64,000 bases of DNA from Acutalibacteraceae bacterium (GTDB lineage: Bacteria; Bacillota; Clostridia; Oscillospirales; Acutalibacteraceae): NCBI GenBank assembly GCA_051880695.1, contig JBJEOK010000049.1, positions 300-64,299 on the forward strand, given 5' to 3'. The notes beneath the pieces were generated by a model. The model was not told the origin of the DNA. It made no database searches and was given only the letters and a program-made list of their open reading frames with translations. This document shows positions 1 through 64,000 of this stretch, in pieces; position 1 is the first letter of the stretch, and every line of letters begins with the position of its first letter. The position numbers were made by a program, and so were the translations under genes.

Positions 1-10
1 ACCGACCGGC

Positions 11-1021
11 TTAGTTAATCTTTCCGTAAAGGGAAACCTTTTCTGCACCTGCATCGGTTCTGGGCGCTCTCTGGGGAACGTCTGACTTGGGAGCACTGCT
101 GTTACGTCCGCCGTTTCTGCCGCGATTGTAACCGCCTCTGCCGCCGCGGCCGCGATTGTTGTAGCCGCCTCTGCCGGGATGTGTGGGTTTTACACCCTCC
201 TCAAGAGTAATTACAACTCTTCTTGAAGAATCAAAGCCTACCGAATGTGAGGTTACACCCTCAATTTCCTGTACGGCTGTATGAATAATGCGTCTTTCAT
301 AAGGATTCATGGGCTCAAATGAAACGTTTCTGCCGTATTTGAGCACCTTTTCGGAATTCTTTTTTGCAAGCTCACGAAGTGTATTCTTTCTCTTTTCGCG
401 GTAATTGCCTACATTGATAGAAATTCTCGAATACTCGTTTTCTTTCTTAGTCTTGTTTACAACAAGTCTTGTAAGGTACTGAATAGCATCAAGAGTATCA
501 CCTCTCCTGCCGATTACAATACCGTAGTCCTCACCGCAGTCAAGGTCAAGGATAATTTCTTCGTCGCTGTTTTTGTAAGCTGAAATATTAACCTCGCTTA
601 CACCCATACCTTTAATGACCTTTGTAAGGTAATCAGCGGCACTTTTAACGCTTTCGCTTGAGTTTATGTCAAAAGCTTCACCCGTAACCTCATTGACTGT
701 TTCAATTTTATCAGCCTTGGGAGCTTCCTTTTTAGGCTGTTCCTTTTTTGCAGGCTTTTCTTTCTTAACAGGCTGTGCCTTAGGTGCAGCTTTTTCAGTA
801 ACTTTATTTTCTGCTTGCGCCTTTGGTGCGAGAGCATCGGGAGTTTCATAAAAAGCTCTTGCCTTTGCAGGTGAACCGCCGAAAAGACCTAACACCTTTT
901 TTGTAGGCATTGCTATAATTTCGGTGCGAACATCTGCTGAAGCGGGGGCATTCAATGCGTTACGCGCATTTTGAAGAGCCTCCTCAATTGTTGCACCGGT
1001 AGCTGTTGCTTCATGTATCAT
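11..1021 (-). CDS. jag: Jag/KhpB-family RNA-binding protein (Jag_N + KH + R3H) with K/A/P-rich linker and C-terminal RGG-rich tail
   Basis: ORF 11..1036. Contains 'EATATGATIEEAL' N-domain and KH/R3H core 'GRRGDTLDAIQYL ... NPYERRIIH'. Lies directly downstream of yidC as in the conserved cluster. Start moved to ATG at 1021 (GGTGGTG SD 9 nt upstream). Confidence 0.85.
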   Translation of the reverse strand: MIHEATATGATIEEALQNARNALNAPASADVRTEIIAMPTKKVLGLFGGSPAKARAFYETPDALAPKAQAENKVTEKAAPKAQPVKKEKPAKKEQPKKEAPKADKIETVNEVTGEAFDINSSESVKSAADYLTKVIKGMGVSEVNISAYKNSDEEIILDLDCGEDYGIVIGRRGDTLDAIQYLTRLVVNKTKKENEYSRISINVGNYREKRKNTLRELAKKNSEKVLKYGRNVSFEPMNPYERRIIHTAVQEIEGVTSHSVGFDSSRRVVITLEEGVKPTHPGRGGYNNRGRGGRGGYNRGRNGGRNSSAPKSDVPQRAPRTDAGAEKVSLYGKIN

Positions 1022-1060
1022 CTTAGTTATCACCACCGTTTTGTTAGTGTTATGTTTTAA

Positions 1061-2044
1061 TTATTCTGCATCATTTTTTTCGCCGCTGACAATTGCCTTT
1101 CTGTTATTTTCATAAGAGCGGCGATAAATAGTTTCCTCAACCATAAGCTTTGCAATAGTCTTTCTCGGAGCATAGATGTGACCGAGTATAAGAGTCTGTA
1201 CAAACGCAATGAGATTTGAGAGAATCCAGTACATACCCATACCTACAGGGAAGCTCCAGGTAAACCAAATTGACATAAGGGGCATTGAAAGCATCATACA
1301 GCCCATCATCTGCTGATTTTCCATATTGGGGTTAGCCTTCTTTTGACGAACCTGTGTAAGTATACTTGTCATAAGTGAAGTAAGACCTGAAAGCACGGGA
1401 ATTGCAAGAATTGCAATTGTAGCCATATTAAGACCGCTTTCAGAATATACTGTACCGGGAACAACACCTAAATCAATGCCGAAGATTTTGAAATTGAAGT
1501 TTTTGATGGTATCAATTTCTGCTGCATAGGTGCTCATAAGCTCGGGAGCTCCTGCGATAATTTCGTCAATTTTTGAAATAGCAATTGTTTCAGCATAGGC
1601 AACTGACTTTTCGGCAACAACACCTAAAGACTGTGCCGCCGCCTTAATAGCTTCAATTGCTTCTGACGAAAGATTGAGAACATAAGTCAAGGGTTGACGG
1701 ATAATACCGTAGAGACCCCAGAGAATGGGAAGCTGTAAAAGCAAGGGAACACAACCGGCCGTCATGGCAGAGTAGCCCTCACGCTGATAAAGCTCATTTG
1801 TCTCCTGCTGGATTTTCATATTTCTTTCCTGAGGAGTATAATCTTGATATTTTTCTCTTATTCTTCTGAGTTTAGGCTGCATACGTACTGTTTTAGCCGA
1901 AGACTTTTGCTGCTTAATTGAAGTGGGAAGAAGAATAACACGGAAAAATAATGTAAATATAACAAGTGCAATTCCGTAATTTCCTACAAAGTCAAAAAGG
2001 ATTCTGAAAAGGAAACCGAAAATGCTGTAAAGAAAGTTAAACAT
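1061..2044 (-). CDS. yidC: membrane protein insertase YidC/Oxa1 (SpoIIIJ-like)
   Basis: 327-aa polytopic protein with 'PLLLQLPILWGLY' and 'GMGMYWILSNLIAFVQ'. GAAAGG SD before the ATG. Synteny yidD-yidC-jag. Confidence 0.9.
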   Translation of the reverse strand: MFNFLYSIFGFLFRILFDFVGNYGIALVIFTLFFRVILLPTSIKQQKSSAKTVRMQPKLRRIREKYQDYTPQERNMKIQQETNELYQREGYSAMTAGCVPLLLQLPILWGLYGIIRQPLTYVLNLSSEAIEAIKAAAQSLGVVAEKSVAYAETIAISKIDEIIAGAPELMSTYAAEIDTIKNFNFKIFGIDLGVVPGTVYSESGLNMATIAILAIPVLSGLTSLMTSILTQVRQKKANPNMENQQMMGCMMLSMPLMSIWFTWSFPVGMGMYWILSNLIAFVQTLILGHIYAPRKTIAKLMVEETIYRRSYENNRKAIVSGEKNDAE

Positions 2045-2128
2045 TGTTTTACCTTTCCGACTACGGATAAATAATAAACGACTGTTTCTTCCCCGCAGTA
2101 GTCAAACGGGAACAGCAAAGCTTTTTCA

Positions 2129-2359
2129 TCACTTGTGTTTTTCCTTTTTCGGAGGAACAGGGTCATAACCGCCGGGAAAAAGAGGATTACACCTTAAAAT
2201 GCGCAATAAAGCCAAAATTCCGCCTTTAAAGGCACCGTAGGTCTCAATAGCTTCAATGGCATAACAGGAACAGGTCGGGTAGTACTTACACATCGGGGGC
2301 AGCTTGGGTGAAATATGCTTACGGTAAAACCTTATAACGCCAAGCATAAATTCTTTCAT
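2129..2359 (-). CDS. yidD: membrane protein insertion efficiency factor YidD
   Basis: '[32 protein letters not shown]' is the YidD signature. Overlaps the rnpA 3' end. The exact start is uncertain (2371, 2359 or 2347). Confidence 0.85.
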
Positions 2360-2360
2360 T

Positions 2361-2708
2361 TCACACTGCACCGACCTCTCTTAAACATTCGGTCATACCA
2401 AGCATAACCTTTTTCATTTTAAGATACTTCGTTTTGTTCCTTGCCACCAATACGATGTCATAACTTCCCTTGAGTTCATTATCCTTTATGAATTCCCTGA
2501 AAGCTTCCCTCAAGACACGTCTTGAGCGATTTCTCTGTACGGCATTACCTATTTTTTTGCTTGTTGTAATTCCCACACGGCAAACGCCCACACGGTTTTT
2601 TAACACATAAACAACCAGTGCAGGACGGGCACAGGATTTTCCGCGATAATAAACACGCTGAAAATCCGAATTTTCAGTTAAGGAAACATACTTTTGCAAA
2701 AAAATCAT
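2361..2708 (-). CDS. rnpA: ribonuclease P protein component
   Basis: '[12 protein letters not shown] ... [26 protein letters not shown]'. Lies immediately downstream of rpmH. The ORF is open to 2756, but ATG 2708 gives the usual length. Confidence 0.85.
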
Positions 2709-2773
2709 ATCCCAACACATTAAAAGTGAAAAAAGCTTTCGGCCTGTTTTAAACAAGTCCGAAATTAAAGCAA

Positions 2774-2908
2774 TTAGTATGTGAGCTGCTTTCTGCCCTT
2801 TGCACGGCGACGTGCGAGAACCTTACGGCCGTTCTTTGTTGCCATTCTTTTACGGAAACCGTGCTCCATCTTTCTGTGGCGTTTTTTGGGTTGATAAGTT
2901 CTTTTCAT
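2774..2908 (-). CDS. rpmH: 50S ribosomal protein L34
   Basis: Not in the ORF track (<60 aa). Manual translation gives [51 protein letters not shown] upstream. Confidence 0.95.
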
Positions 2909-3032
2909 TTGCGTTGACCTCCTTTTTCGTTAAAATTATTATAAAACGGGACAATTGCAAAGTCGTGAAAGTAGTAACGCAATTTGTGTCCGACGCTTTC
3001 AACAATAAGCGAGCCATAACTCGCGGAAAATA

Positions 3033-3061
3033 ATTATATAATAAAAAGCCTCTTTTGTCAA
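3033..3061 (-). promoter_or_regulatory. consensus sigma-A promoter for the rpmH operon (TTGACA-17-TATAAT)
   Basis: Minus strand reads ttgaca aaagaggctttttatta tataat. -35 at 3061-3056 and -10 at 3038-3033, about 118 nt upstream of the rpmH ATG. Confidence 0.7.
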
Positions 3062-3096
3062 GCGTTTTCACTGCAACAATTTTTACGCTCTGTTCA

Positions 3097-4371
3097 CTAA
3101 AACTTTACGTTAAATAAAAGCAGGTATTCTTCAAGGCAAAGACCTGTTTGCCGTATAAAGGTTGCGTGCTTCACTCCCACATAACGCCAATGCCAAGGCT
3201 CCGGAATTACACCGGTGATGTGCTGCTTTTCGGCGGTATAGCGTTCAATAAAGCCGTACTTATGGGCATTTTCTTTAAGCCACTTGTATTCGTAAGTATC
3301 AGAAAAACCGGATGATGTGCTCACAATATCCATAGCAAGACCTAAATTATGCTCACTGCAGCCGGCAGGCATAATTTCCGTTGCTGTAAGCCTATAGGCT
3401 TCAGTGTAGCTCATACCATAGTCAGACATATAGTAGCTGAGTTGACTTTCAAAGTTACTCTTTTGCCTTTCATAGCTTCTGTAACCGGAATATGCCGTAA
3501 GCACTGCACCGTCTTTGAGAGCGTCCTCATACATCTTATTATAATAAGGTGCAACTCTGTAATCCATTTGATGATAGGAGCCGGTAATATAAGCGAGCTT
3601 TGGCTCATATCCGTAAGGAATTTGCCTTGACGAGTCAACCACTTCAAGATTCCACGCACCTTTTTCAAGGTCAACGGTTGTCTTATCGCTTTGCGAGGCT
3701 TTCGTTTTGAAAACGTATTGATTATAAGCGCCGTAAACCACACCCGTATCGGTTATAATGTAGGGTCTTACGGCAAAAAGATAAGCTTTATTTTGAGGCA
3801 AATTCCTGAAAACAGCCGTTGTATTTTTTGTAGAGGACAAGGCAAGCTTCCAGCTTCCGTTAAGGGAAGTTTTATAATAAATGCGGTAACCCTGAGCTCC
3901 CACAGAGCCGCTCCAGAAAAGCGTTATCGCCGAGGCAGAGGTTGTCCCTGTAAGGCTCGTAGCCTCAGGCTTTGTTGCGGCTGTGAAAATTTTACTCTTA
4001 CCCAAAGTATATCCGCTCAAAGTATAAGCATAGGGTCTTACGGCAAACTTAACCTTAAGTCCCGAAGACAGGGAGGTGAAAGTGTGCTCGGTTCCCGTTA
4101 CATTTGCCGTCTTTTTCCACTTCCCGCCGCTGTAATGATATATAAGGTAGCCGTCGGCTCCCTTTACCTCAGTCCAAATTAGCTTTAAGGCGGTTTCGTT
4201 TTGTACAGCCGAAACCTTTAAAGGAGCATCAGGAAAATATACCGTTTCACTTGAAGCAAACGCATTAAAGCAAAGCGGTACTTCACTTTTAAAAATACCG
4301 CCTGTAAAAAATGTTAAAGTTAAGATAACTGTGGCAGTAAAGCTTACTGCTTTTTTCAGCACCTTTTTCAC
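3097..4371 (-). CDS. secreted D-alanyl-D-alanine carboxypeptidase (VanY/peptidase M15B) with N-terminal Fn3-like repeats
   Basis: Signal/anchor sequence. Two repeated 'GA.GY.IY ... FAVRPY' beta-domains. C-terminal 'SGYRSYERQ', 'CSEHNLGLAMDI' and 'EPWHWRYVG' metal-binding motifs. GTG start. Confidence 0.8.
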   Translation of the reverse strand: MKKVLKKAVSFTATVILTLTFFTGGIFKSEVPLCFNAFASSETVYFPDAPLKVSAVQNETALKLIWTEVKGADGYLIYHYSGGKWKKTANVTGTEHTFTSLSSGLKVKFAVRPYAYTLSGYTLGKSKIFTAATKPEATSLTGTTSASAITLFWSGSVGAQGYRIYYKTSLNGSWKLALSSTKNTTAVFRNLPQNKAYLFAVRPYIITDTGVVYGAYNQYVFKTKASQSDKTTVDLEKGAWNLEVVDSSRQIPYGYEPKLAYITGSYHQMDYRVAPYYNKMYEDALKDGAVLTAYSGYRSYERQKSNFESQLSYYMSDYGMSYTEAYRLTATEIMPAGCSEHNLGLAMDIVSTSSGFSDTYEYKWLKENAHKYGFIERYTAEKQHITGVIPEPWHWRYVGVKHATFIRQTGLCLEEYLLLFNVKF

Positions 4372-4435
4372 ATAGTCACCTCTTTCTTTTCCCTACCAAT
4401 ATTCTACCACAATTTTAACAAATGTAAATATCCTT

Positions 4436-4476
4436 ATAAAAAACAATGCTGTCAAAGCTTAAAGCCCGACAGCATT
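4436..4476 (-). terminator. intrinsic terminator of gap
   Basis: Stem aatgctgtc/gacagcatt (4445-4453 / 4468-4476), followed on the minus strand by gtttttt. Confidence 0.7.
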
Positions 4477-4494
4477 TGTTGTTATTATTTTAAC

Positions 4495-5532
4495 TTATGC
4501 AAGCTCTGCAAAGTACTTGATTGTACGAACCATCTGTGAAGTGTAGCTGTTTTCATTGTCATACCATGAAACAACCTGAACCTCATAAAGGCCGTCAGCA
4601 ATCTTAGCTACCATTGTTTGAGTTGCATCGAAGAGTGAGCCGTATTTCATACCGATAACGTCAGATGAAACGATTGGATCTTCGTTGTAACCGAAAGACT
4701 CTGAAGAAGCAGCCTTCATAGCAGCGTTTATGCCGTCAACTGTTACGTTGTCACCCTTAACAACAGCTGTAAGAATTGTTGTTGAACCGGTAGCAACGGG
4801 AACTCTCTGAGCAGCACCGATAAGCTTGCCGTTAAGCTCGGGAATAACAAGGCCGATAGCCTTAGCAGCACCTGTTGAGTTGGGAACGATGTTAGCAGCG
4901 CCTGCACGTGCTCTTCTCATATCGCCCTTTCTGTGAGGACCGTCAAGAATCATTTGGTCGCCTGTGTAAGCGTGGATTGTTGCCATAATACCGCTTTGGA
5001 TTTCTGCGTAATCGTTAAGAGCCTTAGCCATGGGAGCAAGGCAGTTTGTTGTGCATGATGCAGCAGAGATAATCTGGTCATCAGCTGTAAGAGTATCGTT
5101 ATTTACTGAGAAAACGATTGTTTTAAGGTCGTTGCCTGCGGGAGCAGAAATAACAACCTTCTTAGCACCTGCATTGATGTGAGCCATGCTCTTTTCCTTT
5201 GAGCAGTAGAAACCTGTACATTCGAGAACAACGTCAACACCGATTTCGCCCCAGGGAAGCTCAGCAGCGTTAGCCTTTGCATAAATTTTAAGAGTCTTGC
5301 CGTCTACTGTGATTGTACCTGCTTCGTCATCAGCCTCAACAGTGTGGAGACCTTCACCGATTCTTCCGCAGTAACCGCCTTGTGCGGTATCATACTTGAG
5401 AAGATTTGCAAGCATTGAGGGCTTTGTAAGGTCATTGATAGCTACTACTTCGTAACCCTCTGCGCCGAACATCTGACGGAATGCAAGACGGCCGATACGG
5501 CCGAAACCATTGATTGCAACTTTTACTGACAT
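4495..5532 (-). CDS. gap: type I glyceraldehyde-3-phosphate dehydrogenase
   Basis: '[13 protein letters not shown]' NAD-binding motif and '[10 protein letters not shown]' active site. 345 aa. Confidence 0.95.
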
Positions 5533-5790
5533 GTTAATTTACCTCCAATATTATATTGAAAATTTTAATAATTGCCTTTAATATATTAACCGATTACGGC
5601 TTTTTTTTCAACCTTTTTTTCAAGTTTTTTTCACTCTTTTAAAATATTTGACATTCTAAACAAAAACTGTGCCCGTTAAACTTAAAAGGGTGTGATACTA
5701 AACAAAAAATATATGCCGATTTTTAATAGACAGCAAAGCTTTTTTGTGATAAAATTAAGCTGATGACATAAAATTCAATGAGGTGACTTT

Positions 5791-6288
5791 ATGAAAAAAA
5801 TAAATATCAGCGACTTTGACGGCAACGTATTTACCCTTTTAAAGGATAATTGGGCACTGCTTACGGCAGGAAATAAAGACAGCTTTAACACTATGACCGT
5901 ATCATGGGGCGCCATGGGTGAGCTGTGGAACAAGGATGTCTGCTTCTGCTTTGTAAGACCTCAGAGGTATACATACGAATTTACCGAAAGAGAAGAATAC
6001 TTCACTTTAAGCTTTTTCTCAAAAGAGTATAAAAAGGCCCTTTCCTTTTGCGGAAGCCACAGCGGCAGAGATGTTGACAAGGTAAAGCAAACGGGTCTTA
6101 CTCCCGTGTCTCTCGGTGAAAGTATTGCCTTTAGTGAAGCAGAATATGTTTTTCTTTGCAAAAAAATTGCATTTCAGGATATGAAACCCGACGGCATTCT
6201 TGAAAAAGAAATTGACGGTAAGTGCTACCCCGAAAAAGACTATCACCGCACCTATGTAGGCGAAATAATCGGCTGTTATAAAAAATAA
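5791..6288 (+). CDS. flavin reductase-like (FMN-binding split-barrel) family protein
   Basis: 165 aa with 'TMTVSWGAMGELW' typical of the flavin reductase-like domain. GAGGTG SD. Confidence 0.65.
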   Translation: MKKINISDFDGNVFTLLKDNWALLTAGNKDSFNTMTVSWGAMGELWNKDVCFCFVRPQRYTYEFTEREEYFTLSFFSKEYKKALSFCGSHSGRDVDKVKQTGLTPVSLGESIAFSEAEYVFLCKKIAFQDMKPDGILEKEIDGKCYPEKDYHRTYVGEIIGCYKK

Positions 6289-6338
6289 GCTTAATGTGCT
6301 TTAAAAGCCTTACAAAGCCTATAAAAAATAAATTTTTA

Positions 6339-6367
6339 TTGACAACTAAAATCTGTCATTATATAAT
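6339..6367 (+). promoter_or_regulatory. consensus sigma-A promoter (TTGACA-17-TATAAT) for the TM2-domain gene
   Basis: ttgaca 6339-6344, 17-nt spacer, tataat 6362-6367. ATG at 6397. Confidence 0.65.
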
Positions 6368-6396
6368 TAAATTATCAAACAAAGGAGATTATTATT

Positions 6397-6771
6397 ATGG
6401 ATATTCAAAAAGTCGAAGCTTACCTTATCGAAAACCGCAAATACTTCCCCGAAGATAAAATTTTTCAGTTGAGGGATATGCTCATTCGTCTGCCCGACGA
6501 TAAATTCTTCCCTATTGCTACTATTGACTTTAAAGACCCCGACACACTTGTTTTTATTTCATTTTTAGGCGGCATTTTCGGTTTTGACCGTTTCTTTATA
6601 GGTGATATCGGTATGGGTGTACTGAAGCTTCTCACCGGCGGTTGCTGCGGAATACTTGCAATTATTGACTTGTTTAACATTCAAAAGCTTACAAAGGAAC
6701 ATAATTTTAACAAGTTAATGACTGTACTTTCATCAGCATATTCTTATCAAAACACAAACAACACATTCTAA
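6397..6771 (+). CDS. TM2 domain-containing membrane protein
   Basis: 'FLGGIFGFDRFFIGDIGMGVLKLLTGG' TM2 signature. AAGGAG SD. Confidence 0.75.
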   Translation: MDIQKVEAYLIENRKYFPEDKIFQLRDMLIRLPDDKFFPIATIDFKDPDTLVFISFLGGIFGFDRFFIGDIGMGVLKLLTGGCCGILAIIDLFNIQKLTKEHNFNKLMTVLSSAYSYQNTNNTF

Positions 6772-6794
6772 AACAAACAGCAGCTAAAAATTAC

Positions 6795-6834
6795 AGGTCA
6801 GCTCCGCTTACTTAAGCGGCGGCTGACCTTTTTT
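6795..6834. terminator. bidirectional intrinsic terminator (aggtcagc ... gctgacct stem)
   Basis: Outer stem aggtcagc 6795-6802 / gctgacct 6822-6829. Inner stem ccgctta/taagcgg. T-run 6830-6834. Lies between convergent genes. Confidence 0.75.
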
Positions 6835-6857
6835 CTGTGATATATTTTATTTTTGCA

Positions 6858-9107
6858 CTACAAATCCTTATTGGCTGTAAAATTCAGCCTCAGAGCATTC
6901 ATTACCACACAAAATGAGGATAAGCTCATCGCCGCCGCACCGAACATGGGACTTAGCTCCCAGCCGAAAAACGGAATAAACACGCCGGCGGCAAGGGGTA
7001 TGCCGATAATATTGTAGATAAACGCCCAGAAAAGGTTTTCTTTAATATTTATTAAGGTCTTTTTTCCGATATAAAGCATTTTAACAAGGGACATAAGACT
7101 GCTTTTTACAAGTACAACCTCTGCGGCCTGCACTGCAATATCGGTGCCGGTGCCGATAGCCACACCTACATCGGCGGCAGTAAGTGCAGGGGCATCATTT
7201 ATTCCGTCACCGACCATAGCAACTCTGCCTTTCTTTTTAAGAGAGGCAACAACCTTTTCTTTTTCATCGGGAAGCACTCCGGCAACAACCTCGTCAACAC
7301 CCACCTGACGTGCAATTTCTTTTGCCGTAAGCTCGTTATCCCCTGTGAGCATAACTGTGTGTATACCCATTTTTTTAAGCTTCTTTATGGCTTCAACACT
7401 GTCCTGTTTTATTACATCGGCAACGGCAATAAAGCCGAGGTAAGCTCCGTCTAAAGAGAAAAACAGAGGTGTTTTGCCCTGCTTTGATTTTTCCTTTGCA
7501 AGGCTTTTTGCTTTACTGTCAAGGGTGCATTTTTCACTTATAAAGTCCACGTTTCCCCCACAGAGGATTTTACCGTCGACCTCACATTCGAGACCTCTGC
7601 CCGAGACAGCCTTAAAGGCAGTGACAGCCTGTGCCGAAAGCTTTTCACTTTCACCCTTTTTTACAATCGCCTTTGCAAGGGGGTGCTCGCTGTTTTTTTC
7701 AAGAGTGTAGGCAAAGCTCAAAAGCTCCTTTTCGCTGACGCTTTCATAAGGCGCTATATCCGTGACCTCCGGCTCACCCTTTGTTATTGTGCCTGTTTTG
7801 TCAAGGGCAACTGTTTTTACGGAGGCGGACTTTTCAATAGCTTCAGCCGTTTTAAAAAGTATTCCCTTTTTAGCACCCACTCCGTTGCCGACCATTATGG
7901 CAACAGGCGTTGCAAGACCCAGGGCACAAGGACAGCTTATAACAAGGACGGATATTCCCCTTGCAAGAGAGAAGCCTAAATCTTTACCTAAAAGCAGCCA
8001 CACAATACCTGTTACGGCGGCAATTATCATAACCGTCGGCACAAACACACCTGCCACCTTGTCAGCCACCTTAGCAATAGGCGCCTTTGAAGCGGCGGCA
8101 TCACTTACTGTTTTGATGATTTGCGAAATTACGGTGTCCTCACCTACGGCTGTTGCCTCACACTTTAAAATGCCATGCATATTCACTGTTGCGGCAGAGA
8201 CCTTGTCACCGCAAAGCTTATCGGCAGGAATGCTTTCACCTGTCAGACTGCTTTCGTCAACAGAGCTTTCACCCTCAATTACAATGCCATCAACGGGCAC
8301 TTTTTCACCGGGCTTTAAAAGGAATACGTCGCCTTTTTTCACTTGACTTATATCAACGGTTTTTTCCTCACCGTCAATTATAACCGTTGCGGTTTTAGCC
8401 TTTAAATCCATAAGCGCTCTCAGGGCGCTTGTTGTTTTGCCCTTACTTTTACTTTCAAGCATTTTACCTAAGGTTATAAGGGCAAGTATCATTGCGGCTG
8501 ACTCAAAATAAAGTCCGTGACGGTAGGTCATCACCGCTTGAGCGTCACCTAAGCGCTGAGCCTCAGTCATCATATAAAGCACAATTGTGCTCCACACAAA
8601 AGATGCACCCGAACCTAAAGCCACAAGTGTATCCATATTGGGGGCCTTGTGTATAAGTCCCTTAAAGCCGTTTGTAAAAAACTTCCTGTCAATTACAATA
8701 ACAACTAAGGAAAGTAACATCTGAGTAATTGCATTTGCAACACTGTTTACCTCAAAAAATTCAATCTGAGGCAAGGATACCATGTGACCCATAGAGATAT
8801 ACATAAGCACCGCCACAATCACAAGTGACAGTATAAGCCGTCTTATCATTTCAGGTGTTTCTTTGTCTTCAAGGGCGCTTTCGTCAGCCTTGGCGGAAGC
8901 TTTTTCACCCTTTGGCATTTTTATGCCGTAGCCTGCCTTTTTAACGGCGGATATAATATCCTTACTGTCGGCAGTGCCCTCAACAGTGAGAGAATTCGTC
9001 AAAAGGTTGACACTGCATTTTTCAACACCGCTTACGGCACTTACAGCCTTTTCAACCCTGGCAGAGCAAGCGGCACAAGACATTCCTGTTACATTATACT
9101 GTTGCAT
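6858..9107 (-). CDS. copA: copper-translocating P1B-type ATPase
   Basis: N-terminal HMA '[15 protein letters not shown]', '[10 protein letters not shown]', 'DKTGTITKG' and '[10 protein letters not shown]'. 749 aa. Confidence 0.92.
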
Positions 9108-9175
9108 TTTATCACCTACCGCAAAAAAAGGAACCTCAAAAGCTTTCGTTTTTAAGGTCCCTTATATTAGTTTAA

Positions 9176-11029
9176 TCAGTCAGCGTTTTCTTCTTCTATC
9201 TTGTCTATAATCTCTTGAGGTACTGCCTCACCGTGTTTAACGAATAAGATAAGTCCGAGACAGATTAAGAAAGCAATCGGGCTGTAATAGAACAGGGACA
9301 TATATGTGCCCGTTACCATTGCAACTCCGCCGTAAACAATGGGAGAAGCAATCTGTGCTGAGAAAGTAGCAGTGTAATAGTAGCCTGTGAATGTGCCCAC
9401 CTTATCAACACCGCCGATTTCAAGAACAAGAGGTAAGGTATTAACCGTGATAAACATATTTGCAAAGCCGCCTAAAACAAGAACGGGATAAATAAGCACT
9501 TTAAGCACCTTGACAATGCCGTCAACGGAGCTTTCAATGTTTGTAAGAGCTGTGCTGTAATCACCGTCTGCAACCTCTTTGCCTAAAACATTTCTGCTTG
9601 TTGCAATAAGGTTGTCAAGGCTGAATGCACCGCCTGAGCTCTCCTCAAGCTCAGAAGTAACCTGTTCGTAAACACTGCCCTTTTCCATAGTTTTAAGATA
9701 CTCACCGTAACCTGTGATTGTAAGTGCTTCAAAGCCCTCTGCACTGCCGCCGTGAGCTTCTTTATACTCATTTTGAAGTGTTGTGTTAACACTGCTGATT
9801 GCTGTGTCAATATTAGCATAAACCTTGTTTGCCTGAACGTAGTTGTTTACACCGAGATCCTGGCTTGAAACCATTACGGTAAACACTGCAAAGAATACAA
9901 GGAAAGCCGCGATAAATACTGAAAGACCTGCCATAATTGTCTTTTTTCGGCCTATCTTTCTGCCCATTTTACCGGCAGGGATAGCCGCAACAGCAGAGCA
10001 TACGGCAAAGATTGCCATGATAATTGTTGCCTGAGCTGTTTGTAAGTGGAGAATTTCCTGTGAGAAAAGCGAGAAGAATGTTGTAATTGCGTTTGTACCG
10101 CAGAAAAGGAAAAACAGTGAAACAAGCATAAACAAAAGGCTCTTTCTTTCGCCCTTTGAAAGCTTTTCTGCTTTTCTTGCTGCCTTTTCGGCTTTCTTAG
10201 CGGCTTTTTCGGCTGCTCTTTTAGCTGCTGCGTCAGCAAACTGGTTCTTTTCAGCTTTAACCTGAATACGGCTGTCCTGCTCCTTGACAAAGAAGAGAAG
10301 CACGAGAGCGCCTACAACCATAACAATTGAGCCGATGATAAATACTATGGGGAAGGTCTGGCTTTCCTCTGTTGCTTTTGCACCGACAAAAAGTGTATAG
10401 AGCGCGGCGGCAATTGTACCTGCAAACATACCGATTGCTCCGCCGATACCACCCATGAGGTTGATGATGGCATTACCCTCGGAGCGAAGCTCGGGAGGTG
10501 TAAGGTCAGGCATAAGAGCAACAACGGGAGCTCTCCAAAGGCTCATTGTGAAAACAAATAGAATGATGAAAACCATTGTTGCGGGAAGACTTCCTGTGTT
10601 TAACGCAACAAAGGGAATAATAGCAAACAAAAGTGCTGAAACAGGTGCGCCGATAACAATAAAAGGACGGCGTTTACCTAATTTTGAGTGACAGTTATCG
10701 GAAAGCTTACCAAAGGTAGGCTGGAAAATAACGCCGAAGATGTTATCAAAGGTCATAATAATACCTATAAACAAAGGAACAAGTGAAATACTTGTACCAA
10801 AGCCTACATCCTGACCCTGGCTTCTTGCAAACTCTGCAAGGAAAGGAATTGCATTGTTGAGCTTTTCACTGAGAGCAGTTACCCATGCGGACTCCGTGAG
10901 AAGCTTGTTGAGAATTTTTGTGATGTATGGGTCATAAATTGCCCATGCTATTGAAGATGCCATAAAGCCGAAGCCGGTCAATATGGTCAGTTTGACATTA
11001 AGTTTTTCTTTACTGGTCTTTTCAGCCAT
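9176..11029 (-). CDS. MFS transporter (GPH/SLC45-like) with two large non-membrane insertions
   Basis: Multiple TM segments and 'GKRRPFIVIG'. AAAGGAG SD 7 nt before ATG 11029. Central K/A/E-rich loop and a soluble insert of about 130 aa in the C-terminal half. Confidence 0.8.
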   Translation of the reverse strand: MAEKTSKEKLNVKLTILTGFGFMASSIAWAIYDPYITKILNKLLTESAWVTALSEKLNNAIPFLAEFARSQGQDVGFGTSISLVPLFIGIIMTFDNIFGVIFQPTFGKLSDNCHSKLGKRRPFIVIGAPVSALLFAIIPFVALNTGSLPATMVFIILFVFTMSLWRAPVVALMPDLTPPELRSEGNAIINLMGGIGGAIGMFAGTIAAALYTLFVGAKATEESQTFPIVFIIGSIVMVVGALVLLFFVKEQDSRIQVKAEKNQFADAAAKRAAEKAAKKAEKAARKAEKLSKGERKSLLFMLVSLFFLFCGTNAITTFFSLFSQEILHLQTAQATIIMAIFAVCSAVAAIPAGKMGRKIGRKKTIMAGLSVFIAAFLVFFAVFTVMVSSQDLGVNNYVQANKVYANIDTAISSVNTTLQNEYKEAHGGSAEGFEALTITGYGEYLKTMEKGSVYEQVTSELEESSGGAFSLDNLIATSRNVLGKEVADGDYSTALTNIESSVDGIVKVLKVLIYPVLVLGGFANMFITVNTLPLVLEIGGVDKVGTFTGYYYTATFSAQIASPIVYGGVAMVTGTYMSLFYYSPIAFLICLGLILFVKHGEAVPQEIIDKIEEENAD

Positions 11030-11253
11030 GTCAAAACTCCTTTCTGTTTTATAATGTATCAATTATAAGCTTTTCAATCAAAAATTGCAATCTTTGTTTA
11101 TAAAAGCCATTAAATTCGTCATAGTGTACATTCATTTTTTTAATTTATTGGTGAAATTGACTTTAGGGCTTAAGGAGTAATAACAAAACAAATCAGCTTA
11201 ACACTCATTTTCGGGTGCTAAGCTGACAATTATTAACCTGCAAATTTAAGCTC

Positions 11254-12873
11254 CTATTTAACCTCTAAAATAAGGCAGCCAAACTCTGTAACAATATCAG
11301 AGGCAGTGTTTTTTCCTAAGGAAACAAGCTCAATGCTGTTACTGTTTTCGTGAAGCATAGGGATATAATCGTTACCGGGCACAATATAGCCTATCTGGTC
11401 ATTTGCAATGCCGATAATTTGAAGCTCACGGTCAATGTCGTTTGATTTTACAATCTCCTGAAGTGAGGGGTGCTCCCACTCCTCTCCCGACCAGGACGCT
11501 GACGCCGGAAGTGTTCCGCCGTAAGCTAACTCTGCGGCAAGCTCACCGGGTATTACTGCAAAAGAGAGTGTGTTACCCACTTCAATATAACCTATTTCGC
11601 TTATAACCTTGTATTTGCCGTCAAGTTTTTTAACTATATTTTCAAACATTCCCGCCTTGCCGGCAATTAAAAGTAAGGGGTTGTCAATATTCAAGGTTAT
11701 TTCTCTGTAAGCCACGTTTAAAAGCGGTGCTACTTCTTTATCATTATTTATCGCTTTAAGGTCAATACCTATATTTTTGCCAAAGCCTGCGGTCTGCTCA
11801 AGACGTGTCATTGTTTCGCTGTAGCCGTAAACTGTTTGAGCGTTTCTGTTCTGGGTTGTACCAAGCTCTGCACCGAGATAGAAAAGCACATTTGCCCCGT
11901 CACCGATTTCCTTTTCCGCATAGTAGGGGTAGTCACCTGTTACGGCTGTACCTGCGGCACCGTTACCTACGCAGTGTATGGGCGAAGAAACAAGCCAGGT
12001 TTCCTTGCTGCCGTCAAAGGGAACAAAACGAAGTCTGTTAAAGTTGCTGTCAAGGACATAGGGCTGACGTTTGTCAGTGGTATATTTTGACGCATCTGCC
12101 GTGCCTGAGTAAAGCTTACCCTCAGTGAGGTTTTCGGCGGCAGCCTTTACCGATGCCACGCACTGACTGAAAAGGTTTTCCATATACTTTTCGTTTTTGC
12201 CGTTTTTGGTATCTTTGCCGAAAGCTCCCTTTAAGGGGTTGAGAAGCGCCATTTCCCAAATATTTCCGTTCATACCGAAAGTGTCAATTGCACTGTGCTG
12301 ATGAAGCACGGAAACCGTTACGGAGTTGATGTTTTTCTCTGCACAGTAATCGGCAAGCCTTGTACGGATTTCCCTTACGTCGCTCAGGGCAAGACCGTAA
12401 GAGTCAACAACACATAAAACTGCGGTGCCTCTGCCCGAGCCGTCATTTATTGCAACTGTTCTTACTTTCAGGTCATCAACGATTTCGGTAGCAAACTTGT
12501 TTTCCGTACCTATAGAGCCTGCAACATACATTTTGCCGATAATTTCGTCTTCCGGCAAAAGAATACTTCTGCTATCGTAGCCGAGACTCCAAACAGAGCC
12601 GTAAGCGGAACTTTTAAGGAATTGCTCATTACCTTTCATAAATCCCTCAACGGAAGATGTATCATTCCAAGCTTTAGGAGTAGGCATAGCTGACGCAATA
12701 CCCGAAAGCAAAGAATTTACCACCTTGTCAAGCATATTATATACTGCCTTTGTAACAGGCGAAACAGCAGTATAACCCGTTTCACCGCTTTCAGCCGATG
12801 AATTTGTAAATGTCACCGAAAAGCACAGCATAACCGCTAAGGTGACGCACAAAAGCTTTTTAATCTTTTTCAT
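11254..12873 (-). CDS. secreted protein of unknown function (signal peptide; possibly a hydrolase)
   Basis: 'MKKIKKLLCVTLAVMLCFSVTFTNSSA' signal peptide. 539 aa. No motif I can name with confidence (weak ceramidase-like impression only). Confidence 0.6.
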   Translation of the reverse strand: MKKIKKLLCVTLAVMLCFSVTFTNSSAESGETGYTAVSPVTKAVYNMLDKVVNSLLSGIASAMPTPKAWNDTSSVEGFMKGNEQFLKSSAYGSVWSLGYDSRSILLPEDEIIGKMYVAGSIGTENKFATEIVDDLKVRTVAINDGSGRGTAVLCVVDSYGLALSDVREIRTRLADYCAEKNINSVTVSVLHQHSAIDTFGMNGNIWEMALLNPLKGAFGKDTKNGKNEKYMENLFSQCVASVKAAAENLTEGKLYSGTADASKYTTDKRQPYVLDSNFNRLRFVPFDGSKETWLVSSPIHCVGNGAAGTAVTGDYPYYAEKEIGDGANVLFYLGAELGTTQNRNAQTVYGYSETMTRLEQTAGFGKNIGIDLKAINNDKEVAPLLNVAYREITLNIDNPLLLIAGKAGMFENIVKKLDGKYKVISEIGYIEVGNTLSFAVIPGELAAELAYGGTLPASASWSGEEWEHPSLQEIVKSNDIDRELQIIGIANDQIGYIVPGNDYIPMLHENSNSIELVSLGKNTASDIVTEFGCLILEVK

Positions 12874-12963
12874 AAAATCTCCTCCTGTTTTTTTCTGTTC
12901 TTCAATTCTATCACAGCTTTAAAAAGAGGTCAAGCAGGAAACGGAAAAAGAGTTTTCTTTTCC

Positions 12964-14751
12964 TTAATAGTCATAATCTTCCGAGGTGACAGCCTCTGTT
13001 GAAGAGGCGGCAGCTGACTGCTGTTTAAAGCTGTCAAGAAGCTTTTGTGCTTCTTCGGTGGGTATTGTCACGGGACGAATATCGGTGCCCGAAACATAGT
13101 AGAATGTAACACCGTCTTTTGTAAGTGCCCAAGCGCTTTCATAAATACTTACACCTAAGCCGTCCTTGTCGGTTGGAATATCACTTTCCTGACTGTCGTC
13201 ATAATAATCTTCCTCAGAATAATAGTCGTAGCCGTAATATTCATCCTCGTAGTAATCTTCCTCGCCTGTTGAATTTTCCTCAATTTCAGAAGCAACATTG
13301 CTGTAATCGTAGCCGTTATAAATTCTGTAAAGAATTTCGCTGATGACGAGATAATTTTTTCCTAAAATATCGTCCTTTGAAACATACTCCCCTGTTGTCT
13401 TATCAAAGGTATATGCCTCGGCTTTAACCTCGGGAAGCTTTACCGTTTCGGTTTGCTCGGGCTCAGCCTGTGTTTCTTCCTCATTATAGTAATAATAATC
13501 GTCCTGAGCTTCCCCGGTCGTTTCTTCTTGCGCTTCGGGAAGAACAGGCGAATAAGAGGTTATATACTGAACGAAAGAAAGTCTGTTTTCATCATCAAAG
13601 GTAACCTCTGAGGTAATGGTCTGGGTGTAAGGCAAGTCCTCTTTTGCACCGCCCTTGGCGATGAAGTCCTCGTAGTCCTTTTGCGCAGAGCTTGCGTTGA
13701 GCCTGTACACCGCAAGCATATCCTCATAAAAGCGGTTGGCATTAACTTCACCCGAGCTGTCACCTGAAAAAACGGGATATTCCACAACGTACTTCCTCAT
13801 AAGAGTGCGGTCGCTTGTGTAACATTCAATCGTTTCCGTTTTCATTTTGTATTTGGCGGTAACATTATTTTCCGCAGCCTTGCCGGTAGAATTGAAAAGC
13901 GGCTTTGCTGACGACTTATTAACAGTAAAGCTGACAGCACCCGTAGCTTCATCAACTGCTTTTTGGGTGATGAAATACAGCATTTTAGTTGCGTCTGTGC
14001 CGTCGGCGCTGAATTTACACTCAACATAGTAGCTGCCGTCACTTACCTTTTTGCTGTTAGTGATATCCGCCTTTACAATAGGTGTATTGCTTTTTTTATC
14101 GGTAAATTTAAAATAGTAGTACCCGTCGAAGTAATAATAATTTTCAGCGTTTTCAGCGTGAAGCGGATTTAACGAAAAGCTTTCAATAACCTTGTCAAGG
14201 TCAGCTTCTTTTATCATATAATAGTTATACTGTTGCTCATCTTCATTATAAAAGCGGTCAAAGGGGTCCGCTTCTTCCCCTTTTACAGGCTGTAAGCCCG
14301 AAACGGTATAAAAGAAATTACCGCTGTCATTGAGGTTAATTAAAGAGATAAGCTGTTTGCTTGTAAAAGTATCCCTATCAAAGCCTGCTTTGTAAAAAGT
14401 AAAGCCCTTTTGAAAATGCTGTTCAAGAAGAGCACATTCGCTGTCAGTAAGGCCCGTTACAAGAGAAACGGCCTGTGTAGGCTCCTGTTTATTTTCAAAA
14501 GCATCGGTTTTTACACTGATAAGGGTGAGAAAAACGGCACTTGCGAAAATAAAGGCAAGCACAAAAGATATAAAGATTAAGCTTTTCTTTTCAGCTTTTG
14601 ACGCCTTACCTAAGGAAAACTTTTTCTTTTTAGCTCCCGACATCTCTACCCTTTTTATGTCCGGCTTTTCCGGCTGTATTTCTTCCTTGAATTTTTCTTC
14701 GCCCTCATAAACAGGAACAACTATTTTCTCGGAATTATCACTGCGAAGCAT
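12964..14751 (-). CDS. single-pass membrane-anchored protein with highly acidic Tyr/Asp/Glu-rich ectodomain, unknown function
   Basis: AAGGAG SD. Cytoplasmic K-rich N-terminus, then TM 'LIFISFVLAFIFASAVFLTLI'. Acidic runs such as 'EEDYYEDEYYGYDYYSEEDYYDD'. Confidence 0.65.
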   Translation of the reverse strand: MLRSDNSEKIVVPVYEGEEKFKEEIQPEKPDIKRVEMSGAKKKKFSLGKASKAEKKSLIFISFVLAFIFASAVFLTLISVKTDAFENKQEPTQAVSLVTGLTDSECALLEQHFQKGFTFYKAGFDRDTFTSKQLISLINLNDSGNFFYTVSGLQPVKGEEADPFDRFYNEDEQQYNYYMIKEADLDKVIESFSLNPLHAENAENYYYFDGYYYFKFTDKKSNTPIVKADITNSKKVSDGSYYVECKFSADGTDATKMLYFITQKAVDEATGAVSFTVNKSSAKPLFNSTGKAAENNVTAKYKMKTETIECYTSDRTLMRKYVVEYPVFSGDSSGEVNANRFYEDMLAVYRLNASSAQKDYEDFIAKGGAKEDLPYTQTITSEVTFDDENRLSFVQYITSYSPVLPEAQEETTGEAQDDYYYYNEEETQAEPEQTETVKLPEVKAEAYTFDKTTGEYVSKDDILGKNYLVISEILYRIYNGYDYSNVASEIEENSTGEEDYYEDEYYGYDYYSEEDYYDDSQESDIPTDKDGLGVSIYESAWALTKDGVTFYYVSGTDIRPVTIPTEEAQKLLDSFKQQSAAASSTEAVTSEDYDY

Positions 14752-14798
14752 ACCATTTCTCCTTTATTTTAGATATTTTATAAGATTTTTCAGTATCC

Positions 14799-15479
14799 TT
14801 AAATATATTCTAAAAGCTGTCTTATATCGGTAATTTCCGCTTCAACACCGCTGTTACCCAGACCCTTGCCGAAGAAATCACCGTAATTCATTCTTATTGC
14901 TTTCATATCTGCACCGAGGGCACCCTCAATGTCGTTAACAGGGTGGTCACCTACAAAAAGAGCTTCTTCGTTTTTAACTCCCGCCCTTTTACAGGCCTCG
15001 TCAAAAATACCTCTTGCCGGCTTGTAAATACCGATATCGCCGGAAACTACAACAACGTCAAACATATCTCTGATGCCCGCCGTATCAAGCTTAATATTTT
15101 GAAGTGAGGATACACCGTTTGTAATACAGCCTAAAATGTAACCTCTCTTTTTAATCTCCTTTAACACGTCAACGGCTCCGTCAAGCATAACAATGTGCTT
15201 GCCGAAGTCAAAATTAAAGCTGTCGTAAAGCTCCTGCATAGGCGGATGATTTTCCCACTTCCAAAGGTCAATAATTTCAGGAAAGTAGACCTCTCTGTCC
15301 TTATATCCGCCGTCAACATATTCTTCCATTTCGTCAAGCTTTCTGAGTCTTTCCTCACCGCTTATGCCGGGAAAATACTTTGTAAGAAAGCTCTCACAGT
15401 AAAGTCTGTATGCACCTTTGCGACTTTGTAAGGTATCGTCAAAATCAAAAAAGATTGCTTTTACATCTAACTTTGCCAT
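14799..15479 (-). CDS. HAD-superfamily hydrolase (subfamily IA)
   Basis: 'FFDFDDTL' DxDxT motif and 'VGDHPVNDI' motif IV. 226 aa. Confidence 0.8.
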   Translation of the reverse strand: MAKLDVKAIFFDFDDTLQSRKGAYRLYCESFLTKYFPGISGEERLRKLDEMEEYVDGGYKDREVYFPEIIDLWKWENHPPMQELYDSFNFDFGKHIVMLDGAVDVLKEIKKRGYILGCITNGVSSLQNIKLDTAGIRDMFDVVVVSGDIGIYKPARGIFDEACKRAGVKNEEALFVGDHPVNDIEGALGADMKAIRMNYGDFFGKGLGNSGVEAEITDIRQLLEYI

Positions 15480-16390
15480 TATTTATACCTCTCAAGTATA
15501 TCCCTTGCTCTTTCAATATCACATTCAATTTGAATTGAAAGGGCGTCAAGGTCGGGAAACTTCATTTCATTTCTCAAATATTTTACAAGAGCCACTTCAA
15601 CACTTTTACCGTAAAGGTCACCGGTAAAATCAAGTATACACGTTTCACTTCTCATAGAAGTTTTGTCCAAAGTAGGTCTTACTCCCACATTTGTAACTGC
15701 GTTATACCATTTTCCGTCAACATTAACCCTTGAAGCGTAAACGCCGTATTTAGGCACAACAAAGTCTTCGGAGAAAAATTGATTTATTGTGGGAAAGCCC
15801 ATTGTACGTCCTAAACCGTCGCCTTTTTTTACCGTAAAGTCATAAGAAAAGGCTGTGCCTAACATTTGGTTTGCCCTTTCGATATTCCCCTGACTTACAA
15901 GCCGTCTTATAGCCGTTGAGGAAATCTTTTCCCCGTCAAGTAAAACAGCCTCGTGAGAGAAGGTTTCTATTCCTCTTTTCTCAAGCTCATCGTGTAAGGT
16001 CTGAGCGTTGCCCTCACCGCCCTTGCCGTAGCGATAGTCAAAACCGCAGGAAACAACTTTTGCGCCTAAGGCTTCAATGAGTATCTTTTCAATAAACTCA
16101 TCGGGTGTATAATCAACCGTTTCACCAAAGCTGAAGTCAACGGTGGTAAAGCCCATATCCGAAAGCACCCGACGTTTTTTTGCGTCGCTCATAATAATGG
16201 GCGGCGCCTTGCCTGTGAGAAGCTTTTTAGGGTGCATATCAAAAATTGTTATAACAGGCACAAGCTTTCTTTTTTCAGCTTCGTCAAGAGCCCTTTGAAG
16301 CACTGCCTTGTGACCTAAATGTATTCCGTCAAAAAAGCCGAGGGCAACGGCAGTGCCCTGTTTTATTATGTTTTCCGAAAGCTTTTGCAC
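15479..16390 (-). CDS. ribF: bifunctional riboflavin kinase / FAD synthetase
   Basis: 'GFFDGIHLGH' and the C-terminal riboflavin kinase domain. Follows truB as usual. Confidence 0.92.
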   Translation of the reverse strand: MQKLSENIIKQGTAVALGFFDGIHLGHKAVLQRALDEAEKRKLVPVITIFDMHPKKLLTGKAPPIIMSDAKKRRVLSDMGFTTVDFSFGETVDYTPDEFIEKILIEALGAKVVSCGFDYRYGKGGEGNAQTLHDELEKRGIETFSHEAVLLDGEKISSTAIRRLVSQGNIERANQMLGTAFSYDFTVKKGDGLGRTMGFPTINQFFSEDFVVPKYGVYASRVNVDGKWYNAVTNVGVRPTLDKTSMRSETCILDFTGDLYGKSVEVALVKYLRNEMKFPDLDALSIQIECDIERARDILERYK

Positions 16391-16408
16391 ACCCTCACCT
16401 CTTTTTCT

Positions 16409-17299
16409 TTAAAGCTCAACGTAAACTCTTTTTACTTTAAGCTCACTTAATTGTTCCGTTATTTCACCAAGACCTAAAAATTTACCGTCCCGGCTGTATA
16501 TTTTATAAATTCCCTTTTGAAAATTGCCCTTGAGCCTTGCCGTATCAAGCTCACCGCCGTTTGAAAAACGTCTTGCCTGATTGTCGGTGACCCTTATTTC
16601 GTCATAGGGCAATATACTGTCTACGCTGTGAAGCGCCTTTTGAGTTTCGCCTCTTTCATAAAGCTCGTTTAACTGTGAAAGGGTCAAACAGTCTTCAAGG
16701 TCAATTCCGTTTGCCCTTGTACGGCAAAGCGAAGTCATCACACCGCCGCAGCCTAAGGCTCTGCCTATATCGTCAATCAGGCTTCTTATATAAGTCCCCT
16801 TTGAGCAGGAAACCTCAATTTCATATTCGTTTTCGCCCTCATAAGAGGTCAGCTCAAGGCTGTAAATATTGACCCTTCGTTCCTCTCTTTCAACTTCAAT
16901 GCCCTGCCTTGCAAGGTCATAAAGGCGAACACCGTCTTTTTTAAGCGCCGAATACATAGGCGGAAGCTGTGTAATTTCACCTTTAAAACGTGAAAACACA
17001 TTTTCAACGTCACTTCTTTTTACATTTACCTCATATTCACCGGTAACTTCACCGGTGATATCAAGGGTATCGGTAGTTTTGCCTAAAATAAACCTTGCCC
17101 TGTAACTTTTATCGTGGTCGGGGATAAAATCAATAAACCTTGTTGCACCGCCTATTGCCACAGGTAAAACACCCGTTGCCATAGGGTCGAGGGTACCTGT
17201 GTGACCGGTCTTTTTTGAGGAGAAAAGCTTTCTCATCCTCGACGCGGCAAAAAATGAGGTCATATTCTCCTGCTTGTTTAAAAATACAAAGCCTGTCAC
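16409..17299 (-). CDS. truB: tRNA pseudouridine(55) synthase
   Basis: 'GHTGTLDPMATGVLPV' catalytic Asp motif. Synteny rbfA-nrnA-truB-ribF. Confidence 0.93.
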   Translation of the reverse strand: MTGFVFLNKQENMTSFFAASRMRKLFSSKKTGHTGTLDPMATGVLPVAIGGATRFIDFIPDHDKSYRARFILGKTTDTLDITGEVTGEYEVNVKRSDVENVFSRFKGEITQLPPMYSALKKDGVRLYDLARQGIEVEREERRVNIYSLELTSYEGENEYEIEVSCSKGTYIRSLIDDIGRALGCGGVMTSLCRTRANGIDLEDCLTLSQLNELYERGETQKALHSVDSILPYDEIRVTDNQARRFSNGGELDTARLKGNFQKGIYKIYSRDGKFLGLGEITEQLSELKVKRVYVEL

Positions 17300-17303
17300 A
17301 CCA

Positions 17304-18257
17304 TCACTCCATTAAAGTTGCTATATATTCAATAACCTGCTTTTTTGCTTCAGCCAGGCTTACTCCGTTAATTTGACAGCCTGCCGCCCTTTTATGACCG
17401 CCTCCGCCGAAGTTTGCACAAATCAAGGCGGCATCGTAATTTTCACTTGTCCTTAAAGAAACGCCTATGCTGCCGTCTTTTTCTTCTTTTAAGGTGATGC
17501 CGATTTCGGTGCCCTCAATTTGCCTTGTTATGGGCTTTACCGCATCAATAGCCGACTTGTCCAAACCGCAGTCAAGGAGCATTTTTTGTGAGACCGAGAT
17601 AACCGCGGCCTTGCCGTCAAAGAAGCTTTCAAGGGTATCAAGGCACATTCTTTCAAAAACAATGGATTTCATGGTTTTTGTCTCAAACATCAACACGTTG
17701 ATTTTAGCGTGGTCTGCGCCCTTTTCAATCAGGTCTGCGGCAATACGGTGAGTGCGCGGCGTCACGTTGCTGTAACGGAAACAGCCGGTATCCGTACTCA
17801 TACCCGTGTAAAGACAAGAAGCGGTTTTTTCGTCAATGACTGCACCCAATTCTTTTATTAAAAGGTATATAACCTCACAGGCACAGGCACTGTCACTTTC
17901 ACAGTAGGTCTTTTTTGCAAAAAATCTTGCTGTGCCGTGATGGTCAAAGGAAAGGTCGACCTTATCGCCGTACCTTTCGTTAAAGCTTTCACCCAAAAGC
18001 TTTCTTTCGGCAACGTCAACTGACACAATGTACTTTTCCTCAAAGCTTTCTTTGGTAAGTCCCTCAAAAAGGTAACCGAACTTTTCGGGAATTTTGTCGC
18101 CGCAAAGAAGCTTTGCTTTTTTGCCTAAGCTTTGCAGTGCCCTCATAAGAGCCGTACCGCACCCCAAGGTATCGCCGTCGGGATTTGCGTGGCACAAAAT
18201 CAAAATGTTGTCTTTTGAAAGAAGCTCCTTGGCGGCATCTTTTAATGTAACTGTCAT
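17304..18257 (-). CDS. nrnA: DHH/DHHA1 phosphoesterase (NrnA-like oligoribonuclease / pAp phosphatase)
   Basis: 'HANPDGDTLG', 'FDHHG' and 'GGGGHKRAAG'. Start set to ATG 18257, just after the rbfA stop. Confidence 0.85.
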   Translation of the reverse strand: MTVTLKDAAKELLSKDNILILCHANPDGDTLGCGTALMRALQSLGKKAKLLCGDKIPEKFGYLFEGLTKESFEEKYIVSVDVAERKLLGESFNERYGDKVDLSFDHHGTARFFAKKTYCESDSACACEVIYLLIKELGAVIDEKTASCLYTGMSTDTGCFRYSNVTPRTHRIAADLIEKGADHAKINVLMFETKTMKSIVFERMCLDTLESFFDGKAAVISVSQKMLLDCGLDKSAIDAVKPITRQIEGTEIGITLKEEKDGSIGVSLRTSENYDAALICANFGGGGHKRAAGCQINGVSLAEAKKQVIEYIATLME

Positions 18258-18258
18258 T

Positions 18259-18603
18259 TTATTCACCCTTATTCTCAAGCTTTTTGAACATATTAAAGCC
18301 TTGCTCCACGGAGTCATCGGCTACAAATTTAAGCTCGGGTGTTTTTCTCAGGTGCAGGGCTGAACCCACCTGACGGCGGATAAAGCCTGTTGCACTCTCC
18401 AAACCCTTGACTGCTTCTTTTGCCGAGGCAATACCTTTAAGGTCGCTTACATAAACCTTTGCAAAGGAGGCGTCGGAAGAAACCTCTACGCGGACAACGG
18501 TAAGCATTTTACCTGCCACTCTCGGGTCTTTTATCTCTCTTATAACAGCGATGATTTCTCTTTTAATATCCTCGCTTACTCTGTTAATTCTGAAACCTGC
18601 CAT
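18259..18603 (-). CDS. rbfA: ribosome-binding factor A
   Basis: 114 aa with 'RVSEDIKREI ... DPR' and 'PELKF..D'. Downstream of infB. Confidence 0.92.
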   Translation of the reverse strand: MAGFRINRVSEDIKREIIAVIREIKDPRVAGKMLTVVRVEVSSDASFAKVYVSDLKGIASAKEAVKGLESATGFIRRQVGSALHLRKTPELKFVADDSVEQGFNMFKKLENKGE

Positions 18604-18633
18604 AAATTTCCTCTCTTATTTAGAAAACACAGC

Positions 18634-21141
18634 TCAATCTCTGTATTCTTCCATTACGAAGCACTCGAAAATGTCGCCCTCTTTAATATCGTTGAACTTT
18701 TCAAGACCGATACCGCATTCAAAGCCCGACATAACTTCCTTAACATCGTCTTTGAAACGGCGAAGTGAAGAGATGCTGTCTTCGGTAATAACAATGCCGT
18801 CACGGACAACACGGATTTGTGCGTTTCTTGCAACCTTGCCGTCAAGGACATATGAGCCGGCAATTTTACCTGCCGAAGAAAGATTCATAACATTACGAAC
18901 CTCAATTCTGCCAAGTGCAACCTCACGGAACTTAGGTGCAAGCATACCCTTCATAGCTGCTTCGATTTCTTCAATACAGTCATAGATAACTCTGTACATT
19001 CTCATTTCAACATTGTCTCTTTCGGCAAGAGTTTGCGCGTTTGTATCGGGACGGACATTGAAGCCTACGATAATTGCATTTGAAATAGATGCAAGCTGAA
19101 CGTCGCTTTCGTTAACGGCACCCACACCGCCGTGAATAACCGAAACCTTGACTTCCTCATTTGAAAGCTTTTCAAGGTTTTGCTTAACAGCTTCAACGGA
19201 ACCGTTGACATCGGCCTTAACAACAATGTTAAGCTCTTTCATTTCACCCTCTTTAAGTGAGGAGAACAGGTTATCAAGTGTAACCTTTTGCTGTGCATTC
19301 CACTGCTCTTGCTTTGCGTCATGCTTTTTCTTTTCAACAAGCTCCCTTGCAAGCTTTTCGTCAGATGCAACGTCAAAGGTGTCACCTGCGTTAGGTGTGA
19401 CGTCAAGACCTGTAATTTCAACGGGCACCGAGGGACCTGCCTGCTTAATGCGCTGACCTCTTTCATTGCTCATAACCCTTACACGGCCTACGGACTGACC
19501 TGCAACAACAATGTCGCCTGCGTTAAGTGTACCGTTTTGAACAAGAAGCGTTGCAATAGGTCCGCGGCCCTTGTCAAGTCTTGCTTCAATAACAACGCCC
19601 TTTGCGGCTCTGTTGGGATTAGCCTTTAGCTCTGCCATTTCGGCAACAAGAAGTATTGATTCAAGCAGTGAGTCAATTCCCATGTGAGTTTTAGCCGAAA
19701 CGGGCACACAGATTGTTTCACCGCCCCATTCTTCGGGAACAAGACCGTGTTCTGTAAGCTGCTGCTTTATTCTTTCGGGGTTTGCACCCTCTTTATCCAT
19801 TTTGTTGATAGCTACAATAATTTGTACCTTTGCAGCCTTTGCGTGATTGATAGCTTCAATTGTCTGAGGCATAATACCGTCGTCTGCGGCAACAACAAGC
19901 ACTGCAATATCCGTAGCCATAGCACCTCTTGCTCTCATTGAGGTGAAAGCGGCGTGACCCGGTGTGTCAAGGAAAGTAATCTTCTGTCCGTCAAGGTCAA
20001 CTCTGTAAGCACCGATGTGCTGTGTGATACCGCCTGCCTCTGTTGCGGTAACGGAAGCGTTACGGATAGCGTCAAGAATTGAGGTTTTACCGTGGTCAAC
20101 GTGACCCATAACAACAACAACGGGGTCACGGGGAAGAAGCTCGTCTTCACTGTCAACACGGTCGTCAATAATTCTTTCCTCAATGGAAACAACAACCTCT
20201 TTTTCAACCTTTGCGCCAAGCTCTGTTGCAACAATTTCGGCAGTATCGAAGTCGATAACCTGATTAACCGTTGCCATTGTGCCCAGCTTGAACATTTCCT
20301 TTATAACCTCGGCGGCAGTTCTTCTCAAAAGCTCTGCAAGACCGCCTACTGTAATTTCATCGGGAATTTTAATTGTAAGGGTTTTCTTTGCTCTTTCGCC
20401 GGCAATTCTTTTAAGTCTTTCTGCCTCGGTCTCACGTTTACCCGAACGTGTACCCTGCTTGCGGTACTGCTGGCTCTTTTGCTTGAGCTTTTGCTTGTTT
20501 GAGCCCATATCGTTCATACGGTTTGCCGGAGCGATTTCTTCGTATCTTTCGTTGTACTTTTCAAGGTCAACATTACTGCTTCTTGTGTCAACGTATCTCT
20601 TTTCGCCCTTAGTTCTTGCCTGAATTTTATCGCTCTTTTCCTTTTTGGATTGAGCCGGTTGATGTTGAGGCTGAGGCTTCTTTTCAGCCGGCTTTTCTGA
20701 AGGCTTGCCGGCTTCCTTTTTAGCCTGAGGCTTCTTTTCAGCCTTAGCGGGAGCCTTTTCATCTTTTGCTTCTTTAGCGGGCTTTTTCTCTGCCTTAGCG
20801 GAAGCCTTTTCAGCTTTCTTTTCCTCTTTCTTTTCTTCTTTTGCAGTAACTTCCTCTTTTACGGGAGTTTCCTCAGCTTCTTCGGGAGCTTCTTCGGGAG
20901 CATTTGCGGCGGCCTCTTTAGCCTGTCTCTCTCTTTCGCCTGCCGCAAAAAATGCGTCAAAGGAAGCAACCTCATTTTGCTGAGTGATTGTTTCAAAAAT
21001 AATGTCAAGCTCTCTATCCTCAAGAGCAGTCATGTGTTTTCTTACTTCATCTGTATGCTTTTCAAGAATTTCAAGAATTTTTTTACTGTTAATACCGAAA
21101 TCCTTTGCAACCTCATGTACTCTGTACTTTTCTCTTGGCAT
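18634..21141 (-). CDS. infB: translation initiation factor IF-2
   Basis: '[12 protein letters not shown]', 'DTPGHAAF' and 'NKMDK', with a low-complexity K/E/A N-terminal region. ATG 21141 has better SD spacing than 21150. Confidence 0.95.
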
Positions 21142-21161
21142 TAGTATCATTCCTTTCTGCC

Positions 21162-21485
21162 TTAATCAATTGTATTTTCTGCCTCATACTTTTCTTTCAA
21201 TACCTTTGCAAAACCCTCATCGTTTACGGTGATAACCGCCGCTTTTGAGCCTATTGCCTTTGAAAGAGTAAGTGTGTCATACTTCACGTTTAAAATTTCT
21301 ATGTTCTTTCCGCCGTAATTACAGGCGTGAGCCATTTCTCTTTTAAGCCTGTCAGAGCCCTCAAGGGAAATTATGCAAAGCTTTGCCTGATTTTTAACTA
21401 CCGAGGAAATTGCCGCATCGTGACCGAGGGAAAGTCTGCCGCTTTTTCTTGCCATACCCAGAAGACTTAAAAATTTATCATTCAT
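21162..21485 (-). CDS. ylxQ: L7Ae-family RNA-binding protein YlxQ
   Basis: '[14 protein letters not shown]' L7Ae/L30e-like motif. Lies between ylxR and infB. Start ATG 21485 overlaps the ylxR end. Confidence 0.8.
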
Positions 21486-21771
21486 CTTCTTCAATCTCCG
21501 TAAGCATTTTTGAAAAAATTTCGTCGGGGATTTTGCACTGCAGGTTTTTTTCAAAACGCTTTGCCTTTTGTGCATTTTTTAAACATTCAACATTTTTGCA
21601 GATGTATGCTCCCCTGCCTGCCGCCTTTCCTTTTTTGTCAAGGCTTATGGTGTAAGTTTCCTCACCGTCAGCTTCGCCTGTTTTGGTTTTTACAACCCTT
21701 ACAAGGTCCCTTTTCGGTTTCATCTCCATACAGCCCAGACATTTTCTCATTGGTATTTTTTTGTTTGTCAT
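21478..21771 (-). CDS. ylxR: YlxR/RnpM-family RNA-binding protein (DUF448)
   Basis: 'RKCLGCMEMKPKRDLVRVV' and 'GRGAYIC' signatures. Follows nusA. Confidence 0.88.
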   Translation of the reverse strand: MTNKKIPMRKCLGCMEMKPKRDLVRVVKTKTGEADGEETYTISLDKKGKAAGRGAYICKNVECLKNAQKAKRFEKNLQCKIPDEIFSKMLTEIEEDE

Positions 21772-21793
21772 TTTATGCCGCCCCTTTTACTTT

Positions 21794-22840
21794 TTATGCG
21801 TTGGCACTGCTGAGGGGTTTAATGTCAATTTTCCAGCCTGTAAGCTTTGCGGCAAGGCGAACATTTTGACCCTTGTTGCCTATTGCAAGCGAAAGCTGAC
21901 TGTCGGGTACAATTGCACGGCAGCTTTTTGCACCTGAGGGATCAACGGTAACTGTGAGCACCTCTGCAGGAGCTAAAGCGGCGCCTATATAAGCTTCGGG
22001 CTCATCACTGTAACGAACTATATCAATTTTTTCACCGCAGAGACTTTCAACAATGTTGTTGACTCTCTGTCCCTGATGTCCTATGCAGGCACCTACTGCG
22101 TCAACGTCTGCATTGTTGCTCTTAACGGCAATCTTTGTTCTTGAGCCTGCCTCCCTTGAAACAGAAACGATTTCAACAACACCGTCATAAATTTCGGGAA
22201 CCTCCTGCTCAAAAAGACCTCTTACAAAACCGGGGTGCTTTCTTGAAATTGTGGCATAGCTTGTGCCTGTCTCCTGAACAATTGAGGAGACGTAAACCTT
22301 AATAAGGTCGCCTGCGTTAAGCTTTTCGCCGGGGATCATTTCGCTTCTGTTAAGAATTGCCGTTGCTCTGCCGATTGAAATTGAAGCGTCGCCTGTGTCC
22401 GGGTAAACAATTTCAACCTTAGCTGTAACAACCTCGTGATTTCTGTTTTGAATTTCTTTTGCCGCAAGCTCTCTTTCAGCCTCTCTGATACCCTGACGGA
22501 TAACGCTCTTAGCTGTCTGTGCAACAATTCTGCCGAACTTTTTGGGGTCTATGTCAAGTTCAATTGTTCCGCCTACCACTGCGTTTTCATCATAGTTTCT
22601 GGCTTGGTCAACAGTCATTTCAGCGCCCGGCTCGAGCACCTCGTCAACAACGTCAATCTTAACGTAAACTCTCATGCTTCTTTTTTCGGGGTTGATTTCA
22701 CAAACTACATTATCTCTTGAGCCGTAGCTGTTTTTTGTTGCGGAAAGAATAGCTGCGTTAATTTTTTCAAAGATATATTCCGAGGATATACCTTTTTCCT
22801 TTTCAAGAAGCTCAACTGCTTCAAAAAATTCTTTGTTCAT
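21794..22840 (-). CDS. nusA: transcription termination/antitermination factor NusA
   Basis: 348 aa with S1 + KH domains ('CIGHQGQRVNNI', 'AIGNKGQNVRLA'). Confidence 0.95.
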   Translation of the reverse strand: MNKEFFEAVELLEKEKGISSEYIFEKINAAILSATKNSYGSRDNVVCEINPEKRSMRVYVKIDVVDEVLEPGAEMTVDQARNYDENAVVGGTIELDIDPKKFGRIVAQTAKSVIRQGIREAERELAAKEIQNRNHEVVTAKVEIVYPDTGDASISIGRATAILNRSEMIPGEKLNAGDLIKVYVSSIVQETGTSYATISRKHPGFVRGLFEQEVPEIYDGVVEIVSVSREAGSRTKIAVKSNNADVDAVGACIGHQGQRVNNIVESLCGEKIDIVRYSDEPEAYIGAALAPAEVLTVTVDPSGAKSCRAIVPDSQLSLAIGNKGQNVRLAAKLTGWKIDIKPLSSANA

Positions 22841-22881
22841 TTTTTGTCATTCACCTTTCTTTTTATATATTAGCTCTTTAC

Positions 22882-23352
22882 TTATATATCAAAATCATCG
22901 AGTTTTATCCACGAGGCCTCTTTCTTATTGAAAGTGAAACCGCCCTCGCCGTCAAGTCTCAATGTTACATTACCGTCCTCATAATTTTCAAGTATTCCTG
23001 AAAATTCCCTTTTACCGTCAACAGGTCTTATCATTTTAACCTTGATTTTTTCACCTATGAAGCGTAAAAAATGCTCATCCTTTACAAGCTCCCTTTCAAC
23101 TCCCGGTGAGCTTACCTCAAGTAAATAAGCCTGCTCAATGGGGTCTTCTTCGTCAAGTACGGGGTTAATTGCGTGGGTCATATCAACACAGTCGTCAATA
23201 CTTACACCGCCGTCTTTGTCAATAAAAATACGCAAGTACCAATCTGCACCCTCTTTTAAAAAGCGTACGTCCCAGATTTCAAGACCTAACTGCTTTGCAA
23301 GAGGCTCTGCCAAATCCCATACCTTTTTTACGGTATTACCGCCTTTAGCCAT
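22882..23352 (-). CDS. rimP: ribosome maturation factor RimP
   Basis: 'LEIWDVRF ... YLRIFIDK.GGVSIDDC' and 'LEVSSPG'. Start ATG 23352 (the ORF is open further upstream, but the extension has no homology-like sequence). Confidence 0.9.
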   Translation of the reverse strand: MAKGGNTVKKVWDLAEPLAKQLGLEIWDVRFLKEGADWYLRIFIDKDGGVSIDDCVDMTHAINPVLDEEDPIEQAYLLEVSSPGVERELVKDEHFLRFIGEKIKVKMIRPVDGKREFSGILENYEDGNVTLRLDGEGGFTFNKKEASWIKLDDFDI

Positions 23353-23523
23353 ACCTACCACCCTTTCTCGAATTTGCAATAAAGAAGAGTGGGCCCTCGT
23401 AAAAAAGCCCACTCTACCATAGAGACTGTTTGTATTATACCACACTGTTTTAATTTTAGCAAGTATTTTTACAAAACTTTTTATCTTGTAGCTTTTTATC
23501 CGATTTTTTCAAGTAAAAAGCCT

Positions 23524-24000
23524 TTATTTATGATACTTTGTACCTAAAGAAATCTGTCCTGCCCTGTAAAGCTGTTCAAAAAGCATAATCCTTGCAATTT
23601 GGTGAGGGAAAGTCATTTTGCTCATTGAAAGCCGTCTTTTACTCAAGGCTTTTACTTCATCGGAGAGCCCGTATGAACTGCCTATAATAAACACTGCCGT
23701 GCTTATGCCCGAAAGTGCTAAGCTTTCAAGCTCACCTGAAAGCTCCTCACTTGAAAGCTGTTTTCCCTCTATACAAAGAGTATATACGGCGGCACCCTTA
23801 GGTATCTTCTCTGTAATTTTTTTAGCTTCGGCTTTAAGTGCCGTATCAATTTCCTTTTGAGACGGATTATCACTCAGCTTTTCCGGTGTAAGCTCCGTAA
23901 CGGTAAGCTTGCCGCCCATTCTCTTTATGTATTCTTTGGAAGCGTCACGCAAGTAAGCTTCCTTCAGCTTGCCTAAGCATATTACATTCAAGTTGACCAC
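23524..24000 (-). CDS. rlmH: 23S rRNA (pseudouridine1915-N3)-methyltransferase
   Basis: 158 aa SPOUT fold with 'IIGSSYGLS' and 'SMSKMTFPHQ.AR..L.EQLYRA'. Confidence 0.9.
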   Translation of the reverse strand: MVNLNVICLGKLKEAYLRDASKEYIKRMGGKLTVTELTPEKLSDNPSQKEIDTALKAEAKKITEKIPKGAAVYTLCIEGKQLSSEELSGELESLALSGISTAVFIIGSSYGLSDEVKALSKRRLSMSKMTFPHQIARIMLFEQLYRAGQISLGTKYHK

Positions 24001-24009
24001 AGCTGCACC

Positions 24010-24798
24010 TCAAAATCTGACTATACCGCCGTCATTTTCTTTTTTGTTTACCTCAAGAATAAAGTCCCTGCCGTTTACCGCGCCTATTTCACTTGTTGCC
24101 GAAAGGCTTGTTTGATATGCAAGGTCAGGGAAGTTGTTTTCATCGCTCAGGTGACCTAAGAAAACTCTGCTTGTGCCTTTTGAAACAAGCTCCTTGACAA
24201 ATTCTGCACAAGCTATGTTTGAAAGGTGTCCGTTATCAGAGAGTATTCGCCTTTTAAGGTAGTAGGGGTAGGGTCCGTTTTGAAGCATACCCTCATCGTG
24301 ATTAGACTCGAGCATAACAAGGCTGCAGCCTTTTATGTTTTCACGCATGATTTCGGTAACACAGCCTGTATCAGTGGCAATTGCCGCCTTTTCACCGCTT
24401 TCAAAGGTTATTTGATAACCGCAGCTTTCCAAGCTGTCATGAGGCGTTTTAAAGCTCCTTATGAAAATGTCACCTATTTCAACACCTTTTTCATCAATTA
24501 TTTCATAAGGGAATTTACCTGTGACGTGGCCGTTTTTTTCAAGAAAACTCATTGTGCCCTCTGTGGCATAAACGGGAATTTTATAAGTTGATGCTAAAAT
24601 CCTCATACCGTTTATGTGGTCACTGTGCTCATGGGTGATGAAAATTCCCCCAAGCTTTGACGGGTCAATTTCTCTTTGCAATAAAGCCTCCTTGAGCCTT
24701 TTGGCACTTACACCGGCATCAACAAGTATGCCCGTTTTAGCCGAGCCTATAAATATGCTGTTTCCTGACGAGGAAGAAAAAAGTGAACAAAAACGCAT
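24010..24798 (-). CDS. MBL-fold metallo-hydrolase (YycJ/WalJ-like)
   Basis: 'HEHSDHINGM' HxHxDH motif. 262 aa. Confidence 0.8.
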   Translation of the reverse strand: MRFCSLFSSSSGNSIFIGSAKTGILVDAGVSAKRLKEALLQREIDPSKLGGIFITHEHSDHINGMRILASTYKIPVYATEGTMSFLEKNGHVTGKFPYEIIDEKGVEIGDIFIRSFKTPHDSLESCGYQITFESGEKAAIATDTGCVTEIMRENIKGCSLVMLESNHDEGMLQNGPYPYYLKRRILSDNGHLSNIACAEFVKELVSKGTSRVFLGHLSDENNFPDLAYQTSLSATSEIGAVNGRDFILEVNKKENDGGIVRF

Positions 24799-24844
24799 AA
24801 TATACCTCTATTTTAATTTATAAACAGTCCTGCTTGCAAAATTT

Positions 24845-24881
24845 AAGGTCAGCTCCAGACTCAAAGAGTAAAGCTAACCTT
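24845..24881 (-). terminator. probable murA terminator using the recurrent aaggtcagct stem
   Basis: aaggtcagct 24845-24854 / agctaacctt 24872-24881. The mismatch becomes a G.U pair only in the minus-strand RNA. Weak U-run. Confidence 0.45.
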
Positions 24882-24934
24882 TAATTCATTTTATTAAGAA
24901 TCAGGATTTAAGGCTTTTCCCTTTTTCCTAATAA

Positions 24935-26218
24935 TTATATAGCTAAGTTTTTTCCGCTGTCGGGTATCATCTTACGGTAAATATCGGCACCTACACCCCG
25001 AAGCTTTTCAACATAGTCTTCGTAGCCTCTGTCTATATATTTTATATCTTCAATTTCAGTTGTGCCCTTTGCAATAAGACCTGCAATAATCATTGCCGCA
25101 CCTGCACGCAAATCATCTGCCCTGACGGGAGCGCCTGTAAGCTCAGGCACACCTGAAAATACGGCGATTGTGCCGTCAACGGTTACATCTGCGCCCATTC
25201 TTATAAGCTGGTCAACATATTTAAAGCGGTTATCCCAAACGCCCTCGGAAACTATACTTGTGCCTTGTGCAACCGTAAGAAGCACTGACATTTGAGGCTG
25301 CATATCCGTAGGGAAGCCGGGATGAGGCATAGTCTTAACATTGCATTTACGGAATTTACCATCGGAAACAATGCGGATATTGTCGTCATACTCGGTAACG
25401 GAAACACCGCACTCCATAAGCTTTGCCGTAATAGATTCAAGGTGCTTCGGAATAACATTCTTGATAAGCACATCTCCGCCTGTTGCAGCTGTAGCAACCA
25501 TATAAGTACCGGCTTCAATCTGGTCCGGAATTATTGAGTGAGTACATCCGTGAAGATTTTGTACACCGTGAATTTTAATAACATCGGTACCTGCACCTCT
25601 TACATCGGCGCCCATTGCATTGAGGAAGTTTGCAAGGTCAACAATATGAGGCTCCTTAGCCGCATGCTCAATTATGGTAAGTCCCCTTGCTTTTACGGCG
25701 GCAAGCATAATGTTTATAGTTGCACCTACGGAAACCTTATCCATATAAATTGGACTGCCTGTAAGACGGTCTGACTTAGCGTTAATCATACCGTTTTCAA
25801 CAGTGACGTCTGCACCTAAAAGCTCAAAGCCTCTGATATGAAGGTCGATAGGCCTTACGCCGAAATTACAGCCGCCGGGCAAAGCGACCTTTGCTCTTGA
25901 GTATCTGCCTAAAAGTGCACCGATGAGATAATAGGATGCGCGCATTTTGTTTGCCATTTCATAAGGTACAATATAAGAATTGACCGTTTTTGTGTTAATT
26001 TCAACAGTGTGTTTGTCGATATATCTGACCTTGGCACCCATTTGGCTGAGAATTTCCAGCATACATTTTACGTCACTTATATTGGGTAAATTTTCAAGTA
26101 TACAAACATCCTGAGCAAGCAAAGCTGCCGGAATAATGGCAACAGCCGCATTTTTGGCACCGCTGATTTCAATTTCGCCGGCAAGCTTGTTACCGCCGTG
26201 AATTACGAGCTTTTCCAA
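24935..26218 (-). CDS. murA: UDP-N-acetylglucosamine 1-carboxyvinyltransferase
   Basis: 'GAKNAAVAIIPAALLA' and active-site 'PGGCNFGVRPIDLH'. Likely TTG start at 26218 preceded by AGGAGA. The 44-aa upstream extension of the ORF is hydrophobic junk. Confidence 0.93.
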   Translation of the reverse strand: MEKLVIHGGNKLAGEIEISGAKNAAVAIIPAALLAQDVCILENLPNISDVKCMLEILSQMGAKVRYIDKHTVEINTKTVNSYIVPYEMANKMRASYYLIGALLGRYSRAKVALPGGCNFGVRPIDLHIRGFELLGADVTVENGMINAKSDRLTGSPIYMDKVSVGATINIMLAAVKARGLTIIEHAAKEPHIVDLANFLNAMGADVRGAGTDVIKIHGVQNLHGCTHSIIPDQIEAGTYMVATAATGGDVLIKNVIPKHLESITAKLMECGVSVTEYDDNIRIVSDGKFRKCNVKTMPHPGFPTDMQPQMSVLLTVAQGTSIVSEGVWDNRFKYVDQLIRMGADVTVDGTIAVFSGVPELTGAPVRADDLRAGAAMIIAGLIAKGTTEIEDIKYIDRGYEDYVEKLRGVGADIYRKMIPDSGKNLAI

Positions 26219-26608
26219 AATTAAATCTCCTCTTTCTTTTGTAATAGAAAAACGGAATTTTAAAATTCCCGAGGTCAAAGCCTCAAAAAATATAATGAAA
26301 AAGTGAACCGCCGAAAATGAGAGAAAATGTATAAAAAAACACAGGTTCACTTATTAAGTCGCTATTCAACTCGGGTATTATAACACTAAACCGAATAAAA
26401 AGAAAGACTTTTTCTGCCTTTTTGTTGAATATTCACTAAATATTTTTTTCTAAGCTGATATTTTAGTTCTTTTATAATGCAATAGCATAAAATTCATAGC
26501 TGTTTTTACAGTCAGTTAATCTTCTGTTTTTAGTTTTAACATATATCTTTGCCTTACAATTGACAATTTTTATTTCAAATACTTTTTTAATATTAAAGCT
26601 CTTTAGTG

Positions 26609-26637
26609 TTGAAAACTTCTTTTACTTTTGGTATAAT
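26609..26637 (+). promoter_or_regulatory. sigma-A promoter with extended -10 (TTGAAA-17-TGgTATAAT)
   Basis: ttgaaa 26609-26614, tg at 26629-26630, tataat 26632-26637. ATG at 26673. Confidence 0.6.
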
Positions 26638-26672
26638 TTTTCAGTAAATTTATTTAAAAGGGAGAATTTGCT

Positions 26673-27308
26673 ATGACACCTCTTGAAAAAGCACGCTTTC
26701 TTCAGGCAGAAACAATCATCAAAAACTTAGAAAAACGCAATATGACAGGCATCTACTGTGAAAGCAGGGAGGCTTGCCTTAAAACCGTACTTGAGCTTAT
26801 AGGCGACGGAAAAACAGTAAGCTGGGGCGGAAGCGAAAGTATGAAGCAGTGCGGTATTGCCGAGGCACTGAAAGCAAAAGGCACCTGCACAGTCCTTGAC
26901 CGCACCGAATATGCCCCCGAGGATATGAAGGATTTTTACACCAAAACCTTTAACGCAGATTACTTCATTATGGGCACAAACGCCATTACCCTTGACGGTG
27001 AGCTTGTAAACATTGACGGCAACGGCAACCGCCTTTCCTCGCTTATTTTCGGACCCGAGCACGTTATTGTTATTGCAGGCATCAACAAGGTTGCTTCTGA
27101 CTTAAAGGACGCTTTTTGGAGAGTTAGAAACATTGCTTCACCGCCTAACACAATAAGGCTCCAAAAAAACACACCCTGCACCAAAGACGGCAGATGTCAC
27201 GACTGTTTTTCACCGGACTGTATCTGCAACCAGATTGTTGTAACAAGAAGAAGCCGTGAAAAAGAAAGAATAATTGTCCTTTTGGTTAACGACTCATTGG
27301 GATTTTAA
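26673..27308 (+). CDS. LUD-domain (lactate-utilisation LutC/YkgG-like, DUF162) protein
   Basis: 211 aa with the LUD-type fold pattern and a C-terminal Cys cluster 'CTKDGRCHDCFSPDCIC'. GGGAGA SD. Confidence 0.6.
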   Translation: MTPLEKARFLQAETIIKNLEKRNMTGIYCESREACLKTVLELIGDGKTVSWGGSESMKQCGIAEALKAKGTCTVLDRTEYAPEDMKDFYTKTFNADYFIMGTNAITLDGELVNIDGNGNRLSSLIFGPEHVIVIAGINKVASDLKDAFWRVRNIASPPNTIRLQKNTPCTKDGRCHDCFSPDCICNQIVVTRRSREKERIIVLLVNDSLGF

Positions 27309-27323
27309 TTTGAGGTACAGCCT

Positions 27324-28589
27324 ATGAAAGCACCTTTAGCAGACAGACTGAGGCCGCGTACAATTGATGAAATGGTCGGTCAAAGCCATCTTTTAGCCCC
27401 CGGCAAGGCACTTAGAAATATCATAGATTCAGGTGAGCTTCCGAATCTTATTTTCTACGGCCCCTCGGGTATAGGCAAAACCACCCTTGCCTCAATTATC
27501 GCCCTTAAAACCAACCGCAAATTTCACAAATTAAACGGCACAAGTGCCGGCACTGCCGATATAAGAGCCATTGTAAACGAGCTTGACACCCTTGCCGCGC
27601 CTAACGGAATACTTTTATACCTTGATGAAATTCAGTACTTCAACAAAAAGCAGCAGCAAACCCTACTCGATTACATTGAGCGAGGCGAAATCACCCTAAT
27701 TGCTTCCACAACGGAAAACCCTTATTTTTACATACACTCGGCAATACTGAGCCGTTGTACCGTATTTGAATTTAAGAGCGTTACCCCACAGGAGATTGTG
27801 CCTGCGGTAAAAAGAGCCTTTAATGTTTTAGGTGATGAGCGTAATACGAAGATAATCGCTGACGATGACACAATACTTCACATAGCCCGTTCCTGCGGCG
27901 GCGATGTGAGAAAAGCCATAAACAGCGCAGAGCTGTGTATTTTAAGCACCCTGCCCGATGAAAGCGGCACCATAGTTGTCACTAAAGAAAAGGCACTTGA
28001 GCTTACACAGAAAAGTGCCATGAAATATGACAGAGAGGGCGACGAGCATTACGATATTCTTTCGGCTTTTCAAAAAAGTATGCGCGGCTCCGACCCGGAC
28101 GCGGCAATCCATTACCTTGCAAGGCTCCTTGAAGCGGGGGATATGCCCTCAGCCATAAGAAGACTTATGGTCTGCGCCTGTGAAGATGTAGGGCTTGCCT
28201 ATCCTATGATTATACCCATTGTAAAAGCTGCCGTTGACGCGGCGCTTATGGTAGGTATGCCCGAGGCTAGAATCCCCCTTGCCGATGCGGTTGTTTTAGT
28301 CTGCAACAGTCCCAAATCAAACTCCGCTTACCTTGCTTTTGACGCGGCTATGGCAGATATTAAAGCAGGCAATTCAGGTCCCATTCCCCGTCAGCTTCAG
28401 AACAAGCATTTTGACGGCGAGGACAATCAGAATAAAGGACAGTTCTACAAATATCCCCACGATTTTCCAAACCATTACACACCTCAGCAATACCTGCCCG
28501 ATAAAATAAAAAACCGCAGGTATTACCTTTACGGCGACAACAAAAACGAACAGGCGGCATCAGAGTATTGGAAGAAGATTAAGGGATAA
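27324..28589 (+). CDS. rarA: replication-associated recombination protein A (MgsA/RarA AAA+ ATPase)
   Basis: 'LADRLRP', 'GPSGIGKTTLA', 'LDEIQYFNK.QQ' and C-terminal 'QYLPD'. Confidence 0.93.
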   Translation: MKAPLADRLRPRTIDEMVGQSHLLAPGKALRNIIDSGELPNLIFYGPSGIGKTTLASIIALKTNRKFHKLNGTSAGTADIRAIVNELDTLAAPNGILLYLDEIQYFNKKQQQTLLDYIERGEITLIASTTENPYFYIHSAILSRCTVFEFKSVTPQEIVPAVKRAFNVLGDERNTKIIADDDTILHIARSCGGDVRKAINSAELCILSTLPDESGTIVVTKEKALELTQKSAMKYDREGDEHYDILSAFQKSMRGSDPDAAIHYLARLLEAGDMPSAIRRLMVCACEDVGLAYPMIIPIVKAAVDAALMVGMPEARIPLADAVVLVCNSPKSNSAYLAFDAAMADIKAGNSGPIPRQLQNKHFDGEDNQNKGQFYKYPHDFPNHYTPQQYLPDKIKNRRYYLYGDNKNEQAASEYWKKIKG

Positions 28590-28613
28590 CGGTCAGACGA
28601 TAAAATGCATAAA

Positions 28614-28648
28614 CAGAGGTCAGCTTTAAAGCACAAAGCTGACCTCTG
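28614..28648. terminator. bidirectional terminator between rarA and secA (cagaggtcagcttt stem)
   Basis: Perfect 14-bp stem cagaggtcagcttt/aaagctgacctctg with a 7-nt loop. Confidence 0.7.
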
Positions 28649-28678
28649 AATTTAACTTTAATATTTTACACTCTATCC

Positions 28679-31429
28679 TTACCCTTGATTTGCGCCGGGT
28701 CTTCCGCAGCATTTTTTATACTTCTTTCCGCTGCCGCAGGGGCAAGGGTCATTTACACCGACTTTTTTATCGCTTTTAACAGGCTTTTTCTTTTCACTGC
28801 CGTCACCGCCTGTTGAAGTGCTTGTTATTTTAGCAACTTCCTCACGTTTGATTTCCTCGTCGGTTTTAAAATGTGCCGAAAGAACAATTTTTACCGTATC
28901 GTCACGGATTGAAGATGTCATTTCCTCAAACATATCATAACTGAGCTCTCTGAAAGCAACAACGGGGTCTTTTTGTCCGTAAGCCAAAAGTCCCACGCTT
29001 CTCTTAAGCTCGTCCATAGCGTCGATGTAGTCCATCCACTTCATATCAACGTTTCTAAGGAGCATCTCGCGTTCAATATTACGCATCATTTCCTCGCCGT
29101 AAAGAGCCTCTCTCTCCTCGTGAAGCTTGTGAGCACGGTCGGTGAGCAAATCATAAATTTCTTCTGTCTTATACTTTCTGTCCTCGGTAAAGTCGTCTTC
29201 GGTTGTGAGCCAACCCATATATTTCTCTCTGAGTGACGGGAAGTGCCACTCATTTGACGGCACGTTTGCAGGGCAGAAAAACTCTACACTGTCGCCTATT
29301 GATTCGTCAATCATCTTAGTGATAACAGGCTTCATATCGTCGCCGTTTAAAACCTTATCACGCTGAGAGTAAATAATCTCACGCTGTTTATTCATAACGT
29401 CGTCAAAGGCGATAACGTGACGTCTTGCGGCAAAGTTGTTGCCCTCAACCTTACGCTGTGCAGACTCAACCTGTTTTGTAAGCATACCTACCTCTATGGG
29501 AGTATCCTTATCAACAGGCATACTGTTCATAATGGCAGCCATTCTGTCACCGCCGAAAAGACGCAAAAGGTCGTCCTGCATTGAAAGGAAGAAGCGGCTT
29601 TCACCGGGGTCGCCCTGACGTCCTGCACGGCCTCGAAGCTGATTGTCAATACGTCTTGAATCGTGTCTTTCCGTACCGATTATATAAAGACCGCCTGCCT
29701 GTCTCACCTTTTCGGCTTCTTCTTTAATTTCCTCTTTAAACTCTTTTTCAAGGCGGGTAAAGGTTGCCCTTGCCTCAAGGATATCCTCGTTATCGGTGTC
29801 GCCGAAAGCGGTAGCTTCGCTTATAAGCTCCTCGGAATACTCCATTTTACGCATCTGGCTTTTTGCAAGAAATTCCGCATTACCGCCGAGCATAATATCG
29901 GTACCGCGTCCTGCCATATTGGTAGCAATTGTAACGGCGCCTAATTTACCTGCCTGTGCAACAATTTCCGCTTCCTTATCGTGATGCTTTGCATTTAAAA
30001 CATTGTGCTTTATGCCCCTCTTTTTAAGGGCGGCGGAAAGCTTTTCGCTCTTTTCAATGGAAATGGTACCCACAAGCACCGGCTGACCTTTTTCGTGGCA
30101 CTTTAAAATCTGCTCAATAATGGCGTCAAACTTGAATTTTTCCGTTTGATATATGACATCGTTGTTATCTTTTCTCAAAAGGGGCTTGTTTGTGGGAATT
30201 TCAACGGCATCAAGGGAGTAAATCTCTCTGAATTCGTTGACCTCTGTCATAGCTGTACCTGTCATACCGGAAAGCTTTTTGTAAAGACGGAAGTAGTTCT
30301 GGAAAGTAATTGTAGCAAGGGTCTTATTCTCTCTTGCAACCTTTACGTTTTCCTTGGCCTCAATAGCTTGGTGAAGTCCGTCATTGTAACGTCTGCCCAG
30401 CATAATACGGCCTGTAAACTCGTCAACAATAAGCACCTGACCGTCTTTCACAACATAGTCAATGTCCCTTGTCATAATGCCGTGAGCCTTAATTGCAATG
30501 TTAAGATGGTGGGAAAGTGTAAGATTTTCAGGGTCGGAAAGGTTTTCAATACCGAAGAATTTTTCAGCCTTTTGAATACCGCTTTTTGTAAGGTTACAGG
30601 TCTTTGCCTTTTCGTCAACAACGTAATCGGCACCGCTTTCCTTAGCTAAGTCTTCAAGGTTTGCCTTTGAATCGGTTTCGGCTACCTTGAAGCACTTAAG
30701 GCCCGAAACAAAGCTGTTGGCAATGGCATAAAGCTCTGAGGATTTACCGCCCATACCGGAAATAATAAGGGGAGTTCTTGCCTCGTCGATAAGAATTGAG
30801 TCAACCTCGTCGACTATGGCATAGTTGTGACCTCTTTGTACCTTTTGGTCCATATAAAGCACCATGTTGTCACGAAGATAGTCAAAGCCCATTTCGTTGT
30901 TTGTGCCGTAAGTGATGTCGGCGGCATAAGCCTTGCGGCGCTCACTGTTATCAAGTCCGTTTACAACAAGACCCACGCTTAAACCGAGGAAACGGTAAAC
31001 CTTGCCCATCCACTCACTGTCACGGCGAGCCAGGTAATCGTTGACAGTAACAATGTGCACACCTTTTCCCTCAAGTGCGTTAAGGTATGCCGGAAGCGTT
31101 GCAACAAGGGTTTTACCCTCACCTGTTTTCATTTCGGCAATTCTGCCTTGGTGAAGTATAATACCGCCCATAATCTGTACAGGGAAGTGCTTCATACCTA
31201 AAACACGCCACGAAGCCTCACGGCAGACGGCAAATGCCTCGGGCAAAAGCTTGTCAAGGTCTTCGCCCTTTTCAAGGCGGTCTTTAAATTCATTTGTTTT
31301 TGCTTTAAGCTCTGTGTCGGAAAGTGCAGAGTATTCTTCTTCGTAAGATAGCACTTTATCAACAAGAGGTCTTACTCTTTTAATTTCTTTGGCACTGTAA
31401 TCGCCGAAAAGCTTTTTAAGTAAGCCCAT
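28679..31429 (-). CDS. secA: preprotein translocase ATPase SecA
   Basis: 916 aa with '[11 protein letters not shown]', a DEAD-like '[19 protein letters not shown]' and the C-terminal zinc motif '[14 protein letters not shown]'. Confidence 0.97.
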
Positions 31430-31564
31430 TTATATCACCTCTAATATTATTTTCACATAAATTTAATCACAAGTACTTTATTTTAACATAAAACAATTCC
31501 CTTTTCAACTGTTTTAATAAATATAGACAATTATTCTTCTTAACAAAAAATTCAACAGATTTGT

Positions 31565-31593
31565 TTGCATTCTGATACACATAGTGCTATAAT
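31565..31593 (+). promoter_or_regulatory. sigma-A promoter (TTGCAT-17-TATAAT) upstream of the mgtC-family gene
   Basis: ttgcat 31565-31570, tataat 31588-31593. Confidence 0.55.
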
Positions 31594-31687
31594 GTATTGG
31601 AGTTAACATAATAATGCAATTTTTCACCGAGCAGATTTCTGTTGGGTGCGCTTTGCTGTTTTTGAAAGAGGAAAGAGGATAAATATT

Positions 31688-32398
31688 ATGGAGTATATCA
31701 AGGCTTTTTTTGAACTTGCGGAAGTCAGATACTTTTTCGATGCGGTATTTAAAATGATTGTGGTTATCGTTTTAAGCGGTATAATCGGCTTTGAAAGGGA
31801 ACATTCTCACAGACCGGCAGGCTTTCGTACACATATTCTTGTTGCCGTAGGCTCCACCCTTGTTATGATGACCTCTGCCTATGTTTTTAAGGAATACGAG
31901 GGCATCACCGCCTTTGACCCTACAAGACTCGGTGCACAGGTAATAAGCGGTATAGGCTTCTTAGGTGCCGGTACAATTCTGCGTGAGGGCTTTTCGGTTA
32001 AGGGACTTACAACGGCCGCCTCTCTTTGGGCGGTTTCCTGTATAGGTCTTGCCGTAGGTGCGGGCTACTATGTGGGCGCGATTACAACAACCCTTGTAAT
32101 TTACCTCACACTTAACACCTTTAAGCGCTTTATTGCCAAGAGCAACCCCTCAAAAAATATTTACATTGAAGCGGAAAATATGTCACATCAGGCGGCGGAA
32201 ATCGGAACAATAATCAAGCGTTACGGCGGCAATCTTCACACCCTTGAGGTGCTTTATGCCGACAGCTCACCCACAAAACGTAAAAGTGACAGCGTTGTTA
32301 TGAAAGCAGTGGTCTTCCCCCGTGACGAGGATTCACTCAACCTTACAATTTCCGCAATACGTTCCCTTGAGGGAATAAGAGATTTGTATATTGACTGA
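31688..32398 (+). CDS. MgtC/SapB-family membrane protein
   Basis: 'GFEREHSHRPAGFRTHILV' MgtC signature. ATG 31688 is preceded by a GAAAGAGGAAAGAGGA SD region. Confidence 0.85.
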   Translation: MEYIKAFFELAEVRYFFDAVFKMIVVIVLSGIIGFEREHSHRPAGFRTHILVAVGSTLVMMTSAYVFKEYEGITAFDPTRLGAQVISGIGFLGAGTILREGFSVKGLTTAASLWAVSCIGLAVGAGYYVGAITTTLVIYLTLNTFKRFIAKSNPSKNIYIEAENMSHQAAEIGTIIKRYGGNLHTLEVLYADSSPTKRKSDSVVMKAVVFPRDEDSLNLTISAIRSLEGIRDLYID

Positions 32399-32438
32399 TT
32401 TTTCAGTTTATATAAAACCGAAAGGAGACTAAAAAAAT

Positions 32439-35081
32439 ATGAAAAGAATATTTGCAGCAATTTTATCTTTGTGCTTGCTTGCCGGAATGTGTCTGCCTGT
32501 GCTTGCAGCGACACAGGGCAATACAGGGGACAAAAACGCCCCGGTTTTAAGGCTTGTTGTACCTGAAAACTGGGAAATGAAAATAGGTGACAGCAGAAGT
32601 GTTGACGCGGCAATGGGTAACACCGAAAACCGTGTTATAACCTGGAGCTGTGACCCTGCTGACGTTGCAAGTGTTGACCCATGGGGCAGAGTTACCGCAC
32701 TCAAAGAGGGCACTGCCACCGTAAAGGCAAAAAACAGTGACGGACTTGAAGACAGTGTAACACTCAGGGTTGTAAAGAAAAGCACAAAAGCAGACATAAA
32801 AAACACAAAAATTGACTTTGAGGGTGAAGCTTCACCTTTGGGCGAAAACCTGCAAAAGGTTGTTACAAGATACGAAATCGGCGACAAAAACGTACCTGAA
32901 AAAGTTACCGATAAGGACAGCTACGGTGAAAATCAGTCTGCCACCACAAAAGACGGTGCTAAGTGGGAAATCACCTCCTACGGTGTACTTCGCACCGATG
33001 AAAAAGCAAAGGATTCACGGGATAAGCTTCAGCGCTTTATGGGGGACAGATACTTCTATTCACCCGACACAGGCGAGGGTAAGGTGCTTGCAATTTTCCC
33101 CGACGGTGAAAACGGCATCTGGACTGTAATGGACGAGGGCTATACCCACATTGAAATGAAAAAAATCTCCGGTGAAGAAAAAGCCGTACAAATGAGTGAC
33201 AATACACAAAAATACGTTGCAAGGCGCGGTATGGTTTCCGAGGCCTATTATCACGAGGACATTGACAAATGGGTTCCCGACGAAAGCGACAACGACGGTC
33301 TGTGGACAGCTATGTACGGTGCAGGCGAGCTTATGCGTTATGCTACACTGCGTGACGACCCGACCGCCTCAAAAAAGGAAATAGAAGCGGCTAAAAAAAC
33401 CGCCTACCTTTCAGTTGAGGCAGTGCTTTTCCTCACATACGTTTCAATGCGTGAGGGCACCGTTGAATCCTATGTAAGAGCACAGCAAAACGGCTCAATC
33501 ACTAACTATGACAAGGGCAAATATTACACCAAAAACGTACTCATTGACGGCGGAGACTATTCACAGTCGGTACCCTTTGAAAGCCCTGCCGAAGCCTTTA
33601 ACAATATGCAAAAGGCATATATGAGCTACGGCAAAACCTCTTACACGCAAGAGGACTGCAACCTTAAGCTTTTCAGCGATGACAGCTGGACTGACATCAC
33701 AACAGACACAAAATCAGCTGCCGCAAAGCGCACAAGAAACCTCGAGGGCTTCTGGGCAAGAACCTACTCACTCAAAAGCGAAAAAGAAGCCGGCTACGGC
33801 GACTATGAAGGCTATATTTACTGGAGCCACAACGGTGACGGCACTGCAACAGGCGTTTCGGACAAAAAGGCAAAAGACGGCAGTGATTTTCTTCTCAACA
33901 ATGAAAATCTCCGCGGACTTAATATAAACGCAACCAAAAAAATTCCCGAAAGACTTTGGAATGACCTTTTAGACGCCGACGTAAATCTTGAAGACATTGT
34001 TTACAAAGGCGACACAAGTGCCGACGAGGTTATCGGTCACCTTTTCCTTTATAAATTGGCTTACGATATCATCGGTCCCGAAGACGCTGAAATCAAAAAA
34101 CTTCTTGTTGACACAATGGAAAGCTTTGCACAGCACATTGTTGACAACGGCTACAACCTTGTTGACGGTTCGGGTCAGCCTACAACCTGGGGCAAATATA
34201 ACAGGATCTACCTGCACAACGGTCAGGTTTTAGGCGGTGCACCCCTACAGTCAGCCGTTATCCTTTCGGCATTCAAGGTTGCCGCCTACATCACAGGCAA
34301 TCAAAAATGGGAGGACGAGTACAAAATGGCCGCCCTCGACGAGCAGTATCAGTATGCGGAAATCATGACGCAGGAATACGAAAGATACCGCTTTGCCATT
34401 TTGGAATATGCAAACTCCGCCTCACCTGTTTTAGGCTTTATCTTCCGTCCCATTATTGATACAGCCTCTTTTGACACCCTTTACAGAATGATTCTCAACT
34501 ATTCCGACGAGGAAATGGCAATGCTTGCATTTTATCTGCTTTTCCAGCTGGAAACCGATGAGGAGCTTCTCACTTATTACAGAGCCGCCCTTGACGATTG
34601 GTGGTACTCCATGAGCTTCAGCGAAAATCCCTTGTGGTATTACATTTATCAATTGGCTTATCCCGACGAGGAAAAGACAGACGCCTACGGCAACAGCCTT
34701 ATTGACACAGCCGCCTGGCAGCTTTCACGTCATCCTATCGACACAAGACGTTTCCTTGCCTCAAACGAAAACCGTGATGATATAAAAGAGCTTGACCTTG
34801 ACGAAGTAGGTATCGGCGACGTGAGAATACTCTCTTACGACTTAAACGGCACTTTGCCCTATTTCCATGACAGTGACAGCGATATATTAAGGCTTATAGG
34901 TATAGTGTTCTCCTTAGGTAAGCTTGATTGGAAGGTCGCTCCCGCAGACGAAAGAGCAATGCACAAATTCAACGCCTCTACCTATCGGCTTGACACCGAC
35001 TACAATCCCGACTGTATGGAAGGCTCCACAACCTACACTCTCCCCTACTGGATGGGCAGATACCACGGAATGTTAAAATAA
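32439..35081 (+). CDS. large secreted protein with N-terminal Big_2 (bacterial Ig-like) domain, unknown function
   Basis: Signal peptide 'MKRIFAAILSLCLLAGMCLPVLAA'. Big_2-like 'VITWSCDPADVASVDPWGRVTALKEGTATVKA'. About 750 further residues without motifs I can name. Confidence 0.7.
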   Translation: MKRIFAAILSLCLLAGMCLPVLAATQGNTGDKNAPVLRLVVPENWEMKIGDSRSVDAAMGNTENRVITWSCDPADVASVDPWGRVTALKEGTATVKAKNSDGLEDSVTLRVVKKSTKADIKNTKIDFEGEASPLGENLQKVVTRYEIGDKNVPEKVTDKDSYGENQSATTKDGAKWEITSYGVLRTDEKAKDSRDKLQRFMGDRYFYSPDTGEGKVLAIFPDGENGIWTVMDEGYTHIEMKKISGEEKAVQMSDNTQKYVARRGMVSEAYYHEDIDKWVPDESDNDGLWTAMYGAGELMRYATLRDDPTASKKEIEAAKKTAYLSVEAVLFLTYVSMREGTVESYVRAQQNGSITNYDKGKYYTKNVLIDGGDYSQSVPFESPAEAFNNMQKAYMSYGKTSYTQEDCNLKLFSDDSWTDITTDTKSAAAKRTRNLEGFWARTYSLKSEKEAGYGDYEGYIYWSHNGDGTATGVSDKKAKDGSDFLLNNENLRGLNINATKKIPERLWNDLLDADVNLEDIVYKGDTSADEVIGHLFLYKLAYDIIGPEDAEIKKLLVDTMESFAQHIVDNGYNLVDGSGQPTTWGKYNRIYLHNGQVLGGAPLQSAVILSAFKVAAYITGNQKWEDEYKMAALDEQYQYAEIMTQEYERYRFAILEYANSASPVLGFIFRPIIDTASFDTLYRMILNYSDEEMAMLAFYLLFQLETDEELLTYYRAALDDWWYSMSFSENPLWYYIYQLAYPDEEKTDAYGNSLIDTAAWQLSRHPIDTRRFLASNENRDDIKELDLDEVGIGDVRILSYDLNGTLPYFHDSDSDILRLIGIVFSLGKLDWKVAPADERAMHKFNASTYRLDTDYNPDCMEGSTTYTLPYWMGRYHGMLK

Positions 35082-35095
35082 AACCTCAAAAACAG

Positions 35096-35124
35096 CCCTG
35101 CAACACATTGTTGCGGGGTTTTTT
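35096..35124 (+). terminator. intrinsic terminator
   Basis: ccctgcaac/gttgcgggg stem (one G.U) followed by tttttt. Confidence 0.75.
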
Positions 35125-35202
35125 GCTCCTTTTTTAATAAAAAAGCTATCATTTTTCTTTTGCAGATGATACACTTATACCACAAAGAAAGAGGTGATTT
35201 TT

Positions 35203-36738
35203 ATGTCAAAGGTTGCAAAGAACATCAAAAGGCTTCGCACCGAAAACGGACTTACTCAGCAAGACTTAGCCCAAAAGCTTCACGTTACAAGGCAGACCCT
35301 TTCCTCTTGGGAAACAAACCGCACTCAGCCTGACATTGAAACCTTAGGTATACTTGCCGAGATTTTCTCCGTAGAGCTTGAAGAATTGATTTACGGCAAA
35401 AAAAGACGTAAAGACGGTGAAGAAAAGCCATCATACAGTAACACTCTCATTGTAGTGCTTTCGGTTATAGGCTGTCTTTTTATTTCCGTAGGTGCAGTTT
35501 TAATTATAGTAAAATATTGGCAGGAATTGCCTGACGGCTTTAAACTGCTTTTATGCTTTTTGCCTGCACTTATAGGTCAGTTCTTAGGTCTTTTTACATT
35601 TTTCAAAAAACGGGACAGTATACCCTGGTGTGAGGGAATCAGTATTTTATGGATTATAGGCGTTGTTGCAACAACCTATATGCTCCTTAATTCACACCCT
35701 TACATAAAAGATTATGACAACGGCATTTTCAACATAATTTTAGGGTGCTTGCTTTTTGCAATACTCCCCCTGTTAAAATCCTTTTCCCCGGTTATCGCTT
35801 TTTTCGGTTACGGCTTTACAGGCTTTTATTGGCTTTACAGTCAGCATATTGACTTTAACCTGTTCAGCCTTTCAAACTCCTTATTTGACATTATTAAATT
35901 TATAGCCGTAACCGTAGCTTACTTCGGTTTTATGCTTTTCGGGCTTTATTTTGCTTCACGTTATTTTAAAAAAGAAGCTAATATATTAAGGTATACATTT
36001 TTTAATTGGATAAGCTTTTTTGTAATCACTGCCTTGCCTTTTATGCCTTTACTGCACATTCAGCTCACTGCCTGTTATATTCCCATAATCATTACAACAA
36101 TGCTTTGCTGTTACCTGTTTATAGGTGAAAGCCACACCGACTTTTTCTCTCCCTACAAATTTTTTGCCCTGCCGCTTTCTGCGGTTATAATGTGCATTTT
36201 AAGTGTATTAGGCTTTCCGTACGACGGTGAAAAATCATTTATGCTTGTTTTTTTTGTGTTGCCGCTTCTGCCCTTATGCTTCCTCTTTTTTGAAAAGACC
36301 CGTCCGAAAGAAAAGCTCTTTAAGGTCTATTCCCTTTTATTTTGTGCGGTAAGCATTTTAAACGCCTTAATTACCGCAGTTTGCATTTATGTAAGCCGTG
36401 ATAACCCCATCGCTGCGGAAACTACACCTGAAAATAATCTTTTTTCAGCTTTGCAAACGCTTAACATTATTGTCATCCTGTCGGCTTTTGTTGTGCTTAT
36501 TATCTGCGGTGCAAAACAAAGAAAGCTTTATTACATCAACCTCGGTTTTTTAGGCAGTTGTGCGGTAATAATTTCACAGCTTGCTTTACTGGATATAGGA
36601 CTTATAGGTATAGGTTTACTGTTTATCCTTTTCGGCAGCGGACTTCTTGCCCTTAACCTTAAAATTTCAAAGCTGAAAAAGAAAGAGGAGGAAGAAAAAA
36701 ACCTCCGCTTACTTGAAAGCAAAGCAGAGGAGGAATGA
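35203..36738 (+). CDS. XRE-family HTH domain fused to a polytopic (about 12 TM) membrane domain
   Basis: 'IKRLRTENGLTQQDLAQKLHVTRQTLSSWETNRTQP' Cro/C1 HTH, followed by about 430 aa of hydrophobic segments. ATG 35203 follows AAGAAAGAGG. Confidence 0.8.
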   Translation: MSKVAKNIKRLRTENGLTQQDLAQKLHVTRQTLSSWETNRTQPDIETLGILAEIFSVELEELIYGKKRRKDGEEKPSYSNTLIVVLSVIGCLFISVGAVLIIVKYWQELPDGFKLLLCFLPALIGQFLGLFTFFKKRDSIPWCEGISILWIIGVVATTYMLLNSHPYIKDYDNGIFNIILGCLLFAILPLLKSFSPVIAFFGYGFTGFYWLYSQHIDFNLFSLSNSLFDIIKFIAVTVAYFGFMLFGLYFASRYFKKEANILRYTFFNWISFFVITALPFMPLLHIQLTACYIPIIITTMLCCYLFIGESHTDFFSPYKFFALPLSAVIMCILSVLGFPYDGEKSFMLVFFVLPLLPLCFLFFEKTRPKEKLFKVYSLLFCAVSILNALITAVCIYVSRDNPIAAETTPENNLFSALQTLNIIVILSAFVVLIICGAKQRKLYYINLGFLGSCAVIISQLALLDIGLIGIGLLFILFGSGLLALNLKISKLKKKEEEEKNLRLLESKAEEE

Positions 36739-36740
36739 TT

Positions 36741-37337
36741 ATGAAAGCAAAAGCACTTACTGTATTTGCAATTTTTCTTGTAATTTTACAGCTTACCTTT
36801 CCCACATATTTTCTCGCTGACGCAGTTAAAAGAGAAAGTGAAGTTTTAGAAAAAGGCGAAGAATACATAATCAACTTTAATGAAATATATATTTATTACA
36901 AAGAACGCTACTATTTCGGCTATCAAAACTGTTACGAAATTAAAAATTATTACGGGGACAGCGATGAGCTTTATTTAAGTGAGCTTTATTTATATGATTA
37001 CTACGACCTTGCCGTTAAAAAAGACGAAAAGGGAAACACCGAATTTTATATTGCAGAAACACTTTCAAATGAAGAGCTTGAAGCTGTGGACAGGTTTCCC
37101 AATAACATTTACATTGATACCCGGGACTTTGAATTTACAGGCAGTATCAAAAATGATGAAGAGCTTTATAATCTGCTGTTTTCCGATGAAGAAGACTTCA
37201 TACCCTACAAGGAGTTTTCCGACGGTTTTTTCACAAATGAAATTAAGGGCCGGCTTAAAATAAAGCTTTACGGCGGCATACTGAAAGTAACAGAAGTTAT
37301 AATTGATGATGAAGTTATTTTAAAGTTAGAAAAATAA
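36741..37337 (+). CDS. N-terminally anchored protein, unknown function (weak GDYXXLXY-like 'GDSDELYL')
   Basis: The upstream gene's stop TGA (36736-36738) lies within the atgattatg start region. GAGGAGGA SD. TM 'ALTVFAIFLVILQLTF'. Confidence 0.65.
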   Translation: MKAKALTVFAIFLVILQLTFPTYFLADAVKRESEVLEKGEEYIINFNEIYIYYKERYYFGYQNCYEIKNYYGDSDELYLSELYLYDYYDLAVKKDEKGNTEFYIAETLSNEELEAVDRFPNNIYIDTRDFEFTGSIKNDEELYNLLFSDEEDFIPYKEFSDGFFTNEIKGRLKIKLYGGILKVTEVIIDDEVILKLEK

Positions 37338-37351
37338 AACCTTATTACCTG

Positions 37352-37385
37352 AAAAGGTCAGCTTCAAAACAAAAGCTGACCTTTT
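37352..37385. terminator. bidirectional terminator (aaaaggtcagctt stem)
   Basis: Perfect 13-bp stem aaaaggtcagctt/aagctgacctttt with A/T runs on both sides. Confidence 0.75.
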
Positions 37386-37410
37386 TTCATATTCATATTA
37401 AAGCTTTTCT

Positions 37411-37830
37411 TTAACCGCACAAATCCTTTAAAAAGTCAATTTCATTTTGACTGATTTCCCCGTCAACGGCAAAAATCATACAGAGCATAAGTGCAAAGTC
37501 GTCTAATTCCTCGCTTGTCATATCAAGGCAAACCGCCCTGAGGTCTGCAATGATTTTTTCATTTTCCTTAACCTGCTTAACAAAGCCGAGAAAATCTTTT
37601 TGCTTAATTCCCACAACGTCCTGCATAAGCTTTAATTCGGTTTCGGAAACATCGTTGTCAACGGAAGCGGTGTAAGCGGCAAGGCCTACAAGCATAATGG
37701 TTGCCGAATCGGTGTCGGTGTATTTTGCAACACTGTCAAGCACCTTGTCAACAATCACCTTGCCCTTTTCAACAATTTCCTCATAGCTCATTTTCTTCAC
37801 TTTGCTTAATAATCCGGTCCAGTCTCTCAT
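37411..37830 (-). CDS. small cytoplasmic protein, TerB-like helical fold (tentative)
   Basis: 139 aa. AGGAGA SD. Paired 'D..V...E...L' helices resembling TerB/DjlA-N domains. Weak call. Confidence 0.5.
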   Translation of the reverse strand: MRDWTGLLSKVKKMSYEEIVEKGKVIVDKVLDSVAKYTDTDSATIMLVGLAAYTASVDNDVSETELKLMQDVVGIKQKDFLGFVKQVKENEKIIADLRAVCLDMTSEELDDFALMLCMIFAVDGEISQNEIDFLKDLCG

Positions 37831-37892
37831 AATTTCTCCTGCCTTTCCTTGGTTAATAAGTATATTTAACGGTTTTAACCGTCATTTACGTT

Positions 37893-39380
37893 TTATCCGC
37901 CCACATGATACAAATTAGGCTTTTCGTATTCCGCCTCACTTGTAAGCTGTATGCCGAGCTTATTGAACATAATTGAGTCAACACTTGAGGGAATTACGGA
38001 AACGTGTGCCTGACAGCCTCTCAAAAGAGGCAGACAGGCTAAAGCCTTTTGTGCCTTTTCATTTGTTGCGGCACTTACCGAAAGGGCAACCAACACCTCG
38101 TCAACGTGAAGACGGGGGTTTTTACTGCCTAAGTAGTTAACTTTAAGGTCTTGCACCGGCTCAATGAGATACTCGGGAAGTAAAAGAAGCTCATCTTCAA
38201 GGCCTGCAAGATATTTGATTGCGTTGAGTATCGCCGCCGAAACCGCACCTAAAAGCTCCTTTGTTTTACCCACAATAATTGTGCCGTCGGAAAGCTCAAT
38301 TGCCGCGGCGGGAGCCTGCGTTTGCTCTGCGACTTTATTGGCGGTTTTGGCAACAAGCCTGTCAGAAGCGGTTACACCTGCCTTGTTCATAAGCAGAAGT
38401 ATTTTATCCTTTTCCCTGCTCTGAGCCGTACCGAAACGGGTATCGCAAAGGCAGTTATAATATCTTCTGATAATCTCCTGCTTTGCCGCCTGACAGACGA
38501 CCTCGTCATCACTGATACAGTTGCCCGCCATATTCACACCCATATCCGTAGGTGATTTATATGCGGAAAAGCCGTATATCTTAGTGAAAATAGCTTGAAG
38601 CACAGGGAAGATTTCCACATCTCTGTTATAATTTACGGTGGGCACACCGTAAGCTTCAAGATGGAAGGGGTCTATCATATTCATATCGTTGAGGTCGGCA
38701 GTTGCCGCCTCGTAAGCGAGGTTAACCGGGTGATTTAAAGGCAGATTCCATATCGGGAAGGTTTCAAACTTTGCATAGCCCGCCTCAATACCTCTCAGAT
38801 GCTCGTGATAAAGCTGTGAAAGACATACCGCCATTTTACCGCTGCCGGGTCCCGGAGCAGTTACAACAACAATTTTACGCTCGGTTTCAACAAACTCATT
38901 TTTGCCGTAGCCGTTTTGCGAAACAATAAGAGGCACATCTGAGGGATAACCGGGAATAAGATAATGAGTGAACACCTTTATGCCGAGATTTCTTAAATTG
39001 TCCTTGAAAATATCGGCAGCTCTCTGTCCGTCATATTGAGTTACAACAACACTGCCTACAAAAAGTCCCACGCTTCTGAAAAGGTCAATAAGGCGCAAAA
39101 CCTCTTTATCGTAGGAGATGTTAAGGTCACGTCTCAGCTTTTTCTGTTCAATGGCCTTTGCGCTTACGGCAATAATTATTTCGGCCTCGTCTTTAAGCTT
39201 TAACAGCATTTTAAGCTTACTGTCAGGCTTAAAGCCGGGGAGTACCCTTGCAGCGTGGTGGTCATCAAAAAGCTTTCCGCCGAATTCAAGGTAAAGCTTT
39301 CCGCCGAACTGCGAAAGACGCTGTCTTATGTGCTCAGACTGTGTTTTTATGTATTTTTCGTTGTCAAAACCGATTTTCAT
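37893..39380 (-). CDS. UPF0371/DUF1846-family protein
   Basis: 'MKIGFDNEKYIKTQSEHIRQRL ... GGKLYLEFGGKLFDDHHAARVLPGF' is the characteristic N-terminus of this family. About 495 aa. Confidence 0.8.
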   Translation of the reverse strand: MKIGFDNEKYIKTQSEHIRQRLSQFGGKLYLEFGGKLFDDHHAARVLPGFKPDSKLKMLLKLKDEAEIIIAVSAKAIEQKKLRRDLNISYDKEVLRLIDLFRSVGLFVGSVVVTQYDGQRAADIFKDNLRNLGIKVFTHYLIPGYPSDVPLIVSQNGYGKNEFVETERKIVVVTAPGPGSGKMAVCLSQLYHEHLRGIEAGYAKFETFPIWNLPLNHPVNLAYEAATADLNDMNMIDPFHLEAYGVPTVNYNRDVEIFPVLQAIFTKIYGFSAYKSPTDMGVNMAGNCISDDEVVCQAAKQEIIRRYYNCLCDTRFGTAQSREKDKILLLMNKAGVTASDRLVAKTANKVAEQTQAPAAAIELSDGTIIVGKTKELLGAVSAAILNAIKYLAGLEDELLLLPEYLIEPVQDLKVNYLGSKNPRLHVDEVLVALSVSAATNEKAQKALACLPLLRGCQAHVSVIPSSVDSIMFNKLGIQLTSEAEYEKPNLYHVGG

Positions 39381-39529
39381 CACTCATTCGCCTCGATTTA
39401 ATATTATTTTATAAACAAAATCTCAACGATAAATATATCATAAAAAAGCAGAATTTTCAACCTTTAATCTATCTTTATTCATTAAAAAGATGTATAATTT
39501 TATCTATCGAAATAAAAAGAGGTAAAATT

Positions 39530-40003
39530 ATGGTTGAAAAGGATTATAACAGACTTTACAGAAAAGCTAAAAAAATCATAGGCGATAAAACTCCCTTAAA
39601 AAAAGACTGCGGAAAGCTTTGTCAAAAAGCCTGCTGTAAAGGCGACGAAAACACGGGTATGCTTCTTTTTCCTTTCGAGGAAACCTCACTTAACATAAAG
39701 GAAAAAGACGGTGTACGTCTTTGTGTCTGCGGCGGCACTTGTAACAGAAAGGAAAGACCCCTTTCCTGTATGCTCTTTCCCCTTTTTCCTTATATAAATA
39801 AACAGGGCAAAATCAAAGTCAAGGCCGACCTCAGAGGCAAAGAAATTTGTCCACTCACAGAAAGCTTTGACAAGGTTAAATTTGACCGGGGCTTTATAAG
39901 ACGAGTCAAAGAAGTCGGCAGACTTTTAAAGGATGTGCCCGAATGCAGAGAATTTCTTGAAGAGATAAGCCGTGAGCTGGATTTGAGAGAGCTTTTAAAT
40001 TAA
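39530..40003 (+). CDS. Cys-rich protein (possible metal/Fe-S binding, YkgJ-like cluster), unknown function
   Basis: ATG 39530. 'DCGKLCQKACCKG' plus further Cys residues ('CVCGGTCN', 'CMLFP', 'ICP'). The part of ORF 39248..40003 upstream of 39530 overlaps the 5' end of the DUF1846 gene (up to 39380) and its upstream region on the other strand. Confidence 0.6.
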   Translation: MVEKDYNRLYRKAKKIIGDKTPLKKDCGKLCQKACCKGDENTGMLLFPFEETSLNIKEKDGVRLCVCGGTCNRKERPLSCMLFPLFPYINKQGKIKVKADLRGKEICPLTESFDKVKFDRGFIRRVKEVGRLLKDVPECREFLEEISRELDLRELLN

Positions 40004-40119
40004 GCAAAATTGCTGTCATTTAGTTTGTTAAACTTTAAAACAGCTTATTAAAATACGTATTTCGGCTCAGTTTATAACAAATTTTACATAATAATGCAAA
40101 TATTTTTCTTAAAATCATC

Positions 40120-40148
40120 TTTACATATTGAATTTGAAGTGATAAAAT
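40120..40148 (+). promoter_or_regulatory. sigma-A promoter (TTTACA-17-TAAAAT) for nifJ
   Basis: tttaca 40120-40125, taaaat 40143-40148. AGGAGGA SD at about 40192. Confidence 0.55.
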
Positions 40149-40206
40149 GATAGGTGGTAATTTCTAAGCGAATTATTTAATTTAAAATATCAGGAGGAAA
40201 AATCCA

Positions 40207-43200
40207 ATGGCAAGAAAAATGAAAACCATGGACGGTAACAATGCCGCTGCTCACGTTTCTTATGCATTTACCGAAGTAGCCGGTATTTACCCCATCACAC
40301 CCTCAAGCCCTATGGCAGACTATGTTGATCAGTGGTCAGCTCAAGGACTTAAAAACATCTTCGGTACAAAGGTTAACGTTGTTGAAATGCAATCAGAAGC
40401 CGGTGCTGCAGGTACAGTTCACGGCTCACTGGCTGCAGGTGCACTTACCACAACCTACACTGCTTCACAGGGTCTTCTTCTTATGATCCCCAATATGTAC
40501 AAAATCGCCGGTGAGCTTCTCCCCTGCGTTTTCCACGTATCGGCACGTTGCGTTGCTTCACACGCACTTAATATCTTCGGCGACCATTCAGACGTTTATG
40601 CTTGCCGTCAGACAGGCTTTGCAATGCTTGCAGAAACAAATACTCAGGAGGTTATGGACCTCGGTGCAGTAGCTCACTTAGCTTCAATTAAGAGCCGCGT
40701 TCCTTTCCTCAACTTCTTTGACGGTTTCCGTACCTCACATGAGCTTCAAAAAATCGAAGTCTGGGATTTTGACGACCTTAAAGAAATGTGCGATATGGAC
40801 GCTGTTGAAGCTTTCCGTAAGAGAGCTCTCAACCCCGAACGTCCCGTAATGCGCGGTTCACACGAAAATGACGATATCTTCTTCCAGAACAGAGAAGCTT
40901 GTAACAAGTACTACAACGCTGTTCCCGAAATCGTTGAAGAATACATGGGCAAGGTTAACGCTAAGCTCGGCACAGACTATAAGCTCTTTAACTACTACGG
41001 TGCCGCTGACGCTGAAAGAGTTATCGTTGCTATGGGTTCATTCAATGACGTAGCGGAAGAAGTTGTTGATTACCTTACAGCTATGGGCGAAAAGGTAGGT
41101 CTTATCAAGGTTCGCCTTTACAGACCTTTCTCAGCTAAGCATCTTCTTGCAGCTATCCCCGCAACCTGTAAGAAAATCGCTGTTCTTGACAGAACAAAGG
41201 AGCCCGGCTCTCTCGGTGAGCCCCTTTACCTCGACGTTGTTACTGCTCTTGCAACAAACGGCAGAGCTGACATCAAGGTAGTAGGCGGACGTTACGGTCT
41301 CGGCTCAAAAGATACACCTCCCTCAAGCGTATTTGCAGTATATAAAGAGCTTGCAAAGGACGAGCCTAAAAACGGCTTCACAATCGGTATTGTTGACGAC
41401 GTTACTAACCTCTCACTTCCCGAGGAAGCAGCTCCCAACACCGCAGCAGAGGGTACAATCGAATGTAAGTTCTGGGGTCTCGGCGGTGACGGTACCGTTG
41501 GTGCTAACAAGGACTCCATTAAGATTATCGGTGACCATACAGATAAGTATGTTCAGGCTTACTTCCAGTATGACTCAAAGAAAACAGGCGGTATTACAAT
41601 TTCTCACCTTCGTTTTGGCGACAAGCCCATCAAGAGCCCCTACTACATCAACAAAGCTGACTTTGTTGCCTGTCACAACCCCTCATACGTTGAAAAAGGC
41701 TTCAAGATGGTTAACGATGTTAAACCCGGCGGTGTATTCCTCATCAACTGTCAGTGGGATGCTGCTGAGCTTGAAAAGCGTCTTCCTGCAGAGGCAAAGA
41801 GATATATCGCAAACAACAACGTACAGCTTTACACAGTTAACGCTATTGACCTTGCCGCACAAATCGGTCTTGGTAAGAGAACAAATACTGTTCTTCAATC
41901 CGCTTTCTTTGCTCTTTCAAAGGTTCTTCCTGCTGAGGAAGCAATCGGCTATATGAAAGAAAAAGCACAGAAGTTCATGAAGAAGGGTAAAGAAATCGTT
42001 GAAATGAACGAAAAGGCTATTGACGCAGGTGCAACAGCTTATGTTAAAATTGACGTTCCCGCTTCATGGGCAGATGCAGTTGACGGCGAAGCCGCAGCAG
42101 CATCAAAGGGTGCAGAAAAGCTTGTTAAGATGGTTGACACCATTCTCAAGCCCATCGGTGTTATGGACGGCTACTCACTTCCCGTTTCAGCATTCACCGA
42201 GCACGCAGACGGTACCTTTGAGCACGGCGCATCAGCTTACGAAAAGCGCGGCGTTGCAGTTCTTGTTCCCGAATGGGATAACACAAAATGTATCCAATGT
42301 AACCAGTGTGCTTATGTTTGTCCCCACGCTACAATCCGTCCCTTTGCTATGGACGAAGCTGAGCTTGCAGCAGCTCCTGCACAGATGAAGAAAGCTGAAA
42401 AGCCCGTTGCAAAGACAAGCTACACTTACACTCTTGCAGTTTCACCTATGGACTGTATGGGTTGCGGCGTATGTATCGGTGTATGTAACAAGGGCGCTCT
42501 CAAGATGGTTTCTAAGGATTCACAAATTGCACAGCAGGAAGTATTCGATTACTGCGTAGCAAATGTAACAGAAAAGCCTGAAACAACTGCCACAATCACT
42601 GTTCCCTCAAGCCAGTTCAAGAAGCCTCTTCTTGAGTTCTCCGGCTCTTGCGCAGGTTGTGCCGAGACATCTTATGCACGTCTCATCACACAGCTCTTCG
42701 GTGACAGAATGTATATTTCAAACGCAACAGGCTGTTCATCAATCTGGGGCGGTCCCGCAGCAACCTCACCCTACACCGTTAATAAAGACGGTCACGGTCC
42801 TGCCTGGGCAAACTCACTGTTTGAAGATAACGCAGAGCACGGTCTCGGTATGTACTACGGTCAGCAGGCTATCAGAGACAGACTTATCGAAGACGTTAAG
42901 GCTATCGTTGCTTATGACGGCACAGTAGCAGACGTTAAAGCTGCCGGTGAAGAATATCTTGCAACACTTGAAGACGGCAAGAAGAACGCAGAAGCTTCAA
43001 AGGCTCTCATTGCTGCTCTCAAGGCTGCAAACGCAGACTGCGACCTTTGCAGAGACGTCCTTGACAACAGCGAATACCTTTCAAAGAAATCCATTTGGAT
43101 CTTCGGCGGTGACGGCTGGGCATACGATATCGGTTACGGCGGTCTTGACCACGTGCTTGCTTCCGGTAAGAACGTTAACGTAATGGTATTTGATACAGAG

Positions 43201-43752
43201 GTTTACTCCAACACAGGCGGTCAGGCTTCAAAGGCTTCCAACATCGGTCAGGTTGCACAGTTTGCTGCTGCCGGTAAGGACATCAACAAGAAGTCACTTG
43301 CTGAAATTGCAATGAGCTACGGCTATGTTTACGTTGCACAAATTGCTATGGGCGCAAACGTTAACCAGACACTCAAGGCAATCCAGGAAGCAGAAGCTTA
43401 CAACGGTCCCTCACTTATCATCGGCTACTCACCCTGCGAAATGCACTCAATCAAGGGCGGTATGGTTAACTGCCAGGCTGAGATGAAGAAGGCTGTTGAA
43501 TGCGGTTACTGGAATCTCTTCCGTTACAACCCCGCACTCAAGGCAGAGGGCAAGAACCCGTTCACTCTCGACAGCAAAGAGCCCAACGCAGAGTATCAGG
43601 CATTCATTAAGAATGAGGCCCGTTACACAAGACTTATGCGTGAGTTCCCCGAAAGAGCAGACAAGCTCTTCAAGAAGAGCGAAGACGTTGCAAAGGCAAG
43701 ATATGCACATCTTCTCAAGCTCAAGGATCTCTATGCTCCCGACGCAGAATAG
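40207..43752 (+). CDS. nifJ: pyruvate:ferredoxin (flavodoxin) oxidoreductase
   Basis: 1181 aa single-chain PFOR. 'CIQCNQCAYVCPHA' and 'CMGCGVCIGVCNKGA' 4Fe-4S motifs. 'GGDGWAYDIGYGGLDH' TPP-binding region. Confidence 0.97.
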   Translation: MARKMKTMDGNNAAAHVSYAFTEVAGIYPITPSSPMADYVDQWSAQGLKNIFGTKVNVVEMQSEAGAAGTVHGSLAAGALTTTYTASQGLLLMIPNMYKIAGELLPCVFHVSARCVASHALNIFGDHSDVYACRQTGFAMLAETNTQEVMDLGAVAHLASIKSRVPFLNFFDGFRTSHELQKIEVWDFDDLKEMCDMDAVEAFRKRALNPERPVMRGSHENDDIFFQNREACNKYYNAVPEIVEEYMGKVNAKLGTDYKLFNYYGAADAERVIVAMGSFNDVAEEVVDYLTAMGEKVGLIKVRLYRPFSAKHLLAAIPATCKKIAVLDRTKEPGSLGEPLYLDVVTALATNGRADIKVVGGRYGLGSKDTPPSSVFAVYKELAKDEPKNGFTIGIVDDVTNLSLPEEAAPNTAAEGTIECKFWGLGGDGTVGANKDSIKIIGDHTDKYVQAYFQYDSKKTGGITISHLRFGDKPIKSPYYINKADFVACHNPSYVEKGFKMVNDVKPGGVFLINCQWDAAELEKRLPAEAKRYIANNNVQLYTVNAIDLAAQIGLGKRTNTVLQSAFFALSKVLPAEEAIGYMKEKAQKFMKKGKEIVEMNEKAIDAGATAYVKIDVPASWADAVDGEAAAASKGAEKLVKMVDTILKPIGVMDGYSLPVSAFTEHADGTFEHGASAYEKRGVAVLVPEWDNTKCIQCNQCAYVCPHATIRPFAMDEAELAAAPAQMKKAEKPVAKTSYTYTLAVSPMDCMGCGVCIGVCNKGALKMVSKDSQIAQQEVFDYCVANVTEKPETTATITVPSSQFKKPLLEFSGSCAGCAETSYARLITQLFGDRMYISNATGCSSIWGGPAATSPYTVNKDGHGPAWANSLFEDNAEHGLGMYYGQQAIRDRLIEDVKAIVAYDGTVADVKAAGEEYLATLEDGKKNAEASKALIAALKAANADCDLCRDVLDNSEYLSKKSIWIFGGDGWAYDIGYGGLDHVLASGKNVNVMVFDTEVYSNTGGQASKASNIGQVAQFAAAGKDINKKSLAEIAMSYGYVYVAQIAMGANVNQTLKAIQEAEAYNGPSLIIGYSPCEMHSIKGGMVNCQAEMKKAVECGYWNLFRYNPALKAEGKNPFTLDSKEPNAEYQAFIKNEARYTRLMREFPERADKLFKKSEDVAKARYAHLLKLKDLYAPDAE

Positions 43753-44024
43753 TCGAGTACCTCGACACGATTGTCACGTGATAGAGTTATTTAAAAGATA
43801 ACTTTACACCGCTGAAAATAAGTTGTGGGTAACGGCAGACAGCCGATTACATCGGCGGGAATGTCACGGCCGATTACATCGGCAGGAATGTCACGGGATA
43901 GAGTTATATAAAAATAAACTTTACACCGCTGTCGAGTACCTCGACACGAATATCCCGTGATAAAATTATATTAAGGATAACTTTACACCGCTGAATATAG
44001 GTTAAAGCTTTTATAAAAAAACAA

Positions 44025-44067
44025 ATCAACCTGACGCTTAAAATAAGTGTCAGGTTGATATTTTATT
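44025..44067 (+). terminator. intrinsic terminator embedded in the repeat array (probable nifJ terminator)
   Basis: 11-bp stem atcaacctgac/gtcaggttgat, 13-nt loop gcttaaaataagt, then attttatt. The loop and inner stem are near-identical to the hairpin at 56408-56452. Confidence 0.65.
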
Positions 44068-44134
44068 CAGTAATTTAACTCTGTTGTCACGAATGATAAT
44101 TATTTAAAAATAAACTTTACACCACATAATTAAA

Positions 44135-44334
44135 GTTGTGGGCAACGGCAGACAGCCGATTACATCGGCAGGACTATCACGGGGTAAAGTTATATAAAGT
44201 CTAACTCTACACCGCTCAATATACGTTGTGGGTAACGGCAGACAGCCGATTACATCGGCAGGACTATCACGGGGTAAAGTTATATAAAGTCTAACTCTAC
44301 ACCGCTTAATATACGTTGTGGGTAACGGCAGACA
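44135..44334 (+). repeat. 90-bp tandem repeat, 2.2 copies
   Basis: Units start at 44135, 44225 and 44315 (the last truncated after gttgtgggtaacggcagaca). Copies 1 and 2 differ at only a few positions (ggc/ggt, ctc/ctt). Confidence 0.9.
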
Positions 44335-44364
44335 TGCAAAAGTTTTTTGCTTACTTTTTTGTTA

Positions 44365-44742
44365 TCACTGTACGAATTTTTGCAATAGTTCCACAGCTTC
44401 ATTTACATTTAAAACTTTACCCATAGCTGCAACCTTTTCATTGACAACAATGGCTGGCATACTCATCACACCGTACTCCATTATTTTCTGCATATCGGTA
44501 ATGTATTCCACCTCTACGGAAAGTCCCATATCCTTTACTGCCCGGCAGACATTTTCATACTGTTTGTGACAGGCTTTACAGCCTGCGCCTAAAACTTTGA
44601 TACAGCAAATTCCGTTCTCTGCTTCGGCACAGCAAGCATTGCTGATTTTTTCAGTTTCACCTGTTGTACAGTCACAACCGCAAGGCGTGACAGGAACTTT
44701 CTTTTTTTCTTCTTTTTTCTTTCCGAAATTAAATAATGCCAT
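44365..44742 (-). CDS. thioredoxin-fold redox-active disulfide protein (TM0996/MTH895 type) with Cys-rich N-terminal extension
   Basis: 'VLGAGCKACH' CxxC and 'GVMSMPAIVVNEKV'. N-terminus 'PCGCDCTTG ... ACCAEAENGICC'. Confidence 0.8.
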   Translation of the reverse strand: MALFNFGKKKEEKKKVPVTPCGCDCTTGETEKISNACCAEAENGICCIKVLGAGCKACHKQYENVCRAVKDMGLSVEVEYITDMQKIMEYGVMSMPAIVVNEKVAAMGKVLNVNEAVELLQKFVQ

Positions 44743-44760
44743 AATAATAACCTCCTGAAA

Positions 44761-45774
44761 TTAAACAATTAAATATTGTATTGCGTTGAAGAAATAGCCC
44801 ACAACGATAATACCTACTGTGCATATCGCAACGAAAATGCCGAGTAATTTCGGCTTTACTGCCTTACGCAGCATAATCATTGACGGCAGAGAAAGTGTAG
44901 TAACCGCCATCATAAATGAAAGTACAACACCGAGCAAAGCACCCTTTGCGAGCAAAGCTTCTGCAATTGGAACCGTACCGAAAATATCTGCGTACATCGG
45001 CACACCTGCAATAGTAGCAAGGATAACACCAAAGGGGTTGTTATCACCGAGAATTTTCACAATAAATTCTTGCGGTACCCAGTTGTGAATAATTGCACCG
45101 ATACCCACACCGATTAAGACATAGGGATAAACTTTTTTTACAGTAGAAATTACTTGTTCCCACGAATATTTCAGGCGGTCTTTGAAATATAATTTTTCCT
45201 GCTCAACAGAGATGGAATGTCCGTTTCGGATAAATTCTTCAACTTGATTTTCAAGGTGTAGCTTTTCAATCAGCGTACCGCCCAGCACTGCAATTACAAG
45301 ACCGAGTACAACATAAACAATTGCTACTTTCCAACCGAAAATACTCATTAAAAGTACAAGGCTTCCAAGGTCAACCATAGGCGAGGAAATCAAAAAGGAA
45401 AATGTTACTCCAAGGGGCAGTCCTGCGCTTGTAAAGCCTATGAACAGAGGAATAGATGAGCAGGAGCAAAAGGGTGTTACCGTGCCGAGTAATGCGGCAA
45501 CAACATTTGCACCTATTCCGTGAAATCTGCCGAGTATCTCTTTGGTTCTCTCCGGCGGAAAAAACGACTGAATATACGAGATAATCAAAATTAAGCTTCC
45601 CAAAAGCACCATAATTTTGACAGTATCGTAAATAAAGAACTGAACGCTGCCGCCGATTCTGCTTGTAGTATCTAACCCGCAAGCATTCAATAATGTTGAT
45701 ATAAGTCGGTTAAGCCAGCTTATACCGAGGATTTCCCTTTGAAAAAAATCCCACGCTGTTTTTAATGCTTCCAT
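44761..45774 (-). CDS. ArsP/DUF318-family permease
   Basis: 337 aa polytopic protein with the 'TPFCSCSSIPLF' vicinal-Cys motif typical of this family. Usual neighbours ArsR + thioredoxin-like protein. Confidence 0.8.
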   Translation of the reverse strand: MEALKTAWDFFQREILGISWLNRLISTLLNACGLDTTSRIGGSVQFFIYDTVKIMVLLGSLILIISYIQSFFPPERTKEILGRFHGIGANVVAALLGTVTPFCSCSSIPLFIGFTSAGLPLGVTFSFLISSPMVDLGSLVLLMSIFGWKVAIVYVVLGLVIAVLGGTLIEKLHLENQVEEFIRNGHSISVEQEKLYFKDRLKYSWEQVISTVKKVYPYVLIGVGIGAIIHNWVPQEFIVKILGDNNPFGVILATIAGVPMYADIFGTVPIAEALLAKGALLGVVLSFMMAVTTLSLPSMIMLRKAVKPKLLGIFVAICTVGIIVVGYFFNAIQYLIV

Positions 45775-45856
45775 AAAAGGCTCCTTTCACATATCGTTAA
45801 ATTGAAATATATCAATATGTTATCAGTTTTATAAGTCGTGCGGAAAGCTTGAAAAT

Positions 45857-46168
45857 TCATTGCTTTTCACAGCACGGCTTGTTTTCATATTCAACATCAA
45901 GGGTTGTCAACTGCCGCAAACACTCTTTTGCCTGCTTCACACCTTTTTCTGAAATAGAATAGTGCATCCATTTCCCCTCTTTGCGACCGACAACCACACC
46001 GGAATCACAAAGAATTTTCATGTGATGTGACAGTGTAGGCTGTGTTACATCAATTTTCTCCAACAGCTTGCAAGCACATTTTTCCCCTGAACACAGCAGC
46101 TTTATAATTTTAATACGGTTTTCATCACAAAACGCTTTAAAGATTTCCGCAGTTCTTCTTTCGTCCAT
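45857..46168 (-). CDS. ArsR/SmtB-family metalloregulator
   Basis: 'CACKLLEKIDVTQPTLSHHMKIL' HTH with metal-site Cys residues. ATG 46168 has a GGTGG SD (the ORF track starts at GTG 46177). Confidence 0.88.
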   Translation of the reverse strand: MDERRTAEIFKAFCDENRIKIIKLLCSGEKCACKLLEKIDVTQPTLSHHMKILCDSGVVVGRKEGKWMHYSISEKGVKQAKECLRQLTTLDVEYENKPCCEKQ

Positions 46169-46179
46169 ATCTTCCACCT

Positions 46180-46201
46180 CATATAGATAATTATCTATAT
46201 G
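46180..46201. promoter_or_regulatory. perfect 22-bp palindrome, putative ArsR-family operator
   Basis: catatagataattatctatatg is its own reverse complement. It lies 12-33 nt upstream of the arsR-like ATG. Confidence 0.6.
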
Positions 46202-46350
46202 ATATTATATACGTCACACAGGAAAATGTCAATATATTTTAATTATTAAATAAAAAGGCAGCGTAAAAAACATTTCTGTTTTCACACGCTGTCTTTAATG
46301 TTGTTTGTTTTTATGTTTATAAATTACTTTTTAAAAATTGCTCATATTAT

Positions 46351-46719
46351 TTACTTCATTTTATCAAGCTTGTTTTTTATTGCCTCAAAGCTTTCCTCTG
46401 AAATAATATGCTCAATCTTACAGGCATCCTTTGATGCAGTTTCCGCGCTTACTCCCAGCGTGACAAAAGCTTTTGTCAGCACTTGATGCCGTTCATACAG
46501 CTTTTCCGCAACGGCTTTTCCCGGAGGCAGAAGCAGGATATTTCCGTCACCCATAACCTCTATATATCCGTTTTCGCGTAAGTTTTTCATAGCAACGCTC
46601 ACACTGGGCTTTGAAAAACCCAGCTCATTTGCAATATCAATACTACGGCAGGAGCCTTTTGTGTTTTGCAGCATAAGGATTGTTTCGAGGTAGTTTTCTG
46701 CTGATTGCTGAATTTTCAT
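46351..46719 (-). CDS. DtxR/MntR-family metal-dependent transcriptional repressor
   Basis: 'ENYLETILML' and 'IANELGFSKPSVSVAMKNLRENGYI'. 122 aa (no SH3-like C-domain). Confidence 0.85.
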   Translation of the reverse strand: MKIQQSAENYLETILMLQNTKGSCRSIDIANELGFSKPSVSVAMKNLRENGYIEVMGDGNILLLPPGKAVAEKLYERHQVLTKAFVTLGVSAETASKDACKIEHIISEESFEAIKNKLDKMK

Positions 46720-46752
46720 AAGTTTGCTCCTTTTTACAAGCTCTGAGCCTTG

Positions 46753-47730
46753 TTATTTAATCTGCCTGATATCTCTGCCGCAAAAAGCAAGGGGTGTGCT
46801 GCTGCCGAAAAGTCGCGAGGCAATGCGTTGGGTGTACTTTTCGTAGATTTCTTCCATTTCAAGGTTAGTGCTGATTATTGTAGGCAGACCCTTTAACAGC
46901 CTTGTGTTAATTATATCGTGGAGGGCGGCAACTGTGAATTGTGTGGAAAACTCAACGCCTAAATCGTCAATAATGAGCAGATCTGCGTTTAAAATATCCT
47001 CTTTTTCGCTTTGGTCCGTATTTTTTCTGCCGCCGAAATGCTCTTTTTCAAGCTTTTCCATAATTGACTGAATACTGCCGTAGTAAACACCGTAACCGCG
47101 CTCAATTGCCACATTTGCAATTGCAAGGGAAAGGTGAGTTTTACCAAGGCCGGTACCGCCGTACATAATAAGCCAGCCGGATTTCTTTGTAAAGTCCTTT
47201 GCATAGGCCTTACAGAAATTCAATATGCTTTCCATCTGCTTTTTTTGACTGATACCTAAAACCGGGTCAATAACATCGGGGTAATAGTCAAGGGAAAACT
47301 TTTCAAAGGTGCAAGCCTTGACAGGTGTACTCTCGCCTAAAAGAGCCTTTGCCTGTTCAACGGTTTCCTTTTGAAGGCAGGTACAAAAATATCCGTCGTG
47401 GCTTCCCGTGTCCTTACAAACAGGGCAGAAGTATTCCACATCAAGATAAGCTTCGTCAAAGCCGTTTTCTTTTAAAAGCTGCCTTTTCTTTTCCTGCGCT
47501 AAAAGGCTTTTTCGTGAAAGGTTTTCCATAAAGGCTATTGTGTCACCGCCCATAGCTAAGCCTTTGACGGCTTCAAGTCCGTAGGACGCGATTTCACTTT
47601 CGATTTGTGCGATTTCAGGGCAAACTGAAACAACCTCTAAGCGACGTCTTTCGTTTTCGCTTTCGGCTCTTTTTCTGCGTTTTTCAATTTCAAGCTTTGC
47701 GTTTAAATAAACCGCTTCCTTGTAGCCCAT
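46753..47730 (-). CDS. dnaI: helicase loader ATPase DnaI/DnaC family
   Basis: 'YGGTGLGKTHLSLAIAN' Walker A and 'DLLIIDDLGVE' Walker B. N-terminal Cys4 zinc motif 'CPVCKDTGSHDGYFCTC'. Confidence 0.88.
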   Translation of the reverse strand: MGYKEAVYLNAKLEIEKRRKRAESENERRRLEVVSVCPEIAQIESEIASYGLEAVKGLAMGGDTIAFMENLSRKSLLAQEKKRQLLKENGFDEAYLDVEYFCPVCKDTGSHDGYFCTCLQKETVEQAKALLGESTPVKACTFEKFSLDYYPDVIDPVLGISQKKQMESILNFCKAYAKDFTKKSGWLIMYGGTGLGKTHLSLAIANVAIERGYGVYYGSIQSIMEKLEKEHFGGRKNTDQSEKEDILNADLLIIDDLGVEFSTQFTVAALHDIINTRLLKGLPTIISTNLEMEEIYEKYTQRIASRLFGSSTPLAFCGRDIRQIK

Positions 47731-47744
47731 AAGGTCACCTCTTA

Positions 47745-48833
47745 TCAGTTGTCACTTTTAGGCGGTGTGTAAGTAAGGTTGACCGCCTTTTTCTTAAATT
47801 CACCCACATCAAAGGTAGGCTCTCGTCTTTCACCGGGAGCTTTTTTCTTTTCCTTGGGCTTTTCGTATTTGCTTTTGTTTTGCTGCTGCCACTTGAGTTT
47901 TTCCCTTCTGATATCTTCGGGGGTTTTAACACCGTTTCTGTACCAGTTTAAAAGCACCTTGTCCATATAGTCAAAGTTGATTTTTCCCGTATTGTCAATG
48001 GTTTCTTCGTAAGCAAAGAAAATCATATCTGCGTCGAATTTATATTCTTTGACCCACGCAGTGAGTAAACGTCTCTGTTTAGCGGTGGGATTTTTATTGG
48101 TAATTTCCGTCAAACGGCGAAGCTTATCCCAGGTTTCGTCAACAATGTTGTGGCTTTCAATGTATTCCATAGCACCCTCAATGGAGTCAATTTCATTTTC
48201 GCTCCATTCTTTACCCACCTTTGAAATTGCGGCAAAACCTGTTTTACCCTTGGTGGCACAGTATTCAATAGCCATGAGAATAACCTCAATGGGAAGCCCG
48301 TAGCTGTCGTGCATCATAATGAGGGTGGACTGTCCGTCATAGCCTATGGTTTTGCCTAAAATATCCTGTGCTTCACGGAAAAGATCGCGCAGGTCATCAC
48401 TTTCGCTGAGCCTTGAGGCAACTTGCTCGTGGCTCGGCTTTACAACGGGGATTTCCTCAACCTTTTTTGTTTGCGGTGCTTCTGCCGTTTTTATAGGCTC
48501 ATCAGGGGCAGTCGGTGTCGGTGCAAGAGGCTTTGTAGACGGTGTCGGTGTAAAGCTCTGTGAAGAAACAGGCATTACGAGGGCAGAGTCGCTTTTTACA
48601 AGAATACCTCTTTCCGCCCAGAAAATAAGCGCATCCTTAACCTCGTCCTCGTCATAACCGACAGCCTTTGAAATGTCGGAAAGGGTGACGTTTTCATTGA
48701 TGTGCCTTGACAAAAACAAAATTGTGCGTAATTGAAGTGCCGAGGCAAGGCGAAGATTTTCGTCTACTACGGCATTGAGCAGGGGAAAAATTCCCGAATC
48801 AAGTGCAGTAAGTGGATTTATTATATAATTCAT
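47745..48833 (-). CDS. DnaD-domain replication initiation/membrane attachment protein (Firmicute DnaB-like)
   Basis: C-terminal DnaD domain 'FDYMDKVLLNWYRNGVKTPEDI'. Upstream of dnaI as in the dnaB-dnaI operon. ATG 48833. Confidence 0.8.
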   Translation of the reverse strand: MNYIINPLTALDSGIFPLLNAVVDENLRLASALQLRTILFLSRHINENVTLSDISKAVGYDEDEVKDALIFWAERGILVKSDSALVMPVSSQSFTPTPSTKPLAPTPTAPDEPIKTAEAPQTKKVEEIPVVKPSHEQVASRLSESDDLRDLFREAQDILGKTIGYDGQSTLIMMHDSYGLPIEVILMAIEYCATKGKTGFAAISKVGKEWSENEIDSIEGAMEYIESHNIVDETWDKLRRLTEITNKNPTAKQRRLLTAWVKEYKFDADMIFFAYEETIDNTGKINFDYMDKVLLNWYRNGVKTPEDIRREKLKWQQQNKSKYEKPKEKKKAPGERREPTFDVGEFKKKAVNLTYTPPKSDN

Positions 48834-48848
48834 TGTAATCTCTCTCAA

Positions 48849-50180
48849 TTAGTATTTGCCCAGATACTTGTCAATTTCCCACTGTGAAACCCTTGTGGAG
48901 TATTCACGCCACTCCTCTTGCTTGGCTTCAACGTATTTTTTATGTACGTGAGGACCTACTATTTCTTTTGCAAAGTCGCTTGCAATAAATTCCTTTGTAG
49001 CTTCACGCAAGGTTTTGGGAAGTGAGTGAATACCTGCGGACTTTCTCTCCTCCGGCGTGAGGTCGAAGATGTTGGAATCCTTTGGCGGCGGAGGAGTCAT
49101 AGCCTTTTCTATGCCGTCAAGTCCTGCTTGTAAAACTGCCGCCATAGCAAGGTAGGGATTTGCGGCAGGGTCGGGGTTACGAAGCTCAATTCTTGTACCG
49201 GTGCCCCTTGCGGTAGGAATACGGATAAGGGGACTTCTGTTTTTAGCCGACCAGGCGATGTATACAGGTGCTTCGTAGCCGGGTACAAGTCTCTTATATG
49301 AATTTACAATGGGATTAGTTAAAATTGTGATTGCCTTAATGTGCGTCATAACGCCTGCGATAAAGTTATATGCAAGAGAGGAAAGTCCTGCACTGTCACT
49401 TTCGTCACAAAAAGCGTTTTTGCCGTCTTTAAAAAGTGAAATGTTGATGTGCATACCGCTGCCGCAAACACCGTAAACAGGCTTAGGCATAAAGGTTGCA
49501 TAAAGGTTTTTACTGTTTGCAACGGTTTTAACAACGTGTTTGAAGGTCATTACGTTGTCGGCAGTTCGGAGCACCTCGTCATATTTGAAGTCGATTTCGT
49601 GCTGAGCAGTTGCGTTTTCGTGGTGAGAAGCTTCAATTTCAAAGCCCATTTTTTCAAGGCAAAGGCAAATCTCCTTACGGCAGGTCTCACCTCTGTCAAC
49701 GGGACCTAAGTCAAAATATCCGCCCTTATCGTAGGTTTTTGTAGTTGCCTTGCCGTGCTCGTCAAGGTGAAAAAGGAAAAATTCACACTCAGGGCCTACA
49801 AAACAGGTAAAGCCCAAATCGGCGGCCTTTTTGATTGCACGTCTTAAAACATAACGGGGGTCGCCCTCAAAGGGTGTGCCGTCGGAATTGTAAACATCGC
49901 AAATAAGTCTTGCGGTTTTGCCTGACTCACAGTCCCAGGGAAGAATGACAAAGGAGTCAAGGTCAGGGTACAGACACATATCGCTTTCTTCAATTCTTAC
50001 AAAGCCGTCAATTGAGGAGCCGTCAAACATACACTTGTTGTTGAGGGCTTTTTCAAGCTGACTTACAGTAAGGCAGACGCTTTTAAGCGTGCCCATAATG
50101 TCGGTAAACTGTAAGTTGATGAAGCTTACCTCTTCTTCCTTTACAATGCGGATAATGTCCTCTTTATTATATTTAGCCAT
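48849..50180 (-). CDS. glnA: type I glutamine synthetase
   Basis: 443 aa with '[20 protein letters not shown]' and '[11 protein letters not shown]'. Confidence 0.95.
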
Positions 50181-50207
50181 CAGCTTAAATTCCTTTCAAA
50201 TATAATT

Positions 50208-50906
50208 TCAGTTGCACTTTCTTATAATACCCATAGGAGTCTGCTCACTTGATTGACCCAGAGGATTATCCTTGAGAATTTTAACATAAAGGTCTTTATC
50301 CATATCAGGCGAGGAAACACCTAATATGTTGCCGCCTAAATCGTTGATGTCGGTGATGATAACACCGCAGCCTATTGCCTTGCTGATTTCCTTACTTACC
50401 TCATTAGGGTTGAGGGGAGCGAGGGAAACATATTCGTTATAGGGAGGAAGCGTGCAGTCGCAGGGGCCGTCAATCGTTCTTGCCTTTTCACCTGCGATTT
50501 TGTAAAACCAACCTCTTTTACCTATAAGCTTACCTACTGCGGAAACGCCTGCGGCAAAAAGTATGCGTATTGTACCGCACTCCTGTAAAGCCATTTCCAT
50601 AGTTTCGGGCATTGCAAGGCCAATGCCGTAGGGAGTTTTAAGCACGAATTTTGAAAGAAAAACGGCAAGCTTTCTCGGGTGTATTTCCGAAAGAGGTATA
50701 GCTCTGCCTTGAGTACAGCCGACAATTTTTTCGGTGATGAAAAGCACGTCGCCGTCTTTGAGGTTGGGCTTTGCATATTTTACGGCAACATCTACAATGT
50801 TGTCCTTGTCTGTAATAACATGTGTGCGAATACAGAGGCGGGAATATTTTACTCCGTCAACCTCAATGGTTTCGTTTTTGCCGTCATTTATAATGTAGTT
50901 ATCCAT
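50208..50906 (-). CDS. CofE-like (F420-0:gamma-glutamyl ligase fold) protein
   Basis: 232 aa with 'KDGDVLFITEKIVGCTQGRA' and 'GVIITDIN' resembling the CofE family. Ends 27 nt upstream of the glnA start. Confidence 0.6.
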   Translation of the reverse strand: MDNYIINDGKNETIEVDGVKYSRLCIRTHVITDKDNIVDVAVKYAKPNLKDGDVLFITEKIVGCTQGRAIPLSEIHPRKLAVFLSKFVLKTPYGIGLAMPETMEMALQECGTIRILFAAGVSAVGKLIGKRGWFYKIAGEKARTIDGPCDCTLPPYNEYVSLAPLNPNEVSKEISKAIGCGVIITDINDLGGNILGVSSPDMDKDLYVKILKDNPLGQSSEQTPMGIIRKCN

Positions 50907-50958
50907 TTTTGACCTCCTTAAAAGTCCTTATCTTTATTTTAAAGTCCTGCTGTAAAAT

Positions 50959-52458
50959 TTATGCGTTTACACTGTCGATAAATTTAAGAAAAGCCTCCAT
51001 ACCCTTTTCGTTACGGGCATAAACACCTGCGTGCTCAAGACACTTTGAAAATACCTTGCCGGTCTCTTTTTTGAGAATTTCTTCGGTGTTTTCCTTTGTA
51101 AAGGTGTAATTGTCTTTAAAAGAGGCTACCCAAGCGGCGTGTTTTTCGGTGCTCTCACTTGAAAGCAGGTCTTTTCCGCTGAGGATGGCTTCTTCAACCT
51201 CCTTGAGCTCCTTTTTCAGTCTTGAGGGAAGCACTGCAAGACCCATAACCTCAATAAGACCGATATTTTCCTTTTTAATGTTATGAAGCTCCTTGTGGGG
51301 GTGATATACACCGTCGGGGTGCTCATCGGTTGTGATATTGTTTCTTAAAACCAGGTCAAGCTCAAAGTCTTCACCGCGTTTTCTTGCAATGGGAGTGATT
51401 GTGTTGTGGGGTGTGCCCTCTGTTTGCGCGAAAATAAAGGCGCTTTCATCGGTGTAACCTCTCCAGGCGGTGAGGATTTTGTCACCTAACTGCACAAGTC
51501 TGTCGGTATCCTTTCCGCTGATTCTGATAACTGACATAGGCCACTTAACAATGCCTGCCTTAACATCTTCAAAGCCTTTGAAGGTAACCTCCTTTTCAAT
51601 GGGTGACTTTGCCATGGGGAAGTCATAGTTACCGCCCTGAAAATGCTCATGAGCTAAAATTGAACCGCCTACAATAGGCAAGTCGGCATTTGAGCCTACA
51701 AAGTAGTGGGGGAAAAGCTTTACAAAGTCGAAAAGCTTTTTAAAGGCGGAAGCATCTATTTTCATAGGTGTATGAAGTGAGTTGAAAACAATGCAGTGCT
51801 CATTATAGTAAACGTAGGGCGAATATTGGAAGCCCCACTTTGTGCCGTCAATTGTTATGGGGATAATGCGGTGGTTTTGCCTTGCGGGGTGATTCATTCT
51901 GCCGGCATAACCCTCGTTTTCAACACAGAGTAAGCATTTTGGATATGAGCTTTGGGGAAGAAGCTTTGCTGCGGCGATTGCTTTGGGGTCTTTTTCCGGC
52001 TTTGAAAGGTTTACGGTGATATCAAGCTCACCGTAAGGAGTTTGAGTTTTCCACTTCATATCCTTTACAATACGGTAACGTCTTATGTAATCGGTGTCAC
52101 GGCTTAATTTATAGTAGTAGTCTGTGGCGGCTTCCGGTGAAAGCTCGTCATAAAGCTCATAGAAGTTTGAAATAACCTCAGAGGGTCTGGGTGTAACGGC
52201 ACTCATAAGCTTTGTGTCAAAAAGGTCACGGCTTGTAATGTCGTCATTTATAAGGCCTTTTTCAACTGCAAAGTCAAGAAGCACCTTTAAGGTTTCTTCA
52301 AGGCTTTCACATTCAACATCAGCTTCGGGATTTTCAAATTCGTCAAGGTGTAAAATTTCAAGAATACGGTTAGTTGCGAAGATTTTGTCCTCCTGCTCTA
52401 TAAGTCCGCAGGAAAGTCCGTAGGAAATAAGCTCACTTATTGCATTGTAAATTTTCAT
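50959..52458 (-). CDS. galT: UDP-glucose--hexose-1-phosphate uridylyltransferase (type 2 GalT)
   Basis: 499 aa with 'CLLCVENEGYAGRMNHPARQNHRIIP' and 'GGSILAHEHFQGG'. Confidence 0.92.
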   Translation of the reverse strand: MKIYNAISELISYGLSCGLIEQEDKIFATNRILEILHLDEFENPEADVECESLEETLKVLLDFAVEKGLINDDITSRDLFDTKLMSAVTPRPSEVISNFYELYDELSPEAATDYYYKLSRDTDYIRRYRIVKDMKWKTQTPYGELDITVNLSKPEKDPKAIAAAKLLPQSSYPKCLLCVENEGYAGRMNHPARQNHRIIPITIDGTKWGFQYSPYVYYNEHCIVFNSLHTPMKIDASAFKKLFDFVKLFPHYFVGSNADLPIVGGSILAHEHFQGGNYDFPMAKSPIEKEVTFKGFEDVKAGIVKWPMSVIRISGKDTDRLVQLGDKILTAWRGYTDESAFIFAQTEGTPHNTITPIARKRGEDFELDLVLRNNITTDEHPDGVYHPHKELHNIKKENIGLIEVMGLAVLPSRLKKELKEVEEAILSGKDLLSSESTEKHAAWVASFKDNYTFTKENTEEILKKETGKVFSKCLEHAGVYARNEKGMEAFLKFIDSVNA

Positions 52459-52629
52459 AAACTGTCCCTCCGAAAGAGTTAATTTTAAGTTTCCTTTTTA
52501 TCATAATAAAAGGCTGAAACTATTCATAATATTGTACACCAAAAAGGCAGTAAAAATCAACTGTTATTTGTGACAAAAAGGCTTCTTTCGGAATAATATA
52601 TTATTGAATTTATATGAGGAGGCTAATTT

Positions 52630-53700
52630 ATGGCAAAGAAAACGGCTTTTTTCTTAGGTGCAAACACTCCAAAAGGCTTTGTGTCTTTTTTTGATGAGCT
52701 TTATAACCCCTATACCGATACAAACACTTATATAATCAAAGGCGGTCCCGGTACGGGAAAATCAAGCTTTATGAAAAAACTCCAAAAGACATTTTATGAA
52801 AAAGGCTGCGATACCGAGTGCGGTTTTTGCGCTTCCGACCCTGACAGCTTTGACAGCTTAATTGTGCCAGAAAAAGGCTTTGCAATCGCTGACGGCACTT
52901 CGCCTCACGTGCTTGAGCCTAAGTTTCCCGGCTGCGGTGAAAATATAGTAAATTTAGGTCAGTTCTGGAGCGAGGAAAGGCTAAAAGCCGACAGCGAAAA
53001 AATAAAGGCTCTCTTTGTGGAAAATTCCCTTTATCACAGACGTTCCACAGGATACCTTGCCGCCGCAGGAAGCCTTGACAGACAAACCCGCAAAATTGTA
53101 AGCGCCTACACCAATACCGAGAAAATTGACAGCTTTACCACACGCTTTGTTATGCGTGAATTGCCGAAAATTAAAAGAGGTACCATAGGTAAAAAAAGCC
53201 GCCGCTTTTTAAGTGCAATTTCACCAAAAGGCAACATATTTTTGAAAAACACTCTCTATACCCTTTGCACAAGAATAATAGGTATTGACGACAAACATGG
53301 CGAAATAACCGGCAGACTGCTTGAAAGAATAGGTGAAGCGGCAATAAAAAACGGCTATGACGTAATATTTTGCCACTGCCCCATGAAGCCTGACGAATGT
53401 GAGCATCTTATAATTGTGCAGGCAGGCCTGGCAATTATAAGGCTCAGCGGTGCCGCAGGTGATGTTGACTGTGACAGAGTGATTCACACTTCAAGATTTA
53501 TTTATGAGGACATCAAAAACAGCAAGAATATTTTAAATTTTAACCAGAGAGTGAAAAACGAGCTTATACTCGAAAGTATACGCAGCCTGAAAATGGCAAA
53601 AAAAGTGCACGATGACCTTGAAAGCTACTATATAAAGGCAATGGATTTTGACCGGCTCAATGAGTTTGCCGAAAATTTTTCCAAAAAGGCAATCTGTTAG
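52630..53700 (+). CDS. P-loop NTPase of unknown function
   Basis: 'IIKGGPGTGKSSFMKKL' Walker A. 356 aa. GAGGAGG SD. Confidence 0.7.
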   Translation: MAKKTAFFLGANTPKGFVSFFDELYNPYTDTNTYIIKGGPGTGKSSFMKKLQKTFYEKGCDTECGFCASDPDSFDSLIVPEKGFAIADGTSPHVLEPKFPGCGENIVNLGQFWSEERLKADSEKIKALFVENSLYHRRSTGYLAAAGSLDRQTRKIVSAYTNTEKIDSFTTRFVMRELPKIKRGTIGKKSRRFLSAISPKGNIFLKNTLYTLCTRIIGIDDKHGEITGRLLERIGEAAIKNGYDVIFCHCPMKPDECEHLIIVQAGLAIIRLSGAAGDVDCDRVIHTSRFIYEDIKNSKNILNFNQRVKNELILESIRSLKMAKKVHDDLESYYIKAMDFDRLNEFAENFSKKAIC

Positions 53701-53737
53701 ACGAGTAATTTTTCCTTTGATGTTACGTGAGAAAAAT

Positions 53738-53769
53738 AAGCAGTGAAAGACCCATACCTTTCACTGCTT
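53738..53769. terminator. bidirectional terminator between convergent genes
   Basis: 12-bp perfect stem aagcagtgaaag/ctttcactgctt. The minus strand continues atttttctc. Confidence 0.7.
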
Positions 53770-53795
53770 ACTTATTATTGCTTTACAAAATTAAA

Positions 53796-53909
53796 TCAGT
53801 CAGATGCCTTTTCGGTTTCATCTGTGCTTTTGCCGAAAATCATATCAAAATATTTTTTGATTGTGTCAAAAATCATTTGAATGAGAGAGAGAACTTCATT
53901 TACGCTCAC
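53796..53909 (-). CDS. 37-aa small protein candidate (amphipathic helix)
   Basis: Not in the ORF track (<60 aa). AAAGGAGA SD 7 nt before GTG 53909. Translation MSVNEVLSLIQMIFDTIKKYFDMIFGKSTDETEKASD*. Followed by the 53738-53769 terminator. Confidence 0.4.
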   Translation of the reverse strand: MSVNEVLSLIQMIFDTIKKYFDMIFGKSTDETEKASD

Positions 53910-54132
53910 AAAATCGTCTCCTTTATATTATTTACTTATATTATTTGTTTACAATGTAATAATATCATTAAATTTCTGAAGTGTCAAGAGGAAAAGGCTG
54001 TATAAAAAGTTACAATTTATTCAAAAAAATATTTTTTTGCGATAATTTTGTAAATGTAAATTATTTCTTGCCTTTTTTATATTTTAGTGGTAGAATAAAA
54101 AAAGCAAATAAAAAAGGAAAAGAGGCGATTTT

Positions 54133-55053
54133 ATGAAAAAAACAACTCTTGTAGTTATGGCTGCAGGAATGGGCAGCCGTTACGGCGGTCTTAAACAAAT
54201 TGAGCCCGTAGGTCCAAGCGGAGAAATTATACTTGATTATTCTGTTTTTGATGCTGTAAAAGCCGGCTTTGACAAGGTGGTTTTTGTTATCAAGCACGAA
54301 ATAGAAGAGGATTTCAAAAAAATCACTGACGGCAGATATGACAGTAAAATAGAAAGTGCCTACGCTTTTCAAAGTATTGATGATTTACCTGAGGGCTTTT
54401 CGGTTCCCGAGGGCAGAGTGAAGCCCTGGGGCACGGGTCAGGCGGTGCTCGCTTGCAAGGGTATTGTCGACACCCCCTTTGCTGTTATCAACGCAGACGA
54501 TTTTTACGGTGCTCAGACCTTTAAGCTTATTCACGATGAGCTTGTTAAAGAAAAGGACGAAAGCGATAAATATCAGTTTTCCATGGTAGGCTTCCGTGTT
54601 GAAAATACGCTTACCGAAAACGGAAGCGTCGCAAGAGGTGTTTGTCAGACAAACAGTGACGGCTTACTTACGGACATTGTTGAAAGGACAAAAATAAGCA
54701 AATCAGGCGGAAAAATCCTTTTCACAGAGGACGAGGGCAAAACCTATACTCAAATCCCCGAGGGTACAACCGTTTCAATGAACTGCTGGGGCTTTACGGA
54801 AGATATGTTAAATGAGCTTCAAAACAGGTTTTCGGCTTTTCTTGAAAAAGGAATCAAATCAAACCCCTTAAAGTGTGAGTATTTTCTCCCCTTTGTTGTT
54901 GATGAGCTTTTAAAAGAGGGCAAGGCACAGGTAAAGGTCCTTGAAACAAAGGAAAAGTGGTACGGTGTTACCTATAAAGAGGACAGACAGGCAGTCTGTG
55001 ACGCAATAAAGCAAAAAGTGCTTGACGGAGAGTATCCCGAAAAGCTTTGGTAA
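54133..55053 (+). CDS. sugar-phosphate nucleotidyltransferase family protein
   Basis: 'VVMAAGMGSRYGGLKQ' NTP-transferase G-loop. 306 aa. Confidence 0.75.
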   Translation: MKKTTLVVMAAGMGSRYGGLKQIEPVGPSGEIILDYSVFDAVKAGFDKVVFVIKHEIEEDFKKITDGRYDSKIESAYAFQSIDDLPEGFSVPEGRVKPWGTGQAVLACKGIVDTPFAVINADDFYGAQTFKLIHDELVKEKDESDKYQFSMVGFRVENTLTENGSVARGVCQTNSDGLLTDIVERTKISKSGGKILFTEDEGKTYTQIPEGTTVSMNCWGFTEDMLNELQNRFSAFLEKGIKSNPLKCEYFLPFVVDELLKEGKAQVKVLETKEKWYGVTYKEDRQAVCDAIKQKVLDGEYPEKLW

Positions 55054-55087
55054 AAAATAAATTTTGTTTGATTTTGGAGGAATAAAA

Positions 55088-55660
55088 ATGAACAGACCCG
55101 TTTTAGTTGAAACATCAGCAAGACACGTACACGTAAGCCGCAGAGTGCTTGACATCCTTTTCGGTGAGGGCTATGAGCTTACAAAGAAAAAAGACCTTTC
55201 ACAGCCCGGTCAGTTTGCCTGCGAAGAAAGAGTACAGGTTATCGGTGCAAAGGGCAGCTTCCCTGCCGTTTCCATTTTAGGCCCCGTACGTCCCGAAACT
55301 CAGGTTGAGCTTTCCGCAGGAGACGCACGTTCAATCGGAGTTAAGGCTCCCATTCGTGAGTCAGGCGACCTTGAGGGAAGCGGCGGCTGTAAGATAGTCG
55401 GTCCCAAAGGCGAGGTTGAGTTAAATGACGGCGTTATTGTTGCAAAAAGACACATTCACATGACGCCCGAAGACGCTGAAAAGTACGGTCTTGAGGACAA
55501 GCAAATTGTTAACGTAAAGGTTGACACAGACGGACGTTCACTTATTTTCGGCGATGTTATTGTAAGAGTAAGCCCCTCTTATGCACTTGCAATGCACATT
55601 GACACAGACGAAAGCAACGCCGCTTGCTGTACACCGGGTCTTATGGGCGACATTATCTGA
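55088..55660 (+). CDS. pduL: phosphate propanoyl/acetyl-transferase PduL
   Basis: Duplicated PduL motifs 'ETSARHVHVS' / 'AKRHIHMTPEDAEKYGL' and 'AMHIDTDE'. GGAGGA SD before ATG 55088. Confidence 0.88.
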   Translation: MNRPVLVETSARHVHVSRRVLDILFGEGYELTKKKDLSQPGQFACEERVQVIGAKGSFPAVSILGPVRPETQVELSAGDARSIGVKAPIRESGDLEGSGGCKIVGPKGEVELNDGVIVAKRHIHMTPEDAEKYGLEDKQIVNVKVDTDGRSLIFGDVIVRVSPSYALAMHIDTDESNAACCTPGLMGDII

Positions 55661-55669
55661 TAAAAACAG

Positions 55670-55705
55670 GGCTGTAAAAAACGAAAGTTTTTACAGCCTT
55701 TATTT
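55670..55705 (+). terminator. intrinsic terminator of pduL
   Basis: ggctgtaaaaa/tttttacagcc 11-bp stem, loop acgaaag, then tttattt. Confidence 0.75.
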
Positions 55706-55728
55706 ATAAAACCAAAAGGGAGATTATT

Positions 55729-56349
55729 ATGACAGGCAGTTTTTTTGCAATGCATTCAAGAATGAAATACATCAACCGCTGGGCGCTTATGCGCAACACC
55801 AACACCGAAAATATCAGTGAACACAGCAATGATGTGGCTGTAATAGCACACGCTCTTGCCGTAATTAAAAATCTTCGCTTCGGCGGAAGTCTTAATGCTG
55901 AAAGAGCTGCTTTTTTAGGTCTTTATCACGACATGCCCGAAACTATTACCGGTGATATGCCTACCCCCGTGAAATATCACAGTGAAAAAATGCGTGATGA
56001 ATTTTCAAAGGTTGAGCTTGAGGCTTGTGATAAGCTTTTATCCTTACTGCCCGAGGATATGAGGCAGTACTATGAGGCGGCATTTTTTCCCCGTGAGGAA
56101 GACGAATACCTTTGGAAGCTTGTTAAGGCGGCAGATAAAATTTCGGCACTGATTAAGTGTATCGAGGAAAAAAACGCAGGCAACCGCGAGTTTGAAAAGG
56201 CTCTTGAGAGCACTCAAAAAGCCATTGAAAAAATGAATTTGCCCGAAGCTGACGCCTTTTTGAAGGAGTTCATACCATCATTCTACCTGAGCCTTGACGA
56301 GGCGGTAAGTACTTCAGTCGAGTACCTCGACTCGAATATCACGGGATAA
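55729..56349 (+). CDS. HD-domain 5'-deoxynucleotidase (YfbR-like)
   Basis: 'INRWALMRNTNTENISEHS' and 'YHDMPETITGDMPTPVKY', then 'SFYLSLDE'. The last 11 codons plus the stop are encoded by a repeat element. Confidence 0.88.
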   Translation: MTGSFFAMHSRMKYINRWALMRNTNTENISEHSNDVAVIAHALAVIKNLRFGGSLNAERAAFLGLYHDMPETITGDMPTPVKYHSEKMRDEFSKVELEACDKLLSLLPEDMRQYYEAAFFPREEDEYLWKLVKAADKISALIKCIEEKNAGNREFEKALESTQKAIEKMNLPEADAFLKEFIPSFYLSLDEAVSTSVEYLDSNITG

Positions 56350-56452
56350 AGTTATATAAAAATAAACCTTACACCGCTTAAGATAGGTATTTCCAATATA
56401 ATTTTTTGGTTAGCCTGATGCTTAGATTTAAGTGTCAGGCTGACTTTTGTTT
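56317..56452 (+). repeat. solo copy of the repeat family: TAC-loop hairpin + 40-nt core + terminator-like hairpin
   Basis: gtcgagtacctcgac at 56317, core 56339-56378, hairpin 56408-56452. Collinear with 43931-44067. Confidence 0.85.
56408..56452 (+). terminator. intrinsic terminator (part of the repeat element)
   Basis: ggttagcctga/tcaggctgact stem (two G.U pairs), 16-nt loop tgcttagatttaagtg, then ttttgttt. Confidence 0.65.
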
Positions 56453-56510
56453 CCCGAGGGTAAGACCAAAGGTAATCGGGTGGTTTTTGTGAGGTCGTTG
56501 CCGACAGGCG

Positions 56511-56540
56511 AAAAAACACCGCATCGAGCGGTGCTTTTTC
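56511..56540 (+). terminator. second short GC-stem terminator-like hairpin
   Basis: aaaaaa caccgc atcga gcggtg cttttt. The stem is only 6 bp. Confidence 0.45.
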
Positions 56541-56564
56541 GCTTGGGGTTAGTCTCTTTATAAG

Positions 56565-57105
56565 CAAGGTTGTGCTTTTAAAAAAAATCAGGCTAAATAA
56601 AGGTGGACGCGAAAATTTCCGGCAAGCGGAAATTTTCTTTGGTCGGAGGTTGTGCTTCTACATTAGAGGGATATAACAGTCGGGTGGGCCGCAGCAGCAC
56701 CTTCGGTGCTGCTGCGGCGGCGGCAAGGGCGGCGGCTGCGCCGCCGCAGGGCAAGCTGAAAGCTTGCCCTAAGTCAGCGACCGCTTGCGGTCGCTGACGC
56801 CTTGCCGCCTGCAGCTACGCACCGCCGATGTCCCATCGGCGGTGCGTAGCTGCTTTCTACTGCTCACCTTACGTAGAAGCAGAACCTAAATCCCCGGCGA
56901 AAATTGATGGCACCTCCACGGGTCTGTTTTCAGAACCGAGGGGGTGCCTGAAATTTTCGCCCTACACCGTAAGATTGCATTTTACTGCCTTTTAATAAAA
57001 GCACCCACTTACACAAACCCACCTAATCTCAACCTCACTTTATCCCCAAAAGCACAACTTTGCCTCCACGTAAACAGTTAACCCGTTTATGTGGAGGCAA
57101 TTTTT
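56565..57105 (+). ncRNA. candidate large structured ncRNA (unclassified; nested multi-way junctions, GC-rich core, C/A-rich tail, own terminator)
   Basis: No plausible CDS on either strand. Many mutually compatible helices (see findings). G.U pairs in 56683-56689/56862-56868, 56909-56917/56940-56948 and the terminator stem are valid only for a plus-strand transcript. The 5' end is not defined. Confidence 0.6.
57060..57105 (+). terminator. intrinsic terminator of the candidate ncRNA
   Basis: gcctccacgtaaac (57062-57075) / gtttatgtggaggc (57085-57098), 14 bp with one G.U (plus strand only), then aattttt. Confidence 0.75.
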
Positions 57106-57150
57106 ACATATTAAGCGGTAGAAGTCAGCCTTTAAATACTAACTGTAAAT

Positions 57151-59961
57151 TTAAAACACAACCGTTGCAATAAACAAATCCCCGCTTATACTTATCTGCA
57201 GTTTAGCACCTTGTACATTACAAAGATTTTCCGCAATTGAAAGGCCTAAGCCGTTACCCTCTGTTGAACGGGAGCTGTCACCGCGTACAAACCTTGCTTT
57301 CAGCTCCTCTGCTGAAATATTCAGTGGCATTTCTGAAATATTTTTGAATATAACGTAGGCTTTACCGCCCTCATTTTTCAGTGTGACGTAAACCCTTGTG
57401 CCGTAAAGGCTGTACTTTTCAATGTTTACAACCAGGTTTTCAAAAACTCTGTAAAGGAGCTTTCCGTCAGCCTTTACAACGATGTTTTCTTCGGGAATTT
57501 CCGCAACAATGCTGAGCTTTTTCTTTTCAAGGCTGTCACTGTGTTCACCTAAAAGCTGGTTTAAAATCTCATTTAGGCTCACGTCAATAAGGTTTACCTT
57601 TATGTTGCCTGTTGACGCCTTTGACGCTTCCACCAAATCCTCGATAAGCTTTTTAAGGCGGTCGCTTTTCTCGCCTAAAACATCCAGGTATTCCTTAGCG
57701 GTTTCGTCGGTTATGCTGCAGTTTTTAAGCAGTTCAACATAATTTATTATACTTGTAAGGGGAGTTTTCAGGTCGTGAGAGACGTTAGTAATAAGCTCGG
57801 TTTTTGTCTGCTCTTGTTTGACGGCTTCATTAACGGCGCTGTTAAGTCCGTCACGGATGTTTATAACATTATCGGCACACTTTTTAAGTGAGAGGGGCAT
57901 TTTGCTCGTGTCAATGTAAACATTCATATTGCCCTGCCTTAAAAGCTCAAGATTTTTAATGATAACGCCGAGATTATAAAGGTACCTGATGAATAGAGCG
58001 AAGCAAACAATGTCAGCCGCTGCCAAAAACAGTGCAATAAGTATCGTACTGTTATTATAAATTTCTATATATGCTGCGAGGGCAAAAATACCGTTCAATA
58101 CAAAGAAGATTATACCTTTAACGAGCATTGACTTAGCAACATCTTTTACAAAGCTATACTTCTGACCTATGCTTTCGGCTTTTTCCCTGATTTTTTCAGG
58201 CCCTTTTTTGAAAAGCCATACTATAAAAATATTTTTCACAAAGCTATTGTTTTTGATATGCCTTGCGGCAAAAAGAAGATAATCAAGTACAAGCGCCGTA
58301 ATAGCTACTGCCGACACTACGGAAACTATTGATGCCAACGTGATTAAAACCGAATAATCAAAGTCCAACACATCAATATACATCATCAAACACATAAAAA
58401 TTGCAACAACTCCGCCGATTAAACTGCCGTTTATGATAAATCTTAAATCGGTAAAAATACGGTCGGTTTTTAAAAGGTGCACTCCGCTTTCACCGTTTTT
58501 ACGTCCTGCGCCTAAAAGGAGAATTACAAAGCAAGCAATAAATATTACAAAGAAAATCAGGCATATAATAAGGCTGTCTTTTAAAAGCTCTCTTGTTGTG
58601 TAAACATCGTCTATAGCTTTGGTAAATGCGTCCTCGCCGCCGGTGAAGCTTGTGTCAACAAAGAAGTAGTATTCGGTGTTGCCTTCTAAATCAACAAAGG
58701 TGCTTGCGGTTTTACCCGCTTTGTTACCGTTTACTGTTTCTGTCTGACTGTTTGTTGTACCGTAAGTATAAACAGAAGTGGTTGCATAAGTGGTAGCATA
58801 AGTGGTAGCATAAGTCACTTCCTCGGAAATTTCTGTTTCATCTTCGGTTGTAATGGGATCTGTAACAGTGGTCGGTATACCGCCGATATAACCGTCAGGG
58901 TCATCATAGTAGTAATCCTCATATTCAGAATTACTCAAATAACGGGACTCGTTTGAAAAATAAAGATCGGGTGAAACACCGTTCCTGCTCCAATATTTGT
59001 CACTGCTTGAAACCAAATATTTTTCTCTTAGCACATAAAAACCGCTTTTTGACGCTGTGTTATATATTTCATTATAGGTTATATCCTTACTTAAATCGGT
59101 GTTGGTGAAAACTCTGCCGTCAGGTGTTCTTATGAAATAAGAGGCATTTTTATATTTATTATCAAGCTCATTTTTTAAGCGCTTGTATTCTTCCTGAAAA
59201 TCCTCAAGGCTTATATATAAATTGCCGTTTACATCAAAGCCGTTAAAAAGTATACCGTATTTATTAAGGTTATCTTTTAAAGCAGCCTCATTTATTTTAT
59301 AGGTATAATATCCGCTTTCGATTTTTGTGCCGGTGTCAACGTCTTCTATGTTGGGCATAGCGATTATGCCGTCGTAGTCGGTTTTGGTTATGTTTTTCTC
59401 GTAACCCTGCGGCAAGGTGACCGCTTCGGAAAATTCGTCAAAGGGCAAGTCATATACTGCTTCTCCGTAATCACTTTCAAAGTTATAATACACATTTTCT
59501 CCGTCGGCATAAACGCCTAAGTTTTCCATTAAATCAGCATATTTAAAAATTGCGCTTAAATAATAATCCGAAAAACCGGAACGTTCACCGTTAAAATACT
59601 TAATAAGGCTGCTTTTATATACTTCATACAGTGCCGCGCTTTCGGCTTTTGCATTTGAGGCAAGCTTTTCATAGTCCTCTTTTGTGCCGTCGCCGTAATT
59701 TACCAAAAGATTACCTAAATCGGTGACATAATCATCGGTAAAAGTGTTCAAAACAGTGTTTTCTTCAACTTTTTTACGGCTGTTTTCGCCCGTGAAGCTC
59801 ATCAGTACATTATTAACAATGTCAAAATTGTTTGTTTCGTCAATTTTTTTAAAAGCACCGCAAACCTGCAGTACAATCATACCCACACTTAATAGGGCAA
59901 GGCAAAAAGCCAATACTTTCAGCCATTTGGGAGTTCTATATTTTTTCAATTCTGTATCCAA
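57151..59961 (-). CDS. sensor histidine kinase with about 430-aa extracytoplasmic domain
   Basis: 'VSHDLKTPLTSI' H-box and 'GNGLGLSIA' G2 box. One N-terminal TM, a large ectodomain, then a multi-TM block. TTG start overlaps the response-regulator gene end. Confidence 0.88.
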   Translation of the reverse strand: MDTELKKYRTPKWLKVLAFCLALLSVGMIVLQVCGAFKKIDETNNFDIVNNVLMSFTGENSRKKVEENTVLNTFTDDYVTDLGNLLVNYGDGTKEDYEKLASNAKAESAALYEVYKSSLIKYFNGERSGFSDYYLSAIFKYADLMENLGVYADGENVYYNFESDYGEAVYDLPFDEFSEAVTLPQGYEKNITKTDYDGIIAMPNIEDVDTGTKIESGYYTYKINEAALKDNLNKYGILFNGFDVNGNLYISLEDFQEEYKRLKNELDNKYKNASYFIRTPDGRVFTNTDLSKDITYNEIYNTASKSGFYVLREKYLVSSSDKYWSRNGVSPDLYFSNESRYLSNSEYEDYYYDDPDGYIGGIPTTVTDPITTEDETEISEEVTYATTYATTYATTSVYTYGTTNSQTETVNGNKAGKTASTFVDLEGNTEYYFFVDTSFTGGEDAFTKAIDDVYTTRELLKDSLIICLIFFVIFIACFVILLLGAGRKNGESGVHLLKTDRIFTDLRFIINGSLIGGVVAIFMCLMMYIDVLDFDYSVLITLASIVSVVSAVAITALVLDYLLFAARHIKNNSFVKNIFIVWLFKKGPEKIREKAESIGQKYSFVKDVAKSMLVKGIIFFVLNGIFALAAYIEIYNNSTILIALFLAAADIVCFALFIRYLYNLGVIIKNLELLRQGNMNVYIDTSKMPLSLKKCADNVINIRDGLNSAVNEAVKQEQTKTELITNVSHDLKTPLTSIINYVELLKNCSITDETAKEYLDVLGEKSDRLKKLIEDLVEASKASTGNIKVNLIDVSLNEILNQLLGEHSDSLEKKKLSIVAEIPEENIVVKADGKLLYRVFENLVVNIEKYSLYGTRVYVTLKNEGGKAYVIFKNISEMPLNISAEELKARFVRGDSSRSTEGNGLGLSIAENLCNVQGAKLQISISGDLFIATVVF

Positions 59962-60634
59962 TTCCCCACACCACCTTTATATATTTTGGATTTTTAGTGT
60001 CAAATTCAATTTTTTCACGAATTCGCCTGATGTGTACCGTAACTGTTTTTTCTGTTGAAAAGGCATTTTCATTCCACACGTTTTCATAAATCTGGCTTGA
60101 TGAAAGCGTCCTGCCCATATTTGTCATAAGGTATTCCATAATCTTGTACTCTGTTGCGGTGAGCTTTACTTCCTCGCCGTCAAGGGTGAGACTTCTCGCC
60201 TCGGTATCAAGTGAAAGACCTCCTGTTGAAATCACGCTCTCTTTTTGTGCGGCTCCGCCAAAAGAAACATAACGTCTTATCTGGCTTTTAACCCTCGCAC
60301 AAAGCTCAAGCGGATTAAAGGGCTTTGTTACGTAATCGTCACCGCCAAAGGTAAGACCTGCAATTTTGTCGGTGTCCTCACTTTTTGCAGAGAGAAAAAT
60401 TAGGGGCACGTTGCTTTTTTTGCGAATTTCCAGCGTAGCGGAAATTCCGTCCATTTTCGGCATCATAATATCCATAACGATGCAATGAACAGTCTCTTTT
60501 TGCATTATTTCAAGAGCCTGCAAGCCGTCGAAGGCACAAAGCACATTGTAGCCGTCAGCCTTGAGGTAAATTTCAATTGAACGGACAATGGCTTTGTCAT
60601 CGTCACAGACAAGCACGTTATACACATTGACCAT
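59936..60634 (-). CDS. OmpR-family response regulator
   Basis: 'VLVCDDD', 'DIMMPKMDG' and winged-helix 'IKVVWGIGYR'. Confidence 0.93.
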   Translation of the reverse strand: MVNVYNVLVCDDDKAIVRSIEIYLKADGYNVLCAFDGLQALEIMQKETVHCIVMDIMMPKMDGISATLEIRKKSNVPLIFLSAKSEDTDKIAGLTFGGDDYVTKPFNPLELCARVKSQIRRYVSFGGAAQKESVISTGGLSLDTEARSLTLDGEEVKLTATEYKIMEYLMTNMGRTLSSSQIYENVWNENAFSTEKTVTVHIRRIREKIEFDTKNPKYIKVVWGIGYRIEKI

Positions 60635-60730
60635 CTCCTTTCACTTTTTACGGTACATTTATATTGTAAAGCGGTGTTATTACAATCGGTAACTATAATT
60701 ATAACAGATTTATTACAATTTTCAAATATA

Positions 60731-60766
60731 AAACAAGCAGCTGCACAAATCACAACTGCTTGTTTT
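60731..60766 (-). terminator. probable terminator after the P-type ATPase gene
   Basis: aaacaagcag/ctgcttgttt 10-bp stem with a 16-nt loop. T-rich flanks. Confidence 0.5.
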
Positions 60767-60824
60767 GATTTTCATTTGAACTGTTCTTCCCTATTATTGA
60801 CAAAAACACGGGAAAATGCCGTTT

Positions 60825-63539
60825 TTATGCTTCTTTCTTACTAAGCTTTCTCTGGAATACCTTTACAATTTCAACAATGGGAATTACAAGGAATGCGAGA
60901 ATAAGAGCAATAATATAGGCATCGAAGTTAAGGTGTGTGAAGCCGAAAAGATTTGATAGGAAATCAATTTCAACAACGGCAGTTGTCAGTAAGAATGAGC
61001 CTATCATAGCGCCGTAAAGGGCAACGTTGTGGTGTCCCTTAAAGAGCATTGCAAATGAGGAATCTCTCTGTGAGCGCATATTAAATGAGTGGAAGATTTC
61101 ACACATAGCCATTGTGAAAAATGCCATTGTCATACCCTCTGCACTGTCTTCTATATGGTAGAAGAAGTCCCAGTTGAAGCCGTGGAATAAGCCTTTTTCC
61201 ACAAGCTCTAAATATTCACCGGCATAAAACGCGATAACTGTCAGAATACTTACAAGAATACCTTGATATGCACAGTCAAAGCCTAAACCGCCTGCGAAAA
61301 TGCCGTCTGTTTTACTTCTGGGCTTTCTTCTCATAATGTTTGCTTCGGGCTTTTCAAGGCCGAGAGCAAGGGCGGGAATAGAGTCTGTTACAAGGTTGAT
61401 GAAAAGTAAGTGAGGCGCTTCAAGAATGGTGAACTTCATTATTGTTGCAAAGAAGATTGAAATAACCTCGGAAAGGTTTGAGGAAAGCAGGAACTGGATT
61501 GCTTTACGGATGTTATCGTAAATACGTCTGCCTTCGCCTACTGCGGAAACGATGGTAGCAAAGTTATCGTCGGTAAGAACCATATCGGCAACATTCTTTG
61601 TAACGTCGGTACCGGTAATACCCATACCTACACCGATGTCGGCACTCTTAATTGAGGGCGCATCGTTAACACCGTCACCTGTCATTGCGGTAACATAGCC
61701 CTTATTTTTCCAAGCGTTAACAATTCTTGTTTTGTGCTCGGGCTGAACGCGGGCATATACAAAGATGTTTTCAACAATATTTTCAAATTCCTCATCGGAA
61801 TACTTGTCGATTTCAGCACCCATCATAGCCTGGCTGTCATCGGTGAGGATGCCCAACTCTCTTGCAATTGCCTTTGCGGTGTTGATGTGGTCACCTGTAA
61901 TCATAATAGGTGTAATACCTGCACTGCGGCACTCCATAATCGCGTCCTTAACCTCGGGACGGACAGGGTCAATCATACCTGTAAGACCGATGAAAATCAT
62001 ATCATACTCAAGTGCCGTTGATTCGTAAGCTTCGGGAGCGGCGTCATATTCTTTGTAAGCAACTGCAAAAACACGCAAAGCCTTGTTGCCCATTCTTGTG
62101 TTTTCGTCTGCCGCCGCTTTGAGAATTTCGTCGTTCATGGGAACAATTTGTCCGTCTACGAGTGCTCTGTTACATTTTTTGAGAATTTCATCAGGTGCAC
62201 CCTTTGTATACTGAACGAATTTTCCGCCGACACCGTGAACGGTACTCATCATCTTTCTGCCCGAGTCAAAGGGAACCTCGCCCACTCTCGGAAAAGCAGT
62301 CATAAGCTCAGCTTTTTTCAGACCGATTGAAGAAGCGTAATTGATAAGAGCAACCTCGTCCGGCTCGCCTGTGCCTTTGCCCTCTTCGTCAACGTCTGCG
62401 TTGGTACAAAGAGCCATTGCAGTAGCAAGGAGCTTTTCATCCTGTGCATAATGGTCAACAACGGTCATCACGTTTTGTGTAAGGGTACCTGTTTTGTCCG
62501 AACAAATAATTTGTGTACAGCCGAGAGTTTCAACTGCGTTCATTTTTCTGATGATGGCATTTTTCTTTGACATATTGGTAACGCCTATTGAAAGAACAAT
62601 AGTCATAACCGCAACAAGTCCTTCGGGAATAGCGGCAACGGCAAGTGCGATAGCCGTAATAAAGGAGTGAAGTGCAACATCAAGGAATTGTGCACCCTCA
62701 GTCGGGGAGATAAAGTGCATTGCAATATTGTAGCCGAAAATTACAACGCAAACAGCCAGAACTAACTTTGTAAGTACGCCTGAAAGCTGTTCAAGCTTAA
62801 TTTCAAGGGGAGTTTTGCCTTCTTCTGCAAGGGCAATAGCTGAAGCAATTTTACCCATTTCAGTTTCCATACCGGTAGCAACAACAACTGCCTTGCCACG
62901 GCCGTAAACCAAGGTTGAGCCCATATAAGCCATATTTTTTCTGTCACCTAAGGCCACTTCATCACCCTTGTCCTTTGAAAGGGTAAGAGCCTTGACAAGC
63001 TTATTGACGGGTACTGATTCACCTGTGAGAGCCGCTTCTTCGATTTTCATGCTTGCACATTCAAAAATACGGCAGTCGGCAGGGATAGCGTCACCTGCGT
63101 CAAGCAAAATGACATCGCCTACAACGAGGTCTTCACTTTTAACGGAAACCACCTTGCCGTCACGTAAGGTTTTTGTTGTAGCGGCAGACATTTTCTGCAA
63201 AGCTTCTACGGCTTTTTCCGCTTTATTTTCCTGAACAACACCTAAAACTGCGTTGATGATAACAACGGTAAGAATAATAAGTGCGTCGGTAGGTACGGAA
63301 ACGCCGTTTTCAATAAACTCTGTTACGGTTGAAATTGCAGCGGCGATGATAAGAATAATAATCATCGGGTCTTTCATTTGGTCTACGAGCTTTTTGAAAG
63401 TGGAATCCTTTTTTGCTTCTGCCAGCTTATTTTTTCCGTTCTTTTCAAGCCTTGCCTCTGCTTCAGCGGAAGAAAGACCCTCAGTTGATGAAGAAACGTG
63501 CTGAAAAACTTCATCAACCGTGTGGAGATAGTGTTTCAT
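60825..63539 (-). CDS. P2-type cation-transporting ATPase (Ca2+/Mn2+ efflux type)
   Basis: 904 aa with 'TGESVPV', 'ICSDKTGTLTQN' and 'MTGDGVNDAPSIK'. Preceded by a Mn2+ riboswitch. Confidence 0.92.
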   Translation of the reverse strand: MKHYLHTVDEVFQHVSSSTEGLSSAEAEARLEKNGKNKLAEAKKDSTFKKLVDQMKDPMIIILIIAAAISTVTEFIENGVSVPTDALIILTVVIINAVLGVVQENKAEKAVEALQKMSAATTKTLRDGKVVSVKSEDLVVGDVILLDAGDAIPADCRIFECASMKIEEAALTGESVPVNKLVKALTLSKDKGDEVALGDRKNMAYMGSTLVYGRGKAVVVATGMETEMGKIASAIALAEEGKTPLEIKLEQLSGVLTKLVLAVCVVIFGYNIAMHFISPTEGAQFLDVALHSFITAIALAVAAIPEGLVAVMTIVLSIGVTNMSKKNAIIRKMNAVETLGCTQIICSDKTGTLTQNVMTVVDHYAQDEKLLATAMALCTNADVDEEGKGTGEPDEVALINYASSIGLKKAELMTAFPRVGEVPFDSGRKMMSTVHGVGGKFVQYTKGAPDEILKKCNRALVDGQIVPMNDEILKAAADENTRMGNKALRVFAVAYKEYDAAPEAYESTALEYDMIFIGLTGMIDPVRPEVKDAIMECRSAGITPIMITGDHINTAKAIARELGILTDDSQAMMGAEIDKYSDEEFENIVENIFVYARVQPEHKTRIVNAWKNKGYVTAMTGDGVNDAPSIKSADIGVGMGITGTDVTKNVADMVLTDDNFATIVSAVGEGRRIYDNIRKAIQFLLSSNLSEVISIFFATIMKFTILEAPHLLFINLVTDSIPALALGLEKPEANIMRRKPRSKTDGIFAGGLGFDCAYQGILVSILTVIAFYAGEYLELVEKGLFHGFNWDFFYHIEDSAEGMTMAFFTMAMCEIFHSFNMRSQRDSSFAMLFKGHHNVALYGAMIGSFLLTTAVVEIDFLSNLFGFTHLNFDAYIIALILAFLVIPIVEIVKVFQRKLSKKEA

Positions 63540-63581
63540 ACTAATCTTCCTTTCATTTGATCGTTAAAAGAATGTTTATTA

Positions 63582-63748
63582 TTAAAAAAGACCTTAAACG
63601 AAGCGACTTTTTTCAACTTCGTTTAAGGTCTTGCTACCAATAATATGCCGCAAAAATAAAATTTAATTTAAGCGGTTCAATAAAAATGGCTTGCAAACCA
63701 GCCTTTAAGGCATGATGTTGATTTGCAACTTGGAGCTACTCCCCTCAA
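63582..63748 (-). promoter_or_regulatory. yybP-ykoY (Mn2+) riboswitch with terminator expression platform
   Basis: Minus strand reads uugaGGGGAGUAGCucc ... uugaaccgc-loop-gcggcauauuauugGUAGCAAGACCuuaa, which are the conserved yybP-ykoY blocks. P1 is uugagg/ccuuaa. Terminator aagaccttaaacgaag/cttcgtttaaggtctt (63588-63632) overlaps the 3' aptamer strand and is followed by a U-run. Confidence 0.85.
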
Positions 63749-63760
63749 TATTGTACAATA

Positions 63761-63790
63761 ATAATACCACAAACAGTTGTGAATTGTCAA
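63761..63790 (-). promoter_or_regulatory. sigma-A promoter with extended -10 driving the riboswitch/ATPase transcript
   Basis: Minus strand reads ttgaca (63790-63785), an 18-nt spacer ending tgg (extended -10 TG), then tattat (63766-63761). The aptamer starts about 13 nt downstream. Confidence 0.6.
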
Positions 63791-64000
63791 CATTTTACAG
63801 TATTTTTTTCATCGGCATTTTTTAAAGGCAGATTTTGATTTGAAAGCTTCTTTTTATTTTGGAAAAAGCAAAAAATCGGAACAAGAAAAGCAGAGGGCAC
63901 CGTTGTTGAAAAGGCAAGGAGCATATCATAATAGGTGTCGAATAAATAGTAAAGCTTTGTGTTGCCCACACCTGTACCGAAAAGCTTGAAAAAGAAGCTG
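63787..64000 (-). CDS. 3' end of a hydrophobic (membrane) protein gene running off the window
   Basis: The reading frame is open from the window edge to the stop at 63787. Sequence 'FFFKLFGTGVGNTKLYYLF ... FLVPIFCFF'. No family call possible. Confidence 0.35.
   Translation of the reverse strand, partial: SFFFKLFGTGVGNTKLYYLFDTYYDMLLAFSTTVPSAFLVPIFCFFQNKKKLSNQNLPLKNADEKNTVKC

Follow-up and report, generated by a model that had tools for sequence, protein, structure and literature searches.

What does a stretch of about 0.5 kb in a cattle-gut Clostridia bacterium represent, when it folds into an elaborate set of nested helices between two convergent genes: the gene of a structured RNA, or a product of processes acting on the DNA? 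The window (the whole 64,000-nt stretch of DNA that was analysed, in which all positions are counted) contains the stretch within an intergenic gap of 801 nt (56350–57150). To the left of this gap is a YfbR-like 5′-deoxynucleotidase gene on the plus strand, and to the right is a HisKA/HATPase histidine kinase gene on the minus strand. According to their Pfam domains, the genes of the neighbourhood encode NTP-transferase, PTAC, YfbR-like, histidine kinase, response regulator and P-type ATPase proteins. The GC content is 62–67% in the structured region (core), compared with about 40% in the flanks. The genome is AT-rich, and long GC-rich intergenic regions of such genomes, to which the candidate belongs, are where RNAs of the ROOL, GOLLD and OLE type are sought (PMC8723152, PMC6429828).

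Only one homologue of the element was recovered. This second copy, L002, is carried by an ENA metagenome contig of project PRJEB20456, on which a study of metagenomes from East African cattle drew. It belongs to the same species-level lineage and has an identical gene order, with 92.7% identity over positions 56485–57300 of the window. A homologue from a cattle metagenome agrees with the Clostridia and rumen context that had been suggested for the locus from its letters. The first-pass annotation had also seen no credible ORF in the gap, and this was upheld. Translated similarity was absent for all six frames; a six-frame chimeric protein query of the element, designed to pick up spurious ORFs annotated on homologous DNA, gave no match among 5.8 billion proteins. 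A coding region was rejected, given the lack of protein homologues in six frames and the frame-breaking 1-nt insertions carried by L002.

Folded as plus-strand RNA, 56560–57110 gave −297.8 kcal/mol, compared with −175 ± 5.7 kcal/mol for dinucleotide shuffles (z = −21.6). The same segment as minus-strand RNA gave −310.1 kcal/mol (z = −19.8). In a GC-corrected scan with a sliding 200-nt segment, the structured region was the sole extreme outlier in the 64 kb, with a residual z of about −10; outside this intergenic gap, the residual z never fell below about −3.3. The multi-junction fold that had been proposed by eye is thus real and highly non-random, and the element is an extremely stable tree of near-perfect hairpins. 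Its parts and the adjoining features are as follows.

55729–56349, plus strand: YfbR-like 5′-deoxynucleotidase gene.
56316–56388, plus strand: repeat unit of a ~73–90-nt repeat family (family D2, 82% to the reference copy), overlapping the stop codon of the YfbR-like gene.
56408–56445, plus strand: terminator-like hairpin of 17 pairs with a T tract, 3′ of the YfbR-like gene; not conserved in L002.
56505–56545, both strands: terminator-like hairpin that can be read in either direction, preceded by an A tract and followed by a T tract; conserved in L002.
56536–56564, plus strand: weak promoter-like match, TTTTCG-17-TATAAG; conserved in L002.
56564–56579, plus strand: 5′ arm of an outer 16-nt inverted repeat (partner 57048–57063, matching at 15 of 16 positions).
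56611–56621/56627–56637, plus strand: 5′ hairpin of 11 bp with a GCAAG loop; invariant in L002.
56647–56887, plus strand: core domain around a multi-way junction; L002 is independently predicted to fold alike.
56647–56661/56873–56887, plus strand: long-range helix in the core, 14 pairs and one G.G mismatch.
56666–69/56867–70 and 56682–87/56860–65, plus strand: junction helices of the core.
56688–701/56705–718, plus strand: 14-bp hairpin on the core junction.
56719–809, plus strand: sub-domain in which a 10-bp helix (56719–56728/56800–56809) encloses three perfect hairpins (56729–47, 56748–70 and 56773–98).
56811–30/56834–53, plus strand: 20-bp hairpin in the core.
56896–56961, plus strand: 3′ domain, with a 10-bp helix (56896–56905/56952–56961), a 3×3 GAU/UGA internal loop, a 9-bp helix (56909–56917/56940–56948) and, at the apex, a hairpin whose loop is UUUU.
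56962–57059, plus strand: G-poor, C/A-rich tail with one weak hairpin (56969–73/57008–12); the most divergent part.
57060–57105, both strands: 16-bp hairpin (57060–57075/57085–57100) with T5 on the plus strand and a U-rich tail on the minus strand.
57151–59961, minus strand: HisKA/HATPase histidine kinase gene, with an OmpR-type response regulator gene next in line.

Nearly every helix listed in the first-pass annotation was found at the position given there, some with corrections. The 5′ hairpin with its GCAAG loop, the sub-domain with its 10-bp helix and three enclosed hairpins (all three of them perfect) and the 3′ domain with its helices, GAU/UGA internal loop and UUUU apical hairpin were all as described, and the long-range helix of 15 positions with one mismatch proved to be 14 pairs and a G.G. 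The hairpin placed at 56691–56715 exists but has 14 bp (56688–701/56705–718) rather than 10, and the large hairpin exists with 20 bp rather than 19. A helix does close the proposed four-way junction, although in a different register. We preferred 56682–87/56860–65 because two changes in L002 convert U.G to C-G and G.U to G-C there, and one of them breaks the register proposed earlier. For the supposed outer closing helix, the complementarity is present, but it is actually a 16-nt inverted repeat, 56564–79/57048–63, which matches at 15 of 16 positions in the window and has three mismatches in L002; it is doubtful as an RNA helix. The 3′ arm of this repeat also serves the histidine kinase gene, as the U-rich tail of its minus-strand terminator. 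Two of the three L002 mismatches are a GC to AA change at 57052–53, which lengthens the minus-strand U tract of that terminator. Therefore, the 57048–63 arm is more plausibly a terminator tail than one side of an RNA helix.

Some sequence is shared between parts of the element. The 3′ domain has at its base the same sequences as the arms of the 5′ hairpin (GCGAAAATT / GAAATTTTC), and the motif AGGTTGTGCTT has two direct and about two inverted occurrences. A large part of the core is low-complexity sequence of the GCN type, self-complementary by nature. Each hairpin occurs once in the 64 kb and is absent from related loci. Searched with a covariance model built from the core, neither the window nor those loci yielded a further copy, and Tandem Repeats Finder reported no tandem repeats. 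GTTGTG was rejected as an enriched recognition motif, with 38 occurrences window-wide against 32 expected.

The boundary hairpins at 56505–56545 and 57060–57105 set off a unit of about 520 nt. Conservation with L002 begins at 56485, and the hairpin at 56505–56545 marks the left edge of the conserved block. The terminator that had been read at 57060–57105 was upheld: a 16-bp stem that runs into TTTTT on the plus strand has the form of an intrinsic (rho-independent) terminator. It is not flagged by the terminator scanner, which limits the loop to 8 nt where the loop here has 9 nt. The hairpin is a predicted terminator both for the candidate on the plus strand and for the histidine kinase gene on the minus strand. 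Between 57060 and 57100 there is a G.U pair on the plus strand in the window; L002 has interior G.U pairs on the minus strand and an improved minus-strand U tract. A standard promoter scan of the plus strand found no convincing sigma-A promoter; the best match, and the sole promoter-like sequence upstream, was TTTTCG-17-TATAAG at 56536–56564, from which, were it used, the predicted start would be near 56571.

A scan with Infernal cmscan against Rfam had been proposed as the check on novelty. No family matched: none of the 4227 Rfam 15 models reached its gathering threshold anywhere in the window (0 matches), and L002 also had no match in Rfam. A permissive cmscan of 56300–57200 (E ≤ 10) returned only sub-threshold matches of single hairpins to unrelated models of sRNAs and miRNAs; the best scored 32 bits, where the gathering threshold is 48. 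Membership of ROOL, GOLLD, OLE or raiA was rejected, as there was no covariance-model match to any of them, and any other Rfam 15 family was rejected as nothing reached the gathering threshold. ARAGORN and Rfam identified no tRNA or tmRNA in the window. ROOL and GOLLD are encoded in phages and prophages, often near tRNA islands (PMC12286853). That context is absent here, with no tRNA, no phage or IMG/VR similarity and non-phage genes as neighbours. An omega RNA of IscB/TnpB, an IS110 bridge RNA and a retron msr-msd were also rejected, there being no partner protein gene among the flanking Pfam domains, and the neighbouring kinase was rejected as a Cas/TnpB-like effector since HisKA and HATPase are its only domains. 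The element thus matched no known RNA family; on the sequences available it is at present a two-sequence orphan, not a proven new RNA class.

The distribution of the element appears very narrow. Two Logan contigs from SRR30616850 were 100% identical to the window and ended at 56537 and 56725; the assembly of SRR30616850 therefore broke within the GC hairpins. Exact-protein look-ups with the kinase and the response regulator returned the same-strain Logan contigs alone. Among the proteins scored in a search with the kinase, the one relative below 1e-50 was the L002 copy, and a scan of GTDB genomes with the histidine kinase protein as anchor gave an unrelated Bacteroidia kinase alone. The host lineage is very poorly sampled. 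At four loci whose YfbR proteins are 83–87% identical (L003, L006, L008 and L011) there was no trace of the element, and other genes (two small ORFs, an MFS transporter and spoIIE) lie between yfbR and the kinase gene. A blastn search with 56350–57150 found no match in phages and plasmids. Four of five element-derived patterns had no match in IMG/VR, and the fifth had one 18-mer match (L005) with no further similarity, which we judged to be chance. A 20-mer from the 3′ domain gave a single chance match in JGI metagenomes, within a coding region (L013). The searches thus suggest that the element is confined to one species-level lineage, within the reach of collection scans that matched exact 18–22-mers and that homologues below about 90% identity would escape. 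An intergenic region nearby in related species (L008 8395–8570) holds a different and unrelated GC-rich three-way junction with perfect helices (z = −6.2) and no Rfam match, and the clade of this host may readily generate GC-rich perfect-helix structures.

Divergence between the element and L002 was about 7%. At 4-fold sites it was 7.9% in the adjacent kinase gene and 2–3% in the left-flank genes. The element thus diverges about as much as the kinase 4-fold sites and more than those of the left-flank genes, which indicates no net sequence conservation. The changes were unevenly spread, however, with 7 substitutions in 252 paired nucleotides versus 7 in 67 unpaired nucleotides of the core and 3′ domain (Fisher p = 0.013). 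Stems thus change about four times less than unpaired bases between the window and L002, a difference that DNA-level correction from arm to arm could produce by itself. The loops and junction strands, together with the tail, are the fastest-evolving parts, and the C/A-rich tail (56962–57059) has 12 changes in 98 nt. A conserved anti-Shine-Dalgarno seed in the C-rich tail was rejected, as the tail is the most divergent segment.

All seven stem changes in the core and 3′ domain are transitions. Six are compatible with pairing on the plus strand (C-G/U.G or A-U/G.U), and the seventh, at a terminal pair, pairs on the minus strand only (binomial p = 0.06); this asymmetry falls to about 8 versus 5 when peripheral MFE helices are counted. 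In the 3′ domain, the changes in L002 are U.G to C-G, C-G to U.G and one terminal G-C to A.C. For the 163 pairs taken across both copies, 99.1% of cells are paired. One of these pairs has a double-sided change and seven have one-sided changes (shuffle control 364/500), a comparison that is powerless for covariation with two sequences only. The sole double-sided (compensatory) change, U-A to C-G at 56970/57011, is in the weak tail hairpin.

The free energy of the core was −225.7 kcal/mol on the plus strand versus −218.5 kcal/mol on the minus strand in the window, and −213.9 versus −196.1 kcal/mol in L002. The core is thus more stable on the plus strand by 7 kcal/mol in the window and by 18 kcal/mol in L002. 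The plus-strand orientation that had been proposed is the one towards which the evidence leans, through the wobble-compatible stem changes (6/7, p = 0.06), the 7–18 kcal/mol advantage of the core and the hairpin with T5 at the 3′ end. Strand, transcription and any function are inferred here from sequence.

Two hairpins differ between the strains in the orientation of their loops. In the hairpin at 56688–718, the loop is CTTCG in the window and CGAAG, the exact reverse complement, in L002, where GCA/TGC has also been lost from both arms together (3 bp). In the hairpin at 56773–98, the loop CTTG (56784–87) is replaced by CAAG in L002 and the stem is identical. The interior of the 57060–57100 hairpin may also be flipped between the strains. 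Template switching during replication has been proposed to create and maintain perfect RNA stems and to invert loops (PMC8794818), and also to generate new hairpin RNA genes, for example de novo microRNA genes (PMC10710096). Its signature, an inverted loop on a kept stem and a concerted multi-base change in both halves (PMC8794818), was found in two hairpins. To judge from the two sequences, the loop inversions and the arm loss would be the work of template switching, in direction as in mechanism.

Our preferred reading, to which we assign a probability of roughly 45%, is that of a young, lineage-restricted structured RNA locus, probably on the plus strand and lying between two terminator hairpins, in which the helices alone are maintained. 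What the analysis shows, and this reading builds on, is the fold and its preservation in L002, the lack of a match in Rfam, a narrow distribution and the pattern of substitutions. The near-perfect Watson-Crick helices would have arisen through template switching and slippage during replication, from one arm of an inverted repeat to the other, and the same processes would keep the helices perfect afterwards. Two strains about 5% apart would then differ by two loop inversions and a concerted 3-bp arm shortening because of template switching between the arms. Superimposed on this DNA-level process there would be filtering at the RNA level on the plus strand. The candidate transcript would be a plus-strand RNA of roughly 450–540 nt that ends at the 57060–57105 terminator. 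The property under selection would be stable helices per se, giving a compact, nuclease-resistant RNA, and not the specific sequence of loops or junctions.

The same mutational process could operate with no RNA at all. The locus would then be a cluster of palindromes in untranscribed, neutral DNA, where template switching and triplet slippage homogenise GC-rich inverted repeats and nothing is transcribed or functional. We regard this as the main rival, possible if somewhat unlikely. It is consistent with the perfect palindromes with 3–5-nt spacers, the two exact loop inversions, the concerted arm deletion, an overall divergence near neutral and the fast evolution of loops, junctions and tail. 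It also agrees with the lack of a convincing promoter and with terminator hairpins at both edges, which would exclude flanking transcription, and the minus strand folds nearly as well (z = −19.8). Other unrelated GC-rich perfect-helix elements in related species (L008 8395–8570) suggest a generative mutational process. What such DNA does not readily explain is the hierarchical nesting, in which helices of 10–15 bp whose arms are 70–210 nt apart close junctions of unrelated hairpins, for no obvious reason in double-stranded DNA. Correction between arms would yield Watson-Crick pairs, whereas G.U pairs are observed and tolerated. The 6 to 1 wobble asymmetry in favour of the plus strand, the 7–18 kcal/mol greater stability of the core on that strand and the T5 tract after the last hairpin on the plus strand all argue in the same direction.

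Readings that assign the locus more specific roles are less probable. That it is the founding member of a new large functional ncRNA class of a kind with ROOL, GOLLD or OLE, one whose tertiary or quaternary architecture is defined and whose relatives are missing or too divergent, seems decidedly unlikely. The size of about 0.5 kb, the multi-way junctions, the GC enrichment in an AT-rich genome, the element's own terminator and the lack of an Rfam match would all suit such a class. Relatives could also have been overlooked, given a very poorly sampled host lineage, a kinase with one relative below 1e-50 among the proteins scored and exact 18–22-mer scans that would miss homologues below about 90% identity. 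However, the junction and loop nucleotides are the least conserved and the loops are invertible, the opposite of what is seen in RNAs that depend on tertiary contacts. The helices are unnaturally perfect, the element is absent in the closest sampled species, and the phage or tRNA context of ROOL and GOLLD (PMC12286853) is lacking. A minus-strand 3′ UTR is very unlikely. In this case, transcription would read through past a leaky kinase terminator to the strong minus-strand terminator at 56545–56505, and the structure would stabilise the mRNA of the two-component system at its 3′ end or act there as a roadblock. Over the full length, the minus strand has a slightly lower folding energy (−310 versus −298 kcal/mol), the minus-strand U tract of the kinase terminator is interrupted in the window (AGUUGUGCUUUU), and 56505–56545 on the minus strand is a hairpin followed by U6. 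This reading is nevertheless disfavoured because of the strand energetics, the core being less stable on the minus strand in both strains; moreover, the stem changes mostly make A.C mismatches on that strand, and in L002 the kinase terminator is a good one on the minus strand (G.U pairs and a U6 run) that would block read-through. More improbable still is a mobile element of the non-autonomous type, either MITE-like or a REP/BIME-like cluster, with the 16-nt inverted repeat 56564–79/57048–63 at its ends. Such an element would be in keeping with the terminal inverted repeat (15/16), with AGGTTGTGCTT being present twice direct and about twice inverted, and with the location at gene 3′ ends adjoining another repeat family. 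This reading is disfavoured because the element is single-copy, neither it nor its hairpins recurring in the 64 kb or in related loci, and has no target-site duplication at either candidate boundary. The hairpins are also mutually unrelated, no transposase-like gene is among the flanking ORFs (Pfam), and both strains carry the element at the same site.

The preferred reading, a young plus-strand RNA locus maintained for its helices, places the element between several known systems. REPs of enterobacteria are one short sequence present in many genomic copies of alternating orientation. Like REP/BIME clusters, the element consists of GC-rich palindromes between convergent genes and near terminators; unlike them, each hairpin is unique, there is no recurrence in the 64 kb, and long-range helices nest the hairpins. 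The boundary hairpins at 56505–45 and 57060–105 resemble bidirectional intrinsic terminators between convergent genes, but plain terminators of this kind do not have about 480 nt of additional nested structure between them, which is unneeded for termination. With ROOL, GOLLD and OLE (raiA being smaller) the candidate shares a size of several hundred nucleotides, many helices, multi-way junctions and hosts of Firmicutes or rumen type. Those classes are found in many taxa and have conserved junctions, pseudoknots and tertiary contacts, whereas the candidate is known from one species-level lineage and has near-perfect helices with unconstrained loops and junctions. The suggestion of a conserved class of ornate RNAs in the manner of ROOL, GOLLD, OLE and raiA was not sustained, in view of the single lineage, the near-neutral divergence, the fast loops and junctions and the outer helix that is not conserved. 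The closest resemblance in mode of change is to template-switch hairpins (PMC8794818; PMC10710096), with which the element shares perfect stems, exact loop inversions on unchanged stems, concerted changes in both arms and a recent, lineage-specific origin. The described cases are single hairpins and rRNA stems, whereas here at least eight helices are nested in a 0.5-kb tree, in a bacterium. We consider it improbable, though conceivable, that the locus is an undescribed class of transcribed large RNA near its birth, built de novo by successive template-switch events and already selected as RNA; diverged relatives, and a scaffold or self-assembly role like that of ROOL and GOLLD, might then exist.

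If the element is transcribed and selected, it would be a rare natural snapshot of a complex multi-junction RNA arising fast by template switching, as opposed to slow compensatory evolution, and an orphan large RNA would be added from a lineage of rumen Clostridia that is poorly sampled. Should the element be untranscribed, it would be a cautionary case in which DNA-level processes make and keep a neat nesting of helices, a raised GC content and an extreme folding energy; these properties alone would then be insufficient to call an RNA gene.

The ~73–90-nt repeat family has an array at 43751–44362. A 125-aa ORF beside this array was rejected as a Y1 transposase, being thioredoxin-like, and no RAYT (Y1 transposase) gene was found among the ORFs scanned in the 64-kb window. 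The unit at 56316–56388 is flanking context and is outside the fold. The YfbR-like protein has 206 aa here, compared with 194–197 aa in its homologues; therefore, the repeat unit provides the last ~10 codons of the gene. A hairpin resembling the terminator-like hairpin at 56408–56445 is also found within the 43751–44362 array.

We noted that gene 3′ ends, both in the window and in L002 (a cattle-metagenome contig of the same species-level lineage), carry a repeat family with a unit of ∼73–90 nt. The copies are located as follows.

Repeat copies at gene 3′ ends
43751–44362: repeat array downstream of the pyruvate:ferredoxin oxidoreductase gene, with tandem or overlapping copies (5–6 by repeat finder)
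56316–56388: single copy, overlapping the YfbR stop codon
57107–57131, − strand: partial inverted copy, directly past the kinase stop codon
L002 2227–2416: copies in L002

Every copy has the same direction as its upstream gene. At yfbR, the copy contributes ∼10 extra codons compared with the 194–197-aa homologues. Each repeat unit contains a small hairpin that covaries among copies (GTCGAGTACCTCGAC versus GCCGATTACATCGGC); the unit also has a AGTTATATAAA...TAAC hairpin, and a YTACACCGCT box is conserved. The number of copies in L002 is unlike that in the window. The array at 43751–44362 had no match in Rfam or plasmids, and a scan of IMG/VR with the consensus-box pattern found nothing. The family could be a REP-like or a 3′-UTR element.

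Comparison of the window with L002 shows a jump in divergence across the intergenic region that follows yfbR. Identity is 98.4% on the left (54179–56313) and 95.8% on the right (56485–60655), and divergence at four-fold sites is 2–3% and 7.9%, respectively. There may be a recombination boundary at the repeat and terminator zone, 56316–56485.

The gene content of this interval also differs between lineages. In the nearest sampled species (L003, L006 and L008), yfbR and the kinase gene are separated by two ORFs (236 and 44 aa), a gene for an MFS transporter, and spoIIE. The window lineage has none of these four at this position (55729–57151 compared), and no spoIIE homologue was found in the whole 64 kb window. 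The histidine kinase itself (57151–59961, − strand) had a single relative at E < 1e-50, the L002 copy with 95% identity, when 8000 candidates from a collection of 5.8 billion proteins were scored. The N-terminal part of the protein is large and contains no Pfam domain. The sensor evolves rapidly or has been poorly sampled.

A GC-rich structure distinct from the hairpin core downstream of yfbR in the window is present ∼90 nt upstream of spoIIE in L008 (8395–8570) and is identical in L006 (8386–8606). It has 58% GC, a three-way junction with perfect 9–10-bp helices and a folding z-score of −6.2. It had no Rfam match, and nothing similar was found in the window or L003. The structure may belong to a 5′ UTR as a regulatory-region element of spoIIE's transcript leader, or may be a further product of the palindrome-generating process proposed for the hairpin core.

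Elements such as the GC-rich hairpin core downstream of yfbR will be systematically split or under-represented in metagenome assemblies. When this strain was assembled independently from short reads (SRR30616850), the assembly broke on either side of the core: Logan contigs L001 and L015 end at 56537 and 56725.
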